Positions 1 through 13,911 of a DNA stretch of 13,911 nucleotides are shown piece after piece (the first letter of the stretch is position 1; every line of letters begins with the position of its first letter). The notes beneath the pieces are model-generated. The model did not search any database. It saw nothing but the letters and a program-made list of their open reading frames with translations, and had not been told where the DNA came from. The DNA is from a virus (lineage: Duplodnaviria; Heunggongvirae; Uroviricota; Caudoviricetes): the IMG/VR virus record IMGVR_UViG_2609459774_000004; one strand, given 5' to 3'. The translations under genes were made by a program, and so were the position numbers.

Positions 1-19
1 CTATTTGATAAATATTAAA

Positions 20-1315
20 TTAATTTTTCATTGCTTCGTTATGGGGCATGGTTGGGGCAAACTCGCTTAACTGTGTATTTAACAAAGCTACCTGTGCATT
101 ATTGTTTTCAGACATCCATTTTCCGTATACCTGAAATACCATTTGCGCATCTGCATGGCCCATCTGGTTTGCTATAAATGCCGGGTTAGCACCAGCTGTC
201 AGCGACCAGCAGGCATAAGTATGTCTCGACTGATATGATTTTCGATGGCGGAGTCCGGCACGTTTTATCGCTGCGTCCCACATCTGCCTTATTGAGTCAA
301 CGGTAAAATGGTCACCATAATTTTTTACTCTCGCTGACACTTCAGGTTGAAAAACAAAGGTGCATTTTTGTTTTTCTGTTCTGCCATACTCTCTGAGGTG
401 AACATCAATGATATGCTCTTTGCTCAGTCTCGTTAATGTCATCTGACTCCGGAGAGCGTCGATTGCTGGCTTAATAAGATGAATGACCCGATTGGTTCCC
501 GCCTGTGTTTTTGGTACCGTGAAACGGTCTTTTGCTAAATTTCTCCTGATCATCATTGTTCCATTTTTCAGATCTATGTCCTCCCATCCAAGTGCACACA
601 GCTCACCAGGGCGAACTCCAGTATAAACAGAAACACACCATAAATTTTTTGCTTGCTGATTTCTGCACGCATCGATAAGACGGATAAATTCTTCCCGCGA
701 AAGAGGATCCGGAATGGTTCTTGATTCCTTTAATGGCGAGATCCCCTTAAACGGATTATCTGCCAGGTAACCGTTATCAACACCAAACTGGAACACGGCG
801 TTAAGATTTGTCATGTAATTATTTACAGTTACAGCCGATCTCCCTGGTTGTGTAACAATATAGTTACTTTTGGGGATCTGGTATCCAGTCAGTAACTCTT
901 TACGAACCTCCAGTAATTTTTCTTTATTAATCGATGAGGCAAGATTTTTTTCACCGATTATGCTCAGGATATTTTTGATGACGGCACGGTATGTGTTGAG
1001 TGATGTTTTGGCGACTTCAGTTTCTTTCAGTGCCAGAAATTTTTCAGCCAGTTCTTTTATGGTTAAATCTTGTCGGGCCTCACCAAATTTTTCCAGATTG
1101 CGTGAGGAGGGAAACTGTTTTGCATAGTCGAAAACACCAGTTTTTATTGCGTAACAAACAGAGGAGCGTAGTTCACCTGCAACGCGCCTGTTTTTTGCTG
1201 TGTCAGGAACCCCCAGATTTTCCCTGACTCTTACGTCTTTATAAACAAACCAGATACGTAATTTCCCTCCATGGTTTTCCACGCCTGTCGGATATTTCAT
1301 TTCAACTTCTCTCAT
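20..1315 (-). CDS. Tyrosine-type phage integrase (site-specific recombinase), 431 aa
   Basis: Long minus-strand ORF from the track. C-terminal region carries the tyrosine-recombinase catalytic pattern (HRKSYQSRHTY with H-x-x-R, downstream Tyr in QVYGKW). Sits at the prophage end next to an excisionase-like gene. The second Met (MKYPTG, start near 1300) is an alternative start. Confidence 0.9.
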   Translation of the reverse strand: MREVEMKYPTGVENHGGKLRIWFVYKDVRVRENLGVPDTAKNRRVAGELRSSVCYAIKTGVFDYAKQFPSSRNLEKFGEARQDLTIKELAEKFLALKETEVAKTSLNTYRAVIKNILSIIGEKNLASSINKEKLLEVRKELLTGYQIPKSNYIVTQPGRSAVTVNNYMTNLNAVFQFGVDNGYLADNPFKGISPLKESRTIPDPLSREEFIRLIDACRNQQAKNLWCVSVYTGVRPGELCALGWEDIDLKNGTMMIRRNLAKDRFTVPKTQAGTNRVIHLIKPAIDALRSQMTLTRLSKEHIIDVHLREYGRTEKQKCTFVFQPEVSARVKNYGDHFTVDSIRQMWDAAIKRAGLRHRKSYQSRHTYACWSLTAGANPAFIANQMGHADAQMVFQVYGKWMSENNNAQVALLNTQLSEFAPTMPHNEAMKN

Positions 1316-1334
1316 TAGTTAGTGTGGCTTTTAG

Positions 1335-1586
1335 TCAAGTAAGATGACGTCTTGGTCTCGCTGATGCCTGGCGCTCAATCCAGCGATCAATTTCTTCCAG
1401 GTTGTAAAAGCATGGACTGTTATCCCATGGCATACCGTCATGAGCGACATGCTTATATTCCCTTCCTTCCATAAACGATTTTTCCCGGGCCTTTTTTAAC
1501 GTACCTTTTTTTATTCCTTTCAGCGCAATTAACTGCTCTTCGGATACCCATTTGCCGGGAGAGACAATCATGATTACTTCGCTCAT
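1335..1586 (-). CDS. Excisionase-like small DNA-binding protein (83 aa)
   Basis: Small basic ORF immediately upstream of and co-oriented with the integrase (19-nt gap), the classic xis-int arrangement. Function inferred from position and size only. Confidence 0.55.
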   Translation of the reverse strand: MSEVIMIVSPGKWVSEEQLIALKGIKKGTLKKAREKSFMEGREYKHVAHDGMPWDNSPCFYNLEEIDRWIERQASARPRRHLT

Positions 1587-1658
1587 CGATTTCTTTATCT
1601 CTTACATCAGACGAGCGCCGGTTGCAGAATACCAGTCACAACCGGCGACAGTTGAACA

Positions 1659-4130
1659 TTAAGAATCAGCCTGACTCGGGATCAGTTTTTGCCAGATAAC
1701 TGAAACGTATTTTGCCTGGTAACGGGCGTCATCAAGTGCATTATGGCGCTCACCTTCGAATGGAATAGCCGTTCTGGCATCGAAGTCTATGGCTTTCCCC
1801 AGCTCAACGATTGTGCGTACATCGCGATCGTTGTAGTAACGCCACGGGCAGGGGATCCCCTGCCGTTCGTATGAACGGCGCAAAATCGTGTTGTCGAAGT
1901 TGGCTCCATTTCCCCAAACCTGAACAAAAAATTCACCGGAGTTTTCGTCGATAAATTCTCGCAATTGTAACAGTGCATCATCTAACGGGATTTCATCGGT
2001 CATAATGGCAGATTGCGCTTCGCGTGATTGCTTAAGCCACCATTTAATGGTGTCCCGATCAATGACTCCGCCAGCAGTTTCCAGATCGATAGTCTTACTA
2101 AATTCCGGTCCCATATCTCCGGTTTGCGGATCGAAAAATATTGCACCTATTGAGATGATCGGGGCATCAGGATTTTTTCCCATGGTTTCAAGGTCGATCA
2201 TTAGATGGTCACACGTCCTGCTGGTGGATGTGATTTCGTGATGACCGTTCACCTTAATTGGGTGATCTGCCGTCTCGCCAGTTTCATTATCGCTATTGTG
2301 ATGCTGATTGCCGCCAGTGTTCTCCTTGTGTGGATGTTCAGCGCCTTCCATTTCCTCCGGATCATCTTCCTGAACTTCAACCTGATACTCTTCATCGAAT
2401 GTTTCTTGGTATGTTGCGTCGCCCATCACCGCGCCACAATCAGGGCAGTTGCCGCCGCCGGTCTGACCGCAGGCGGTGCAGACTTTTTCCACTTCCTGTT
2501 GCGCTACTGGTTCAGGCTGTTTCGTTTCTGGCTCGTTTTGTAACGCATTTGGACTGTTTTGTTCCGCTTTTTGGTAGTTCCGTTCCGATTCATGCTGGTT
2601 CTGGTTCACAGAATCGCGGGTCTGGAGCCCCTTAACCCATTTCGGATCATTCGGGTCACTAATCCCTTCAACAAATTCACCACGTGATGCAGCAAGCAAC
2701 TTATCGGCGTCAGGCTGGCTGATATTGGCTGCCTGCATAATTTTGTTTACTTCGTCAGCGGTAACTTTTATCGGCTCTGGTTGTTCTGAATCTTCAGCGG
2801 TATCTACATTTTGCGGTAAGCCCGTGTATGTGCCATTTTTTCGGGCAAAATATTCTTCTTTTGTGATTTCAGTGGCGCCAGCAGCCAGTGCCTTATCCAG
2901 ACCAGAGAGTTTGTTTGCGCGACCGTATTTTTCTCCGTCCTTATCTGCGAAGAGGAAATAGAACGGCCCCTCACGCTCTACAGATGGTTCAGCTTCCGGC
3001 GCGGTTTCATTTTTTGGGATATCAGATACCTCAGTTTCCACTGCATCAGTTTGTGTTTCTGATGACTGGAGAACATCAACAGTGCCCAGGTCTGTTTCTT
3101 CATTCTCAAACACGCCCTTTGTCGTCAGGTATTCGCAGATATATTTGTTCAGTGCTACGGGATCTTTGTGAATGTCGATCGGACGCTCACGGACAAGGCC
3201 AAAAATAGTTTGGCGGTCGTAGCGAAGGGCATCAGGCTGTTTGCGCATTGATGCCGAGATACGCTTCCAGTCTTCGCGGTCGTTGTCGATAACTTCTTTT
3301 TTTGCCCAGCGATGGATGCTGCCGTCAATGTTTCCGGCATCCACATCACTAGGCCAGAGAGCGTAGGCCAGTTCGTCATCCAGTGTTTTCCATGTCTGCT
3401 TGTATTCGCGATGAATGGCAGCAATGACCGGGCTGATTTTTCCTGTTGAATTTTCAGTGTACTGTTGATTGGCTCTGGCGCGGGCGAGATCAACAACAGA
3501 CGTGTATTTTCCGGTTTCCTTGCGTTCACCTTCGCGACGTTTTTTCCAGATGCGCATCTCTGCCTGAATTTCGGGCCATTTAGCACCAGGAATACATTTA
3601 TGCTTAACCCACCCAATGGCGTGCAACTTAAGCTCCGGATACATGGCGTTAACTTCTGGCATTTTCATCAACGCTTCAACGATATGTCCGTCGAATGTTG
3701 CCATGTCTTCCTGCAACAATTCCTGTGCGCTAATAACCATATCAACGGTGATGTTTTCACATGTGTCGAACTTAACCATGACAGCGTTCTGTACTTCAGG
3801 GGCCAGCTTGTCAAAAGTGACGTTCATCGGATCGGATTCAGTCTCAACCGGGACAAAAGAAGCAGACTCCTCATCCCAGCGGTTTTCCTGCATATATTCA
3901 GCATCCCATGAATCGAGGGCAGGGCGGGGTATGCCAGGTTTATCCTCGCAGACAATAAATTTATAAGCGCAGTCCTGAGCAGCCGGATAATGTTCCAGGA
4001 ATTGCCAGTGAAATTTTGCTCGAGCACGGCGTTCGTCGCCAGCTTCAATGGCTGTGGCTACAGCCACAGCGCCTTCTTCCCTTGTTGCCAGTTCGTCAGG
4101 AATAGCGGCGCAAATAAAGACTTTACTCAT
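1659..4130 (-). CDS. Exonuclease VIII-like protein with C-terminal DEDDh (DnaQ-like) 3'-5' exonuclease domain; 823 aa from the ATG at 4130 (frame open to TTG at 4166)
   Basis: Track ORF 1659..4166. The ATG at 4128-4130 (MSKVF) has a GAGG Shine-Dalgarno 9 nt upstream. The C-terminus shows three DEDDh motifs (LMIDLETMG; VWGNGANFDNTIL; HNALDDARYQAKY). The centre has a CxxC-x10-CxxC ribbon (CTACGQTGGGNCPDCG) flanked by acidic and His-rich low-complexity linkers. By position this corresponds to the gene that K-12 Qin retains only as the IS2-truncated ydfE remnant. Confidence 0.8.
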   Translation of the reverse strand: MSKVFICAAIPDELATREEGAVAVATAIEAGDERRARAKFHWQFLEHYPAAQDCAYKFIVCEDKPGIPRPALDSWDAEYMQENRWDEESASFVPVETESDPMNVTFDKLAPEVQNAVMVKFDTCENITVDMVISAQELLQEDMATFDGHIVEALMKMPEVNAMYPELKLHAIGWVKHKCIPGAKWPEIQAEMRIWKKRREGERKETGKYTSVVDLARARANQQYTENSTGKISPVIAAIHREYKQTWKTLDDELAYALWPSDVDAGNIDGSIHRWAKKEVIDNDREDWKRISASMRKQPDALRYDRQTIFGLVRERPIDIHKDPVALNKYICEYLTTKGVFENEETDLGTVDVLQSSETQTDAVETEVSDIPKNETAPEAEPSVEREGPFYFLFADKDGEKYGRANKLSGLDKALAAGATEITKEEYFARKNGTYTGLPQNVDTAEDSEQPEPIKVTADEVNKIMQAANISQPDADKLLAASRGEFVEGISDPNDPKWVKGLQTRDSVNQNQHESERNYQKAEQNSPNALQNEPETKQPEPVAQQEVEKVCTACGQTGGGNCPDCGAVMGDATYQETFDEEYQVEVQEDDPEEMEGAEHPHKENTGGNQHHNSDNETGETADHPIKVNGHHEITSTSRTCDHLMIDLETMGKNPDAPIISIGAIFFDPQTGDMGPEFSKTIDLETAGGVIDRDTIKWWLKQSREAQSAIMTDEIPLDDALLQLREFIDENSGEFFVQVWGNGANFDNTILRRSYERQGIPCPWRYYNDRDVRTIVELGKAIDFDARTAIPFEGERHNALDDARYQAKYVSVIWQKLIPSQADS

Positions 4131-4222
4131 TTGTTTTAACCTCATGACAGATTTAAGGATGAACAAATCCCTGCCATTGCTGGCATATAAGAATGAAACC
4201 GGATATTTATTACGGAACTGTT

Positions 4223-4414
4223 TTAAAGACCTGCCGGGATTTCGATATTATCCTGGTGAATAACTTTATCGACCGGGTAACAGTTACCGGGAATTTTCTG
4301 TTCGGTTGCTGCAGTCATACACTCCTGCATTGTCCTGTGAACACTGACTGCAATATCAACTGGCTCTCCGGAAACAAGAAAAACTGTCAGAACAAGCACA
4401 AATGCTGAATTCAT
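4223..4414 (-). CDS. ydfD: YdfD-like small lysis protein with N-terminal hydrophobic (transmembrane/signal-like) segment, 63 aa
   Basis: Internal Met of track ORF 4223..4468 (MNSAFVLVLTVFLVSG...). Its ATG overlaps the dicB stop as ATGA, implying translational coupling. Length (63 aa), N-terminal hydrophobic helix and position directly downstream of dicB match Qin ydfD. Confidence 0.65.
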   Translation of the reverse strand: MNSAFVLVLTVFLVSGEPVDIAVSVHRTMQECMTAATEQKIPGNCYPVDKVIHQDNIEIPAGL

Positions 4415-4599
4415 TGTGCACATCCTTTTGGCATCAGACGTAAACGAGCCAGCATTGAAACAATGCATATTTTATTTAATAGCTCCCGTTCTTGTTTTCT
4501 CTTGTTAATGGCATCTTCAGTAAATACTGGGTTACTGATAGTGACACCAATTTCAAAACAACCTTCAGACGTATTAACGTTTGGTAATAACGTTTTCAT
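4411..4599 (-). CDS. dicB: DicB cell-division inhibitor (MinC-dependent), 62 aa
   Basis: Internal Met of track ORF 4411..4704: MKTLLPNVNTSEGCFEIGVTISNPVFTEDAINKRKQERELLNKICIVSMLARLRLMPKGCAQ. GAGGA Shine-Dalgarno 7 nt upstream. Length, sequence and position downstream of the DicF sequence fit DicB of the Qin dicB operon. Confidence 0.8.
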   Translation of the reverse strand: MKTLLPNVNTSEGCFEIGVTISNPVFTEDAINKRKQERELLNKICIVSMLARLRLMPKGCAQ

Positions 4600-4768
4600 T
4601 ATCGCGTCCTCAACAATGAATTTTGTGATGCAGTGCCTGGTGCCTCCAGGTGATGTTAACCAGTTAACAATTAACGCCGGATACAGAGAATCCACCCATA
4701 ACACTGTTTTTGGTTTTAACTGTTCCGCGTGCGCTCAGCCGCATTCACCACATCACAAAATTCACTTT

Positions 4769-4826
4769 AAAAAGGGCGGCAGAGCAGTCACGGAGTAAAA
4801 CTGATACCGCCAAACGTCACCAGAAA
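4769..4826 (-). ncRNA. dicF: DicF small regulatory RNA (53-nt body 4774..4826 plus U-tail)
   Basis: Minus-strand sequence UUUCUGGUGACGUUUGGCGGUAUCAGUUUUACUCCGUGACUGCUCUGCCGCCC followed by UUUUU matches DicF as I recall it, including a GC-rich 3' hairpin and U-tract. Located between ydfC and dicB as in Qin. Confidence 0.75.
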
Positions 4827-5166
4827 ATTGATAACAGAGGGCGTTGCAGCGGGGTTGTCACTTAAGCGTATGGTCAACCTGACAACCCGGTGTCCTCAAC
4901 GGGGAAGGAATACCCCCGCCATACTTACCGCCGCGCCATTTCGCGGGTTGCCACAACCGGAAGCGCACGGTCGACGAAAATTTAACGACAGGCTATCTAT
5001 GAACCAGCTACCTCGCCGTGCGCTTTCGCGTTATGGTCTGACTTTTCAGGGAAATATCCTTTCAGTAAACTGTCAGTTCCGGATGCGCACCCGTGTCCGG
5101 CGCACGCACTCCACCTCACCCGTGGAGAACTCCTTAATTACTAACCTTAGCTTTGTTGATTAGCTA

Positions 5167-5385
5167 CTAACGCGGGTATGTAATCATTCTGGCAATGCTT
5201 AATGCCGCTGCTTTTTCCAGATTGGTGATATCCTGCTCCAGAGCGGACAGATTTTCAGCCTGCTTAGCCCTGGCTTCATTAGCCCATTTCAGATCCTGCG
5301 CTGCATTAATTTTCTGGCGCATCCACTCATAAAGTTCATCATCGGTATAGTCTGGCGCGATGATGACGGGTTCTCGTTTCTGCAT
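5167..5385 (-). CDS. ydfC: YdfC-like small protein, 72 aa
   Basis: Track ORF with AGGA Shine-Dalgarno 6 nt upstream of the ATG. Length and position (third gene of the leftward operon after ydfA/ydfB) match Qin ydfC. Function unknown. Confidence 0.6.
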   Translation of the reverse strand: MQKREPVIIAPDYTDDELYEWMRQKINAAQDLKWANEARAKQAENLSALEQDITNLEKAAALSIARMITYPR

Positions 5386-5414
5386 ACTGATTCCTCGCGG
5401 TGCTGTTTCGCTTA

Positions 5415-5543
5415 TCAGCCGTTAGATTTTGCCGAACTGGAAAGCGCGTGTTTAAACTCACTGAAGCTGAGAGCTTCTTCGCCTTCGGCAAGGCCTTCGA
5501 AGTATTCTTCGTAAGCCTTTTCCATGATTGTGTCGAAATCCAT
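5415..5543 (-). CDS. ydfB: YdfB-like small acidic protein, 42 aa (below the ORF-track size cutoff)
   Basis: Hand-translated: MDFDTIMEKAYEEYFEGLAEGEEALSFSEFKHALSSSAKSNG. GGTGA Shine-Dalgarno about 5 nt upstream of the ATG, which sits 2 nt after the ydfA stop. The 42-aa length matches Qin ydfB. It competes with the overlapping basic track ORF 5339..5548. Confidence 0.5.
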   Translation of the reverse strand: MDFDTIMEKAYEEYFEGLAEGEEALSFSEFKHALSSSAKSNG

Positions 5544-5544
5544 A

Positions 5545-5700
5545 TCACTCACCTGAGTTTCTTTCCAGCCAGCGACGGGCACCATTTTCGGTTTTAAACG
5601 TTTTGCTTTTGGTATACGTCATTGCGGTGAACGTGCCGTCCTGGTTTGGAAACACGCCGTACACCAGAGATTCGTTGTTGCCAAGATCGATAGTATCCAT
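5545..5700 (-). CDS. ydfA: YdfA-like small protein, 51 aa
   Basis: Internal Met of track ORF 5545..5754 (MDTIDLGNNESLVYGVF...) with AGGT 5 nt upstream. First gene downstream of the pL-like promoter. Length 51 aa matches Qin ydfA. Confidence 0.6.
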   Translation of the reverse strand: MDTIDLGNNESLVYGVFPNQDGTFTAMTYTKSKTFKTENGARRWLERNSGE

Positions 5701-5777
5701 GCTGACCTCATTTCCCCTTAACGCCGGGGTAGCGGAACTGTTTGCTGAGAACACCGTGCGGTGTCTTGATGGAAAGT

Positions 5778-5833
5778 AATTTAGAATAACCTAACATGAT
5801 AGGCAAGTGTTTTTTGTTAGATTGGTCTAACAA
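5778..5833 (-). promoter_or_regulatory. Leftward early promoter candidate with two operator-like palindromes (OL)
   Basis: Minus-strand -35 TTGCCT (5801-5806) and -10 TAAATT (5778-5783) with 17-nt spacer. Perfect palindrome TTGTTAGA-ttgg-TCTAACAA at 5814-5833. Second site TTAGGTTATTCTAA (minus-strand reading of 5781-5794) repeats the 6277-6292 site at OR. Confidence 0.4.
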
Positions 5834-5868
5834 AAAGAGTGGGCGCAACTAATCACTTGAAAAGAATG

Positions 5869-6276
5869 TTATTTTATTGATTTATTTTTACGCGCTTTAA
5901 GCATTTCTTCGAAGAGTTTGTTGAAGTTTTCTACTCTTGCGCGCATTTCAGACAGCAAGGCTTCCTGCTCGGAAGATGGAAGAGCATCGAATAATTCGAT
6001 CAATTCTTTGTGGTTGGGAGTTAGCTCTGTTTCCACATGAAGTTCTTGTGCAGGCACTGGTGCCTTGTCTTCGTCACCAAACATTAGCCATGTAGGTGAG
6101 CACTTCAGAGCATCCGCTAAAGCAAACAATCGTTTTCCGACTGGCTGGGTTTCGTCTCTTTCCCATTGTGAAATTGTGACGTGAGCAACTCCAGCGAGGC
6201 GCGCAGCTTCTCGTTGTGTTAAGCGTAATTCTTTTCGTCGCGCCAGAACTCGCTGGCCTAGGGTTCTTGTATCCAT
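5869..6276 (-). CDS. dicA: DicA-type HTH (XRE family) prophage repressor, 135 aa, no S24 peptidase domain
   Basis: N-terminal HTH (LRLTQREAARLAGVAHVTISQWE). Divergent from a Cro-like gene across a 77-bp operator region. The 135-aa length matches DicA. C-terminal half is a short helical tail with no LexA-like Ser/Lys cleavage module. Confidence 0.85.
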   Translation of the reverse strand: MDTRTLGQRVLARRKELRLTQREAARLAGVAHVTISQWERDETQPVGKRLFALADALKCSPTWLMFGDEDKAPVPAQELHVETELTPNHKELIELFDALPSSEQEALLSEMRARVENFNKLFEEMLKARKNKSIK

Positions 6277-6353
6277 AGTTAGGTAATTCTAATTTTTCTT
6301 GACTTAGGTATCCCGCGCACAATAATGTTAGAAAAGTCTAACAAGAGGGGGCT
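6277..6353. promoter_or_regulatory. Divergent promoter/operator region between dicA and dicC (OR)
   Basis: Rightward -35 TTGACT (6299-6304), 17-nt spacer, -10 ATAATG (6322-6327). Palindrome TGTTAGA-aaag-TCTAACA at 6326-6343 overlaps the -10/+1. Second site AGTTAGGTAATTCTAA at 6277-6292 abuts the dicA start. Confidence 0.5.
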
Positions 6354-6356
6354 TTG

Positions 6357-6584
6357 ATGCTTAAAGTTGACGCAATTACTTTTTTTGGCAGCAAAACAAA
6401 GCTTGCCAATGCCGCAGGGGTGAGACTGGCAAGTGTTGCTGCTTGGGGGATACTGGTTCCTGAAGGTCGCGCGATGCGTCTACAGGAGGCATCTGGCGGG
6501 GAGCTTCAGTATGATCCCAAAGTTTATGATGAATATCGTAAGACGAAGCGGGCGGGGCGGTTGAACAATGAAAATCACTCCTGA
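6357..6584 (+). CDS. dicC: DicC / Cro-like (YdaS-family) small DNA-binding protein
   Basis: Track ORF 6354..6584 (76 aa from TTG). The ATG at 6357 has GAGGGGG 6 nt upstream. Protein MLKVDAITFFGSKTKLANAAGVRLASVAAWG... has a Cro/YdaS-like HTH pattern and is divergent from the repressor. Confidence 0.75.
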   Translation: MLKVDAITFFGSKTKLANAAGVRLASVAAWGILVPEGRAMRLQEASGGELQYDPKVYDEYRKTKRAGRLNNENHS

Positions 6585-6885
6585 ACAGGCTCGTGAGGCT
6601 CTGGATGCCTGGATATGTCGACCAGGAATGACACAGGAGCAGGCGACGATATTAATCACTGAAGCATTCTGGGCTTTGAAAGAGCGCCCGAACATCGATG
6701 TTCAGCGTGTCACATATGAAGGTGGCGCGATTGATCAGCGAGCGCTTGGCGTTAATCGAGTGAAGATATTTGAACGCTGGAAGGCTATCGACACCAGGGA
6801 TAAGCGTGAAAAGTTCACGGCGCTAGTGCCTGCAATTATGGAGGCTACAGATTATTCCTTACCTCGTGAGTTTTGCCTTTGCTGA
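6568..6885 (+). CDS. YdaT-like (CII-analog family) protein, 105 aa, probably C-terminally truncated
   Basis: Overlaps the dicC 3' end. Shares the ...ERWKAIDTRDKREKF..LVPAIMEA...LPRE pattern I recall from Rac YdaT (about 140 aa). Ends early and overlaps the next ORF by 20 nt in another frame. Confidence 0.55.
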   Translation: MKITPEQAREALDAWICRPGMTQEQATILITEAFWALKERPNIDVQRVTYEGGAIDQRALGVNRVKIFERWKAIDTRDKREKFTALVPAIMEATDYSLPREFCLC

Positions 6886-7333
6886 TTACTCCAGGTCTGC
6901 GGCAAGTAAGGCTCGCTGTGAGCATTGTTCAGGTACGGGATTTTATAATGTATTGCGCGAAGTGGTGAAACACTACAGACGCGGGGAATCTGTAATCAAG
7001 GAAGAATGGGTGAAGGAACTATGTCAGCATTGCCATGGTAAGGGCGAAGCCAGCACAGCGTGCAGAGGGTGTAAGGGTAAAGGGATTGTTCTGGATGAAA
7101 AAAGAACCCGGTTTCATGGCGTACCGGTATATAAGATTTGTGGGCGTTGTAATGGAAACCGGTTTAGTCGTTTACCGACCACGCTGGCACGACGTCATGT
7201 CCAGAAGCTGGTACCAGACCTGACCGATTATCAGTGGTATAAGGGGTATGCGGACGTCATTGGTAAACTGGTAACAAAGTGCTGGCAGGAAGAAGCATAC
7301 GCGGAAGCGCAATTGAGGAAGGTGACGAGATAA
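6866..7333 (+). CDS. Cys-rich zinc-finger ORF (four CxxCxGxG/R DnaJ-like repeats), 155 aa; possibly the 3' remnant of a Q-like late antiterminator
   Basis: Repeats CEHCSGTG, CQHCHGKG, CRGCKGKG, CGRCNGNR. Only a GTG start with no Shine-Dalgarno and no internal ATG; upstream in-frame stop at 6824-6826. It occupies the position of quuQ relative to cspF/cspB/essQ in Qin. Could equally be annotated as a pseudogene. Confidence 0.4.
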   Translation: MSFAFADYSRSAASKARCEHCSGTGFYNVLREVVKHYRRGESVIKEEWVKELCQHCHGKGEASTACRGCKGKGIVLDEKRTRFHGVPVYKICGRCNGNRFSRLPTTLARRHVQKLVPDLTDYQWYKGYADVIGKLVTKCWQEEAYAEAQLRKVTR

Positions 7334-7364
7334 ATGATTTTTGCTGAAGATGGCGACATGATGT

Positions 7365-7393
7365 TTGCATTTTTCAAAAAATATGGATAAAAT
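7365..7393 (+). promoter_or_regulatory. Near-consensus sigma-70 promoter (TTGCAT-17-TAAAAT), candidate late promoter (pR'-like)
   Basis: -35 TTGCAT at 7365-7370, 17-nt spacer, -10 TAAAAT at 7388-7393, about 30 nt after the Cys-rich ORF stop, where lambdoid late promoters sit. Confidence 0.45.
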
Positions 7394-7437
7394 TTTTTCA
7401 ACGATGGGCTTTGTATACCCGACGTTAAGAAAAAGTA

Positions 7438-7463
7438 GAAAACCTGCTGATGAGCGGGTTTTG
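7438..7463 (+). terminator. Hairpin with U-rich tail about 45 nt downstream of the candidate late promoter (tR'-like)
   Basis: AAAACCUGC-ugauga-GCGGGUUUU: 6-bp core stem with one G-U pair, extended by A/U pairs, followed by a G then more Us. Weak as an intrinsic terminator. Confidence 0.35.
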
Positions 7464-7754
7464 TGCTTTAAATGGGGCAATGGTAATGTTGAATCTCATC
7501 CCGGGACTCATGTCTGTTAACTTATTATTTAGCTGGTGACTTGGTTATTTGCCTGATGTTTAAAATGTTTTCTTCCAGTACAATGTCCCTAAACACAATG
7601 AGTCTGCTTATTATATTATTAGCAGAGCTATTACGGCCAAAGTACAGCATAAGCTTTTAAAGCCAATCAACCAGTCATCAAGACAGACGGGGTTATTCAT
7701 AAAAACTCTCCATGTGTGATCCGATGGGGCCTGAAATTAAAGCTTTAATATAGC

Positions 7755-7967
7755 TCATGAAAGGTAAACATTGGCAGCTGAAGGGCCACGCAGACCATTT
7801 ATCCGGCAAAATTCCACGCGTAATCCGGTGGTAATTTCTTCTGCATCGCGGAGATTGAGCGCTGAAACATGAAGCTGGACATCGATACGACCATCGGATG
7901 GGGTGATAAGACCCTTGCCGCTTTTGCCGTCAAAGGTTTTGACAATTCCTGTCATTTTACGGGACAA
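7755..7967 (-). CDS. cspF: Cold-shock-domain protein, CspF/CspH subfamily, 70 aa
   Basis: [27 protein letters not shown]...[20 protein letters not shown] matches the CspF/CspH pattern I recall. Divergent from a cspB-like gene as in Qin. cspF versus cspH cannot be resolved by eye. Confidence 0.85.
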
Positions 7968-8267
7968 AAAAATTCCTTAATACTGATAACTTGGCGCACT
8001 ATACACACGTTCCTGAAGAAAGCTATAGTTTTTTGATGGGGTTGAAGATGGCTGGATGTCTAAAATAAACATTGCTTCATATGTTCAACTATGCGTTAAT
8101 GATTGCGTCGGTTTGAAGAACAGACGATATACGAAGTAGTTTACTAAAGCAGTTCTCATTTCAGGTGTTATTCACTTATTCCTTCTTTGAGTCTCTCCAA
8201 TTAAGTACGAAGTCGTTTCTGTTATGCAAACCATTTATGCCGAAAGGCTCAAGTTAAGGAATGTAGA
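7968..8267. promoter_or_regulatory. Divergent promoter and long 5'-UTR region between the cspF-like and cspB-like genes
   Basis: 300-bp AT-rich intergenic region between divergent cold-shock genes; cspA-family genes typically have long 5' leaders. No specific element mapped. Confidence 0.35.
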
Positions 8268-8483
8268 ATGTCAAATAAAATGACTGGTTTAGTAAAATGG
8301 TTTAACGCTGATAAAGGTTTCGGCTTTATTTCTCCTGTTGATGGTAGTAAAGATGTGTTTGTGCATTTTTCTGCGATTCAGAATGATAATTATCGAACCT
8401 TATTTGAAGGTCAAAAGGTTACCTTCTCTATAGAGAGTGGTGCTAAAGGTCCTGCAGCAGCAAATGTCATCATTACTGATTAA
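8268..8483 (+). CDS. cspB: Cold-shock protein CspB-like, 71 aa
   Basis: [67 protein letters not shown]... carries the RNP1/RNP2 motifs of the CspA family and the CspB-type variable residues. AAGGAA Shine-Dalgarno upstream. Confidence 0.9.
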
Positions 8484-8764
8484 AATTCATCGCTCGTCTG
8501 TATACGATAACGAAGAAGGCTGATGCCTGAGTAGAGATACGGACAGAGTAGTGAATATTGGATCTCTTTAATAAAAAGTAAGGAGGTCCAATACATGAAA
8601 CAATGGCTAGCATATTTGGCAAAATCTTAATCAGGAAAAGTATGCTAACCATTGTGGTGAAGTGCAGGTTTGCTGCATGAATAGTTTTACAGCAGAAGCT
8701 AACTGCTGGCATGGCAAAACAAAGTGCGTAAGTGGATGACTCCCACAAAAAGCACCACAATCTC

Positions 8765-8790
8765 AAACCCGCTCAGGCGGGTTTTTTATT
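8765..8790 (+). terminator. Rho-independent terminator (possibly bidirectional)
   Basis: AAACCCGC-ucag-GCGGGUUUUUUAUU: 8-bp GC-rich stem, tetraloop, U6 tail, preceded by an A-tract. Lies downstream of cspB on the plus strand and of the 56-aa zinc-ribbon gene on the minus strand. Confidence 0.6.
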
Positions 8791-8846
8791 ATCTGCTTTA
8801 AATATATTATTAAAATATAAAAAATACTTGTTACTAATAAAATCAA

Positions 8847-9017
8847 TCAGGCTACAGCTTTAAGATTTGTCTGGAATACTTTGTTGCAATGAGGGCAGAT
8901 CAAAAGGGCACCTTTTTGTACTCTTGAAAAACTGTGTTCTGACTCTTGGGTGCAGTTTGGGCAGGAACATTTAACGAGATAATTACGGCGTGATTTTGAG
9001 TTTTTACGTTCTGACAT
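8847..9017 (-). CDS. Small zinc-ribbon protein (C-x-C-x2-C ... C-x2-C), 56 aa; YnfU/YmcF-like
   Basis: Internal Met of track ORF 8847..9068: MSERKNSKSRRNYLVKCSCPNCTQESEHSFSRVQKGALLICPHCNKVFQTNLKAVA. AGGAA Shine-Dalgarno 6 nt upstream. Family name from memory of csp-adjacent small proteins in K-12; not verified. Confidence 0.5.
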   Translation of the reverse strand: MSERKNSKSRRNYLVKCSCPNCTQESEHSFSRVQKGALLICPHCNKVFQTNLKAVA

Positions 9018-9236
9018 AGGCTTTTCCTGTATAAATGGCCGTATACAGTACACTAAATATGAAAACATTTCTCGTATTATTATTTTATATATGACTTTCT
9101 TTCAAAATAATTACCCACATTTTTAATGTGTATGTTTTTTTAGCGCCGTTGAGAACAACGTGTGCTGTCAAAACTACCCCGTAGACTCCGATCTTTTCAA
9201 ACATATTGCACCATCCGTGTACATCGGGGTGAGGAT

Positions 9237-9452
9237 ATGAAATCAATGGATAAGTTAACAACAGGTGTTGCCTATGGCACATCGGCGGGTAATGCTGGTT
9301 TCTGGGCATTGCAGTTACTCGATAAAGTAACTCCGTCACAGTGGGCTGCAATCGGTGTGCTGGGTAGCCTGGTTTTTGGCCTGCTGACGTATCTGACAAA
9401 TCTTTATTTCAAGATTAAAGAAGACAGGCGTAAGGCTGCGAGAGGAGAGTAA
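9237..9452 (+). CDS. essQ: Class II holin (S21-type pinholin) with dual-start motif MKSM, 71 aa
   Basis: Internal Met of track ORF 9162..9452 with GAGGA Shine-Dalgarno. [29 protein letters not shown]...[13 protein letters not shown] resembles EssD/EssQ and phage 21 S. Met1 and Met4 give the antiholin/holin dual start. Symbol assigned by synteny. Confidence 0.85.
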
Positions 9453-9456
9453 TCCA

Positions 9457-9764
9457 ATGACTCAAGACTATGAACTGGTTGTGAAAGGAGTCCGTAATTT
9501 TGAGAATAAAGTTACGGTAACTGTAGCCTTACAGGACAAAGAACGCTTTGACGGTGAAATTTTTGACCTGGATGTCGCCATGGACCGTGTTGAAGGAGCT
9601 GCGCTGGAGTTTTATGAGGCAGCAGCCAGAAGGAGCGTCCGGCAAGTCTTCCTGGAAGTAGCAGAAAAATTGTCAGAAAAAGTTGAGTCTTATCTGCAGC
9701 ATCAATACTCCTTTAAGATTGAAAATCCTGCCAATAAGCACGAGCGTCCTCATCATAAATATCT

Positions 9765-9768
<4 letters not shown>
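9457..9768 (+). CDS. ydfR: YdfR-like protein (DUF1327-type), 103 aa, inside the lysis cassette
   Basis: AGGAGAG Shine-Dalgarno. 103 aa between holin and endolysin, as ydfR is in Qin. Its stop overlaps the endolysin start (ATGA). Confidence 0.75.
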
Positions 9769-10792
<1,024 letters not shown>

Positions 10793-11155
10793 GGTAATAT
10801 TAAATCGGAACATTTACATCGCGGAATGTAAAATTTAAATAAAAAGGACTCTTCCATGAGCCAAAATTCCTGAAATCTTAAGGGTAAGATAAAAGGTCTT
10901 AATCAGAATGACACGTTTTATTAATAAATAAAGCTATTCTTTCATTGCTGTGTTTTTCTTTACAAAAGTAATCCTTGCTATGGGTGGTTAATCATGAGTT
11001 AATGGTGTTCTGGTTTGTTACAAATTTATCTGAAGCAGTCATTGTTATAATTTTATTATTTGTACCTCTTGAGATTTCCTTGTTGGTTTTTCTCTCTGAT
11101 ATTTTTTTTTCGGACCATTCTGCCCAAGGGCTAATTTCTTCAAAAGGTAATAATT

Positions 11156-11368
11156 ATGTCTAACAAAATGACTGGTTTAGTGAAATGGTTTAACCCTGAA
11201 AAAGGTTTTGGTTTCATCACGCCGAAAGATGGCAGCAAAGATGTGTTTGTCCATTTCTCAGCAATTCAGAGCAACGATTTCAAAACATTAACTGAGAATC
11301 AGGAAGTTGAATTTGGTATTGAGAACGGACCTAAAGGTCCTGCCGCTGTTCATGTAGTGGCGCTTTGA
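11156..11368 (+). CDS. cspI: Cold-shock protein CspI, 70 aa
   Basis: [70 protein letters not shown] matches CspI of Qin as I recall it. Long AT-rich 5' leader upstream. Confidence 0.9.
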
Positions 11369-11567
11369 GGTAGACAATATTACAAACCATATTCACTTTA
11401 GATGCCCGTGTTGTCATGGTTCCCAGTATAGAACATCATCTTTTGATGTTTCTGACATGAATCCTTTCGGGGCAAAATGTATCTTTTGTAAATCAATGAT
11501 GATTACATTTGATAATATTTCACAATACTTAAATGTTAGCCATCTGTCGTTAGATTTAAGAAAGTGA
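11358..11567 (+). other. Candidate second small zinc-ribbon ORF (paralog of the 8847..9017 protein) with no canonical start upstream of its Cys motifs
   Basis: Hand-translated frame: ...HFRCPCCHGSQYRTSSFDVSDMNPFGAKCIFCKSMMITFDNISQYLNVSHLSLDLRK*. Cys spacing (C-x-CC ... C-x2-C, with SF in the linker) parallels the 56-aa protein. The only ATG is at 11457, after the first Cys cluster. The stop is 8 nt before the terminator hairpin. May be a degenerate paralog or use a non-canonical start. Confidence 0.25.
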
Positions 11568-11574
11568 AAATGAA

Positions 11575-11597
11575 GGCTCCTTCGGGAGCTTTTTTGC
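11575..11597 (+). terminator. Rho-independent terminator after the cspI unit
   Basis: GGCUCC-uucg-GGAGCU followed by UUUUU: 5-6 bp stem with UUCG tetraloop and U-tract. Confidence 0.5.
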
Positions 11598-11638
11598 TTA
11601 GTGTCTAGTCGATGGATACTCACATATTACGGTAACAT

Positions 11639-11869
11639 ATGAAAAAAATAATAGTTTTTTTTAACTCTGAACCAGCAATGGTAGTGCCAGTGATGACCGG
11701 AGTTAACACCATCATGCGTGAATACCCAAATGGCGAAACAACACACCTCACTGTAATGGCTGCAGGGTTTCCATCTCTGACCGGAGATCATAAAGTCATT
11801 TATGTAGCAGCGGATCGACATGTAACTTCAGAAGAAATTCTGGAAGCAGCAATGAGACTCTTGAATTGA
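11639..11869 (+). CDS. ynfN: YnfN/YmcE-like small protein, 76 aa
   Basis: Track ORF. Lies between cspI and gnsB, where ynfN lies in Qin (ymcE-gnsA is the paralogous pair). Weak Shine-Dalgarno. Assigned by position and size only. Confidence 0.55.
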   Translation: MKKIIVFFNSEPAMVVPVMTGVNTIMREYPNGETTHLTVMAAGFPSLTGDHKVIYVAADRHVTSEEILEAAMRLLN

Positions 11870-12041
11870 TTTGATTCTAATGCATTGATAATAAATGATA
11901 ATCATCTTTATCTGTTTGTGTGAAATTTAGACCGTCGTATGTTGATTATTGCGATGTTTCATCTTATCTTTTATACGTTTGCTCCATATAATTGACACTA
12001 CTGTGTACCAGGACAGTCATAACAGACTAAAAGAGGAAATG

Positions 12042-12215
12042 ATGAACATTGAAGAGTTAAAAACAAAAACAGAAGCAGATATTTCTGAATATATAACAAA
12101 AAAAATCATTGAGCTTAAGAAAAAGACCGGGAAAGAAGTTACCAGTATCCAGTTTACTGCACGGGAAAAAATGACTGGTCTTGAAAGCTATGATATCAAG
12201 ATTGATTTAATCTAG
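12042..12215 (+). CDS. gnsB: GnsA/GnsB-family protein, 57 aa
   Basis: Internal start of track ORF 11949..12215. AGAGGAA Shine-Dalgarno then ATGATG. MNIEELKTKTEADISEYITKKIIELKKKTGKEVTSIQFTAREKMTGLESYDIKIDLI matches the Gns family pattern MNIEELKK...FTAREKMTGLESYD. Confidence 0.8.
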   Translation: MNIEELKTKTEADISEYITKKIIELKKKTGKEVTSIQFTAREKMTGLESYDIKIDLI

Positions 12216-12510
12216 TATGTTTATAGTATTAGCATCAATTTCTCATCAGATGCTATTCAACAATACAAATTACCCATAAACCTCGTTTTTACGGGGTTTT
12301 GTTATATTTAAACATTACCGAATAGATATAAATCTCGATTGTCGATGGTATTGGTTGTGTGACAATACCTAGTCTTTCCGGTATGCCTGAAGAGAATACA
12401 AACGACAGATTATGTAAGGGAAACGCGCTGAAACTTTCACTCTTTCATGCTGAGTGATTTGACGTTATATTTTTAGCCGCAAGTGAAGAGCAAACGAATG
12501 GAGCGACAAA

Positions 12511-12717
12511 ATGCATAAAGATCAATACATTGATACCCCCTCCCAGGAGCAGGTTCGTGTAAAAACTATGCTTAATAGCACCATTTCGATGGGTTACCCG
12601 GATGTTGTAATTGCATGTATAGAACATCAAGTATCTCTGGAAGCATTCAGGGCAATTGAGGCCGCGTTAGTAAAGCACGATAAGAATACGAAGGATTATT
12701 CCCTGTTGGTTGACTGA
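12511..12717 (+). CDS. Hypothetical protein, 68 aa, at the ydfO position; possibly the N-terminal part of a frameshifted gene
   Basis: GGAG Shine-Dalgarno 8 nt upstream of the ATG. After the stop an open reading frame continues in another frame for about 85 codons (12717 to about 12980) without a start codon. Confidence 0.45.
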
Positions 12718-13074
12718 TCACCATAACTGCTAACCATTCTGACCATTTCACAAGTGACAGAGTCAATATCGTATTCTGTCACTGTCAGGCTAATACAGTA
12801 CTGCAATTCAACTACAGCAATGCCTCGTATTTAGGTGAATTTACAATATCGTTCTATTCGGATACCAACTGCATTTCTGAAGATAAGGCATTTCGGTTCG
12901 CGTATTTTCCCCTCATGCTCGTCAGTCCTGCGCGTAGTAAGAAACAGGACACTCACACTAATTTGTGTGGGCATGCTGTGATGTCCTTCTGAATTATCCC
13001 CATGCCATTATGTAAAGCTCTGTTTCAGATGCTCGTCACGGTTGTCAGGCTGTCGGGTCCTCCCAGTGGGGGTC

Positions 13075-13105
13075 CCTGCCACGGGGCGGGAGCGTCGCGG
13101 AAAAA
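13075..13105. other. cos-like sequence (lambdoid cosN-like GC-rich core)
   Basis: ACGGGGCGGGAGCGTCGCGG at 13081-13100 resembles the lambda cosN region (ACGGGGCGGCGACCTCGCGGG as I recall it). Lies downstream of the lysis/moron region where cos precedes the terminase small-subunit gene in lambdoid phages. Confidence 0.35.
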
Positions 13106-13348
13106 GGCTAGTTTTTGCATTTCCATGGCGGCGGCAGCATGTTTGGTAATTTATTGATAATTAAAAGTTATTTATCTTTTCACCTGTACAATATTTTTTT
13201 CTCCCTGTCATTAGACCAGTTTACAATTAATTGAAATATATAAATAAACATGATTTTTAGACTGGCCCCCTGAATCTCCAGACAACCAGTATCACTTAAA
13301 TAAGTGATAGTCTTAATACTAGTTTTTAGACTAGTCATTGGAGAACAG

Positions 13349-13714
13349 ATGATTGATGTCTTAGGGCCGGAGAAACGCAGACGGCGTACCACACAGGAAA
13401 AGATCGCAATTGTTCAGCAGAGCTTTGAACCGGGGATGACGGTCTCCCTCGTTGCCCGGCAACATGGTGTAGCAGCCAGCCAGTTATTTCTCTGGCGTAA
13501 GCAATACCAGGAAGGAAGTCTTACTGCTGTCGCCGCCGGAGAACAGGTTGTTCCTGCCTCTGAACTTGCTGCCGCCATGAAGCAGATTAAAGAACTCCAG
13601 CGCCTGCTCGGCAAGAAAACGATGGAAAATGAACTCCTCAAAGAAGCCGTTGAATATGGACGGGCAAAAAAGTGGATAGCGCACGCGCCCTTATTGCCCG
13701 GGGATGGGGAGTAA
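13349..13714 (+). CDS. insC: IS2 transposase OrfA (InsC), 121 aa
   Basis: Internal ATG of track ORF 13304..13714. [56 protein letters not shown]... is the IS2 InsC HTH protein. Confidence 0.9.
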
Positions 13715-13911
13715 GCTTAGTCAGCCGTTGTCTCCGGGTGTCGCGTGCGCAGTTGCACGTCATTCTCAGACGAACCGATGACTGGATGGATGGCCGCCGC
13801 AGTCGTCACACTGATGATACGGATGTGCTTCTCCGTATACACCATGTTATCGGAGAGCTGCCCACGTATGGTTATCGTCGGGTATGGGCGCTGCTTCGCA
13901 GACAGGCAGAA
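13666..13911 (+). CDS. insD: IS2 transposase OrfB (InsD), N-terminal part in the -1 frame, truncated by the window end
   Basis: Slippery heptamer A-AAA-AAG at 13666-13672 near the end of insC. The -1 frame reads [82 protein letters not shown] to the last base of the window. Confidence 0.75.

Follow-up and report, generated by a model that had tools for sequence, protein, structure and literature searches.

Lambda Kil and the KilR protein of the Rac prophage are early-left division inhibitors that are encoded in a PL-type operon between the immunity region and the genes for recombination and integration, and their action results in filamentation of the host cell. An analogy to lambda was also drawn for the dicBF locus (PMC10448788). 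At this locus, the repressor DicA acts on the promoter dicBp and a single transcript spans ydfABC-dicFB-ydfD (PMC10448788). According to the literature, derepression of dicBp is brought about by the Rem antirepressor, by urea and by heat, and it also takes place spontaneously. It was shown that DicB is a binding partner of MinC and via ZipA targets MinC to the septal ring, which results in filamentation of the cells (PMC6832061). Moreover, DicB blocks the ManYZ-dependent DNA entry of lambda-type phages, resulting in an approximately 100-fold resistance for which MinC is required (PMC6832061).

For the second gene of the pair, ectopic production of YdfD was shown to result in rapid lysis; YdfD binds to and is proposed to inhibit the cytoplasmic IspG of the MEP pathway, and overexpression of ispG abolishes the lysis (PMC8835842). 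YdfD was purified as a soluble fusion and binds to IspG through its residues 1-28 (PMC8835842). The IspG mechanism rests on one paper, which does not contain enzyme kinetics (PMC8835842). Furthermore, co-expression of either DicB or SulA was reported to prevent lysis by YdfD (Masuda, 2016, as cited in PMC8835842).

Here, we describe a dicB-ydfD pair in a stretch of 13,911 nucleotides of tailed-phage DNA (IMG/VR record IMGVR_UViG_2609459774_000004), the whole of which is referred to as the window in the following.

Identity of the gene pair

Both genes of the pair are encoded on the minus strand of the window. The coding sequence of the cell-division inhibitor gene dicB (4411..4599) comprises 62 codons followed by TGA and translates to MKTLLPNVNTSEGCFEIGVTISNPVFTEDAINKRKQERELLNKICIVSMLARLRLMPKGCAQ, and the coding sequence of the lysis protein gene ydfD (4223..4414), a member of the family DUF1482, comprises 63 codons followed by TAA and translates to MNSAFVLVLTVFLVSGEPVDIAVSVHRTMQECMTAATEQKIPGNCYPVDKVIHQDNIEIPAGL. 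A first-pass annotation made from the sequence alone had identified the two reading frames as DicB and YdfD and had placed them at 4223-4599, which are the coordinates that exactly enclose both of them. It had proposed a pairwise comparison with the K-12 proteins as a check, and the outcome of this comparison is identity: over 421 nt (4200-4620) the DNA is 100% identical to dicB (b1575) and ydfD (b1576) of E. coli K-12 MG1655, and this identity extends to the ATGA overlap and to the ribosome-binding site of each gene. In MG1655, b1576 is annotated as 'lysis protein'.

The family models were passed as well. DicB matches Pfam PF05358 over residues 1-62 of 62 (136.8 bits, cut-off 27; 1.9e-40), NCBIfam NF049927 (132.8 bits, cut-off 100) and, over its full length, phrog_1251, and YdfD matches the Pfam family DUF1482 (PF07358; 91.1 bits, cut-off 25; 3.9e-26) and, also over its full length, phrog_1092 (6.8e-36). 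In RefSeq the matching segment carries the names 'cell division inhibition protein DicB' and 'lysis protein YdfD' or DUF1482. We therefore regard it as close to certain, with a probability of roughly 0.93, that the two genes are dicB and ydfD, that they belong to a lambdoid prophage of the Qin type and that their DNA is the same as in E. coli K-12. These genes are already known and the pair as such is nothing new.

The dicB frame is open further upstream up to a GTG at 4704, corresponding to 97 amino acids. The accepted DicB product is the 62-amino acid form, which fits the title of Cam et al. and the ATG of which, at 4599, is preceded at a distance of 7 nt by the Shine-Dalgarno sequence GAGGA (4607..4611, minus strand). 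For YdfD, the form of 63 amino acids is the one annotated in K-12 and the one studied by experiment (PMC8835842). When the PDB was searched by sequence with DicB as well as a YdfD profile, no match at E <= 1 was obtained, and neither of the proteins was matched by the PADLOC models. Two open reading frames on the plus strand (4193-4408 and 4463-4798) were treated as shadows of the minus-strand genes, because it is the latter that show family matches and purifying selection.

Distribution, selection and role of the pair

Of 5426 complete E. coli genomes, 4200 contain the 377-bp dicB-ydfD segment, and a single genome may have as many as six copies of it. The discovery value of the pair is small, as its genes are identical to the textbook genes of K-12 and occur in about three quarters of the complete E. 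coli genomes. For the comparison of alleles, 91 DicB-like loci were collected from annotated phage and E. coli records, species-representative genomes and viral contigs. The DicB scan of the species-representative genomes, which relies on exact peptide words so that distant relatives would escape, returned E. coli, Shigella flexneri, E. ruysiae and E. albertii as well as a single contig that bears the label of a Veillonella MAG, probably through mis-binning. The scan of viral contigs revealed almost only near-identical copies, and the diversity stems from the PPompW prophages (L003), from E. albertii (L009 and L011) and from a few metagenome contigs. Most divergent are the copies of the PPompW prophages (61% identity for DicB and 48% for YdfD, with a GTGA overlap) and the E. 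albertii copy L011. A search for YdfD homologues resulted in 226 clusters; among the 120 listed, all belong to DUF1482 and every source name is Escherichia or Shigella.

Compared to the window, the dN/dS values are 0.10-0.46 for dicB (equal-length divergent alleles L003, L009, L011 and L035) and 0.10-0.23 for ydfD (equal-length alleles L008, L009, L035 and L045, with the length variants L003 and L011 left out), which argues that both are selected and constrained coding genes.

Concerning the role of DicB, division inhibition and exclusion had been ascribed to this module beforehand, and both are documented for DicB in the literature; MinC-dependent filamentation is known for K-12 DicB, which is the identical protein (PMC6832061). 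By the mechanism described in the literature, DicB would bring MinC to the septal ring via ZipA, the FtsZ rings would disassemble and the cells would filament, and the same interaction with MinC would close the ManYZ inner-membrane route for the DNA injection of lambda-like phages. The pair might also mainly serve the lytic growth of the phage itself by an early arrest of host division, as for lambda Kil and Rac KilR, and not the defense or benefit of the host. In complete phage genome records the location of the pair is unchanged, with the immunity region on one side and exo-xis-int on the other, and the pair is expressed only on derepression (PMC10448788), both of which fit such a role. On the other hand, DicB confers the approximately 100-fold resistance against lambda through ManYZ (PMC6832061), the module is kept in the defective prophages of most E. 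coli genomes, and in most of the fetched copies the DicB protein is the same as in the window, the common alleles differing synonymously only. We consider a predominant role in lytic growth a serious candidate with somewhat less than even chances. It is compatible with the best explanation of the locus, i.e., a dicB-ydfD pair of a Qin-type prophage.

The junction between dicB and ydfD

The two genes share four bases on the minus strand (4411..4414), in which the ATG of ydfD (4414-4412) and the TGA of dicB (4413-4411) form the ATGA overlap that had been claimed for this pair and that is read directly in the sequence. A putative Shine-Dalgarno sequence of ydfD, AAGGA (4423..4427, minus strand), is located 8 nt before the ATG and within the dicB codons Lys58-Gly59. 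Overlaps of the ATGA type are very common in bacterial operons. At this junction the overlap is more than chance, since an NTGA overlap with a DUF1482-like open reading frame is kept in all 91 of the dicB loci examined (ATGA, or GTGA in PPompW), including alleles with only about 60% identity in DicB and about 45-48% in YdfD. Moreover, the GGA core of the Shine-Dalgarno sequence is found 8 nt before the start codon in 12 of 12 distinct junction sequences, the divergent alleles L003, L009 and L011 included. This GGA is the codon of Gly59, a residue that, like few others, does not vary within the generally variable tail of DicB.

This geometry of an NTGA overlap with an in-frame GGA core, together with its conservation, makes translational coupling of ydfD to dicB plausible. 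The overlap and the Shine-Dalgarno sequence within the last dicB codons would most likely let ribosomes that terminate on dicB start on ydfD, and under such coupling YdfD would rarely be made without its antagonist DicB. With the Shine-Dalgarno sequence that ydfD itself possesses, independent initiation would be feasible as well.

The overlap might alternatively reflect genome compaction only, in which case the translation of ydfD would begin independently at the Shine-Dalgarno sequence of this gene, at a level unlinked to the translation of dicB. The 8-nt distance of AAGGA to the ATG is a good spacing for this, and the general frequency of ATGA overlaps in operons as well as the lack of a significant and conserved local hairpin (see below) point in the same direction. 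Against compaction stand the retention of the overlap in all 91 loci, including alleles in which the flanking codons have diverged (GTGA in PPompW), and a Shine-Dalgarno core that coincides with the one invariant codon, Gly59 GGA, in a variable tail. Compaction without any link between the two genes appears less likely than not. The pattern fits selection acting on the junction and would be compatible with independent initiation as well.

In the minimum-energy RNA fold of the junction, the Shine-Dalgarno sequence and the AUG of ydfD are paired. This hairpin does not exceed shuffled sequence in strength (z = -1.03) and is missing from the folds of the most divergent alleles L009 and L011, and it was rejected as evidence for coupling. 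The strictly conserved overlap with its embedded Shine-Dalgarno sequence might be of interest to specialists, as it offers a simple test of whether the synthesis of YdfD is tied to that of DicB.

The N-terminus of YdfD and the mode of lysis

YdfD had been described in the first-pass annotation as a membrane-acting lysis protein with an N-terminal hydrophobic helix. Residues 4-14 (AFVLVLTVFLV) are indeed hydrophobic with a mean Kyte-Doolittle hydropathy of 3.17, so that the hydrophobic stretch stands. The hydrophobic core comprises 11 residues; it is not preceded by a basic residue, and Ser-Gly-Glu-Pro comes directly after it. The helix found no confirmation: in an AlphaFold2 model, residues 4-12 are predicted to form a beta-strand that pairs with residues 18-26 (block pLDDT 81-90), followed by a helix (29-38) and a further strand (44-48). 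The model, with a mean pLDDT of 77.7, is only suggestive, because it was built on a shallow alignment of 29 closely related family members. A Foldseek search of the model against the PDB revealed nothing at E <= 0.001, the best E-value being 1.7. For YdfD, no holin or membrane-protein family was found in Pfam (DUF1482 only), in PHROGs (the unannotated phrog_1092 only) or in PADLOC. YdfD thus has neither a match to a family of holins or other membrane-acting proteins in these three collections nor a hydrophobic segment of bilayer length, and its predicted fold, which is not decisive taken alone, speaks neither for a holin nor for a transmembrane helix of the classical type.

It was nevertheless considered that YdfD might be inserted into the membrane by its N-terminus as a transmembrane helix and might lyse the cell in a holin-like or membrane-disrupting manner. 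The strongly hydrophobic residues 4-14 would suit this, as would the rapid lysis that is the phenotype of YdfD (PMC8835842). Against membrane insertion, the 11-residue core preceding Ser-Gly-Glu-Pro is short for a helix spanning the bilayer and is predicted as a paired beta-strand, and the family matches are restricted to DUF1482 and an unannotated phrog. Also in favor of insertion, the N-terminus was reportedly described by Masuda in 2016 as a membrane anchor. Lysis by YdfD needs ongoing cell division, unlike the action of a holin. Furthermore, the lysis was reported to disappear upon overexpression of ispG, and a soluble YdfD fusion binds to IspG through residues 1-28 (PMC8835842). Taken together, membrane insertion is improbable, and the description as membrane-acting was not upheld, as the published target is the cytoplasmic IspG (PMC8835842), a holin family match is absent from Pfam, PHROGs and PADLOC and the hydrophobic core is limited to 11 residues. 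By the model in the literature, YdfD would instead lyse dividing cells by binding to IspG and thereby starving them of the isoprenoid carrier lipid for wall synthesis. The published views on the N-terminus are in conflict, i.e., membrane anchor or IspG-binding domain, which might be of interest to specialists.

The pair had also been regarded as a host-cell-killing module. Division inhibition and exclusion are documented for DicB, and lysis as well as its rescue by ispG or by DicB was reported for a YdfD identical to the one encoded here (PMC8835842). The two proteins do not add up to simple additive killing, because DicB was reported to suppress the lysis by YdfD. DicB and YdfD are hence partly antagonistic and not a two-hit killing module.

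Going further, the pair may be translated in an antidote-toxin-like manner, in which YdfD is made only from ribosomes that have just finished DicB, so that lysis would be masked as long as DicB holds division and would be released upon loss of DicB or resumption of division, and in cells that carry the prophage the pair would act as an abortive or delayed-lysis switch; at the same time, the N-terminus of YdfD may contribute a beta-strand to a fold that is small and soluble, and not a membrane anchor. Taken jointly, these two proposals are speculative and we regard them as a long shot. A soluble N-terminal fold, if true, would raise anew the question of the way in which YdfD gets to its target.

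The dicBF operon and its control

The genes dicB and ydfD are the fifth and the sixth element of the dicBF early-left operon consisting of ydfA, ydfB, ydfC, the small RNA DicF, dicB and ydfD. All elements are encoded on the minus strand. ydfA (DUF1391; 5545..5700), the first gene of the operon, matches Pfam PF07151 (4.1e-28), and its 51-amino acid start was taken from the K-12 annotation. ydfB (5415..5543) is nearly identical to K-12 in its 42-amino acid form, with a putative start codon chosen from the K-12 annotation, and ydfC (5167..5385) is likewise nearly identical to K-12, matches phrog_1744 and is annotated as ydfC in L001 and L002. The DicF small RNA with its terminator stem (4774..4825) matches Rfam RF00039 over model positions 1-52 of 52 with 76.7 bits (gathering score 48) and lies upstream of dicB on the same transcript; transcripts would have to pass its terminator to reach dicB. 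Compared to K-12, there are about six differences in roughly 1660 nt (about 99.6% identity) over the region that begins shortly upstream of ydfA and reaches the exonuclease start, and MG1655 shows the same one-strand order of ydfA-ydfB-ydfC-DicF-dicB-ydfD, likewise downstream of its repressor gene.

The operon would be transcribed from a promoter approximately 1.2 kb upstream of the pair that is flanked by DicA-type operators and is located just downstream of a DicA-family repressor gene, an arrangement that would be the counterpart of lambda cI/PL. A putative dicBp (5778..5806, minus strand) consists of a -35 element TTGCCT (5806-5801), a 17-nt spacer and a -10 element TAAATT (5783-5778), and its position matches that of K-12 dicBp between dicA and ydfA (PMC10448788). 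The consensus promoter scan did not flag this site at 5778-5806. Two DicA-type operators of the form TGTTAG-N6-CTAACA (within 5779..5832) flank or overlap the putative promoter, of which that at 5815-5832 is perfect and that at 5779-5796 has 2 mismatches. The K-12 operators show the same layout at equivalent positions (L001, 10592-10609 and 10557-10574). Further inverted repeats of this type are found at 6326-6343 (perfect match) and at 6277-6294 (three mismatches), and K-12 carries counterparts of these sites, too. An operator search with a spacing of 7 nt found nothing, the correct spacing being 6 nt.

The repressor (5869..6276, minus strand; 135 amino acids) is a mosaic allele that matches NCBIfam NF007257 'transcriptional repressor DicA' with 224.7 bits (cut-off 101) and Pfam HTH_3 and is 57% identical to K-12 DicA. 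The Cro-like protein encoded on the plus strand (6354-6584) is 86% identical to DicC, and the region of immunity as such has a mosaic composition. The putative promoter is thus accompanied by DicA-type operators and by a repressor of the DicA family. The claim of an early-left operon under DicA repression holds for the dicBF operon, the repressor family and the operators, with the correction that the repressor is a 57%-identical allele and not K-12 DicA. Because of this divergence, it is the conserved operator half-sites that make repression of the operon by this allele a reasonable expectation. Furthermore, the route of induction may differ from that in K-12, since the element lacks the K-12 antirepressor gene rem as a result of a deletion.

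Between ydfD and the exonuclease gene lies a weak terminator-like hairpin (4172..4185, minus strand), TGCCAGCAATGGCA then GGGATTTGTT, with 5 pairs of which 3 are GC. It is identical in K-12. The terminator scan returned 6 sites in the region compared to 2.8 +/- 1.8 in shuffles, and the consensus scans for promoters and terminators performed at or near chance level; the hairpin may be a chance occurrence.

The left arm and the state of the element

Next to the pair, an exonuclease gene (ydfE in K-12; 1659..4130, minus strand) starts at 4130, 92 nt downstream of ydfD, which agrees with the adjacency noted earlier. It encodes a full-length protein of 823 amino acids with a Pfam Rv2179c-like 3'-5' exonuclease domain at the C-terminus (2.5e-67), matches phrog_2082 over residues 1-822 of 823 and is identical to the protein of phage Tritos at 815 of 823 positions with no gaps or stops. 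The excisionase (1335..1586, minus strand; 83 amino acids; Pfam DUF1233 putative excisionase, 1.6e-31) is identical at 83 of 83 positions to phage Tritos and strain TKEC21-59, and the tyrosine integrase (20..1300, minus strand; 426 amino acids; Pfam Arm-DNA-bind_2 and Phage_integrase) is intact and identical at 424 of 426 positions to the full-length gene of TKEC21-59. The integrase, excisionase and exonuclease genes are thus intact, as had been stated, with full lengths of 426, 83 and 823 amino acids and without stops. In the Qin prophage of K-12, IS2 is inserted inside intQ and the counterpart of 1180-3363 is missing, a loss of 2.2 kb comprising the N-terminus of the integrase, xis and the C-terminus of the exonuclease; the parts of the left arm that K-12 has in common with the window are 100% identical. 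An intact left arm is the common state and not unusual: of the 5426 complete E. coli genomes, 2257 cover positions 1-4700 to at least 80%, and the best-matching strains among those listed are 100% identical over these positions.

On the other side the element is defective. At 6843-6848, ydfX' is joined to ydfT at 262 nt into ydfT, and this ydfX'-ydfT' fusion deletion removes the K-12 segment with ydfW, flxA, ydfV, relBE, hokD, rem and ydfU. Of the Q-type antiterminator a C-terminal fragment is all that remains, and an IS2 begins at 13257. A holin, lysozyme and spanin cassette is found at 9162-10792, and because of this separate cassette YdfD is not the main lysis device of the phage. As a whole, the element is a Qin-type prophage that is defective on the side opposite to the left arm. 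The suggestion that it is less decayed than K-12 Qin is hence correct for the left arm only, while right of the immunity region more has been lost than in K-12. The value for annotation is that the left arm (int, xis, exonuclease, ydfD, dicB and DicF) represents the undamaged state of what K-12 carries in a broken form.

Comparison with known systems

The closest system is the Qin prophage of K-12 MG1655, with which the window shares the DNA of the pair over 421 nt without a difference and, upstream, the same ydfA, ydfB, ydfC and DicF. The two differ in that K-12 has a ydfE cut after 256 codons, no xis and an intQ interrupted by IS2, whereas K-12 keeps rem, relBE, hokD and ydfU, which are lost here, and has a DicA with 57% identity to the repressor of the window. 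The Escherichia phages Tritos, PhiR42_1, HannyBb and mEp460, for which complete genome records are available, carry the pair with 95-100% identity in the same position and in the order int-xis-exo-ydfD-dicB-DicF-ydfCBA-repressor. These records also carry replication and late genes, in contrast to the element described here with its ydfX'-ydfT' deletion and the IS2 at 13257, and Tritos has another repressor/Cro pair.

More distant are the PPompW-type prophages of EHEC, which encode a DicB homologue of 62 amino acids and a DUF1482 homologue of 62 amino acids with a 4-nt overlap and the GGA core at the same distance. They differ from the window in the protein sequences (61% identity for DicB and 48% for YdfD), in the GTG start resulting in a GTGA overlap and in other neighboring small genes.

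Lambda Kil and Rac KilR are alike in their analogous map position and in the filamentation outcome, and no sequence relationship is claimed. In contrast to them, DicB acts through MinC and ZipA and not directly on FtsZ (PMC6832061).

Finally, YdfD resembles the single-gene lysis proteins E of phiX174 (acting on MraY), A2 of Qbeta (MurA) and LysM of phage M (MurJ) in being a small phage protein that causes division-dependent lysis by blocking the supply for the cell wall, and none of these proteins, including YdfD, is a holin-endolysin system (PMC8835842). It differs from them in that its proposed target IspG lies further upstream, in isoprenoid synthesis, and in that YdfD is encoded by a tailed temperate phage equipped with a separate cassette for holin, lysozyme and spanin.

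Possible attenuation and predicted fold of YdfD

The lysis gene ydfD (4223-4414, minus strand, 63 codons) varies in a different manner from the cell-division inhibitor gene dicB (4411-4599, minus strand, 62 codons). In four of the fetched loci encoding a DicB-like protein (L006, L031, L042 and L090), in which ydfD follows downstream of dicB at approximately position 3186, ydfD is shortened by a frameshift or nonsense mutation to 18, 59, 30 and 30 codons, respectively, and dicB is intact. Moreover, in closely related alleles the changes in ydfD compared to the window are mostly non-synonymous, whereas the common alleles of dicB show only synonymous differences from it. The presence of these cut-short copies together with this contrast in substitutions suggests, at the level of sequence comparison, that ydfD is under relaxed or attenuating selection in resident prophages.

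In the AlphaFold2 model of YdfD (4226-4414), the hydrophobic N-terminus, taken as a helix in the first-pass annotation, is predicted to form a β-strand in a small β-β-α-β fold, and a Foldseek search of this model against the PDB revealed no similar fold at E ≤ 0.001. Within the YdfD family Cys32 is invariant and Cys45 nearly so.

A dicB-ydfD pair is also present in L008 (JAGZPX010000007.1, 22.9 kb; DicB identity 95%), a contig assigned to a metagenome bin of Veillonella parvula. Most likely this is a misbinned contig of an Escherichia prophage.

The dicB-ydfD junction and the 3′ end of the operon

The codon for Gly59 of DicB (GGA, 4423-4425) is the sole invariant codon within the variable C-terminal tail of DicB. 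The same GGA also forms the core of the Shine-Dalgarno sequence of ydfD, and its distance to the ydfD start codon is constant in every allele. Further inside the dicB coding region, a palindromic hairpin is found at 4452-4466 (GCATTGAAACAATGC), which was flagged as terminator-like in the scan, with a T-rich run following the stem on the plus strand, and which constitutes the first stem of the predicted mRNA fold on the minus strand. This hairpin inside dicB is probably incidental.

A second, weak terminator-like hairpin followed by GGGATTTGTT is located on the minus strand between ydfD and the exonuclease gene (4172-4185). A ydfABC-dicFB-ydfD transcript of 1,608 nt was inferred previously (PMC10448788). 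If transcription from dicBp, the putative promoter between the repressor gene and ydfA, starts near 5771 as we infer, a transcript of this length would have its 3′ end at approximately 4164, just past this hairpin.

The exonuclease gene downstream of ydfD

For the 823-residue product of the exonuclease gene (1659-4130, minus strand), the only clear domain is a C-terminal, Rv2179c-like DEDDh 3′-5′ exonuclease domain, which covers residues 654-825 of the 835-residue TTG-start ORF that was scanned, corresponding to approximately residues 642-813 of the 823-residue protein. Since the score of the protein against the NCBIfam model of exonuclease VIII (RecE) is 281.6 bits, far below the cut-off of 1269 bits, an equivalence to RecE or to lambda Exo was ruled out.

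Rearrangements and the mosaic immunity region

At the deletion junction at 6843-6848 (region 6568-7333), a truncated ydfX is fused to ydfT, 262 nt into the latter. The deletion removes the K-12 segment comprising ydfW, flxA, ydfV, relBE, hokD, the DicA antirepressor gene rem and ydfU, and leaves the Q-antiterminator as a C-terminal ORF only. Its left breakpoint is the same point at which K-12 and strain TKEC21-59 part from each other. The late region is truncated by an IS2 element (13257-13911) that ends the window and is 99.7% identical to the IS2 copy in K-12 intQ. Two matches to the cspA-type thermoregulator leader (8107-8499, 158.8 bits; 11009-11395, 111.9 bits) overlie cspB and cspI, which are cold-shock genes of the prophage, and cspF (7755-7967) is located on the strand opposite to these matches.

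Finally, judged by its sequence, the immunity region (5779-6343) is a mosaic compared to K-12. Its repressor, of the DicA family, shares only 57% identity with K-12 DicA, and the Cro/DicC-like protein is 86% identical to its K-12 counterpart; despite this divergence of both proteins, the operator half-sites (TGTTAG-N6-CTAACA) and the way they are arranged are kept as in K-12.

Follow-up and report, generated by a model that had tools for sequence, protein, structure and literature searches.

DicF was among the earliest bacterial small RNAs to be described, and the operon that encodes it is still under study. In the published account of its maturation, the 5′ end of a 190-nt DicF species is made by RNase III (PMC10448788; Faubladier 1990), and RNase E converts this species to the 53-nt DicF; the 190-nt species accumulates in stationary phase, and inactivation of RNase E increases it and abolishes the 53-nt form (PMC10448788). 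Rho-independent termination at DicF is also described in the literature. The K-12 transcripts comprise a terminated form of 1,146 nt, which was detected in the wild type, and a read-through form of 1,608 nt, which accumulated only on RNase E inactivation (PMC10448788). The literature consulted on the 190-nt species treats it as a processing intermediate only, with no mention of a separately conserved, pseudoknotted 5′ domain shared with phage P1 and with phages that carry no recognisable DicF. A full-text search for sequence strings from that domain, referred to here as the module, returned no paper; an earlier description in the literature on put-like RNAs or on the P1 genome is possible.

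The put RNAs of phage HK022 (putL and putR) are factor-independent antiterminators of about 70 nt, folded as two stem-loops with a triplex, that bind the zinc-binding domain of the beta-prime subunit of RNA polymerase. In Bacillus subtilis, EAR is reportedly an intra-operon processive antiterminator RNA, a finding credited to Irnov and Winkler in 2010. Terminator-coupled riboswitch leaders can also yield small RNAs as their terminated product, in the order promoter, structured domain, terminator. Finally, the P1 genome record (NC_005856) annotates a ‘dicF-like region’ as a misc_feature at 68791–68892, an entry that notes only sequence resemblance to the dicF locus. The annotated interval overlaps both the terminator and the 3′ half of the module in P1; most of the resemblance in fact falls within the module, upstream of DicF, and at E ≤ 0.1 Rfam does not score the P1 hairpin itself as DicF.

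The window analysed here is the whole 13,911-nt stretch of IMG/VR virus record IMGVR_UViG_2609459774_000004, and the features of interest lie on its minus strand. From the list of open reading frames, ydfC (5167–5385(−), 72 aa, annotated at the same position in MG1655) is the last gene before a 341-nt spacer, which is followed by DicF with its intrinsic terminator hairpin and U-run (4769–4825(−)). An earlier note on this DNA had placed DicF here with a 5′ end at 4826, and the small RNA is indeed present, with its 5′ end one base away at 4825: Rfam RF00039 matched 4774–4825(−) over its full length (model positions 1–52) at 76.7 bits against a gathering score of 48. The whole 398-nt stretch of spacer and DicF is 99.5% identical to MG1655 and has the same flanking genes. 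By sequence, then, the 341-nt spacer is the known K-12 ydfC-dicF spacer, the leader of the DicF precursor. The earlier note had held that its reading would fall if the region aligned base for base with the K-12 spacer and had no conserved structure beyond DicF; the alignment was found, and so was structure conserved beyond DicF.

When 4600–5400 was scanned at permissive thresholds against Rfam 15 (4227 models), only DicF and a weak downstream match were returned, and the spacer (4826–5166) was empty even at E ≤ 10; the RF00039 model covers DicF alone and had no match of its own within 4826–5166. The downstream match (RF02076, 29.8 bits, under its gathering score of 47) is to an STnc100-like element forming the long-stem 5′ UTR of dicB (4622–4762(−)), and the same element precedes kil in pPE4 and tciA in P1, as part of the downstream context of the cassette described below. 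ARAGORN found zero tRNA or tmRNA genes in the window. The spacer has no sense-strand open reading frame of at least 60 aa, as the earlier note had reported: the longest on the minus strand within 4826–5166 are of 36 and 40 aa, and the plus strand carries one of 111 aa with a TTG start (4828–5163).

All four inverted repeats listed in the earlier note were recovered where it had put them, namely a perfect 9-nt repeat (4852–4860/4880–4888), a 13-nt repeat with 92% complementarity (I1, 4958–4970/5016–5028), CUCCAC/GUGGAG (5109–5114/5122–5127) and CCGGA/TCCGG (around 5078–5099). Its claim of a raised GC content stands in modest form (0.545–0.555 at 4800–5099 against 0.36–0.49 in the flanks), but its description of those flanks as an AT-rich operon was overstated. 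GC skew on the plus strand is −0.06 to −0.17 across 4800–5300, making the transcript G-rich and C-poor. Folding of the 398 nt gave −147.4 kcal/mol (z = −2.57), a stability matched by 1 of 100 shuffles; taken separately, the DicF segment gave z = −4.02, the 5′ part −2.24, the stem-loop that we consider below as an RNase III substrate −1.92 and the module −1.49. Energy alone thus makes a weak case for the parts, and the argument against chance rests on conservation and covariation.

The module occupies 4840–4958(−), about 119 nt at the promoter-distal end of the spacer, and is captured by a covariance model, R1, which matches the window in a single copy at 141 bits (E about 1e-34). Its predicted fold, all on the minus strand, is closed by an outer stem (4950–4957 with 4843–4850) and contains a possible small hairpin (4942–4946 with 4931–4935), invariant and so uninformative as to covariation, a 4-bp helix P_x (4927–4930 with 4888–4891), hairpin A (4900–4918) and hairpin B (4880–4887 with 4853–4860), with a pseudoknot between GUAUGG (4919–4924) and CCAUAC in the loop of hairpin B (4868–4873). 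The minimum-free-energy fold independently yields the outer stem, P_x and hairpins A and B. Across 75 distinct sequences, 95.4% of cells were paired, compared with 33–55% when partners were slid, both-sided changes occurred at 10 pairs, and the covariation score was reached by none of 500 shuffles. Hairpin A is found as at least seven different stems, every one of which pairs, and its UCCU/CUCC loop is kept while the stem changes. Compensatory changes were seen in five helices, with turnover of length and sequence confined to the hairpin A loop. The pseudoknot and P_x are 99.3–99.7% paired across a closely related sequence set, and covariation support for each comes from a single position (U-A, U.G, C-G). 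G.U pairs occur on the sense (minus) strand only, and the module retains invariant unpaired bases. On this sequence evidence the module is a discrete, conserved, pseudoknotted RNA domain, and we regard it with high confidence as a functional one.

Conservation of the module equals or exceeds that of the small RNA it precedes. Among 88 unique Qin-type loci it scored 0.91–0.99 per bin, compared with 0.91–0.94 for DicF, so that by sequence it is at least as conserved there. The 398-nt query was matched in 4326 of 5426 complete E. coli genomes, at up to eight places per genome, most copies being more than 95% identical; a group of loci from this search that has DicF and lacks the module was set aside as a deletion remnant. 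Beyond these loci, nucleotides 210–332 of the spacer recur alone in cdtI, Stx2c-type, 2H10 and Ayreon phages, in Salmonella F1055, in pPE4, and in P1/P7 and their plasmid relatives, with unrelated flanks. Module copies are 77–100% identical across the unrelated contexts of N-less Qin-type prophages, cdtI/e14-type phages, where they lie just after PL, and the Pban leader of P1/P7; in the P1/P7 and cdtI-type contexts the same 100–120 nt are kept at 77–90% identity. Rfam returned no match at E ≤ 0.1 over the module in P1, cdtI, pPE4 and F1055, and no RF00039-type DicF at the same threshold downstream of it at five loci (P1, cdtI, pPE4, F1055 and L249). As judged from these sequences, the module is more widely conserved than DicF and is common to phage P1 as well.

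What does follow the module, in 56 of 56 unique downstream sequences, is a strong hairpin with a U-run within some 15–45 nt, and these hairpins are very diverse in sequence. The comparison indicates that module and terminator/sRNA hairpin move between phages as a cassette, the module near-fixed and the sRNA or terminator free to vary. Without exception, the cassette is in the sense orientation within a repressor-controlled early operon, ahead of the remaining genes. In Qin-type phages and prophages, whose annotations include no N gene, the order is repressor, small ORFs, module, DicF, dicB, ydfD, exonuclease, xis, int. The cdtI genome likewise has no annotated N gene anywhere; there, some 350 nt separate cI from the module, which precedes yfdP through xis. 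In P1 the module begins about 25–40 nt past the predicted start of Pban; next come a 7-bp GC stem capped by a UUCG loop, a run of six U’s, and then the tRNAs, tciABC and ban. There is one copy per phage, on the PL side only, by R1 on the whole cdtI genome and the window, and BLAST likewise located a single site in each phage record. Because its own stem closes the module and a variable linker separates it from the terminator, we regard it as an independent domain rather than half of a switch. In a 14-base pattern scan of genome contigs, the match in E. albertii was real and the remaining matches were attributable to chance.

The coordinates also relate the module to the published processing of DicF. 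Immediately upstream of it, repeat I1 and the fold define a long stem-loop (4958–5031(−), arms 4958–4970 and 5016–5028) that is a candidate RNase III substrate, with conserved arms (0.89–0.96) and a variable loop (0.67). Counting 190 nt back from the 3′ end of DicF (4774 to 4769) leads to 4963 to 4958, inside the 3′ arm of the 13-bp stem, and the published Fig. S1 sequence starts in the loop of this stem (PMC10448788). The stem is thus likely to be the site of the published RNase III cut, in its 3′ arm. On the other side of the module, a U/A-rich linker (4826–4839(−)), evident from the fold, contains the RNase E site at which the 53-nt DicF acquires its 5′ end (PMC10448788); the linker sequence varies among cassette types, and in the predicted fold its GUUAUCA can pair with the DicF 5′ seed UGGUGAC. 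With RNase III cutting at the 5′ edge of the module and RNase E at its 3′ side in K-12, the published 190-nt species would, from the literature and coordinate arithmetic, consist of module and DicF, the module forming its 5′ two-thirds. The spacer and DicF described here are the same DNA as that precursor (99.5% identity to MG1655), whose first ~137 nt by position are module and linker. The suggestion of the earlier note that the region holds an additional processed RNA element was therefore right in substance, the element being the conserved 119-nt module, already known in part as the 190-nt DicF species. With the upstream 120 nt standing as a separate conserved folded domain, attention shifts from the trimming of DicF to the role of the domain.

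Among described elements, the put RNAs come closest in setting. Like the module, they are cis RNAs whose place is the early leader of N-less lambdoid phages, just past PL and just before a U-rich pause or terminator, and each combines a conserved fold with invariant unpaired bases; they differ in architecture, the module having about 119 nt, five helices and a pseudoknot. For this comparison the putL and putR sequences were taken from the HK022 genome. R1 run with filters off had no match in the HK022 PL/putL region, and no second, putR-like copy was found on the PR side in the whole cdtI genome; we conclude that the module is not a put homologue. The strings GCGCGGCGG and ACCAUGCG, common to put and module, were taken as chance, given that R1 found no match. 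In the Qin arrangement, EAR and the module are alike in being pseudoknotted, about 120 nt long and placed between genes inside an operon. EAR, however, acts on distal terminators, whereas the only obvious terminator for the module is the adjacent one, and its hosts belong to a different phylum. The absence of any Rfam match within the module indicates that it is not EAR. Compared with terminator-coupled riboswitch leaders, the module shares the order of parts and the small RNA as terminated product, but it belongs to no known aptamer class and has no apparent conserved alternative pairing with the terminator.

We tentatively favour a reading in which the module acts in cis to allow RNA polymerase through the DicF-type terminator. 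On this proposal the module would fold on the nascent transcript and act either on the transcribing RNA polymerase or on the adjacent downstream terminator. A fraction of polymerases would then pass the DicF-type terminator into dicB/kil, exonuclease, xis and int, or in P1 into the tRNAs, tciABC and ban, while terminating polymerases would yield the small RNA. The role would be that of the HK022 put RNAs and of EAR in the Bacillus eps operon, reached by an unrelated fold. It is possible, if rather doubtful, that the module adds to put and EAR a third class of factor-independent antiterminator RNA, unrelated to them in structure and mobile together with its own terminator or sRNA. Such a class would join a very short list, and it would explain how a strong terminator at the head of the early operon is passed in N-less lambdoid phages of the Qin/Rac type, in e14/cdtI-type phages and in P1 (ban operon); matching DNA occurs in K-12 as well as in about 80% of complete E. 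coli genomes. Control of terminator read-through by the domain would account for expression of early operons that encode cell-division inhibitors, recombination and excision functions and the P1 helicase, and would cover a large group of temperate phages without an annotated N-type antiterminator.

Several observations touch on this proposal. Read-through does occur in K-12 (the 1,608-nt transcript; PMC10448788), which speaks for antitermination. Against it, that form built up only on RNase E inactivation, the wild type showing the terminated 1,146-nt transcript (PMC10448788). The Qin module also lies well downstream of its promoter, after ydfABC, and RNase III severs it from the upstream RNA; leakiness of the terminator alone could also explain downstream expression. 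Within the window, a simple terminator scan, which also missed the DicF hairpin, flagged no other intrinsic terminator downstream, and processive action is accordingly not required.

The module could instead be a pro-domain of the sRNA precursor, a structured 5′ cap that stabilises the 190-nt species, insulates the fold of the small RNA from upstream mRNA and positions RNase E while leaving transcription unaffected. The 190-nt species does behave as a precursor, increasing at the expense of the 53-nt form on RNase E inactivation (PMC10448788), the two edges of the module coincide with the RNase III and RNase E cuts, and the downstream elements, each with a U-rich tract ahead of its terminator hairpin, all resemble Hfq-type sRNAs. 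Cleavage by RNase E might further release a 5′-monophosphate sRNA with a free seed, a detail that we hold to be unlikely along with the pro-domain itself; the pairing of the linker with the DicF 5′ seed would fit it, in that processing would activate DicF. A cap, however, would need neither invariant unpaired bases nor a pseudoknot kept from lambdoid phages to P1 while the small RNA diverges past recognition by Rfam at the loci searched, and copies of the P1 and cdtI types have no obvious RNase III stem, which is also absent from two variants (L016 and L061). We give a similarly low probability to the module acting in trans, whether as an excised RNA or within the ~180-nt P1 primary transcript, as a stable species that binds a conserved host macromolecule; it is equally improbable that, soon after induction, it would serve as a decoy, an enzyme inhibitor or a sponge for proteins. 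Precise excision by two RNases would suit such an RNA, as would a hairpin A loop (UCCU/CUCC) that stays constant over a changing stem, and single-stranded stretches conserved across phages that share only their host suggest a host partner. The module is moreover first to be transcribed from early promoters in the P1, cdtI and pPE4 types, where a terminator right after it would make the RNA abundant. Yet the strict linkage to a terminator would be left unexplained, and a free ~137-nt species is unreported, though the published probes target DicF.

A further reading is a riboswitch-like attenuator, in which a metabolite or host factor would bind the module as its aptamer and so decide between termination at the DicF-type hairpin and read-through: the layout of promoter, structured domain, intrinsic terminator and genes is classic, and the compact pseudoknotted fold with invariant unpaired bases is in keeping with it. 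No Rfam riboswitch class matches, however, the module is self-closed, the linker varies in length and sequence, the terminator stems are very different with no conserved exclusive pairing by eye, and the host range is narrow (phages of Enterobacteriaceae), all of which leaves this reading with a slim chance. About equally improbable is ordinary leader structure, with a G-rich folded RNA merely shielding the ~570-nt untranslated gap between ydfC and dicB from Rho and RNases and conservation reflecting the recent spread of one prophage segment. The G-rich, C-poor transcript (plus-strand GC skew of −0.06 to −0.17), the modest folding z-scores and the more than 95% identity of most copies agree with this, but 77–90% identity is kept in P1/P7 and cdtI-type contexts despite unrelated flanks, and five helices carry compensatory changes while turnover is found only in the hairpin A loop. 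A decayed or small protein gene, such as the 36-aa ORF at 4858–4968(−) or the 111-aa plus-strand ORF, is extremely improbable. The 36-aa ORF matches phrog_8854 (E = 1.6e-11, residues 1–25 only) and hypothetical proteins are annotated over module DNA in several phage records, but these ORFs are not the same from one record to the next and can be on either strand, substitutions preserve RNA pairs, G.U included, and the common 119- and 120-nt forms (CCCC or CCCCC) and +4-nt forms in hairpin A shift the frame. Pfam had no matches over the spacer ORFs, and the 111-aa plus-strand ORF had no PHROG match either. Given these common frame-breaking 1-nt and 4-nt variants, the absence of Pfam matches and a sole PHROG match to the 36-aa ORF, the degenerate gene that the earlier note offered as an alternative was abandoned. 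The phrog_8854 family and the scattered ‘hypothetical protein’ calls are probably a mis-annotated RNA element.

Three resemblances to short transcription signals were also considered and dropped. The RfaH ops consensus is the non-template-strand sequence GGCGGTAGnnTG, with an invariant T at position 6. The module resembles it in GGCGGTA, but GGCGGTAAGTATG has a 1-nt insertion, and the critical T is changed to C in the P7 clade together with an A to G change in its RNA partner. A sigma-70 pause element (AAGNAT fits NANNAT) would be out of place well downstream of the promoter, after ydfABC, in the Qin type, and the pseudoknot explains the same invariance. A boxA-like UGCUCUC just upstream of the module in cdtI and F1055 types is missing from the Qin, P1 and pPE4 types.

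Within the spacer, the 5′ third (5036–5166(−)) carries the local hairpins CUCCAC/GUGGAG (5109–5127), CCGGA/UCCGG (5078–5099) and CUGAC/GUCAG (~5037–5073), and nothing was found to mark them beyond ordinary leader structure. This part is mosaic and poorly conserved (0.54–0.86 per 20-nt bin), and its 5′ boundary is likewise mosaic, with E. coli genome matches beginning at query positions 21, 43, 61 and 121. In other prophages, the part from GUGCGCCGGACACGG on comes after what appears, by eye, to be a divergent gene start.

On the minus strand of the window lies the early-left operon of a Qin-type prophage, as judged from the list of open reading frames (ORFs) and comparison with MG1655 and other prophages: dicA (5869-6276) and then ydfA/B, ydfC (5167-5385), a 341-nt spacer, DicF (4774-4825; Rfam, 76.7 bits), dicB (about 4411-4599), ydfD and an exonuclease gene (1659-4166), followed by ORFs at the positions held by xis and int in related prophages. 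The 398 nt of spacer plus DicF matched MG1655 over their full length at 99.5% identity, exactly between ydfC and dicB, and ATCC 8739, the closest genome match, at 99.7%; matches occurred in 4326 of 5426 complete E. coli genomes, at up to eight places per genome. The stretch is the ydfC-dicF spacer already known, part of whose processing has been described. In K-12 the exonuclease gene carries an annotation as incomplete, with an IS2 transposase fragment after it, whereas that of the window is an intact 835-aa ORF, so the window derives from a less decayed Qin-type prophage.

The earlier note had described DicF as preceded by a GC-rich, ORF-poor leader full of inverted repeats, and this observation was confirmed as a whole. 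All four listed repeats were found at their positions, the sense strand of the spacer holds no ORF of ≥60 aa (the longest is ≤40 aa), and GC content is about 0.55, compared with 0.36-0.49 in the flanks. The identity with the K-12 spacer, which the note had set against its own idea, holds, but structure beyond DicF is also conserved; of its two suggestions, an additional processed RNA element or a degenerate gene, the former stood, as a conserved 119-nt domain, and the latter fell to a broken frame and the lack of a Pfam match. Folding of the 398-nt stretch beat 99 of 100 shuffles (z = -2.57), but its separate parts gave only modest z-scores, so folding energy alone is insufficient to carry the case.

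When the spacer without DicF was compared with phage genomes by BLAST, only spacer nt 210-332 (window about 4957-4835) recurred outside Qin-type prophages, delimiting a module of ~119 nt (4840-4958(-)) upstream of DicF. Copies with 88-90% identity occur in cdtI, Ayreon, 2H10 and Stx2c-type phages, and others in phage pPE4 (85%), P7 (83%), Salmonella phage F1055 (81%) and P1 (78%); 510 plasmid records (Escherichia, Salmonella, Klebsiella and Shigella) carry the P1-type copy. Scanning viral contigs yielded at least 120 more loci, and a second scan a few loop variants. Although phage pPE4 (vB_Apl-pPE4) is recorded as an Actinobacillus phage, its module region matches E. coli prophage sequence at 85% identity. 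Conservation per 20-nt bin across 88 unique Qin-type loci was 0.91-0.99 in the module (inflated at 4859-4880, where the search pattern fixed the positions), 0.91-0.94 in DicF, 0.89-0.96 in the arms of the RNase III stem and 0.67 in its loop, and 0.54-0.86 in the 5' third of the spacer.

We aligned 74 unique copies of the module, built a covariance model (R1) from 22 representatives and re-aligned 76 copies to it. An outer stem (4950-4957 with 4843-4850) is supported by the alignment: Qin-type GUUGUGGC/GCUGCAAC and cdtI-type GUUGUGGU/ACCACAAC differ at three positions with pairing kept. Its absence from P1 types and two deletion variants marks it as dispensable. Within it, helix P_x (4927-4930 with 4888-4891; CGGU/ACCG), most of which is also predicted by the minimum-free-energy fold, has a U-A pair replaced by C-G in the P7 clade and by U.G in one sequence. 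Hairpin A (4900-4918) exists with at least seven different stems (CGGGG/CCCCG, CUGGG/CCCAG, CUGGGGC/GCUCCAG, CAGGUG/CACCUG, CAGGGG/CUCCUG, CGAGG/CCUCG and GGGGU/ACCCC); the stem varies freely, and the loop is always pyrimidine-rich, with UCCU or CUCC in all homologues. These loop motifs (4914-4904(-)) resemble an anti-Shine-Dalgarno sequence; a search for a conserved partner of the loop found none. Hairpin B (4880-4887 with 4853-4860) has one U-A pair that is C-G in all P1/P7-type copies, and CCAUAC in its loop (4868-4873) forms a pseudoknot with GUAUGG (4919-4924), one pair of which is U-A in 68 sequences, U.G in four and C-G in three, and is never broken.

Pairing holds in 95.4% of cells across the model as a whole, compared with 33-55% when partners are slid; for P_x and the pseudoknot, which lie outside the model, the values are 99.5% and 20-50%. 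Ten model pairs changed on both sides and none of 500 shuffles reached the observed covariation score, in sequences that are closely related and with one covarying position each for the pseudoknot and P_x. G.U pairs form on the minus strand only, which argues for a constraint on RNA rather than DNA.

Downstream, a strong hairpin with a U-run followed within about 15-45 nt in all 56 unique sequences. The hairpins are very diverse, comprising DicF itself, several DicF-like variants that differ in their loops, GCCCAUC-UUCG-GGUGGGC-U6 in P1, a long GUCGGCGUC...GACGCCGAC in F1055 and two tandem copies in pPE4. Because of this diversity, and because the Rfam DicF model had no match (E ≤ 0.1) downstream of the module at five loci (P1, cdtI, pPE4, F1055 and a plasmid locus), the pair reads as a cassette made up of a constant module and a variable sRNA/terminator. 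In pPE4 (locus L004, 2600-2770) a single module precedes two tandem DicF-like copies, each with trailing AAAGUGAAUUUUGUGAU. Loci of the cdtI and F1055 types (L003, 2170-2290; L006, 2700-2800) carry a second, roughly 17-bp hairpin after the terminator, ACAAAACAGAGAAGAGCA...UGUUCUUCUCUGUUUUGU, whose differences between the two look compensatory by eye and which could serve as a further RNase III site or as a terminator.

Flanks are unrelated between loci and the arrangement is constant, with the cassette always in sense orientation within a repressor-controlled early operon, ahead of the remaining operon genes. In cdtI the module lies about 350 nt past cI, downstream of an apparent PL (judged by eye); in P1 and P7 it begins about 25-40 nt beyond the start predicted for Pban, a promoter controlled by C1, at a site noted in the P1 record as a 'dicF-like region'; in pPE4 it comes after a dicA-like repressor and a promoter-like site. 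The module has no Rfam family, and no account of it was found within the literature that could be searched; a 119-nt pseudoknotted RNA domain coupled to a terminator appears new.

DicF species of 53 nt and 190 nt have been reported (Ragunathan et al. 2023, PMC10448788, after Faubladier et al. 1990). The 5' end of the longer, mapped by primer extension, is RNase III-dependent, and on inactivation of RNase E the 190-nt form accumulates and the 53-nt form is lost (PMC10448788). Measured upstream from the 3' end of DicF, 190 nt reach 4958-4963, within the 3' arm of a 13-bp stem (4958-4970/5016-5028) and adjoining the first base of the module; the published Fig. S1 sequence begins in the loop of this stem (PMC10448788). 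The 190-nt RNA therefore consists of the module, a 14-17-nt linker and DicF, and, from the published cuts and this count, the module is cut out jointly by RNase III and by RNase E. In P1, a Pban-to-terminator transcript would, by record positions, measure about 180 nt. The linker is able to pair with the DicF 5' seed in the predicted fold.

No N gene is annotated between repressor and cassette in the carriers examined (Tritos, HannyBb, O157 and O111 prophages), nor anywhere in the cdtI genome, leaving dicB/kil, exonuclease, xis and int (in P1, tRNAs, tciABC and ban) all downstream of a strong intrinsic terminator. No conserved element other than the module is positioned to influence the DicF-type terminator, and read-through transcripts exist in K-12 (PMC10448788). 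A self-closed domain with a variable linker and unrelated terminators argues against an alternative-pairing switch and for action on polymerase or a host factor. From operon position, missing N, read-through and this architecture, we tentatively favour a cis-acting role in anti-termination, in which the module would act on polymerase directly or through a host factor, as do the put RNAs of HK022 and the Bacillus EAR. A put homologue was rejected, since R1 had no match in the PL region of HK022, the two RNAs are built differently and no PR-side copy of the module turned up in cdtI or the window. Downstream, the window yielded no further terminator, so any anti-termination need only be local.

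The excision by two nucleases bears on two further readings, each rather doubtful: a pro-domain setting sRNA stability and RNase E maturation, in line with the 190-nt precursor, and a free trans-acting RNA set loose by both cuts. An attenuator sensing a ligand or factor is improbable, its operon position being apt and its self-closed fold speaking against switching by alternative pairing, and so, to a similar degree, is a structure without specific function, set against the covariation and the recurrence with unrelated flanks. That the module is a gene is highly improbable. A 36-aa ORF over it (4858-4968(-)) matches phrog_8854, of function not known (E = 1.6e-11), but common CCCC/CCCCC and +4-nt hairpin A variants shift its frame; a 111-aa plus-strand ORF and two short sense ORFs had no Pfam match, and database 'hypothetical proteins' over module DNA occur on either strand. 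These and phrog_8854 are probably ORF mis-calls over a conserved RNA.

Upstream of the module, the first 60-70 nt past ydfC are a mosaic. From about 5100 downward the leader (GUGCGCCGGACACGG...) recurs in other prophages, directly past what by eye resembles a divergent gene start, with stems kept and loops variable; comparison of these copies gave no convincing covariation. In the RNase III stem, the 5' arm, CGCGAAAGCGCACGGCGAGGUAGCUGG (5005-5031(-)), is similar to the module 5' end, CGCGAAAUGGCGCGGCGGUAAGUAUGG (4919-4945(-)), and two variants (L016 and L061) have lost the RNase III stem and one outer-stem strand through a deletion between two CGCGAAA repeats, suggesting from sequence likeness a partial duplication and marking both stems as dispensable.

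Between DicF and dicB, the untranslated region (4622-4762(-)) gave a sub-threshold match to STnc100 (RF02076; 29.8 bits), as did regions upstream of pPE4 kil (L004, 2758-2942; 39.1 bits) and P1 tciA (L002, 3842-3961; 33.4 bits). The element looks like a conserved 5' UTR with a long stem, belonging to prophage genes for cell-division inhibitors, and, by its position, should hold the RNase III site yielding 72-nt DicF. Elsewhere in the window, the cspA thermoregulator model (RF01766) matched over its full length twice, at 8107-8499(+) (158.8 bits) and 11009-11395(+) (111.9 bits), probably marking prophage cold-shock protein genes.

Follow-up and report, generated by a model that had tools for sequence, protein, structure and literature searches.

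What are the short inverted repeats that recur on both sides of a small repressor gene in this prophage DNA, and which protein reads them? The window, i.e., the whole stretch of 13,911 nucleotides that was analysed (IMG/VR record IMGVR_UViG_2609459774_000004), holds four such dyads around the gene of a 135-aa repressor, and the first-pass annotation had taken them for the operators of an immunity switch. That reading is supported by homology to the dicA/dicC pair of the Qin prophage of E. coli K-12 and by covariation across about 30 loci. We consider it very likely that a DicA/DicC immunity switch of the Qin type, P22-like in character, uses the four dyads as its operators. Several kinds of sequence evidence point in this direction: the site statistics, the gene content, the layout shared with K-12, the homology to P22 c2, the covariation with recognition helices and the boundaries of a diverged cassette. 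Switches of this type have already been described, and the window is a variant of the known Qin DicA/DicC system. Only one thing is new here, a common and probably heteroimmune allele with explicit predicted operator assignments, and the current understanding of lambdoid switches is unchanged.

Genes and state of the prophage

The repressor gene (5869–6276, minus strand) encodes a dicA-type protein whose only Pfam match is HTH_3 (residues 12–64, E 1.5e-14) and which aligns with K-12 DicA from end to end at 57% identity. At its N-terminus it has homology to P22 c2 (E 4e-18), confined to the N-terminal domain of c2; a helical C-terminal domain follows, with the motif LPxSE...FNxLFEExL, in which the C-terminal columns are invariant across 7 homologues. 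The divergent dicC gene (6357–6584, plus strand) encodes a P22-Cro-type protein of 75 aa (Pfam P22_Cro, PF14549, E 4.9e-12). It is 86% identical to K-12 DicC: the N-terminal HTH differs, and the C-terminal 45 residues are identical.

To the left of the repressor lies the operon under the putative dicB promoter, dicBp (4411–5700, minus strand), with ydfA (5545–5700), ydfB (5415–5543), ydfC (5167–5385), the sRNA gene dicF (4774–4825, minus strand; Rfam DicF match, 76.7 bits) and dicB (4411–4599). On this side, Pfam recognizes DUF1391 (ydfA) and DicB, and after dicB come ydfD, a large exonuclease gene, xis and int. On the other side, dicC is followed by a YdaT-like gene, truncated in the window. 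An identical locus in E. coli E94 adjoins rspB and carries the PGAP annotation ydfD-dicB-ydfC-ydfB-ydfA, HTH protein, Cro/CI regulator and YdaT pseudogene. Position and gene order are those of the cryptic prophage Qin (Kim) of K-12: the chromosomal site by rspB, the order int-xis-exo-ydfD-dicB-dicF-ydfCBA, dicA and dicC-ydfX, a DicA of 135 aa, a DicC of 75 or 76 aa, the TTGACT −35 element of the dicC promoter and a four-site layout at the same offsets are shared by both. By these comparisons, we are dealing with the dicA/dicC immunity region of an E. coli cryptic prophage of the Qin type. For K-12, Bejar et al. 1988 (cited in PMC10448788) already described this region as an immunity locus of the lambdoid type, in which the PR-like dicCp and the PL-like dicBp each have a set of operators. 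Components of the Qin-type module that are present here are DicA, a divergent DicC of the P22-Cro family, an Oc-type repeat on the −10/+1 region of dicCp, and a second operator set at dicBp.

The two prophages also differ. The left arm (int, xis, exonuclease) is intact here, while much of what follows dicC has been lost. Window positions 6501–6847 are 100% identical to the K-12 dicC-ydfX segment and positions 6846–7500 match, at 99.8% identity, an internal stretch of ydfT, the K-12 gene for the Q antiterminator, so that approximately 4.4 kb is missing relative to K-12 (ydfW, flxA, ydfV, relBE, hokD, rem, ydfU and the 5′ part of ydfT). Neither the window nor the 16-kb E94 locus gave a match in a tblastn search with K-12 Rem. 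As far as the gene content tells, the prophage is defective: rem and the replication genes are deleted, Q is truncated, and lytic growth is not within its reach. As antirepressor and replication genes are missing and Q is truncated, “induction” would here mean derepression of the dicB operon only. By the same gene content, the switch governs only the dicB/dicF operon, with exo-xis-int downstream.

Four dyads at two control regions

The four sites flank the repressor gene and share one design, an 18-bp 6-N4-6 dyad of the form TGTTAGR-N4-YCTAACA. Site A (5779–5796, minus strand) reads TGTTAGG-TTAT-TCTAAAT on that strand and is the predicted promoter-proximal operator of the leftward dicBp; site B (5815–5832), its predicted upstream operator, is a perfect palindrome, TGTTAGA-TTGG-TCTAACA, whose arms reach 11 bp (5811–5836). 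On the other side of the gene, site C (6277–6294; AGTTAGG-TAAT-TCTAATT) is Oa-type and OR3-like and abuts the dicA ATG (6276), and site D (6326–6343; TGTTAGA-AAAG-TCTAACA) is Oc-type and OR1-like, has perfect arms and is the proposed primary DicA site. Sites A and C each combine one consensus half (GTTAGG) with one AT-flanked half (TCTAAA or TCTAAT) and are 89% alike over 18 nt (GTTAGGTWATTCTAAW). The central 4 bp are all A/T in the imperfect A and C and contain G/C in the perfect B and D. Between C and D, an isolated half-site TTAGG (6304–6308, plus strand) overlaps the dicCp −35, midway between the two centres and 24–25 bp from each; this is where K-12 has its published “Om” site. The window scan recognized only this half of a site at Om and no third site at OL. 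Centre to centre, A and B are 36 bp apart, C and D 49 bp. Since neither distance is an integer number of helical turns, simple side-by-side cooperativity is not obvious.

Could such repeats have arisen by chance? In the 13.9-kb window, GTTAG-N6-CTAAC has 2 matches (5816–5831 and 6327–6342) where 0.01 would be expected, and TTAGR-N4-TCTAA has 4 (5781–5794, 5817–5830, 6279–6292 and 6328–6341) against 0.05 expected, a count reached in 0 of 200 shuffles. The concern of the first-pass annotation that the motifs might be frequent by chance is thus not borne out within the window, where no other full site occurs. With a 7-N4-7 weight matrix, the sites score 16.5 (A), 20.7 (B), 16.2 (C) and 20.7 (D), scores that are circular since the matrix was trained on these same four sites. 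The next-best position in the window scores 7.9, below the average maximum of shuffled sequences (11.3), which leaves no fifth full site there; further operators near the Q, int or csp genes, for example, were considered and discarded on the same grounds (7.9 versus 16–21 for A–D). Half-sites are concentrated as well: the 157 nt of control DNA contain nine TTAGR occurrences, where the density in the remainder of the window would predict 0.18. Simple arithmetic gives about 20 chance occurrences of TTAGR-N4-TCTAA in 5 Mb, counting both strands, so the significance of the sites lies in their clustering and position and not in genome-wide uniqueness.

Two outward promoters frame this arrangement. 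The PR analogue, dicCp (6299–6326, plus strand), was reported by a promoter scan with 10 of 12 consensus matches (TTGACT, 16-nt spacer, AATAAT, the −10 lying at 6321–6326) and aligns as the counterpart of the K-12 dicC promoter, whose +1 was mapped by 5′RACE (PMC3441716). The PL analogue, dicBp (5778–5806, minus strand), is putative and was read from the sequence and from its alignment with K-12: a −35 TTGCCT (5806–5801), a 17-nt spacer and a −10 TAAATT (5783–5778) match, base for base, the K-12 dicBp TTGACC-17-TAATCT. The consensus promoter scan did not report it, owing to its weak consensus match. Site A fills the dicBp spacer and overlaps its −10, with B upstream of the −35; site D abuts the dicCp −10 and covers +1, with C upstream of the −35 and on the dicA start. 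A −10-like TAGAAT on the minus strand (6291–6286) lies within C and may belong to a dicA promoter.

Against this layout, the picture drawn in the first-pass annotation can be refined. The GTTAGA/TCTAAC palindromes that it placed left and right of the gene are there, within 1–2 nt of the positions given (our B and D). Its second motif is also found on both sides (A and C), but it is not a separate motif, all four being variants of one 6-N4-6 design. The annotation had every site overlapping a promoter; this fits A and D, which sit on the outward promoter cores, but B lies upstream of a −35 and C on the putative dicA promoter and start. The proposed symmetry stands in that both the PL-like and the PR-like promoters carry sites, although the layout is not a mirror image relative to the promoters: the perfect site is in the core at PR and upstream at PL. 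Finally, a two-site logic agrees with two full sites per promoter, but the literature counts three operators per side in K-12 (Oa, Om, Oc), of which the middle one is reduced to a half-site here.

It could be argued that the palindromes are structural or fortuitous, site B, for instance, being the terminator hairpin of dicA. B does lie 33–37 nt downstream of the dicA stop codon and could fold into a 26-nt hairpin, but its stem is AU-rich, no U-tract follows, and the terminator scan did not report it; moreover, the K-12 counterpart of B is degenerate and unable to form such a hairpin. Chance is excluded by the site statistics together with the covariation described below. We regard structural or chance palindromes as very improbable and continue with the operator reading.

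Experimental work on K-12 bears on site D, the positional and sequence counterpart of K-12 Oc (TTGTTAGTCATAACTAACAA). Oc is bound by DicA in vivo (Yun et al. 2012, PMC3441716), one A-to-C change within its CTAAC abolishes binding, and DicA at this site represses dicC and activates dicA (PMC3441716). Reg-Seq also recovers this DicA site at dicCp and notes the binding location at dicB as unknown (PMC7567609). K-12 dicBp is repressed by DicA (PMC10448788). K-12 Oa and Om, when cloned alone, were not bound in vivo (PMC3441716). For this reason, site C and, by similarity, site A may be weak, need cooperative help or prefer DicC.

Related loci and the proteins that read the sites

If the dyads are operators, they should be found at equivalent places in related loci and should change with the proteins that read them. 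Besides the K-12 locus, our survey, oriented on dicA, drew on six loci from phages and 27 from the genomes of other species; with no motif given beforehand, it looked on either side of dicA for the k-N4-rc(k) core that fitted best. In this survey of 33 loci, sites occur at conserved offsets, approximately 65 and 16 nt upstream of the dicA ATG (sometimes also at about 40 nt) and approximately 40 and 75 nt after its stop codon. The counterpart of C lies 16–17 nt upstream of the ATG in nearly all loci, that of A 72–78 nt past the stop codon in related loci, where the A-B spacing is kept at 34–36 bp. Relatives such as PPompW have a fuller site at the Om position (CTTAGGTTTCTCTACG). In three loci (L017, L023 and L028), the survey gave no clear motif, and A/T runs confounded the motif-free search in four others (L005, L012, L027 and L035), the TTAGR sites of L005 being picked by eye.

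The core of the dyad changes with the recognition helices of both proteins. TTAGR, the core of this window, accompanies a DicA helix (A/S)HVTISQW and a DicC helix RLASVAAW or K(A/T)PTVYAW, and TTAGY goes with SHVSVSQW in DicA and RLASLYSW in DicC. Where DicA has S(G/D)SSISLW and DicC has DPSAVSQW, the core is TTGAG; with SSVSVFKW and SQVAVTRW, respectively, it becomes xTAAC..GTTAx. A fifth class, with SHATISLW or SYASISLW in DicA (DicC helix not tabulated), has TTAAG, which is the P22 core. This covariation is indirect evidence, albeit strong, that the dyads are operators of DicA and DicC.

The same covariation bears on the identity of the binder. A CII-like YdaT encoded downstream, or a host protein, might occupy the dyads instead of DicA and DicC: a YdaT-like gene does follow dicC, with the K-12 fragment, Yun et al. 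observed an extra band shift that did not depend on DicA, and H-NS/Cnu has an effect on the locus (PMC3441716). The published YdaT site, TTGATT-N6-AATCAA, is different (PMC9986795), the ydaT copy in the window is truncated, and where the downstream genes are identical, the operator core still varies with the recognition helices of DicA and DicC. Binding of the dyads by such another protein is, in our view, extremely improbable.

DicA and DicC themselves might divide the sites, the perfect B and D serving DicA and the imperfect A and C (GTTAGGTWATTCTAAW) being dedicated to DicC as the Cro. The strong likeness of A to C would suit such a division, as would the failure of K-12 DicA to bind Oa alone, the repression of dicA by overexpressed DicC in O157:H7 and the requirement of DicC for full dicBp induction (PMC10448788). 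Much of the extra similarity between A and C, however, is explained by the −10 hexamers embedded in both; they do not differ from B and D in the TTAGR/CTAA core or the 4-bp spacer, and A lies in the core of dicBp, a promoter that DicA represses strongly in K-12. In lambdoid phages, and in CP-933P as well, repressor and Cro share operators and differ in the order of affinity. We thus find a strict division into two site classes for two proteins unlikely and keep to operators shared by DicA and DicC. Which site each protein prefers, and any cooperativity or looping between sites, we infer from this analysis only.

Known phage switches offer further points of comparison. The immC region of P22 has a homologous DNA-binding domain in its repressor, a Cro whose Pfam family, P22_Cro, includes DicC, and operator sets at both PL and PR. 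The operator geometry is also the same: in the 18-bp c2 operator, positions 2–7 and 12–17 are contacted and the four central base pairs are not (PMC4267663), and the TTA-containing core falls at positions 2–7 of our sites; some members of the DicA family even use the P22 core TTAAG. P22 differs in having three full operators on each side. The CP-933P module PaaR2/YdaS/YdaT has its repressor gene at the same position, with a divergent Cro-like gene followed by ydaT (Jurenas et al. 2021, PMC8630535). Its operator sets were footprinted at both OR and OL, and it forms a bistable switch in a defective prophage (PMC8630535). PaaR2 has low similarity to DicA, though, its operator consensus (GTTTAGTAA repeats) and site number differ, and a toxin-antitoxin pair is co-transcribed with paaR2.

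The survey also bears on the start of dicA. A Shine-Dalgarno sequence precedes the likely start codon in none of approximately 24 distinct loci, and a −10-like hexamer lies 6–9 nt upstream of the ATG in most of them. From these two features, the dicA mRNA is probably leaderless or nearly so, as is that of lambda cI; the positionally equivalent paaR2 gene is leaderless as well (PMC8630535), in parallel with a dicA that has no Shine-Dalgarno.

The immunity cassette and its derepression

A sliding comparison with K-12 delimits a diverged block of approximately 700 bp (5765–6460) that comprises exactly OL, dicA, OR and the HTH part of dicC. Within it, identity to K-12 Qin is 48–82%; the flanks are 98–100% identical. 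A diverged block within near-identical flanks is the classical signature of an immunity swap, which is how we read this pattern. Inside the block, site B is a perfect palindrome (its K-12 counterpart is degenerate), and the half-sites differ at position 7: all TTAGR-class half-sites, including those of this window (TTAGA or TTAGG), have a purine there, and all K-12-class half-sites a pyrimidine (TTAGT or TTAGC). From K-12 to this window, the recognition helix changes from SHVSVSQW to AHVTISQW in DicA and from RLASLYSW to RLASVAAW in DicC.

We tentatively hypothesize that this cassette and that of K-12 Qin could be a natural specificity pair, distinguished by one contacted base pair per half-site (position 7) that is read by small helix substitutions, with the affinity of the site classes tuned through the uncontacted central 4 bp. 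The idea is possible but still doubtful. Indirect readout has been shown for the P22 repressor, in parallel with the proposed tuning by the central 4 bp of A and C versus B and D. If true, the two cassettes would be a compact model of the evolution of heteroimmunity with a non-cleavable repressor, and of a switch operating on two full sites at each promoter. Purine versus pyrimidine at one operator position is, in any case, a simple and testable specificity hypothesis.

How would such a switch operate? A DicA dimer with its P22-c2-like HTH would bind the 18-bp TGTTAGR-N4-YCTAACA sites. At D, on the −10/+1 region of dicCp, it would turn dicC off and stimulate the weak dicA promoter; at A, in the core of dicBp, it would silence the ydfABC-dicF-dicB-ydfD-exo-xis-int operon. 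The loading of A is probably assisted by site B, 36 bp upstream. Site C, over the −10 and start of dicA, may provide an OR3-like shut-off of dicA by DicC or by excess DicA, a role supported by the −10-like hexamer that it contains and by the lack of a Shine-Dalgarno sequence in the surveyed loci.

The first-pass annotation had pointed out that the repressor has no LexA-like autocleavage domain, and this is confirmed: Pfam finds no Peptidase_S24 match in the 135-aa protein, and the S24 domain with an Ala-Gly site by which the SOS-cleavable class (lambda CI, P22 c2, LexA) is recognized is missing from it. The lack of an Ala-Gly cleavage bond in DicA was noted for K-12 by Bejar et al. 1988 (cited in PMC10448788). 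P22 c2 differs in this respect: it is 216 aa long and carries an autocleavage domain that RecA stimulates. The C-terminal domain of DicA is of another kind, short and helical. Since DicA has no such domain, derepression would have to come from an antirepressor like Rem or those of the Gifsy phages, supplied in trans, or from a thermal or chemical destabilization followed by DicC feedback.

An antirepressor, or else another route, was also what the first-pass annotation had suggested. The suggestion agrees with published work: in K-12, the Qin-encoded antirepressor Rem derepresses dicBp 165-fold, mitomycin C does not induce it, and DicC is required for full induction (Ragunathan and Vanderpool 2023, PMC10448788). 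The copy in the window has no antirepressor gene of its own. DicA is listed by Lemire et al. 2011 among the homologues of the Gifsy repressors GfoR, GtgR and GfhR (PMC3121763), and the likeness to Gifsy-1, -2 and -3, all with short repressors devoid of a cleavage site, is taken from that statement and not from a sequence comparison of our own. The Gifsy repressors are inactivated by small LexA-controlled antirepressors that can act in trans even on heteroimmune repressors (PMC3121763). The window differs in having neither an antirepressor gene nor a credible LexA box. In a control search for LexA boxes, CTGT-N8-ACAG with at most one mismatch gave 5 matches in the window against 4.1 expected; the sole perfect one (12001–12016), with a GC-rich spacer, falls within a gnsB-like ORF.

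The products under this control, dicB and dicF, inhibit cell division and exclude some phages, which makes the annotation of the cassette of some practical value. Of 5,426 complete E. coli genomes, 566 (about one in ten) carry the cassette, labelled only generically, as “helix-turn-helix domain-containing protein” and “Cro/CI family regulator”; it also occurs in a phage record annotated as dicA/dicC, with 94% protein identity. A more specific label can now be given to the cassette: a DicA/DicC immunity module whose four defined, predicted operators control dicB and dicF. Moreover, the comparative map offers explicit candidate DicA sites at dicBp, for which K-12 databases give the location as unknown or of low evidence.

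As a side observation, the leader downstream of dicBp (approximately 5700–5770) is conserved across immunity types. Rfam gave no match in this segment, and RNAalifold predicts two short stems with one compensatory pair.

The dicA start and the operator centres

Among about 24 distinct loci related to dicA (L004-L033 of the comparative survey), a Shine-Dalgarno sequence ahead of the likely dicA start was found in none, and in most of them a -10-like hexamer is located 6-9 nt 5′ of the ATG. In the window, this hexamer (TAGAAT, plus-strand 6286-6291) falls within site C (6277-6294), one of the four putative DicA/DicC operators, and dicA itself starts at 6276. The absence of a Shine-Dalgarno sequence together with a -10-like hexamer so near the ATG suggests that the dicA mRNA is leaderless or almost so. 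This reading has a parallel in lambda cI and in paaR2, the repressor gene of CP-933P (PMC8630535).

The centre of site C is in part constrained by the embedded hexamer. The central 4 bp of the imperfect sites, A (5779-5796, TTAT) and C (TAAT), are all A/T, whereas those of the perfect palindromes, B (5815-5832, TTGG) and D (6326-6343, AAAG), include G/C. Since readout of the operator's central 4 bp by the P22 repressor is indirect, the composition of these centres could tune affinity across sites A-D.

A conserved leader ahead of ydfA

The leader of ydfA, first gene of the ydfABC-dicF-dicB operon, lies 3′ of the putative promoter dicBp (5778-5806, minus strand) and occupies about 5700-5770 on the minus strand. 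It is strongly conserved (CATCAAGA-CACCGCACGGTG-...CAGCAAACAGTTCCGC...-CCCCGGCGTTAAGGGG) and is common to loci with differing immunity types. Two short hairpins can be drawn in it, with only one compensatory pair, and a comparison with Rfam returned no match. The leader may be an element resembling nut or put, or alternatively one that acts in translation.

Prophage decay and retained genes

At about 6846-6847 a deletion junction links the truncated ydaT-like gene, which corresponds to ydfX of K-12, with the interior of the Q antiterminator gene ydfT; relative to K-12, about 4.4 kb is absent, comprising ydfW, flxA, ydfV, relBE, hokD, rem and ydfU. K-12, strain E94 and phage PhiR42_1 likewise have a boundary at this left breakpoint, which thus resembles a site of recurrent recombination. 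Within 20-4166, downstream of the dicB operon, the genes for the integrase (431 aa), the excisionase and an 835-aa exonuclease with a Rv2179c-like 3′-5′ exonuclease domain are apparently intact, whereas in K-12 Qin the left arm is interrupted by IS2 and intQ is a pseudogene.

Two cspA-thermoregulator leaders (Rfam; 8107-8499 and 11009-11395, plus strand) each precede a cold-shock-protein gene, and a third CSD gene lies at 7755-7967 on the minus strand; these genes and leaders match the Qin cspB/cspF/cspI cluster. A perfect CTGT-N8-ACAG (CTGTGTACCAGGACAG, 12001-12016) within a gnsB-like ORF was considered as a LexA box and rejected: it is probably a chance match, given a GC-rich spacer and a position that is not at a promoter.

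Records of the module under unexpected host labels

Phage BUCT708 (L009), whose recorded host is Stenotrophomonas, carries a DicA/DicC module of the enterobacterial type, and the operators of this module are TTAGA. Three MAG contigs (L013, L019 and L020), with the labels Collinsella, Bacillota and Veillonella, have E. coli-type dicA loci as well; the presence of these loci in Gram-positive or Veillonella metagenome bins is probably binning contamination.

What the first reader, a model, noticed from the sequence alone, without database searches (positions are those of the whole stretch)
6568..7333. Apparent deletion junction fusing a truncated YdaT/CII-like gene to a start-less Q-position ORF
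The YdaT-like ORF is only 105 aa and overlaps by 20 nt, in a different frame, a 155-aa ORF with only a GTG start, no Shine-Dalgarno and no internal ATG. Immediately after it come a late-type promoter and the cspF/cspB/holin block. Everything a lambdoid prophage normally carries between cII and Q is absent. Compared with K-12 Qin as I recall it, that includes the flxA, relBE, hokD, rem and ydfU region. This points to a single large internal deletion that inactivated late-gene control and removed the toxin-antitoxin loci.
Basis: partly seen in the sequence, partly recalled or inferred. Interest (0 to 1): 0.55.

Follow-up and report, generated by a model that had tools for sequence, protein, structure and literature searches.

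The report
Qin prophage deletion at recurrent breakpoint
This is a real 9-12 kb internal deletion in a Qin-type defective prophage of E. coli that fuses a truncated regulator gene to a headless late-gene activator gene. Its left end falls on exactly the same nucleotide as at least ten other independent deletions, including the one that made ydfX in E. coli K-12.

Summary
The window equals JNPW01000001.1 (GCA_000703925.1), a Qin-type prophage next to rspB.

- **Left arm.** Window 1-6847 matches the E. coli E94 prophage at 99.97%. It ends after codon 93 of a 173-aa YdaT-family gene.
- **Right arm.** From 6848 the sequence is ydfT/quuQ from codon 90 of 250.
- **What is missing.** 11,586 bp of E94 are absent (about 9.2 kb without two E94 insertion sequences). 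This holds the replication genes, flxA, ydfV, relBE, hokD, rem and ydfU.
- **The join.** It shares only the dinucleotide TA, and no insertion sequence lies at it.
- **Distribution.** The exact chimeric protein occurs in three independent sequencing runs. The junction is in 0 of 5426 complete E. coli genomes and 0 of 50,697 phage records.

The unexpected result concerns the left endpoint, GGAGGCTA|. It is shared to the nucleotide by K-12's ydfX/ydfW junction and by at least nine other junctions read as DNA. At least 16 protein tail variants also start there. Nearly all partner sites carry TA before the join, with G enriched at -4 and -5. All events are same-strand deletions.

So the allele itself is ordinary prophage decay. 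The recurrent breakpoint, at the hinge after YdaT's DNA-binding domain, is not explained.

The parts
5869..6276 (-). DicA/CI-type repressor gene (135 aa). This is an immunity allele different from K-12 dicA.
   Evidence: Pfam HTH_3, E 1.5e-14. It is 100% identical to the E94 gene WP_000381212.1. Window 5949-6446 is diverged from K-12.
6299..6326 (+). Promoter-like site upstream of the cro/dicC-like gene, a candidate early rightward promoter.
   Evidence: TTGACT-16-AATAAT, 10 of 12. This is a consensus match only.
6354..6584 (+). Cro/DicC-like gene (76 aa), intact.
   Evidence: Pfam P22_Cro, E 5e-12. Annotated as a Cro/CI family regulator in E94 and 55989.
6568..6847 (+). Codons 1-93 of the YdaT-family (CII-equivalent) gene. 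This is the helix-turn-helix POU-type DNA-binding domain only.
   Evidence: 99.97% collinear with E94 up to 6847. The intact homologue is 173 aa, with Pfam YdaT_toxin spanning residues 59-131. In CP-933P YdaT the POU domain is residues 1-96 and the hinge is 96-99 (PMC9986795).
6846..6847 (.). Deletion junction. The dinucleotide TA is shared by both parental sequences: ydaT ..GGAGGCTA|TCCGG and ydfT ..CCGGTTA|CAGATT.
   Evidence: Three-way alignment. The BLAST arms overlap at 6843-6847 with one mismatch.
6848..6885 (+). Out-of-frame tail of the chimeric 105-aa ORF (TDYSLPREFCLC plus stop). It is read from ydfT DNA in the wrong frame.
   Evidence: The exact 105-aa product is found in 4 assemblies.
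6848..7333 (+). 3' remnant of ydfT/quuQ (Q antiterminator), codons 90-250. The longest ORF starts at GTG 6866, which is Val96.
   Evidence: 99.8% identical to E94 ydfT from nt 268. Full-length YdfT (from L012) aligns over residues 1-120 and 160-250 to lambda Q of PDB 7UBM. Pfam Antiterm covers residues 60-147 of the remnant.
7364..7393 (+). Weak promoter-like match downstream of the Q remnant, a possible late promoter.
   Evidence: TTTGCA-18-TAAAAT, 9 of 12. The number of matches in the region is not above chance.
7755..10792 (.). Context downstream: cspF (-), cspB (+), ynfU (-), and the holin, ydfR, lysozyme and rzpQ lysis genes. These are intact and collinear with K-12 Qin.
   Evidence: ORFs. 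98.9% identity to K-12 over 6843-12213. Annotation of strain 26561 and K-12.

Best explanation
**What it is (shown).** The interval holds the scar of one internal deletion in a Qin-type cryptic lambdoid prophage integrated next to rspB.

- The deletion joined codon 93 of the YdaT-family (CII-equivalent) gene to codon 90 of the Q antiterminator gene ydfT/quuQ.
- It removed about 9-12 kb. This held the rest of ydaT, the replication-region genes, a 3.3 kb ISNCY element carrying flxA, ydfV and relBE, then hokD, rem, ydfU and the first 89 codons of ydfT.

**Consequences (inferred).**

- The early operon now encodes Cro/DicC plus a monomeric YdaT DNA-binding domain with a 12-residue nonsense tail.
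- The Q remnant lacks its N-terminal third, has no ATG and no ribosome-binding site, and is out of frame with the upstream ORF. Q-dependent late transcription should therefore be lost.

**How it arose (shown).** It arose by illegitimate recombination, not by homologous, integrase-mediated or IS-mediated recombination. The parents share only TA at the join, and no mobile element is present there. The left endpoint is a recurrent one. The nucleotide after GGAGGCTA is the endpoint of many independent deletions in this prophage family, including K-12 ydfX/ydfW.

**Most likely mechanism (inferred, about 0.4).** Breaks form preferentially at GGNTA|N sites and are rejoined through the TA dinucleotide. 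Deletions that start at the hinge after the YdaT DNA-binding domain, and that remove the replication and late-control functions, are then preferentially kept.

**Main alternative (about 0.3).** Polymerase template switching from a nascent ...GGNTA 3' end.
For: **The deletion.**
- The left arm (1-6847) is 99.97% identical to E94, and the right arm starts at E94 ydfT nt 268. E94 has 11,586 bp between the two points.
- K-12 has 4,381 bp between them.
- The intact YdaT-family protein is 173 aa, and its Pfam domain crosses the break.
- YdfT is 250 aa and is a lambda-Q homologue.

**The junction is real but rare.**
- The exact 105-aa chimera is in GCA_000703925.1 and in three independent sequencing runs.
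- It is absent from 5426 complete E. coli genomes and 50,697 phage records.

**The hot spot.**
- Eleven different right-hand sequences, read as DNA, follow GGAGGCTA|.
- At least 16 distinct protein tails start at residue 93/94. There are 7 at residue 62/63 and 3 or fewer at any other position.
- The site also serves as the right-hand partner in two further deletions.

**The signature.**
- TA precedes the join in the source sequence of 19 of 20 partner sites.
- G at -4 is found in 22 of 30 sites, against 0.29 among all 748 TA sites in the region (p 9e-7). G at -5 is in 18 of 30, and C at +2 is in 16 of 30.
- There is no extended similarity between partners: identity at -12..-3 is 0.29 against a background of 0.25.
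- All partner sites lie on the same strand, 0.8-10 kb downstream.

**Against annealing as the driver.**
- The window junction ignores a 6-nt match (ATCCGG) one nucleotide away.
- Position -3 is not enriched for the matching base.
Against: - No enzyme with this specificity was identified.
- The GGNTA|NC motif was derived from the same sites it is scored on.
- The motif does not explain why codon 93 is used far more often than about 50 equally good sites nearby. Selection or local structure must contribute.
- Only a weak hairpin abuts the site (z -1.8).
- Independence of the events is inferred from their different right-hand sequences, not from a phylogeny.
- Protein clusters and IMG/VR contigs are not a random sample of strains.
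- Loss of Q function and expression of the truncated YdaT were not tested.
- Whether the window allele came directly from an intact ancestor or through a K-12-like ydfX junction cannot be resolved. There are no informative SNPs between 6462 and 7444.
Confidence: 0.85

Rival explanations
1. Two-step origin. The strain first carried a K-12-like ydfX/ydfW junction. A second deletion, again starting at that junction, then removed ydfW through ydfT codon 89.
For: K-12 and the window share the left arm to the nucleotide and even the next base (GGAGGCTAC). From a K-12-like parent the microhomology would be 3 nt (TAC) rather than 2. One set of junction-bearing contigs (L005, L006) has K-12-type alleles on both sides.
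Against: The window's own flanks are almost identical to E94, which has an uninterrupted hot-spot sequence, and not to K-12. The second event would still need the same nucleotide as its endpoint, so this does not remove the need for a hot spot.
Confidence: 0.2
2. Replication slippage or template switching. A nascent strand ending in ...GGNTA leaves its template at a pause site in ydaT and re-primes at a downstream GGNTA-like site.
For: All events are same-strand deletions. The terminal TA is always matched, and G at -4/-5 is often matched. A small hairpin (GCCTGCAATTATGGAGGC) ends right at the TA.
Against: Spans of 0.8-10 kb are long for slippage. A better 6-nt match one nucleotide away was not used. 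The base at -3 is not matched more than chance, and perfect GGCTA sites are not preferred. The hairpin is not significant.
Confidence: 0.3
3. IS-mediated or IS-excision-associated deletion. An insertion sequence once sat at the hot spot, made nested adjacent deletions, and was later lost.
For: Nested deletions with one fixed end are the classic signature of IS-adjacent deletion (from general knowledge). ydaT is often hit by insertion sequences: IS2, IS629 and an IS903-like element lie at other positions.
Against: None of more than 150 intact or rearranged copies has an insertion sequence at this nucleotide. None of the right-hand sequences mapped onto reference prophage DNA is an IS end. The E94 insertion sequence lies 31 nt away, not at the junction.
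Confidence: 0.04
4. The arrangement is native, or it is an assembly artefact.
For: All supporting assemblies are short-read assemblies.
Against: The same junction occurs in four independent assemblies, with unique sequence for 1-10 kb on both sides. Both genes are full length and far apart in relatives and in real phages. The Pfam domain and the lambda-Q alignment are cut at the join.
Confidence: 0.02
5. Recurrence reflects selection only. Endpoints arise at random, and only truncations right after the YdaT DNA-binding domain survive.
For: The break lies at the POU-domain/hinge boundary (residues 96-99 in CP-933P YdaT). Ectopic expression of the Rac ydaS/ydaT genes is reported as toxic (titles and abstracts listed). 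The motif alone does not single out this site.
Against: Selection acts on codons, not on single nucleotides. Within residues 88-100 nearly all tails begin at one nucleotide, and the partner sites also carry TA.
Confidence: 0.08

Closest known systems
E. coli K-12 Qin prophage, ydfX/ydfW junction (b1568/b1567)
   Same: The left arm is the same and the left breakpoint is the same to the nucleotide (..ATGGAGGCTA|). The join also has TA microhomology. ydfX is likewise a YdaT-family gene cut after codon 93, with a short out-of-frame tail.
   Different: In K-12 the right end lies inside the 3' part of an ISNCY transposase gene (ydfW is its remnant). K-12 therefore keeps flxA, ydfV, relBE, hokD, rem, ydfU and a full-length ydfT. 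The window lacks all of these and has a truncated ydfT.
Qin-type prophages with an uninterrupted hot-spot sequence in ydaT (E. coli E94, 55989), and phages Tritos, PhiR42_1 and HannyBb
   Same: The integrase, exonuclease, dicB, immunity region and first 93 ydaT codons are 99-100% identical to E94. Q is 99.4% identical to that of phages Tritos and PhiR42_1. The CII-like gene is 98% identical to that of phage HannyBb.
   Different: Those genomes carry the full 173-aa YdaT-family gene (interrupted by an insertion sequence in E94), the replication genes and a full-length Q. The window has none of the DNA in between.
YdaT(93)-YdfT(about 221) in-frame fusion allele (P0019; GCA_004277155.1 and two sequencing runs)
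   Same: The left nucleotide is the same, the join is again at TA, and the right partner is again ydfT.
   Different: The right end lies about 400 bp further into ydfT (GGTATA|AGGGG). The fusion is in frame, leaving only the last 30 residues of Q.
Deletions with one fixed endpoint at a nick or break site. Examples are rolling-circle origin nick-site deletions, integrase-promoted deletions from att, and IS-adjacent deletions (recalled from the literature, not tested here).
   Same: These also form a family of nested deletions sharing one endpoint, with little or no homology at the join.
   Different: No rolling-circle origin, att core or IS end is present. The Qin att core GAAATCCATAA is unrelated. 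The fixed site here lies inside a conserved coding sequence, and it can act as either the left or the right partner.

Membership tests
Qin-type cryptic lambdoid prophage | Integrated next to rspB, with int-xis-exonuclease-dicB-dicF-ydfABC-dicA/dicC on one side and cspF-cspB-lysis genes-cspI on the other. | tested here: met
   L004 shows rspB directly upstream of int. Gene order equals that of E94, 26561 and K-12. DicF RNA is at 4774-4825 and cspA-type leaders are present.
YdaT family (CII-equivalent regulators, Pfam PF06254) | Full-length protein with an N-terminal POU-type helix-turn-helix domain followed by a tetramerisation helix, scoring above the Pfam gathering score. | tested here: not met
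   The window ORF scores 19.5 bits, below the cut-off of 21, and matches only profile positions 3-36 of 92. The intact relative scores 25.9 bits over residues 59-131. The window gene is therefore a truncated member. It keeps the part that corresponds to the DNA-binding domain.
Lambda-type Q antiterminator (Pfam PF03589; PDB 7UBM and 4MO1) | Complete protein: an N-terminal region of about 90-120 residues plus the C-terminal zinc-binding Antiterm domain, with its own start codon. | tested here: not met
   The C-terminal domain is present (E 4.7e-32). Full-length YdfT aligns with lambda Q from residue 1. The window keeps only codons 90-250. It has no ATG, and the first in-frame start is GTG at Val96 with no ribosome-binding site.
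Microhomology-type illegitimate recombination deletion | Both flanks collinear with a reference, 0-10 nt of shared sequence at the join, and no mobile element or recombinase site. | tested here: met
   There is a 2-nt TA overlap (5 nt with one mismatch), and the flanks are 99.8-100% identical to E94.
IS-mediated adjacent deletion | An IS end abuts the junction. | tested here: not met
   No IS sequence lies at 6800-6900. The nearest insertion sequence in the relative E94 is 31 nt to the right of the breakpoint, within the deleted part.
Integrase-promoted deletion at a (secondary) att site | The junction shares the prophage att core. | tested here: not met
   The att core deduced from the K-12 Qin ends is GAAATCCATAA. 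It is absent from both partner sites.
Serine-recombinase (invertase/resolvase) pseudo-site recombination | A 2-bp crossover dinucleotide. With a palindromic dinucleotide, inversions are expected as well as deletions. | tested here: inconclusive
   A TA core is present. However, all 24 partner sites that could be placed relative to an intact hot spot are in deletion orientation. The one inversion seen (P0009) is not at TA. Selection for deletions could bias this result.

The most novel reading that the evidence does not exclude
A sequence-preferring DNA break-and-join activity of unknown identity acts on the early and nin regions of Qin-type lambdoid prophages. It would cut after GGNTA and rejoin through the TA dinucleotide. 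It would produce families of nested same-strand deletions, with the hinge codon of ydaT as its dominant site. On this reading, the shape of cryptic prophages such as K-12 Qin is set by a specific enzymatic process and not by random decay.
Probability: 0.25. Interest if true: 0.7.

Novelty: new member of a known kind. Interest (0 to 1): 0.42.

Why it matters
On its own the allele is one more way in which a defective prophage loses replication, toxin-antitoxin and late-control genes. That matters only for strain typing, and for knowing that this strain lacks relBE and hokD of Qin.

The wider point is the shared endpoint. The textbook K-12 genes ydfX and ydfW, this allele and many others are products of deletions that all start at one nucleotide, at a protein-domain boundary. 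They also share a TA/GGNTA signature.

This gives a natural, sequence-defined hot spot for studying RecA-independent deletion formation in E. coli. It also gives a handle for separating mutational bias from selection in prophage domestication.

Tried and rejected
- **IS5/IS903 at the breakpoint.** The E94 match ends at the junction and an insertion sequence follows. The alignment shows the insertion sequence starts 31 nt further right. Rejected.
- **Junction in species-representative genomes.** There was no exact match. A looser pattern found only K-12-type junctions.
- **Metagenome scan.** It returned only two K-12-type contigs.
- **Integrase secondary-site recombination.** The att core is unrelated.
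- **Extended diverged homology between partner sites (relaxed homologous recombination).** None was found beyond GG.TA.
- **Hairpin-directed cleavage.** Only one weak hairpin abuts the site, and the other hot sites have none that stands out.
- **Matching GGNTA|NCG to a known enzyme.** Specificities recalled from memory did not fit. These were IS and transposon targets, the topoisomerase IA rule of C at -4, gyrase, RuvC/RusA, relaxase and Rep nick sites, invertase crossover sites, and restriction enzymes.
- **Literature searches for this hot spot or for TA-type deletion endpoints.** Nothing relevant was found.
- **One origin or two for the window junction, from flanking SNPs.** There are no informative sites near the join.
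Full report
**1. Where the window comes from.**
- The window is identical (13,911 of 13,911 bases) to JNPW01000001.1 positions 400,433-414,343 of assembly GCA_000703925.1, and it ends at the contig end.
- It is a Qin-type lambdoid prophage inserted next to rspB.
- The genes, in order, are: integrase, excisionase, a large exonuclease gene, dicB, DicF RNA, ydfA-C, a DicA-type repressor, a Cro/DicC-type gene, the finding, cspF, cspB, ynfU, holin, ydfR, lysozyme, rzpQ, cspI, small genes, and an IS3-family orfA.

**2. The observation.**
These are the 105-aa ORF at 6568-6885, the 155-aa GTG-initiated ORF at 6866-7333 with no internal Met, the 20-nt overlap in different frames, and the lack of a purine-rich stretch before the GTG.
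- The first ORF matches only the first third of Pfam YdaT_toxin, below threshold. The second holds a complete C-terminal Antiterm (Q) domain.
- The 'late promoter' is only a 9-of-12 consensus match and is not above chance.

**3. The breakpoint.**
- Against the annotated chromosome of E. coli E94, window 1-6847 aligns at 99.97%. Window 6843 onward aligns to ydfT starting at nt 263 of that gene.
- A three-way alignment gives these sequences:
  - ydaT parent: ...ATGGAGGCTA|TCCGGATTA...
  - ydfT parent: ...AAATCCGGTTA|CAGATTATT...
  - window: ...ATGGAGGCTA|CAGATTATT...
- The certain overlap is TA (GGCTA against GGTTA with one mismatch).
- The retained ydfT part starts at codon Gln90. GTG 6866 is Val96.
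- The YdaT frame runs on for 12 wrong-frame codons (TDYSLPREFCLC) to a stop.
- The intact YdaT-family protein of strain 55989 is 173 aa, and its Pfam domain (residues 59-131) crosses the break.
- Full-length YdfT (250 aa) aligns over residues 1-120 and 160-250 with lambda Q in PDB 7UBM. The remnant therefore lacks roughly the N-terminal 45% of the lambda Q fold.

**4. What was lost.**
- In E94 the two points are 11,586 bp apart. That is about 9.2 kb after subtracting an IS903-like and an IS10-like insertion specific to E94.
- The interval holds:
  - the 3' 80 codons of ydaT;
  - a 321-aa gene with no Pfam match;
  - genes for a DUF977 protein and a methyltransferase;
  - an ISNCY transposase gene with ydfW, flxA, ydfV, relB and relE;
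  - hokD, rem, a small ORF and ydfU (DUF968, with a weak HNH match);
  - ydfT codons 1-89.
- Against K-12 the missing stretch is 4,381 bp: ydfW, flxA, ydfV, relBE, hokD, rem, ydfU and the 5' end of ydfT.

**5. Real, rare, and not native.**
- The exact 105-aa chimera is encoded on contigs from GCA_000703925.1 and from three separate sequencing runs (ERR1010229, DRR223717, SRR1186782). All carry the same junction sequence.
- A 301-nt query across the junction is covered at 80% or more in 0 of 5426 complete E. coli genomes and 0 of 50,697 phage records.
- Real phages carry the two halves separately and full length. Q is in Tritos and PhiR42_1 at 99.4% identity, and the CII-like gene is in HannyBb at 98%.
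- The junction occurs on two haplotypes. The window and L007 carry the E94-type immunity allele. L005 and L006 carry the K-12-type dicA/dicC allele. There are no informative SNPs between 6462 and 7444, so later recombination and recurrence cannot be told apart.

**6. The unexpected part: a shared left endpoint.**
- K-12 ydfX diverges from the intact gene at the very same nucleotide (...GGAGGCTA|CCACTGG...). Its right partner lies inside the 3' part of an ISNCY transposase gene, of which ydfW is the remnant.
- Scans for the 22-mer ending at this nucleotide, together with look-ups of protein variants, gave eleven different right-hand sequences read as DNA. They join to:
  - ydfT codon 90 (the window);
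  - the ISNCY transposase gene (K-12);
  - two points in the small ORF upstream of ydfU;
  - the 5' part of ydfU;
  - the 3' part of a replication-region gene;
  - a point beyond flxA;
  - an unidentified gene about 2.5 kb downstream;
  - a point 1.4 kb downstream (P0001, the commonest variant, listed in 40 collection blocks);
  - the middle of the ISNCY transposase gene (P0002);
  - ydfT codon about 221, in frame (P0019).
- A protein search not tied to the break position returned 68 clusters. At least 16 distinct tails begin at residue 93/94, and every one has a codon 94 starting with A, as expected for a join after ...GCTA. There are 7 tails at residue 62/63, 3 each at residues 65 and 67, and 2 or fewer elsewhere.
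- The site is also the right-hand partner of two further deletions that remove DNA to its left.

**7. Signature of these events.**
- For 20 joins at this site whose right-hand parent could be found in reference loci, 19 have TA immediately before the join.
- The secondary left sites are also TA sites: GGCGTTA|A, GAAGATA|T, AAGGCTA|T and CGGGTTA|A.
- Several right sites are used repeatedly with different left sites: CCGGCTA|C, ACGGATA|C, GAGCCTA|A and CGACTA|Y.
- An all-against-all comparison of the fetched loci shows further TA-type deletions elsewhere in the early region, including the dicC-to-ydfU deletion of strain 26561. It also shows ordinary 4-11-nt microhomology deletions and many IS polymorphisms.
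- Across 30 sites, compared with all 748 TA sites of the region, the enrichments are:

| Position | Base | Sites | p |
|---|---|---|---|
| -4 | G | 22 of 30 | 9e-7 |
| -5 | G | 18 of 30 | 6e-4 |
| +2 | C | 16 of 30 | 8e-4 |
| -3 | any | no preference | - |

- There is no extended similarity between partners.
- All partners lie on the same strand and downstream.

**8. Mechanism.**
- *Shown:* illegitimate recombination at TA, no insertion sequence at the join, no att core, and a strongly recurrent endpoint.
- *Inferred:* I favour preferential breakage at GGNTA|N sites with rejoining through TA. Three observations point this way. The window join ignores a 6-nt match (ATCCGG) one nucleotide away. 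The base at -3 is not matched more than chance. Perfect GGCTA sites are not preferred.
- Template switching from a nascent ...GGNTA end remains a serious rival. It fits the same-strand-only pattern and a small hairpin that ends at the TA, although that hairpin is not significant.
- The motif does not single out codon 93 among about 50 equally good sites. Selection probably contributes.
- The break lies where CP-933P YdaT has the hinge between its DNA-binding POU domain (residues 1-96) and its tetramerisation helix (PMC9986795). Deletions from there also remove the replication functions.
- I could not match the motif to any enzyme specificity I know. That statement rests on memory, not on a test.

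**9. Consequences for this prophage (inferred).**
- Transcripts from the promoter-like site at 6299-6326 would encode Cro/DicC and a monomeric YdaT DNA-binding domain with a nonsense tail.
- The Q remnant has no usable start and lacks its N-terminal part, so Q-dependent reading into cspB and the lysis genes should be lost.
- The relBE and hokD toxin-antitoxin loci of Qin are absent.

**10. Verdict.**
- The finding is a correctly read deletion scar. As an allele it is an ordinary, rare variant of a well-known cryptic prophage.
- What raises its interest is that its left end coincides with a single-nucleotide deletion hot spot that also produced K-12 ydfX. The held literature I searched does not describe this hot spot.

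Noticed in passing
L001 (E. coli E94) 19032-22336; absent from the window: The block ISNCY transposase/ydfW-flxA-ydfV-relB-relE (about 3.27 kb) is bracketed by a 15-16-bp direct repeat, (C/A)GGAGAAGCAGGCTAT. It also has imperfect terminal inverted repeats (TGTTAACACCAAGC... and ...GCTTTGCGTTGACA). Many loci lack exactly this 3.29 kb. In those loci the single repeat is the ribosome-binding site and start of hokD. It looks like a transposon of the IS1202 group that brought relBE, flxA and ydfV into Qin as cargo.
   Followed up: partly
window 6300-6461 and 7445; L005, L006: The same ydaT-ydfT junction occurs on a second haplotype, with K-12-type dicA/dicC alleles on the left and a K-12-type base at 7445. 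This is either recombination after the deletion or a second occurrence of the same event.
   Followed up: partly
ydaT-family gene: window 6754 (after residue 62), 6769 (67), 6787 (73); residue 118 in intact relatives: These are secondary recurrent deletion endpoints, all at TA: GGCGTTA|A, GAAGATA|T, AAGGCTA|T and CGGGTTA|A. Several right-hand partner sites are reused with different left sites.
   Followed up: partly
L170-L176 (IMG/VR contigs); left partners correspond to roughly window 3950 and 4650 (approximate; located by matching the window's ORF translations, not by alignment): The hot spot also acts as the right-hand partner. Two different upstream sequences (GCCGGATA| and CAGGTTTA|) are joined to |TCCGGATTA. 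These deletions remove the immunity region and the 5' part of ydaT.
   Followed up: partly
window 5949-6446: The repressor and the 5' part of the cro-like gene are an immunity allele clearly different from K-12 dicA/dicC, too diverged for megablast. It is shared with E94, 55989 and many other strains.
   Followed up: no
window 7507-7764: A 258-bp segment between the Q remnant and cspF, holding ynfS, is present in some loci and absent in others. One boundary lies inside the last codons of cspF, so the cspF C-terminus differs between alleles.
   Followed up: no
window 13304-13911: An IS3-family orfA (HTH_Tnp_1) lies at the contig end. The structural half of the prophage is therefore not in the assembly contig, and whether it exists in this strain is unknown.
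   Followed up: no
protein P0009 (ENA contig): One variant joins ydaT codon 96 to the reverse complement of the 3' end of the cro/dicC-like gene. This is an inversion-type or inverted-duplication junction, and it is not at a TA site.
   Followed up: no
window 4774-4825 (-), 8107-8499 (+), 11009-11395 (+): Rfam finds DicF RNA and two cspA-type thermoregulator leaders (cspB and cspI), as expected for Qin.
   Followed up: no

Follow-up and report, generated by a model that had tools for sequence, protein, structure and literature searches.

Which function, if any, is retained between the Q-position gene remnant and cspF in this prophage? The window (the whole stretch of DNA that was analyzed, 13,911 nt) belongs to a cryptic E. 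coli prophage of the Qin type. The earlier note described a promoter-like sequence and a hairpin in this region, and recognized the geometry known from lambdoid phages, where a late promoter is followed by a terminator under Q antitermination. This view has held up: a gene of the lambda Q family is located upstream, and the promoter is in the register of PR' from phages lambda and P22. With a probability of roughly 85%, positions 7365-7469 represent the late cassette of a Qin-type lambdoid prophage, consisting of a sigma70 promoter (PR'), an AACGAT pause element, a presumed Q-binding element (QBE) in the promoter spacer and a terminator (tR'). Regulatory cassettes that depend on a Q of the lambda type comprise a Q gene, PR', an SDPE, a terminator and late genes (PMC9388147). 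The window has a Q gene with a PF03589 match upstream, a pause element, an intrinsic terminator and late genes on the same strand downstream. The feature goes beyond chance because of the lambda/P22 register including AACGATGGG, the conservation profile, a hairpin whose variation preserves its pairs, and an RNA 3' end in K-12. This kind of element is textbook knowledge; the Qin copy is unannotated in E. coli.

The Q gene remnant and the putative late promoter

The cassette is preceded by a remnant of ydfT/quuQ (6843..7333, plus strand), which comprises codons 88-250 of the 250-codon K-12 gene. Homology to K-12 starts at 6843, and the sequence to the left is unrelated. The ORF caller selects a GTG at 6866 as start codon, and the upstream ORF is in a different frame. 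The ORF from the window matches PF03589 with E = 4.7e-32, intact YdfT from K-12 with E = 3.6e-54. Aligned from end to end, intact YdfT and lambda Q are 33% identical (BLASTP E = 2e-40), and YdfT also matches the Q-lambda chains of PDB entries 7UBM/7UBN. Besides PF03589, the Pfam matches at this gene include DnaJ CXXCXGXG. Where lambda Q has its zinc-ribbon arm, 48 residues with additional CXXCXGXG repeats are inserted in YdfT. A tandem Q duplication was considered for YdfT but was rejected, as a single lambda-Q-like protein, interrupted by the 48-residue insertion, accounts for both Pfam stretches as its halves.

The torus of lambda Q is made up of residues 1-44, and antitermination is lost when residues 1-38 are deleted (PMC9388147). 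The residues missing from the window protein (1-87) include the segment homologous to this part of lambda Q. The function of the window Q has probably been lost, as the earlier note had considered. Because the first 87 codons are absent, the cassette should always terminate, except where a cognate Q comes from elsewhere. A literature search on quuQ/ydfT returned nothing on the promoter that follows this gene, and a full-text search with the promoter and RNA sequence returned nothing relevant.

On the plus strand, TTGCAT (7365..7370), a 17-nt spacer (7371..7387, TTTTCAAAAAATATGGA) and TAAAAT (7388..7393) are exactly where the earlier note had placed them. Its description of the promoter as strong and near-consensus is, however, overstated. 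The -35 hexamer matches the consensus at only 3/6 positions (4/6 if taken as TTTGCA with an 18-nt spacer) and the -10 hexamer at 5/6, which totals 8-9/12. The same scoring gives 9/12 for lambda PR'. A generic scan of 3.5 kb found 11 promoter-like sites where 7.2 were expected, and a hexamer match of this quality, taken alone, is not significant. Promoter activity is instead predicted from homology. The pattern of a -35 hexamer, 17 nt, a -10 hexamer, 6 nt and AACGATGG is common to the window, K-12, SfV, Stx2c phages, lambda and P22. The promoter, its spacing and the initially transcribed AACGATGGG align base for base with PR' from lambda and P22, TTGCAT being in register with their TTGACT.

The distance of 6 nt from the -10 hexamer, as in lambda, predicts A7400 as transcription start. 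This is not just near 7400, as had been proposed, but the exact base homologous to lambda +1. The corresponding base of the lambda record is position 44587, which we take to be the start of 6S RNA. In the P22 record, P late, +1 and t late are annotated at homologous places. A7400 is located 67 nt past the stop codon of the Q gene and is equivalent to 1642422 (minus strand) in K-12 (NC_000913.3). The supplements to Cappable-seq, SMRT-Cappable-seq and RNET-seq, as possibly incomplete files, have no entry near 1642422 or 1640446.

From the predicted start, AACGAT followed by GGG (7400..7408) is identical to lambda +1..+9. AACGATGGG is the sigma70-dependent pause element of lambda, without any difference. 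AACGAT itself (+1..+6) is the same in lambda and P22 and is 97% conserved among 26 distinct variants of the module. The pause element had been missed in the earlier note, as had the small gene ynfS and a possible bidirectional use of the hairpin (see below).

The conservation profile of the module is highest at the functional elements. Among the 26 distinct variants, the pairwise identity is 1.00 for the invariant -35 hexamer, 0.94 for the spacer (13/17 columns invariant), 0.90 for the -10 hexamer (TAAGAT or TAGGAT in relatives), 0.97 for AACGAT and 0.92 for +7..+17. It drops to 0.59 in the linker ahead of the terminator, 0.54 in the hairpin loop and 0.33 past the T-run. The Q-binding element of lambda PR' sits within the promoter spacer. 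By its position, the spacer of the window may be the QBE of a YdfT-type Q. Its sequence differs from that of lambda, and its conservation within the YdfT clade is consistent with a clade-specific putative QBE. Between the -10 hexamer and the pause element, lambda has a -35-like TTGACT that serves sigma region 4 after its repositioning, which is not matched by TTTTTC in the window or by TTTCTC/TTTCCC in its relatives. Because this element is absent, Q loading may differ from lambda in detail.

The terminator hairpin and RNA 3' ends in K-12

The putative tR' (7439..7469, plus strand; +40..+70 relative to the predicted start) has a stem formed by 7439-7448 and 7453-7462, a GATG loop and the tail GUGCUUU. 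The hairpin, AAAACCTGCT-GATG-AGCGGGTTTT at 7439-7462, begins 45 nt past the -10 hexamer, at the distance that had been claimed. A U-rich tail had been claimed as well. GTGCTTT follows directly 3' of the hairpin, and the U-tract is interrupted, with 6 U within the 9 nt beyond the GC core (UUUUGUGCU). The hairpin has a dG of -14.8 kcal/mol (z = -4.9 vs shuffles). Stem pairing is kept in about 92.7-95.5% of the cells across the 26 variants, compared to 30-59% when the partners are slid, and four pairs show compensatory changes on both sides among relatives. In relatives, the hairpin is always accompanied by a T-run, beyond which the sequences diverge. A simple terminator scan of the window did not flag this hairpin. 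The rule extends the stem through A-U pairs and then counts too few T. The negative is a limit of the rule because it also missed the annotated terminator of SfV.

RNA is indeed found to end at this hairpin in K-12, as had been expected from the sequence. Published K-12 Term-seq data list an RNA 3' end at 1642356 (minus strand), equivalent to position 7466 of the window, in LB 0.4, LB 2.0 and M63. In LB 0.4, its average read count is 103,591, compared to 4,852 for the end of the thrL leader. It was classed as "orphan". Together with a start at 7400, an end at 7466 probably defines a 67-nt RNA, the 5' end of which is predicted from homology. The "orphan" would thereby be identified as what the Qin late promoter yields when transcription stops at tR', a counterpart of lambda 6S RNA. 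No annotation of the 67-nt RNA was found in RefSeq among the matches listed from 1626 complete E. coli genomes.

Alternatively, transcripts begun upstream in ydfT might in principle give rise to this 3' end. A very unlikely reading takes this up and attributes only a terminator to the region, namely a shared bidirectional end of the early-right ydfT transcript (plus strand) and of the convergent cspF-ynfS transcript (minus strand). The hexamers would be inactive relics or chance matches, and the 3' end in K-12 would come from transcripts begun upstream of or inside ydfT. The K-12 hairpin is indeed perfect on both strands, with a 10-bp stem that is preceded by an A-rich run and followed by a T-run. 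A minus-strand RNA would end in ...GGGUUUUCUACUUUUUCUU, K-12 having 9 A within the 16 nt upstream of the hairpin and UUUUCUACUUUUUCUU as minus-strand tail. There is no other hairpin on the minus strand from the stop codon of ynfS (7611) to 7464. The A-rich linker (AAGAAAAAGUAG, 7427..7438, plus strand) becomes a U-rich tail after the hairpin on the minus strand, and this linker type co-occurs with downstream ynfS-cspF (49/55 compared to 0/23).

Relics or chance would not, however, explain why conservation among non-coding bases is highest in the hexamers, the spacer and AACGATGGG, or why these stand in the exact PR' register of lambda and P22. Module and hairpin are also kept in SfV, Ayreon and Stx2c phages, all of which lack a convergent gene downstream. 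The 3' end is abundant under all conditions despite its location in a cryptic prophage. In the curated Term-seq lists for K-12, a 3' end in the sense direction of cspF is absent at the hairpin and throughout 16418xx-16424xx, which is a weak test, as it depends on cspF being expressed under those conditions. In the window, a C-to-T change at 7445 makes the hairpin about 2 kcal/mol weaker than the K-12 version; it leaves a G.U pair in the plus-strand RNA but an A.C mismatch in the minus-strand RNA (dG -8.9 kcal/mol). Termination of cspF-ynfS as a secondary role of the hairpin, which is compatible with a PR'-tR' cassette, is a possibility that we regard as somewhat short of even odds.

A 51-aa ORF (7365-7520, plus strand) spans promoter and hairpin. 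It exists in the window, and the records of phages PhiR42_1, HannyBb and PhiR63_1 list it as "hypothetical protein". There is next to no chance that it encodes a small protein. Its TTG start is the -35 hexamer itself, relatives show length differences of 1 and 2 nt within it (alignment columns 69-70 and 106), sequences diverge completely past the T-run, which is mid-ORF, and it runs across the terminator hairpin. The coding interpretation is ruled out on these grounds.

The predicted short transcript and its possible roles

If the PR'-tR' cassette operates as in lambda and P22, RNA polymerase would start at A7400 and would pause a few bases further on, with sigma70 holding the AACGAT repeat. 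Without Q, it would stop at the tR' hairpin, and the 67-nt RNA (7400-7466) would be released. This RNA would consist of a 5'-terminal stem-loop, the A-rich linker and the terminator hairpin.

The predicted 5'-terminal stem-loop (7400..7426, plus strand) pairs AACG.UGGG (7400-7408) with CCCG.CGUU (7418-7426). Across the 26 variants, 99% of the cells are paired, the changes being one-sided only. The RNA 5' end of lambda likewise pairs with a downstream CGUU. A 5'-terminal stem-loop also recurs in PR' transcripts of other clades of the Q-lambda family. The stem-loop, which begins at +1 or beside it and pairs the pause-element copy (AACG[A]) with the downstream CGUU, may be a conserved functional part of Q-lambda-type cassettes. 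At the 5' end, it may stabilize the long late mRNA as well as the short RNA; alternatively, it may be a fold that arises after passage of the 5' end through the Q torus.

Short PR' transcripts have precedents in lambda 6S RNA and in StxS from the Stx phages Sp5 and Sp15. StxS is a constitutive short PR' RNA that ends at tR' in the lysogen and is an Hfq-dependent regulator (PMC7547250). The likeness between StxS and the predicted Qin RNA is one of arrangement, as short PR'-tR' RNAs. It is tempting to speculate that the 67-nt RNA has itself been selected, as a regulator or sRNA sponge that is made constitutively and associates with Hfq in the manner of StxS, which would explain survival of the cassette in a decaying prophage. 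We consider this unlikely, although several observations point in this direction. The 3' end is abundant under three conditions, the RNA has a stable two-hairpin fold (z = -4.9), and AAG-AAA-AAG triplets of the A-rich linker adjoin the U-tail of the terminator. RIL-seq data contain a node "cspF.ydfT.IGR" (strand not given) with 70 chimeric fragments and two partners. Its partner medians (72; 0.950294) coincide with the averages of the rows for ArcZ and uhpT-3'UTR.

Other data argue against a regulator. The RIL-seq sRNA score is 0.0024, and the RNA takes the first place in every chimera, a target-like position. Among relatives, no part of the RNA is less conserved than the linker (0.59). In Rfam, no family reaches the gathering threshold; the best hits are Phe_leader (20.9 compared to 55 bits) and isrK (12.6 compared to 50). 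These sub-threshold hits were rejected as terminator-shaped noise at chance level, even though the isrK coordinates happen to fit the RNA. RNAduplex predicted pairing of ArcZ with the 67-nt RNA no better than with shuffles, a comparison that is uninformative since the method ignores accessibility. Nor does survival of the cassette call for selection; 30% of genomes carry Qin, for the most part through descent.

The 67-nt RNA may act in trans on Hfq, either sponging ArcZ and the uhpT-3'UTR sRNA or serving them as a target-like partner, much as StxS acts in Stx phages. A trans-acting 67-nt RNA on Hfq and a functional 5' stem-loop in Q-lambda-type cassettes do not exclude each other; that one or both apply is, even when taken jointly, rather unlikely. 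If the RNA did act in trans, K-12 and about 30% of E. coli genomes would encode an abundant, constitutive and unannotated RNA. The textbook picture is not changed by the Qin cassette. Its value is in annotation and in the leads that it provides on a trans-acting short RNA and on a conserved 5'-terminal stem-loop.

Possible read-through and related cassettes

A functional YdfT-type Q would modify the polymerase at the pause, with read-through of tR' as a consequence. The transcript would then run antisense over ynfS and cspF, past cspB and a second terminator, to the lysis genes. The gene ynfS (7611..7700, minus strand; RefSeq b4750) is convergent with PR' and codes for a small protein of 29 aa, which has been detected via epitope tagging (PMC6001520). 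It is followed by cspF (7755..7967, minus strand), also convergent with PR' and antisense to any read-through. Between tR' and the lysis genes are ynfS and cspF (antisense), cspB (8268-8483), ynfU (antisense) and the second terminator (8765-8784, from the terminator scan). The lysis genes essQ-ydfR-rrrQ-rzpQ (9237..10792, plus strand; annotation transferred from K-12) are located 1.8 kb downstream and are the presumed targets of PR'.

Some read-through may occur in K-12. A second Term-seq 3' end at 1642188 (minus strand), equivalent to 7634 of the window, was found in LB 2.0 only. It is located 168 nt beyond the tR' end on the same strand, and termination at tR' may thus be incomplete in K-12 at LB 2.0. 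This secondary site (7603..7634, plus strand) has a hairpin TCTGCT..AGCAGA at 7603-7626 and is antisense to ynfS. The 3' end at 7634 is either a read-through product or a processing site.

The antisense layout is as the earlier note described, read-through meeting cspF, and also ynfS, before cspB and the lysis genes, with the K-12 3' end at 7634 inside this stretch. The "built-in conflict" between moron and late transcription that had been deduced from this layout is speculative. The same arrangement is present in PhiR42_1, which was deposited as a complete phage genome. An antisense moron within a late operon is not unusual, an example being bor of lambda.

Compared to PR'-qut-tR' of lambda (6S RNA), the window has a Q of the same family (PF03589, 33% identity), the identical -35/17/-10/6/+1 register, the same first nine transcribed bases (AACGATGGG) and an intrinsic terminator ahead of the lysis genes. 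The terminator of lambda is, however, at +194, and lambda Q lacks the 48-residue CXXCXGXG insertion of YdfT. Between tR' and the holin gene, the window has 1.8 kb with cold-shock genes and morons, two of them antisense. P late/t late of P22, where gene 23 is responsible for antitermination, shares the Q family, the promoter register and AACGATGG with the window. Its terminator is annotated at +31..+59, so that the terminated RNA is about as short as that of the window. Unlike in the window, the holin gene of P22 is about 300 nt past the terminator without antisense genes, and in its promoter, spacer and -35-like element P22 resembles lambda. As a natural variant, the module lends itself to asking which features of lambda PR' are needed for loading of a Q-lambda-type protein.

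SfV, Ayreon, mEp460, 2H10 and Stx2c-converting phages code for a Q of the same clade (at least 93% protein identity). In these deposited phages, and also in PhiR42_1, the module directly follows the YdfT-type Q gene, the DNA identity of the orthologous module being 81-96% in the former. The hairpin is annotated as "putative rho-independent terminator" in SfV and as terminator in Ayreon, while none of the inspected records of the SfV/Ayreon/mEp460/2H10/Stx2c type has an annotated promoter or pause element. A "q21" primer, which was meant to tie the Q of Stx2c phages to the STEC "q21" allele, matched no locus. The SfV/Ayreon/Stx2c-type copies have TAAGAT as -10 hexamer, a longer T-run (7-8 T within 9 nt) and a linker that is not A-rich, and their downstream genes are, unlike in the window, on the same strand. 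In Stx2c phages, the module is the putative late promoter and precedes the tRNA genes, at the place expected for stx2c. How much toxin Stx2c phages make may be influenced by the weak -35 hexamer, the absent -35-like element and the enlarged zinc-finger arm of their Q.

A probable late promoter cassette behind a truncated antiterminator gene

The window represents a cryptic, Qin-like prophage of E. coli. In a megablast search, 6500-8600 was partially matched in 5421 of 5426 complete genomes. The match to K-12 MG1655 spans 6843-11599 (99.7% identity), and only two bases (6845 and 7445) differ between 6843 and 8600. Window position x corresponds to position 1642489-(x-7333) of NC_000913.3, minus strand, and protein-coding gene annotation was transferred from K-12.

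The plus-strand ydfT/quuQ remnant ends at 7333. YdfT, the intact K-12 protein (250 aa), matches Pfam PF03589, which is the Q-lambda family by the definition of Yin et al. (PMC9388147), and is 33% identical to lambda Q in an alignment that runs from residue 1 to the C-terminus. It carries a 48-residue insertion (residues about 120-168, window 6940-7085) with extra CXXCXGXG repeats and a match to the DnaJ central domain. The insertion enlarges the zinc-finger region compared with lambda Q, at the position of the zinc-ribbon arm that contacts the Q-binding element and sigma region 4, and could alter the geometry of Q loading. In the window, ydfT homology begins only at codon 88; the sequence to the left belongs to another ORF, which is YdaT-like and out of frame with ydfT. 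In lambda Q, residues 1-44 form a torus, which constricts the RNA exit channel, residues 61-113 belong to the DNA-binding body, and antitermination is abolished when residues 1-38 are missing (PMC9388147). Because the segments homologous to these are missing, the remnant is almost certainly inactive, a case that the earlier note had considered. The cassette should then only terminate, barring a cognate Q from another prophage.

Downstream of the remnant, the predicted late promoter (PR') has the hexamers TTGCAT (7365-7370) and TAAAAT (7388-7393), which are separated by 17 nt. The earlier note had called this site near-consensus; its position and spacing stand, but the wording is generous, as the -35 hexamer matches in 3 of 6 positions (5 of 6 for the -10). 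A generic scan found 11 promoter-like sites in 3.5 kb versus 7.2 expected, so that the hexamer match alone is not significant. The architecture downstream of Q is, however, base-for-base the same as in lambda, which has TTGACT-17-TAAATT-TGACTC-AACGATGGG, the counterpart in the window being TTGCAT-17-TAAAAT-TTTTTC-AACGATGGG. We take the first A of AACGAT (lambda record position 44587) to be the start of 6S RNA. AACGAT resembles a -10 element, by which sigma70 keeps the polymerase at the promoter-proximal pause, the site of Q loading. By homology, A7400 would be +1, 7400-7405 the pause element, and the hairpin downstream the terminator tR'; PR' activity is one link that we infer in this chain. 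Given the pause consensus G(-10) Y(-1) G(+1), the pause site may lie at the T13/G14 step, earlier than lambda's +16/+17. The late promoters after some PF03589 Q genes have no AACGAT (e.g., TATGCT...TATGGAGT; phages Fraca, vB_EhrS_59 and Klebsiella P18-100, loci L090, L091 and L094), so the lambda-type pause element is not universal in this family.

The hairpin, AAAACCTGCT-GATG-AGCGGGTTTT (7439-7462), begins 45 nt past the -10 hexamer, as the earlier note had it, and is followed by GTGCTTT. Its fold energy of -14.8 kcal/mol has a z of -4.9, as has that of the predicted 67-nt RNA (-24.0 kcal/mol). The terminator lies at +40..+70, compared with +194 in lambda. The P22 GenBank record has P late, a lambda-like +1 and t late annotated at homologous positions, with the terminator at +31..+59; a terminator so near the start is thus normal for the Q-lambda family. 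Two further differences from lambda are the unlike spacer sequence and the absence of the TTGACT-like element that lambda has between the -10 and the pause element. With a PF03589 Q gene upstream and the register shared with lambda and P22, the proposal of a lambdoid late promoter with a Q-antiterminated terminator is upheld. By its sequence, the feature is a Q-lambda-type cassette that combines a late promoter with a pause element and a terminator. SfV and the Stx2c phages have orthologous cassettes; the lambda and P22 ones are homologues. The kind of element is textbook; the copy in the window is a new, unannotated member, which behind its truncated Q probably yields only the 67-nt RNA.

Conservation of the module and of its predicted RNA structures

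We compared 86 loci whose Q is of the YdfT type, with an identity of 94% or more; their downstream sequences come in 26 distinct versions. Among these variants, pairwise identity is 1.00 for the -35, 0.94 for the promoter spacer, 0.90 for the -10, 0.78 from the -10 to +1, 0.97 for AACGAT and 0.92 for +7..+17. It is 0.59 in the linker, 0.54 in the loop and 0.33 after the T-run, where a mosaic joint just 3' of the terminator ends the module. Lambdoid phages swap their late regions at such a joint. The module is found 3' of Q in phages SfV, Ayreon, mEp460, 2H10, Tritos and PhiR42_1 and in 15 Stx2c-converting phages. In SfV and Ayreon, the hairpin carries a terminator annotation; in the Stx2c phages, it is followed downstream by tRNA genes, at which stx2c is expected. 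As a 142-bp sequence, the module occurs in single copy in 1626 of 5426 complete E. coli genomes, with no annotated feature under it in any of the matches listed.

The predicted transcript start, AACG and then UGGG, pairs with CCCG.CGUU at +19..+27 (window 7400-7426). Within the YdfT clade, all changes in the 3' arm are pairing-compatible (99% of cells paired), but they are one-sided only. The terminator helix has both-sided changes in four pairs (e.g., C-G to A-U). Taken over both helices, the share of paired cells is 95.5%, versus 30-59% with slid partners. A set of 55 different initial transcribed sequences covers five clades of the Q-lambda family (YdfT, lambda, P22, EH1910 and HK225; loci L008, L092, L093 and L096 are included). 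In this set, the minimum-energy fold nearly always pairs nucleotides 1-4/5 with CGUU or UCGUU at +19 to +27, while the inner stems are clade-specific. Of 11 clade representatives, 8 have their first four bases paired, compared with 2-12% of composition-preserving shuffles. Nucleotides 2-10 are paired in lambda, and Yersinia phage YeP2 has AAGGA...UUCUU, possibly a compensatory flip. This recurrence is suggestive rather than proven because the clades are related. The simplest idea is that the stem-loop may shield the RNA against 5'-end-dependent decay.

The tR' stem of K-12 is perfect on both strands, and the minus-strand RNA has the tail UUUUCUACUUUUUCUU, which stems from an A-rich linker. Where this linker is present, the PR'-side T-run is shorter (6 T of 9, versus 7-8 in the other variants), and the linker goes along with carriage of ynfS-cspF (49/55 vs 0/23). 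A bidirectional terminator would show such a pattern, but linkage by descent accounts for it just as well. No cspF-sense 3' end is present in the K-12 Term-seq listing for the interval from PR'-tR' to cspF. In the window, stem base 7445 is T (C in K-12), with which the PR'-strand RNA still has a G.U pair at this position but the opposite-strand RNA has an A.C mismatch (-14.8 versus -8.9 kcal/mol). Among the 86 loci, this T recurs only in L038, and the whole 142-bp module is matched exactly by one E. coli genome, KL53.

RNA ends in K-12

Term-seq data from Adams et al. (supplementary file 1; PMC7815308) contain a 3' end at 1642356 (-) in LB OD 0.4, LB OD 2.0 and M63, classified as "orphan". In LB 0.4 this end averages 103,591 reads, versus 4,852 at the thrL leader end (PMC7815308). 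The printed flanks place this end at the C of GGGUUUUGUGC (window 7466), 8 nt beyond the GC core, as is usual for intrinsic terminators. Counted from 7400 as +1, the RNA would have a length of 67 nt. A further PR'-strand 3' end (1642188, window 7634), seen only in LB 2.0 with an average read count of 87,904 (PMC7815308), lies 3' of a small hairpin within 7603-7634, antisense to ynfS. It suggests tR' read-through or processing in stationary phase, and thus some transcription beyond tR' in K-12, where ydfT is intact.

The Hfq RIL-seq data of Bar et al. for K-12 include the node 'cspF.ydfT.IGR' (window 7334-7610; strand not given in the list), which has 70 chimeric fragments with two partners, is always first in the chimera and has an sRNA score of 0.0024. 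The medians given for its partners coincide with the means in the ArcZ and uhpT-3'UTR rows of the data sheet. A crude duplex test, which disregards accessibility, scored ArcZ with the 67-nt RNA no better than shuffles. Precedents for PR' by-products are StxS and lambda 6S RNA (PMC7547250).

The predicted route to the late genes and neighbouring features

An antiterminated transcript would cross ynfS (7611-7700, -) and cspF (7755-7967, -) in antisense. Beyond these, its path would lead through cspB (8268-8483, +), a hairpin at 8765-8784 and, again in antisense, ynfU (-) to the holin gene; essQ-ydfR-rrrQ-rzpQ occupy 9237-10792 (+). The gene order agrees with the antisense passage over cspF, before cspB and the lysis genes, that the earlier note had predicted for read-through, and it is the same in PhiR42_1, whose 48.7-kb record was submitted as the complete genome of a phage. 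Lambda bor is a precedent for an antisense moron inside a late operon. The supposed conflict between moron and late transcription holds in geometric terms, but that it carries a cost is unproven. Tagging has confirmed the 29-aa protein YnfS (PMC6001520).

The strong hairpin between cspB and ynfU, AAACCCGCTCAGGCGGGTTT, looks like a second bidirectional terminator; a K-12 Term-seq 3' end on the ynfU strand is at 1641060 (window 8762). The stretch 8575-8630 (+), about 110 nt 3' of cspB, has a strong Shine-Dalgarno sequence (AAGGAGG) together with a mini-ORF of 11 codons (MKQWLAYLAKS), whose ATG is at 8596. Very abundant K-12 Term-seq 3' ends (1641226 and 1641224; average read counts 604,404 and 1,233,565) fall exactly at the start codon of this mini-ORF.

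Rfam matches at gathering score are DicF sRNA (4774-4825, -) and cspA-type thermoregulator 5' UTRs ahead of cspB (8107-8499, +) and of cspI (11009-11395, +). The joint at 6843 is a deletion or recombination point in the prophage, at which relBE, hokD, rem, ydfU and ydfT codons 1-87 are missing compared to K-12. To its left is a cro/dicC-like ORF (6354-6584), and a 105-aa ORF (6568-6885) with weak YdaT similarity (E = 0.0014) abuts ydfT codon 88 in the other frame.

Follow-up and report, generated by a model that had tools for sequence, protein, structure and literature searches.

Two catalogued small zinc-ribbon-type genes beside the cold-shock genes of a Qin-like prophage: ynfU, and ynfQ with its annotated AUU start codon

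In 2017 infC and pcnB were counted as the only two genes of Escherichia coli with an AUU start codon (PMC5499595). In infC, whose product is IF3, the AUU or AUC codon is conserved because IF3 rejects such a start, and this rejection is reportedly less strict in the cold (PMC5499595). In vitro, mRNAs with AUU competed poorly at low temperature (PMC5499595), which makes an AUU codon more plausible as a limiter than as a signal for preference in the cold. The infC gene is also the second cistron of the thrS-infC pair, in which the junction reads UAA GGU AUU and about half of second-cistron translation in a reporter arose by reinitiation (PMC3592434).

The two small genes treated here, ynfU and ynfQ, the families to which they belong and the ATT start of ynfQ are already in RefSeq, Pfam and NCBIfam, and none of these is new. 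The first account of ymcF and ynfQ and of the AUU start is probably that of Zhang et al., who published ribosome profiling of cold-shocked cells in Mol Cell in 2018. ynfQ has been listed as induced by cold shock together with cspI and ynfN (PMC11228462), and as co-regulated with cspG, cspH, cspI and ymcF (PMC11728337). YnfR, the product of a small ORF next to ynfQ, rose strongly after cold shock (PMC6001520). YnfU came to light when Weaver et al. profiled ribosomes with initiation complexes stalled, and with a chromosomal SPA tag the K-12 protein was seen to be made, at the top level among the new proteins (10.1101/511675). In the literature the name ynfQ has also been given to a different ORF, of 37 aa, between ydfJ and ydfK (VanOrsdel et al., 2018).

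The DNA analyzed, referred to below as the window, is a stretch of 13,911 nucleotides from the IMG/VR virus record IMGVR_UViG_2609459774_000004. It is a cryptic lambdoid prophage of E. coli, Qin-like and reduced, and the part around the two small genes is the late region. The prophage order is integrase, DicF, repressor, Q, cspF, cspB, ynfU, essQ-ydfR-rrrQ-rzpQ, cspI, ynfQ, ynfR, ynfN, gnsB, and from cspF to gnsB the gene order is that of Qin in K-12 read on the opposite strand (Table 1). The match of the cspI transcript to Rfam RF01766 extends across the start of ynfQ. Taken as a whole, the window very probably carries two catalogued small genes beside its csp genes, one of which, ynfQ, would be the AUU-started second cistron of the cspI mRNA, with its translation apparently coupled to that of cspI.

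Table 1. Features of the window, in order of position
Feature	Position	Strand	Basis or remark
Integrase	20-1315	minus	
Large exonuclease-domain ORF	left half of window		
DicF RNA	4774-4825	minus	
HTH repressor	left half of window		listed between DicF and Q
Q antiterminator	6866-7333		
cspF	7755-7967	minus	
cspB mRNA: cspA-type thermoregulator leader and CDS (8268-8483)	8107-8499	+	Rfam RF01766, 158.8 bits; ORF list
cspB terminator hairpin, between convergent cspB and ynfU	8765-8790	+	terminator scan
ynfU CDS, 56 aa, two CPxC zinc knuckles, basic N-terminus	8847-9017	minus	identity to K-12; matches to PF23499 and NF038384
ynfU start codon ATG	9017-9015	minus	sequence
ynfU Shine-Dalgarno AGGA, 7 nt 5' of ATG	9025-9028	minus	sequence
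Candidate sigma-70 promoter of ynfU, TTGAAA-18-AATAAT, 10/12 matches	9076-9105	minus	consensus scan only; no functional weight
Lysis genes: holin essQ, ydfR, rrrQ, rzpQ (rzoQ inside rzpQ)	between ynfU and cspI		
cspI mRNA: cspA-type thermoregulator leader and CDS (11156-11368)	11009-11395	+	Rfam RF01766, 111.9 bits; ORF list; annotation
ynfQ Shine-Dalgarno GAGG, overlapping cspI TGA (11366-11368), 8 nt before ATT	11367-11370	+	sequence; conserved position
ynfQ (YmcF family) CDS, 62 aa, ATT start, Cys4 zinc ribbon	11379-11567	+	RefSeq; PF23641; conserved start codon; dN/dS
ynfR remnant, 12 codons, ended early by TAG	11570-11608	+	K-12 YnfR is 21 aa; "too short" pseudogene in an identical strain
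Terminator-like hairpin GGCTCC-UUCG-GGAGCU and T-run, within the ynfR frame	about 11575-11595	+	sequence; the scan called it on the minus strand only
ynfN	11639-11869		
gnsB and IS transposase	right end of window, beyond ynfN		

A preliminary description made from the letters of the window reported a 56-aa ORF with a good Shine-Dalgarno sequence between cspB and the holin gene. The ORF is present there as a stand-alone gene, on the minus strand and convergent with cspB, with its own ATG behind AGGA. In the comparison with K-12 YnfU that the same description proposed, the two proteins were 100% identical over 56 aa, and in K-12 the gene (b4776) occupies the same cspB-essQ interval of Qin. The protein matches Pfam PF23499 (E 3.5e-31, 107.3 bits against a cut-off of 27) and NCBIfam NF038384 (E 1.1e-22, 79.4 bits against a cut-off of 36); the Pfam scan also returned a weak PhnA-ribbon match. 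These matches identify the first frame as ynfU, an already catalogued gene and another strain's copy of b4776. The cysteines are laid out as C17-x-C19-P-x-C22, 18 residues, and C41-P-x-C44. In an alignment of 22 members P20, C22, P42, C44 and S26-F30 are invariant and C17, C19 and C41 are kept in at least 90%, and the conserved core, SEHSF-R-QKG with the two CPxC knuckles, is present in the window protein.

Of 5426 complete E. coli genomes, 1650 carry DNA of the ynfU region. ynfU has a csp gene at a distance of about 0.5 kb or less in E. coli, Klebsiella, Salmonella, Kluyvera and a Superficieibacter prophage, the last of which repeats the Qin order Q-cspF-cspB-ynfU-holin; among the loci compared for csp neighbors, none was near ynfU in Enterobacter. 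Nearly all ynfU loci on viral contigs repeated the Qin-type arrangement of E. coli and did little to widen the sample.

The second frame lies behind cspI. It is open from 11358, after an in-frame TAG at 11355-11357, to the TGA at 11565-11567. RefSeq places a 189-nt gene at window positions 11379-11567, named ymcF or ynfQ and described as "cold shock small protein YmcF"; K-12 (as ynfQ, b4724) and many other strains carry the annotation, among them one that matches the window at 100% identity from cspI to ynfQ. The product matches Pfam PF23641, "YmcF-like", over residues 1-62 of 62 (E 2.3e-33, 114.6 bits against a cut-off of 27). With K-12 YnfQ it shares 95% identity, the three substitutions lying in the C-terminal tail, and with K-12 YmcF (b4723), the gene for which likewise lies 3' of its csp neighbor, cspG, it shares 68%. 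By annotation and family match the second frame is thus identified as ynfQ, an intact and already annotated member of the YmcF family of cold shock small proteins. The identical protein sequence is recorded on 246 contigs, and DNA of the cspI-ynfQ region is present in 2146 of 5426 complete E. coli genomes, about 40%. With family scores far above the curated cut-offs and related DNA in so many genomes, neither of the two frames is open by chance.

The family is a narrow one, with 44 matches among 1.84 billion representative proteins. These are small proteins except for four long ones; two of the long ones were inspected and proved to be spurious repeats, and the only informative fusion is one with a cold-shock domain (CSD) in Citrobacter sedlakii, which is taken up below. 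The cysteines of YnfQ are arranged as C9-P-C11-C12, 21 residues, and C34-x-x-C37. In an alignment of 22 sequences C9, C11, C12, C34 and C37 are invariant together with flanking residues, giving a core CPCCHGSQYR...GAKCIFCK; in a more diverse set of 18, C9, C12 and C37 are invariant and C11 and C34 are kept in at least 90%. Conservation of the Cys motif in relatives, on which the preliminary description had made its proposal depend, is therefore what these alignments show. A GC-rich UUCG hairpin follows the end of ynfQ after 7-8 nt and corresponds to the terminator that had been noted 8 nt behind the second frame.

For the start codon, loci of the ynfQ type were gathered as the best 80 of 276 genome loci, with one genome per species, plus the K-12 loci; the 81 loci used comprise 79 from enterobacterial relatives, the window and one identical strain. 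From the TAG at 11355-11357 to the first Cys codon the window has no in-frame ATG, GTG or TTG, as had been stated beforehand, and at least 25 other loci likewise offer no canonical start in frame from the stop upstream to the Cys cluster. Of the 81 loci, 58 have ATT as the codon 24 nt ahead of the first Cys, 19 have ATG there and 4 have ATC. AAGG, GAGG or AGGAG stands 8 nt 5' of this ATT, ATG or ATC codon in essentially all loci, and in those without an adjacent csp stop such a motif is found 11-12 nt upstream of the start in every case. A single fixed codon that alternates between AUG and AUU or AUC behind a fixed Shine-Dalgarno sequence argues for a real start, and the start of ynfQ in the window is accordingly read as the AUU at 11379. 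ATT is also the annotated start of both ynfQ and ymcF in K-12. The second frame had been called start-less; by RefSeq annotation and by this conserved codon, it has a start.

The junction with the upstream gene is conserved as well. A CspA-family ORF ends 9-10 nt before the start codon in 49 of the 79 loci, from at least 11 genera, and in these 49 coupled loci the csp stop, TAA or TGA, overlaps the Shine-Dalgarno sequence as TAAGG or TGAGG. All 49 begin with ATT or ATC, although they are phylogenetically related and do not stand for 49 independent events. By their ORF listing, all 19 loci with ATG are without an adjacent csp stop; they come from Klebsiella, Raoultella, Enterobacter, Silvania and C. 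sedlakii, and several retain a remnant of the csp 3' end. ATT is still found in 11 loci that are without an adjacent csp stop, namely those of Pseudescherichia, those of Atlantibacter, in which the next codon is ATG, and one locus cut by a contig end. An Ile codon likewise serves as the start in Kluyvera, which was not among the loci counted, and no csp lies directly upstream there. Since these 11 loci and Kluyvera keep an Ile-codon start, AUU appears to be usable without coupling, and the association of csp adjacency with AUU or AUC, as judged from these loci, is strong, not absolute. The layout of the genes suggests that translation of ynfQ is coupled to that of csp. In C. sedlakii the csp stop has been lost through a short deletion at the 3' end of the gene, and CSD and YmcF form an in-frame fusion of 130 aa, which is species-wide.

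An RNA structure that conceals the ynfQ start was considered and rejected: the predicted fold of 11330-11430 is no better than that of shuffled sequences (z -0.68).

On a larger scale, an island in Kluyvera with cspF-like, cspB-like, ynfU, ymcF-like and ynfN-like genes has the Qin layout minus the lysis cassette and cspI, and a ymcF-like gene is the divergent neighbor of ynfU in Kluyvera, Atlantibacter and Citrobacter meridianamericanus. A mobile unit of a csp gene plus a zinc-ribbon gene had been proposed for both frames of the window. For ynfQ such a unit is real, as seen in the csp coupling of 49 of the 79 loci, and for ynfU the proposal holds in part, with a csp nearby in five genera and not in Enterobacter.

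The preliminary description left a choice between decay and unusual initiation for the second frame, and of these unusual initiation, at AUU, has stood. A pseudogene whose start codon has been lost would account for the absence of ATG, GTG and TTG ahead of the Cys cluster, and the neighboring ynfR is indeed shortened in the window. Decay is excluded, however, because dN/dS is low, with a median from 504 pairs of 0.13, falling to 0.07 for codons 2-45 and reaching 0.43 for the variable tail, which denotes purifying selection, and because the start codon is fixed behind a fixed Shine-Dalgarno sequence, where ATT, ATC and ATG interchange. The frame is also intact in 70 of the 79 loci, across more than 10 genera, about 40% of the complete E. 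coli genomes have related DNA, and K-12 carries the same annotated ATT; the pseudogene reading is almost certainly wrong. Initiation might instead occur at another non-canonical codon, such as the ATT at 11391, which is in frame, lies ahead of the first Cys and would give a protein of 58 aa. This is very unlikely: all ymcF-type loci have CTC (Leu) in its place, the conserved Shine-Dalgarno sequence is about 20 nt away from it, and the ATG variants all fall at the codon equivalent to 11379. In a further rival reading ynfQ would be read from cspI by recoding, through a prfB-like +1 shift at CUU UGA or through read-through, so that a CspI-YnfQ fusion is made. The window reads GCG CTT TGA G at this point; it shares CTT TGA at the end of cspI with K-12, the frame downstream is +1, and the fusion in C. 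sedlakii proves that a joined Csp-YmcF protein occurs in nature. Yet CTT TGA is not conserved, the relatives having CTC TAA, GTA TAA, CGC TAA or CGT TGA, and 44 loci have a frame offset of +1 and 7 an offset of 0. Neither the heptamer nor the offset is kept, an SD-like stimulator at the prfB spacing is absent, and many homologs stand alone with no csp upstream. The TAG at 11355-11357 lies in the +1 frame 9 nt before the shift site, which is compatible with a shift, but no longer overlap has been selected. With context and offset not conserved in the relatives, the prfB-like frameshift was rejected, the likeness to prfB is considered to be due to chance, and recoding of either kind is extremely improbable. 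The reading preferred over all of these is initiation at the AUU of 11379.

Both frames had been regarded as small Cys4 proteins of the zinc-ribbon type linked to csp genes, which is borne out, and also as paralogs with the same Cys spacing, which is not. If they were paralogs, a unit of csp plus zinc-ribbon gene would have been duplicated and co-mobilized, and the second copy would be YnfU-like. In favor of this, one prophage has both of these small CxxC...CxxC proteins encoded close to csp genes, both have weak, sub-threshold matches to the NCBIfam model ECs_2282_CxxC (E 0.068 and 0.002), and the genes recur as neighbors in Kluyvera, Atlantibacter and one Citrobacter. On the other side, BLASTP of YnfU against YnfQ gave no alignment at E<=100, and hhalign of profiles built from 22 sequences each gave a probability of 1.3% (E 0.04) over 7 columns, corresponding to a single CPxC knuckle and pairing knuckle 2 of YnfU with knuckle 1 of YnfQ. 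The knuckles are separated by 18 residues in YnfU (C22-C41) and by 21 in YnfQ (C12-C34), and the conserved motifs outside the cysteines are all unalike, SEHSFSRVQKG in the one and HGSQYRTS...GAKCIFCK in the other. The orientation relative to csp also differs, ynfU being convergent with csp and ynfQ a co-directional second cistron. Paralogy is therefore highly improbable, and the two proteins belong to separate families, PF23499 and PF23641. Of the zinc-ribbon second copy that the preliminary description wished to see compared with YmcF, the Cys4 ribbon type has been upheld; it is not a copy of YnfU and belongs itself, as ynfQ, to the YmcF family.

AlphaFold models from the 22-sequence alignments have, for both proteins, short beta-hairpins that carry the knuckles, and for YnfQ an additional C-terminal helix. 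The mean pLDDT is 72.8 for YnfQ, with 83-91 over residues 11-40, and 68.8 for YnfU. The Cys pattern and the modelled hairpins fit four Cys ligands on two knuckles around one Zn. YnfQ is predicted to fold as a Cys4 zinc ribbon with a short C-terminal helix and may bind zinc. Foldseek of both models against the PDB gave nothing at E<=0.001, the best matches being a TFIIE-alpha ribbon (E 0.32), with eL43-type ribosomal proteins ranked just below it, and archaeal ribosomal zinc proteins (E 0.26). Profile searches of PDB sequences returned only weak matches (E>=0.016), and in PHROGs YnfU had weak matches (E>=0.002) to families without an assigned function and YnfQ had none. The ribbons of TFIIE-alpha, eL43, the eS27-type archaeal proteins and the N-terminus of PhnA/YjdM carry two CxxC knuckles on beta-hairpins, as do the models of YnfU and YnfQ, but the top matches to such generic ribbons are non-significant in fold and in profile, and no function can be transferred from them. 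That YnfQ acts with a CspA-family protein on RNA or on the ribosome is a guess, and the weakest step of the argument.

In sum, a cspA-type mRNA carries ynfQ as its conserved second cistron, with an AUU start and a Shine-Dalgarno sequence that overlaps the csp stop. From this layout a mode of translation may be envisaged in which the weak AUU, 10 nt beyond the cspI stop, would be used by ribosomes that have just terminated at this stop or have been brought in by the overlapping Shine-Dalgarno sequence. YnfQ would be made as a small, fixed fraction of the output of CspI, mainly in the cold, when the cspI mRNA is stabilized and heavily translated. The AUU would be subject to rejection by IF3, which would be weaker in the cold, and the junction would work in the manner of thrS-infC.

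A wider reading, offered as a tentative one, is that the csp stop, the Shine-Dalgarno sequence and the AUU together form a conserved device of the thrS-infC kind. YmcF might then be made only by ribosomes that have finished a CspA-family ORF, or when proof-reading by IF3 becomes lax in the cold, and a low ratio of YmcF to Csp would be fixed in this way. On the same reading YmcF might be a physical partner of Csp, because of the in-frame fusion in C. sedlakii and the switch to AUG in each sampled lineage without an adjacent csp stop. YnfU might join them as the third component of a mobile cold-shock island, because it recurs divergently next to ymcF or csp-ymcF in Kluyvera, Atlantibacter, Citrobacter and Qin. 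The hypothesis on the dosing of the small cold-shock proteins relative to CspG and CspI is based on three findings: AUU or AUC as the start of 49 of 49 csp-coupled loci, AUG only in loci without an adjacent csp stop, and the natural Csp-YmcF fusion. The junction pattern and the fusion are modest additions to what is known of these genes. The locus may also serve as a test case, in which a conserved frame that seems to lack a start, directly behind a stop codon, can be a real gene initiated at AUU.

Compared with the relatives in K-12, the ynfQ gene of the window has the same ATT start, the same gap of 10 nt from the csp stop and the same terminator-like hairpin behind the gene as K-12 ynfQ and ymcF; it differs in that the downstream ynfR is shortened. 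The closest systems beyond the family are thrS-infC and, with infC itself, pcnB. With prfB the window has in common the CUU UGA at the end of cspI and a following gene in the +1 frame, features not kept in the relatives. The AUU of infC is a means by which IF3 regulates its own gene, and no such loop is known for ynfQ; the distance from stop to AUU is 10 nt in ynfQ compared with 3 nt in infC. What ynfQ shares with thrS-infC is a Shine-Dalgarno sequence that overlaps or abuts the stop, UAA GGU AUU in infC and UGA GGU AGA CAA U AUU at the ynfQ junction, and, with thrS-infC and pcnB alike, an upstream gene or a gene of its own that is inducible by cold. As in these systems, a rare AUU, replaced by AUC in some species, stands a few nucleotides after the upstream stop, and this start is conserved across species, with ATT in 58 and ATC in 4 of the 81 ynfQ-type loci.

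The start codon of ymcF-like genes (the family of ynfQ, the 62-aa gene that follows cspI in the window) tracks with gene layout. Among the best 80 of 276 genome loci, counted without regard to kinship, each of the 49 with a csp stop codon 9–10 nt upstream had an ATT or ATC start, and ATG starts were restricted to 19 loci in which the csp stop is not adjacent. In Citrobacter sedlakii a short deletion at the 3' end of the csp gene has taken out its stop codon, producing an in-frame fusion of a cold-shock domain with YmcF, in which the old YmcF start position reads ATG. The fusion is found throughout this species in several 130-aa variants, one of them on 100 contigs.

Features of the window and of related loci
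Feature	Sequence	Position	Strand	Remarks
DicF antisense sRNA	window	4774-4825	-	Rfam RF00039, 76.7 bits
cspA thermoregulator	window	8107-8499	+	full-length match spanning cspB transcript
cspA thermoregulator	window	11009-11395	+	full-length match spanning cspI transcript
CTT TGA G	window	11363-11369	+	cspI 3' end; following gene in +1 frame
ynfR	window	11570-11608	+	tiny ORF immediately 3' of ynfQ
ynfN	window	11639-11869	+	76 aa
Cold-shock domain-YmcF fusion ORF	L011, Citrobacter sedlakii	2297-2689		130 aa, in frame
ynfU + ymcF-like	L080/L081, Atlantibacter	about 1836-2680		divergent neighbours
Compact chromosomal island	L173, Kluyvera	2403-4204		adjoins thrS

The end of cspI shares a heptamer core with the prfB frameshift site. 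A frameshift of the prfB type was considered and rejected; the heptamer is not conserved in relatives, and the likeness is therefore probably a coincidence. The thermoregulator match at cspI continues beyond the cspI stop codon and across the Shine-Dalgarno sequence and start codon of ynfQ. The other RNA element, DicF, lies in the early region of the reduced prophage. As to nomenclature, VanOrsdel et al. (2018) used "ynfQ" for another ORF, of 37 aa, between ydfJ and ydfK (PMC6001520); the name now denotes the gene that follows cspI.

The ynfR frame overlaps a terminator-like hairpin that follows ynfQ in the window. It comprises 12 codons, ended by TAG, compared to 21 aa in K-12, for which strong cold induction of YnfR has been reported (PMC6001520). 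In a strain identical to the window across the 598-nt segment over which the two were compared (11103-11700), ynfR is annotated as a "too short" pseudogene. The length of ynfN in the window is also that of most strains, compared to 51 aa (156 nt) annotated in K-12, so the K-12 copy looks N-terminally shortened. No Pfam family was found for ynfN.

In Atlantibacter, an interval of ~490 nt that holds no csp gene separates ynfU (in the window the gene for a 56-aa Cys4 protein) from the ymcF-like gene, and the start region of the latter reads ATT ATG. The Kluyvera island, which is outside the 80 loci, carries ynfN-like, ymcF-like, ynfU, cspB-like and cspF-like genes; its ymcF-like gene begins with an Ile codon and has no csp gene directly upstream. 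Although it is without the lysis cassette and cspI, this island has the same gene order as Qin.

Follow-up and report, generated by a model that had tools for sequence, protein, structure and literature searches.

A decayed lambdoid prophage of E. coli, analysed here as a stretch of 13,911 nucleotides (the window), carries what we regard, judging from its sequence, as a genuine and complete λ-type cos site (cosQ, cosN, an IHF site and a putative cosB), to the right of which lies the left part of an IS2 element. The reading that we favour, with a probability of about two in three, is that of a simple IS2 insertion into the spacer between cosB and the terminase gene, with cos intact and the terminase gene located beyond the end of the contig. 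The features on which the argument rests are listed below (positions are those of the window).

6843 to 6847, no strand: junction of an internal deletion; window 1-6847 corresponds to 12001-18849, and window 6843-7630 to 25890-26677, of the intact prophage locus of strain TKEC21-59 (L003).
13055 to 13061, plus strand: cosQ-like heptamer GGGTCCT, found by a composite pattern match, starting 29 nt before the top-strand nick.
13081 to 13100, plus strand: cosN, with the top-strand nick between 13083 and 13084 and an inferred bottom-strand nick between 13095 and 13096.
13096 to 13257, plus strand: cosB-like region between cosN and the position of the terminase gene, near-identical in phages Tritos and cdtI.
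13147 to 13159, minus strand: IHF-consensus site TATCAATAAATTA, an exact match to WATCAANNNNTTR, at +64 to +76 from the nick.
13253 to 13257, plus strand: left copy of a predicted 5-bp IS2 target duplication, ATTTT, from comparison with uninterrupted relatives.
13258 to 13911, plus strand: left 654 nt of IS2, with the left inverted repeat (IRL) from 13258, orfA at 13349-13714 and the start of orfB, cut off by the contig end.

The first-pass annotation had pointed to a GC-rich, cosN-like core, and this core proved to be part of a real λ-type cos. The cosN 20-mer, ACGGGGCGGGAGCGTCGCGG (13081-13100), contains the 12-nt 5′ cohesive end GGGCGGGAGCGT (13084-13095). A λ-derived cosN pattern, ACGGGGCGGNNNCNTCGCGG, in which only the bases in common with λ cosN are specified, has a single match in the window, at 13081-13100, and matches none of 200 dinucleotide-preserving shuffles; a composite cosQ and cosN pattern likewise matches the window once, at 13055-13089, and none of 200 shuffles. 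The termini of cos were inferred from the deposited ends of the Tritos (OV696610) and cdtI (AB285204) records. From base 1 onward both records read GGGCGGGAGCGTCGCGG, which is the window from 13084 onward, and the last bases of the linear Tritos record, CTGCCACG, were aligned by blastn of the phage collection such that the final base is window position 13083. A direct reading of the ends gives the same picture: Tritos finishes with CCCCTGCCACG and opens with GGGCGGGAGCGTCGCGGAAAAAGG, cdtI opens likewise, and in the window TCCCTGCCACG to the left of the nick runs on into GGGCGGGAGCGTCGCGGAAAAAGG to its right. At the corresponding place λ has GGTTACG followed by GGGCGGCGACCTCGCGGG. CG dinucleotides are present at both nicks, GGGCGGGAGCGT being preceded by CCACG and followed by CGCGG in the window, just as the λ cohesive end, GGGCGGCGACCT, is preceded by TTACG and followed by CGCGG. 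The heptamer GGGTCCT starts 30 nt before the nick in both λ and the Qin prophage of E. coli K-12.

Two open reading frames, of 51 codons (13002-13157, plus strand) and 39 codons (13115-13234, plus strand), overlap cosN and cosB, and a blastn comparison of the window's cos with λ finds no similarity across cos, the likeness being apparent only by global alignment and motif searches. One could therefore hold that the GC-rich motif resembles cosN by chance or is coding sequence. This reading is effectively refuted by the two phage genome records that begin or end exactly there, by the absence of the pattern from shuffled sequences, by its conservation across unrelated left flanks (see below) and by the lack of family support for the overlapping frames. 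Both frames are most likely spurious; the gene calls of the source contig include the shorter one.

The conservation of the site was assessed on 80 loci from IMG/VR in which the cognate small terminase is encoded; comparison of the 260 nt preceding its gene gave 55 distinct sequences. Both GGGTCCT and the IHF-consensus site are found unchanged in 55 of 55, and the cosN 20-mer in all except one. The exception, L033 (IMGVR_UViG_2778261579_000006), has the cohesive end GGGCGGCAGCGG, which differs at positions 7 and 12 only, i.e., in the right half. Across 56 sequences, most alignment columns of the stretch of ca. 160 nt between cosN and the insertion point are invariant. At least five unrelated left flanks join the packaging module within 1-2 bases of GGGTCCT, so that homology starts at cosQ; this mosaic boundary in the IMG/VR relatives (L027-L106) is equivalent to window positions ca. 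13024-13061. The region is common in E. coli, with about 584 of 5,426 complete genomes carrying at least 80% of the 558-bp cos region.

Comparison with λ reveals the distribution of differences that is expected of λ-like phages, which keep the cohesive end's left half and the flanking CG, positions 7-12 varying naturally (9 and 12 in N15; 8, 9 and 11 in Gifsy-1) and tolerating changes with no measurable effect on cos cleavage (Feiss et al. 2015, PMC4669245). The cohesive ends of λ and the window are identical at 8 of 12 positions (1-6, GGGCGG, as well as 10 and 12) and differ at 7, 8, 9 and 11 only, all in the right half. Also common to the two are GGGTCCT ca. 30 nt upstream of the nick, a downstream IHF-consensus site and a small-terminase start ca. 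190-200 nt after the nick (in the window's module, as seen in its relatives). In contrast, the λ cosB is unrelated to that of the window, and the λ small terminase belongs to PF07471 (Phage_Nu1), whereas that of the window's relatives belongs to PF07278 (DUF1441).

The concept of cosB that we apply here is that of PMC4669245: bound to cosB, the small terminase subunit places the large one so that it nicks cosN, and termination requires cosQ. The cosB-like stretch yielded no set of repeats corresponding to R3/R2/R1 of λ. Motifs matching the IHF consensus occur three times in the AT-rich window against 1.1 expected, a count that is not significant alone; by its position the site at 13147-13159 is the counterpart of λ I1, and any function is assigned to it by position only. 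Of the two copies of a lone 10-nt direct repeat, TTTTCACCTG, the second extends across the IS2 insertion point, which raised the idea that IS2 splits a putative terminase-binding repeat. The idea was dropped because 18 of 55 relatives show variation in the first copy, the pair thus being unconserved, and the repeat is barely above chance in such an AT-rich stretch.

The closest known counterparts are Tritos and cdtI. Their cosN 20-mer and 12-nt cohesive end are identical to those of the window, between the nick and the insertion point their 174 nt depart from the window at a few positions only, and their spacer and small-terminase start match the uninterrupted relatives of the window beyond the insertion point. 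The window differs from these phages in that its cos lies in a defective prophage, with IS2 between cos and the expected terminase start. K-12 Qin, which along with λ had been proposed for alignment, occupies the same chromosomal neighbourhood and shares with the window the lysis and cold-shock region (ydfT, cspF, cspB, holin, the lysis genes ydfR-rrrQ-rzpQ, cspI, ynfN and gnsB); it too has a cos with a decayed packaging and tail region behind it. The λ-type assignment of cosN was borne out by these comparisons and a Qin-type assignment was not: Qin has a λ-identical cos (GGGCGGCGACCT), λ-like R sites and a Nu1-type nohA, whereas the window has the cdtI/Tritos module, with an IS2 at the boundary of cosB and the terminase gene. 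The window's cos thus stands apart from the cos/nohQ region of K-12 Qin, its cosB being unrelated and its relatives carrying a DUF1441 small terminase. The point at which the packaging modules were swapped, as seen on comparing K-12 (L025 7003-7240) with window 12718-13257, lies between gnsB, together with an ORF of 68 amino acids that K-12 does not have, and cos.

The left terminus of IS2 at 13258 is canonical, TAGACTGGCCCCC (also written TAGACTGG and TAGACTGGCCCCCTGAATC), and homology to uninterrupted relatives ends at 13257, so the boundary that had been proposed is exact; the anatomy of IS2 is taken from PMC3299598. Over all 654 IS2 nucleotides, the window agrees without a mismatch with a complete 1,331-bp IS2 copy of strain E94, which is flanked by a 5-bp duplication, GGAGC. 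As in simple IS2 insertions, a canonical IRL, an orfA whose product matches HTH_Tnp_1 and the A6G frameshift window are present. Simple insertions also have a 5-bp target duplication, of which the window, having the left 654 nt of the element only, can show one side. The transposase genes and the phage late operon point in the same direction, and the IRL end faces cos.

IS2 begins 158 bp from the cosN core (this had been put at ca. 160 bp), and 174 nt separate the nick from the insertion point. Uninterrupted relatives read ACATGATTTT up to the insertion point and CACCTGCCAG after it, or, with the presumptive target included, GATTTT and then CACCTGCCAGATGGAGTTGCTTATG. The longer reading, AAATAAACATGATTTT continued by CACCTGCCAGATGGAGTTGCTTATGTCAAATGTG, is found in strains TKEC21-59, LH13-b and E94 and in phages cdtI and Tritos. 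In these uninterrupted relatives a GGAG Shine-Dalgarno sequence lies 12 nt, and the ATG of the small-terminase gene 22 nt, downstream of the insertion point; this ATG is that of the RefSeq prophage calls and of the Tritos record, the cdtI record placing the gene start 12 nt earlier. The gene is a DUF1441 gene in RefSeq and an annotated small terminase in cdtI and Tritos; its product is assigned to PF07278 (E = 1.6e-44) and PHROG 141, “terminase small subunit” (E = 7.9e-65). Intact prophages have the genes for the large terminase, the portal and the protease/capsid fusion after it. Thus, the expectation that a small-terminase gene normally starts shortly after cos holds for this module. IS2 does stand between cos and that gene, as the first-pass annotation had stated, but it does not occupy the gene's position, having inserted 22 nt before the ATG. 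Since both the ATG and the Shine-Dalgarno sequence lie beyond the insertion point, the insertion is intergenic, in a short spacer outside any reading frame and, as far as cos can be delimited, outside cos as well; on this delimitation cos is unbroken, and the terminase frame is predicted to be unbroken too. An insertion between genes is the case that the first-pass annotation itself had named as telling against its view. That cosB lies wholly to the left of the insertion is not proven, the small-terminase binding sites of this module being putative.

With a simple insertion, the right end of IS2 (ending in ATATAGGGGCAAATCCA) would be followed by ATTTTCACCTGCCAGATGGAG, that is, the right inverted repeat (IRR) by the second copy of ATTTT and then CACCTGCCAGATGGAG. 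The IRR carries the outward -35 element of Pjunc, the promoter of the minicircle junction (PMC3299598), and we considered a hybrid promoter that would serve the terminase gene from the right end of IS2. The candidate -10 elements, hexamers located 16-18 nt downstream in the target (ATTTTC, TTTTCA and TTTCAC), are poor as judged by eye, and this possibility was set aside.

The window makes up the final 13,911 nt of a draft contig, JNPW01000001.1 (assembly GCA_000703925.1; 414,343 nt), as established by exact look-up of a rare ORF that spans the deletion (6568-6885) and by the coordinate offset. The contig ends 654 nt into IS2. Short-read assemblies usually break at multicopy IS elements, and in the genomes of this group IS2 is indeed multicopy, being present at up to 41 places per genome. 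Since the draft contig stops inside IS2, the absence of a terminase gene is an assembly boundary and not an observed loss. The first-pass statement that the packaging region has been cut from its genes is one that cannot be read from the window.

An ORF on the minus strand that crosses the junction of the cos region and IS2 (13180-13392) was used for exact look-up, which returned one further assembly, GCA_001912085.1. Its contig LGMQ01000003.1 (L004 1-6820) is 100% identical to window 6846-13665 and also ends inside IS2. The left junction was found in none of the 5,426 complete E. coli genomes, nor as an exact junction pattern in the GTDB species representatives or IMG/VR. The predicted right junction was absent from the complete E. 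coli genomes and, again searched as an exact pattern, from the GTDB species representatives and IMG/VR; nor did it occur in the JGI metagenomes, where the search covered the right junction only. A chimeric right-junction query against the complete E. coli genomes retrieved only two genomes, in which IS2 lies ca. 590 bp further upstream.

Being situated at the end of a draft contig and occurring in none of the complete genomes searched, the junction might be suspected of being an assembly artefact, a chimeric contig end. There is next to no chance of this: the junction is base-identical in GCA_001912085.1, a strain that differs elsewhere in the prophage, and the break falls exactly where the IS2 inverted repeat begins, which a chimera would not be expected to do twice. 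The recovery of the same junction from two assemblies of different strains shows that the junction is real.

The same assembly separates the IS2 insertion from the internal deletion. Relative to the intact TKEC21-59 prophage, the window lacks 7,040 bp (L003 18850-25889), comprising the 3′ part of a ydaT-like gene, replication-region genes, kwaB, hokD, rem, ydfU and the first 262 nt of ydfT. At the junction, an ORF for a YdaT-like N-terminal part (6568-6885) runs into the 5′-truncated ydfT antiterminator gene (6866-7333). The deletion junction was found in none of the complete RefSeq E. coli genomes searched; it is shared by three Logan read-set assemblies. GCA_001912085.1 has the same IS2 junction as the window, a full-length ydfT and no 7-kb deletion; its left arm (L004) is of the K-12/E94 type, with relBE, hokD, rem and ydfU. 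The presence of a full-length ydfT beside an identical IS2 junction indicates that the deletion and the IS2 insertion are independent, and the insertion is probably not later than the deletion, either predating it or being unconnected with it. With its replication functions gone and the late antiterminator lacking the N-terminal third, the prophage is defective independently of IS2. The insertion had been described as a second, independent inactivating event. Its independence is upheld by GCA_001912085.1, whereas the word “inactivating” is unsupported: terminase acts in trans, and cosQ, cosN and, as far as can be judged, cosB lie to the left of the insertion.

What follows IS2 on its right can be approached through relatives. 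The identity of E94 with the window is 100% over 11576-13257 and 99.98% over 6843-11581. In this strain (L001 14582-17265), the first ca. 70 codons of the small-terminase gene are fused in frame to a tail-fibre gene (S74 peptidase), forming an ORF of 894 codons; the deletion that created the fusion took out the whole head and tail region. A homology search with the protein encoded by this fusion retrieved only full-length tail-fibre representatives. The right-hand side of cos is intact in LH13-b, and the large terminase gene is truncated in SC516. Because close relatives such as E94 and SC516 differ to the right of cos, the terminase genes may already be gone in the lineage of the window.

These observations bear on another reading, in which IS2 marks the edge of a rearrangement, either a deletion or inversion next to IS2 and mediated by it, or recombination of two IS2 copies, having removed the terminase and structural genes and left cos orphaned. 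We consider it possible, though unlikely. The prophage is already decayed, structural genes have been lost repeatedly at this locus (the E94 fusion, the SC516 truncation, and nohA with tail-fibre remnants in K-12 Qin), IS2 is present in many copies per genome and our searches recovered nothing to the right of it. All this would suit a rearrangement, yet there is no positive evidence of one: the IRL terminus is clean and the flank is colinear with intact phages, the same junction has been kept in two different strains, and a contig break inside IS2 is to be expected from short reads whatever follows. An IS2 of identical orientation is located ca. 590 bp upstream of the small terminase gene in strain E7476 and is followed by annotated small and large terminase genes, which demonstrates that simple IS2 insertions do occur in this neighbourhood.

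Insertions of IS2 and other IS3-family elements recur between the Rz-like gene and cos, at L001 11557-12785 (E94), L026 1511-2739 (E7476) and L006 8039-9267. The recurrent sites are between ynfQ and ynfN, inside the ORF of 68 amino acids, and between ynfN and gnsB. This pattern suggests that the AT-rich region from the Rz-like gene to cos is a local hot-spot for IS elements or a zone in which they are tolerated.

We therefore return to the simple insertion as the best explanation. According to this reading, a lambdoid prophage integrated next to rspB would have carried the Tritos/cdtI packaging module, with a DUF1441 small terminase and the cohesive end GGGCGGGAGCGT, and the target of IS2 would have been the spacer of 22 nt that separates the end of cosB from the start codon of the small-terminase gene. 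The ribosome-binding site and the reading frame of the terminase gene, which we infer to follow IS2, would then be intact, and 1,336 bp (IS2 and the 5-bp duplication) would have been added between cosB and the terminase gene. The added spacing should leave cos recognition possible, terminase being diffusible; because terminase works in trans and the cos subsites lie to the left of the insertion, recognition is presumably not abolished. The only plausible cost would be that transcription of the head and tail genes suffers some polarity. Transcription of the λ late operon starts at pR′ and passes through cos to the head genes. Antitermination of the λ N type classically overrides the polarity of IS insertions, and Q-modified polymerase likely overrides it too. 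The functional effect of the insertion as such may accordingly have been mild.

A further reading is that of a defective prophage whose functional cos has been uncoupled from its own terminase, a phage of the Tritos/cdtI type, either resident in the same cell or superinfecting it, packaging from this chromosomal cos rightwards into IS2 and the host DNA next to it. We regard this as very improbable. If true, the locus would be a helper-dependent hot-spot of transduction, comparable to cos-bearing chromosomal islands, and selection could explain why cos has been conserved to the base amid decay.

In sum, the locus is a known type of cos beside an ordinary IS2 insertion at a contig end, and not a novel arrangement. 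For readings made from sequence alone it holds a trap, in that a gene seemingly missing beside an IS element at the end of a window may only mark the end of a draft contig. The gain is mainly one of annotation, namely the exact coordinates of cos and the cohesive end of a packaging module common among the prophages of E. coli, with K-12-type Qin and the prophage of the window representing alternative packaging modules.
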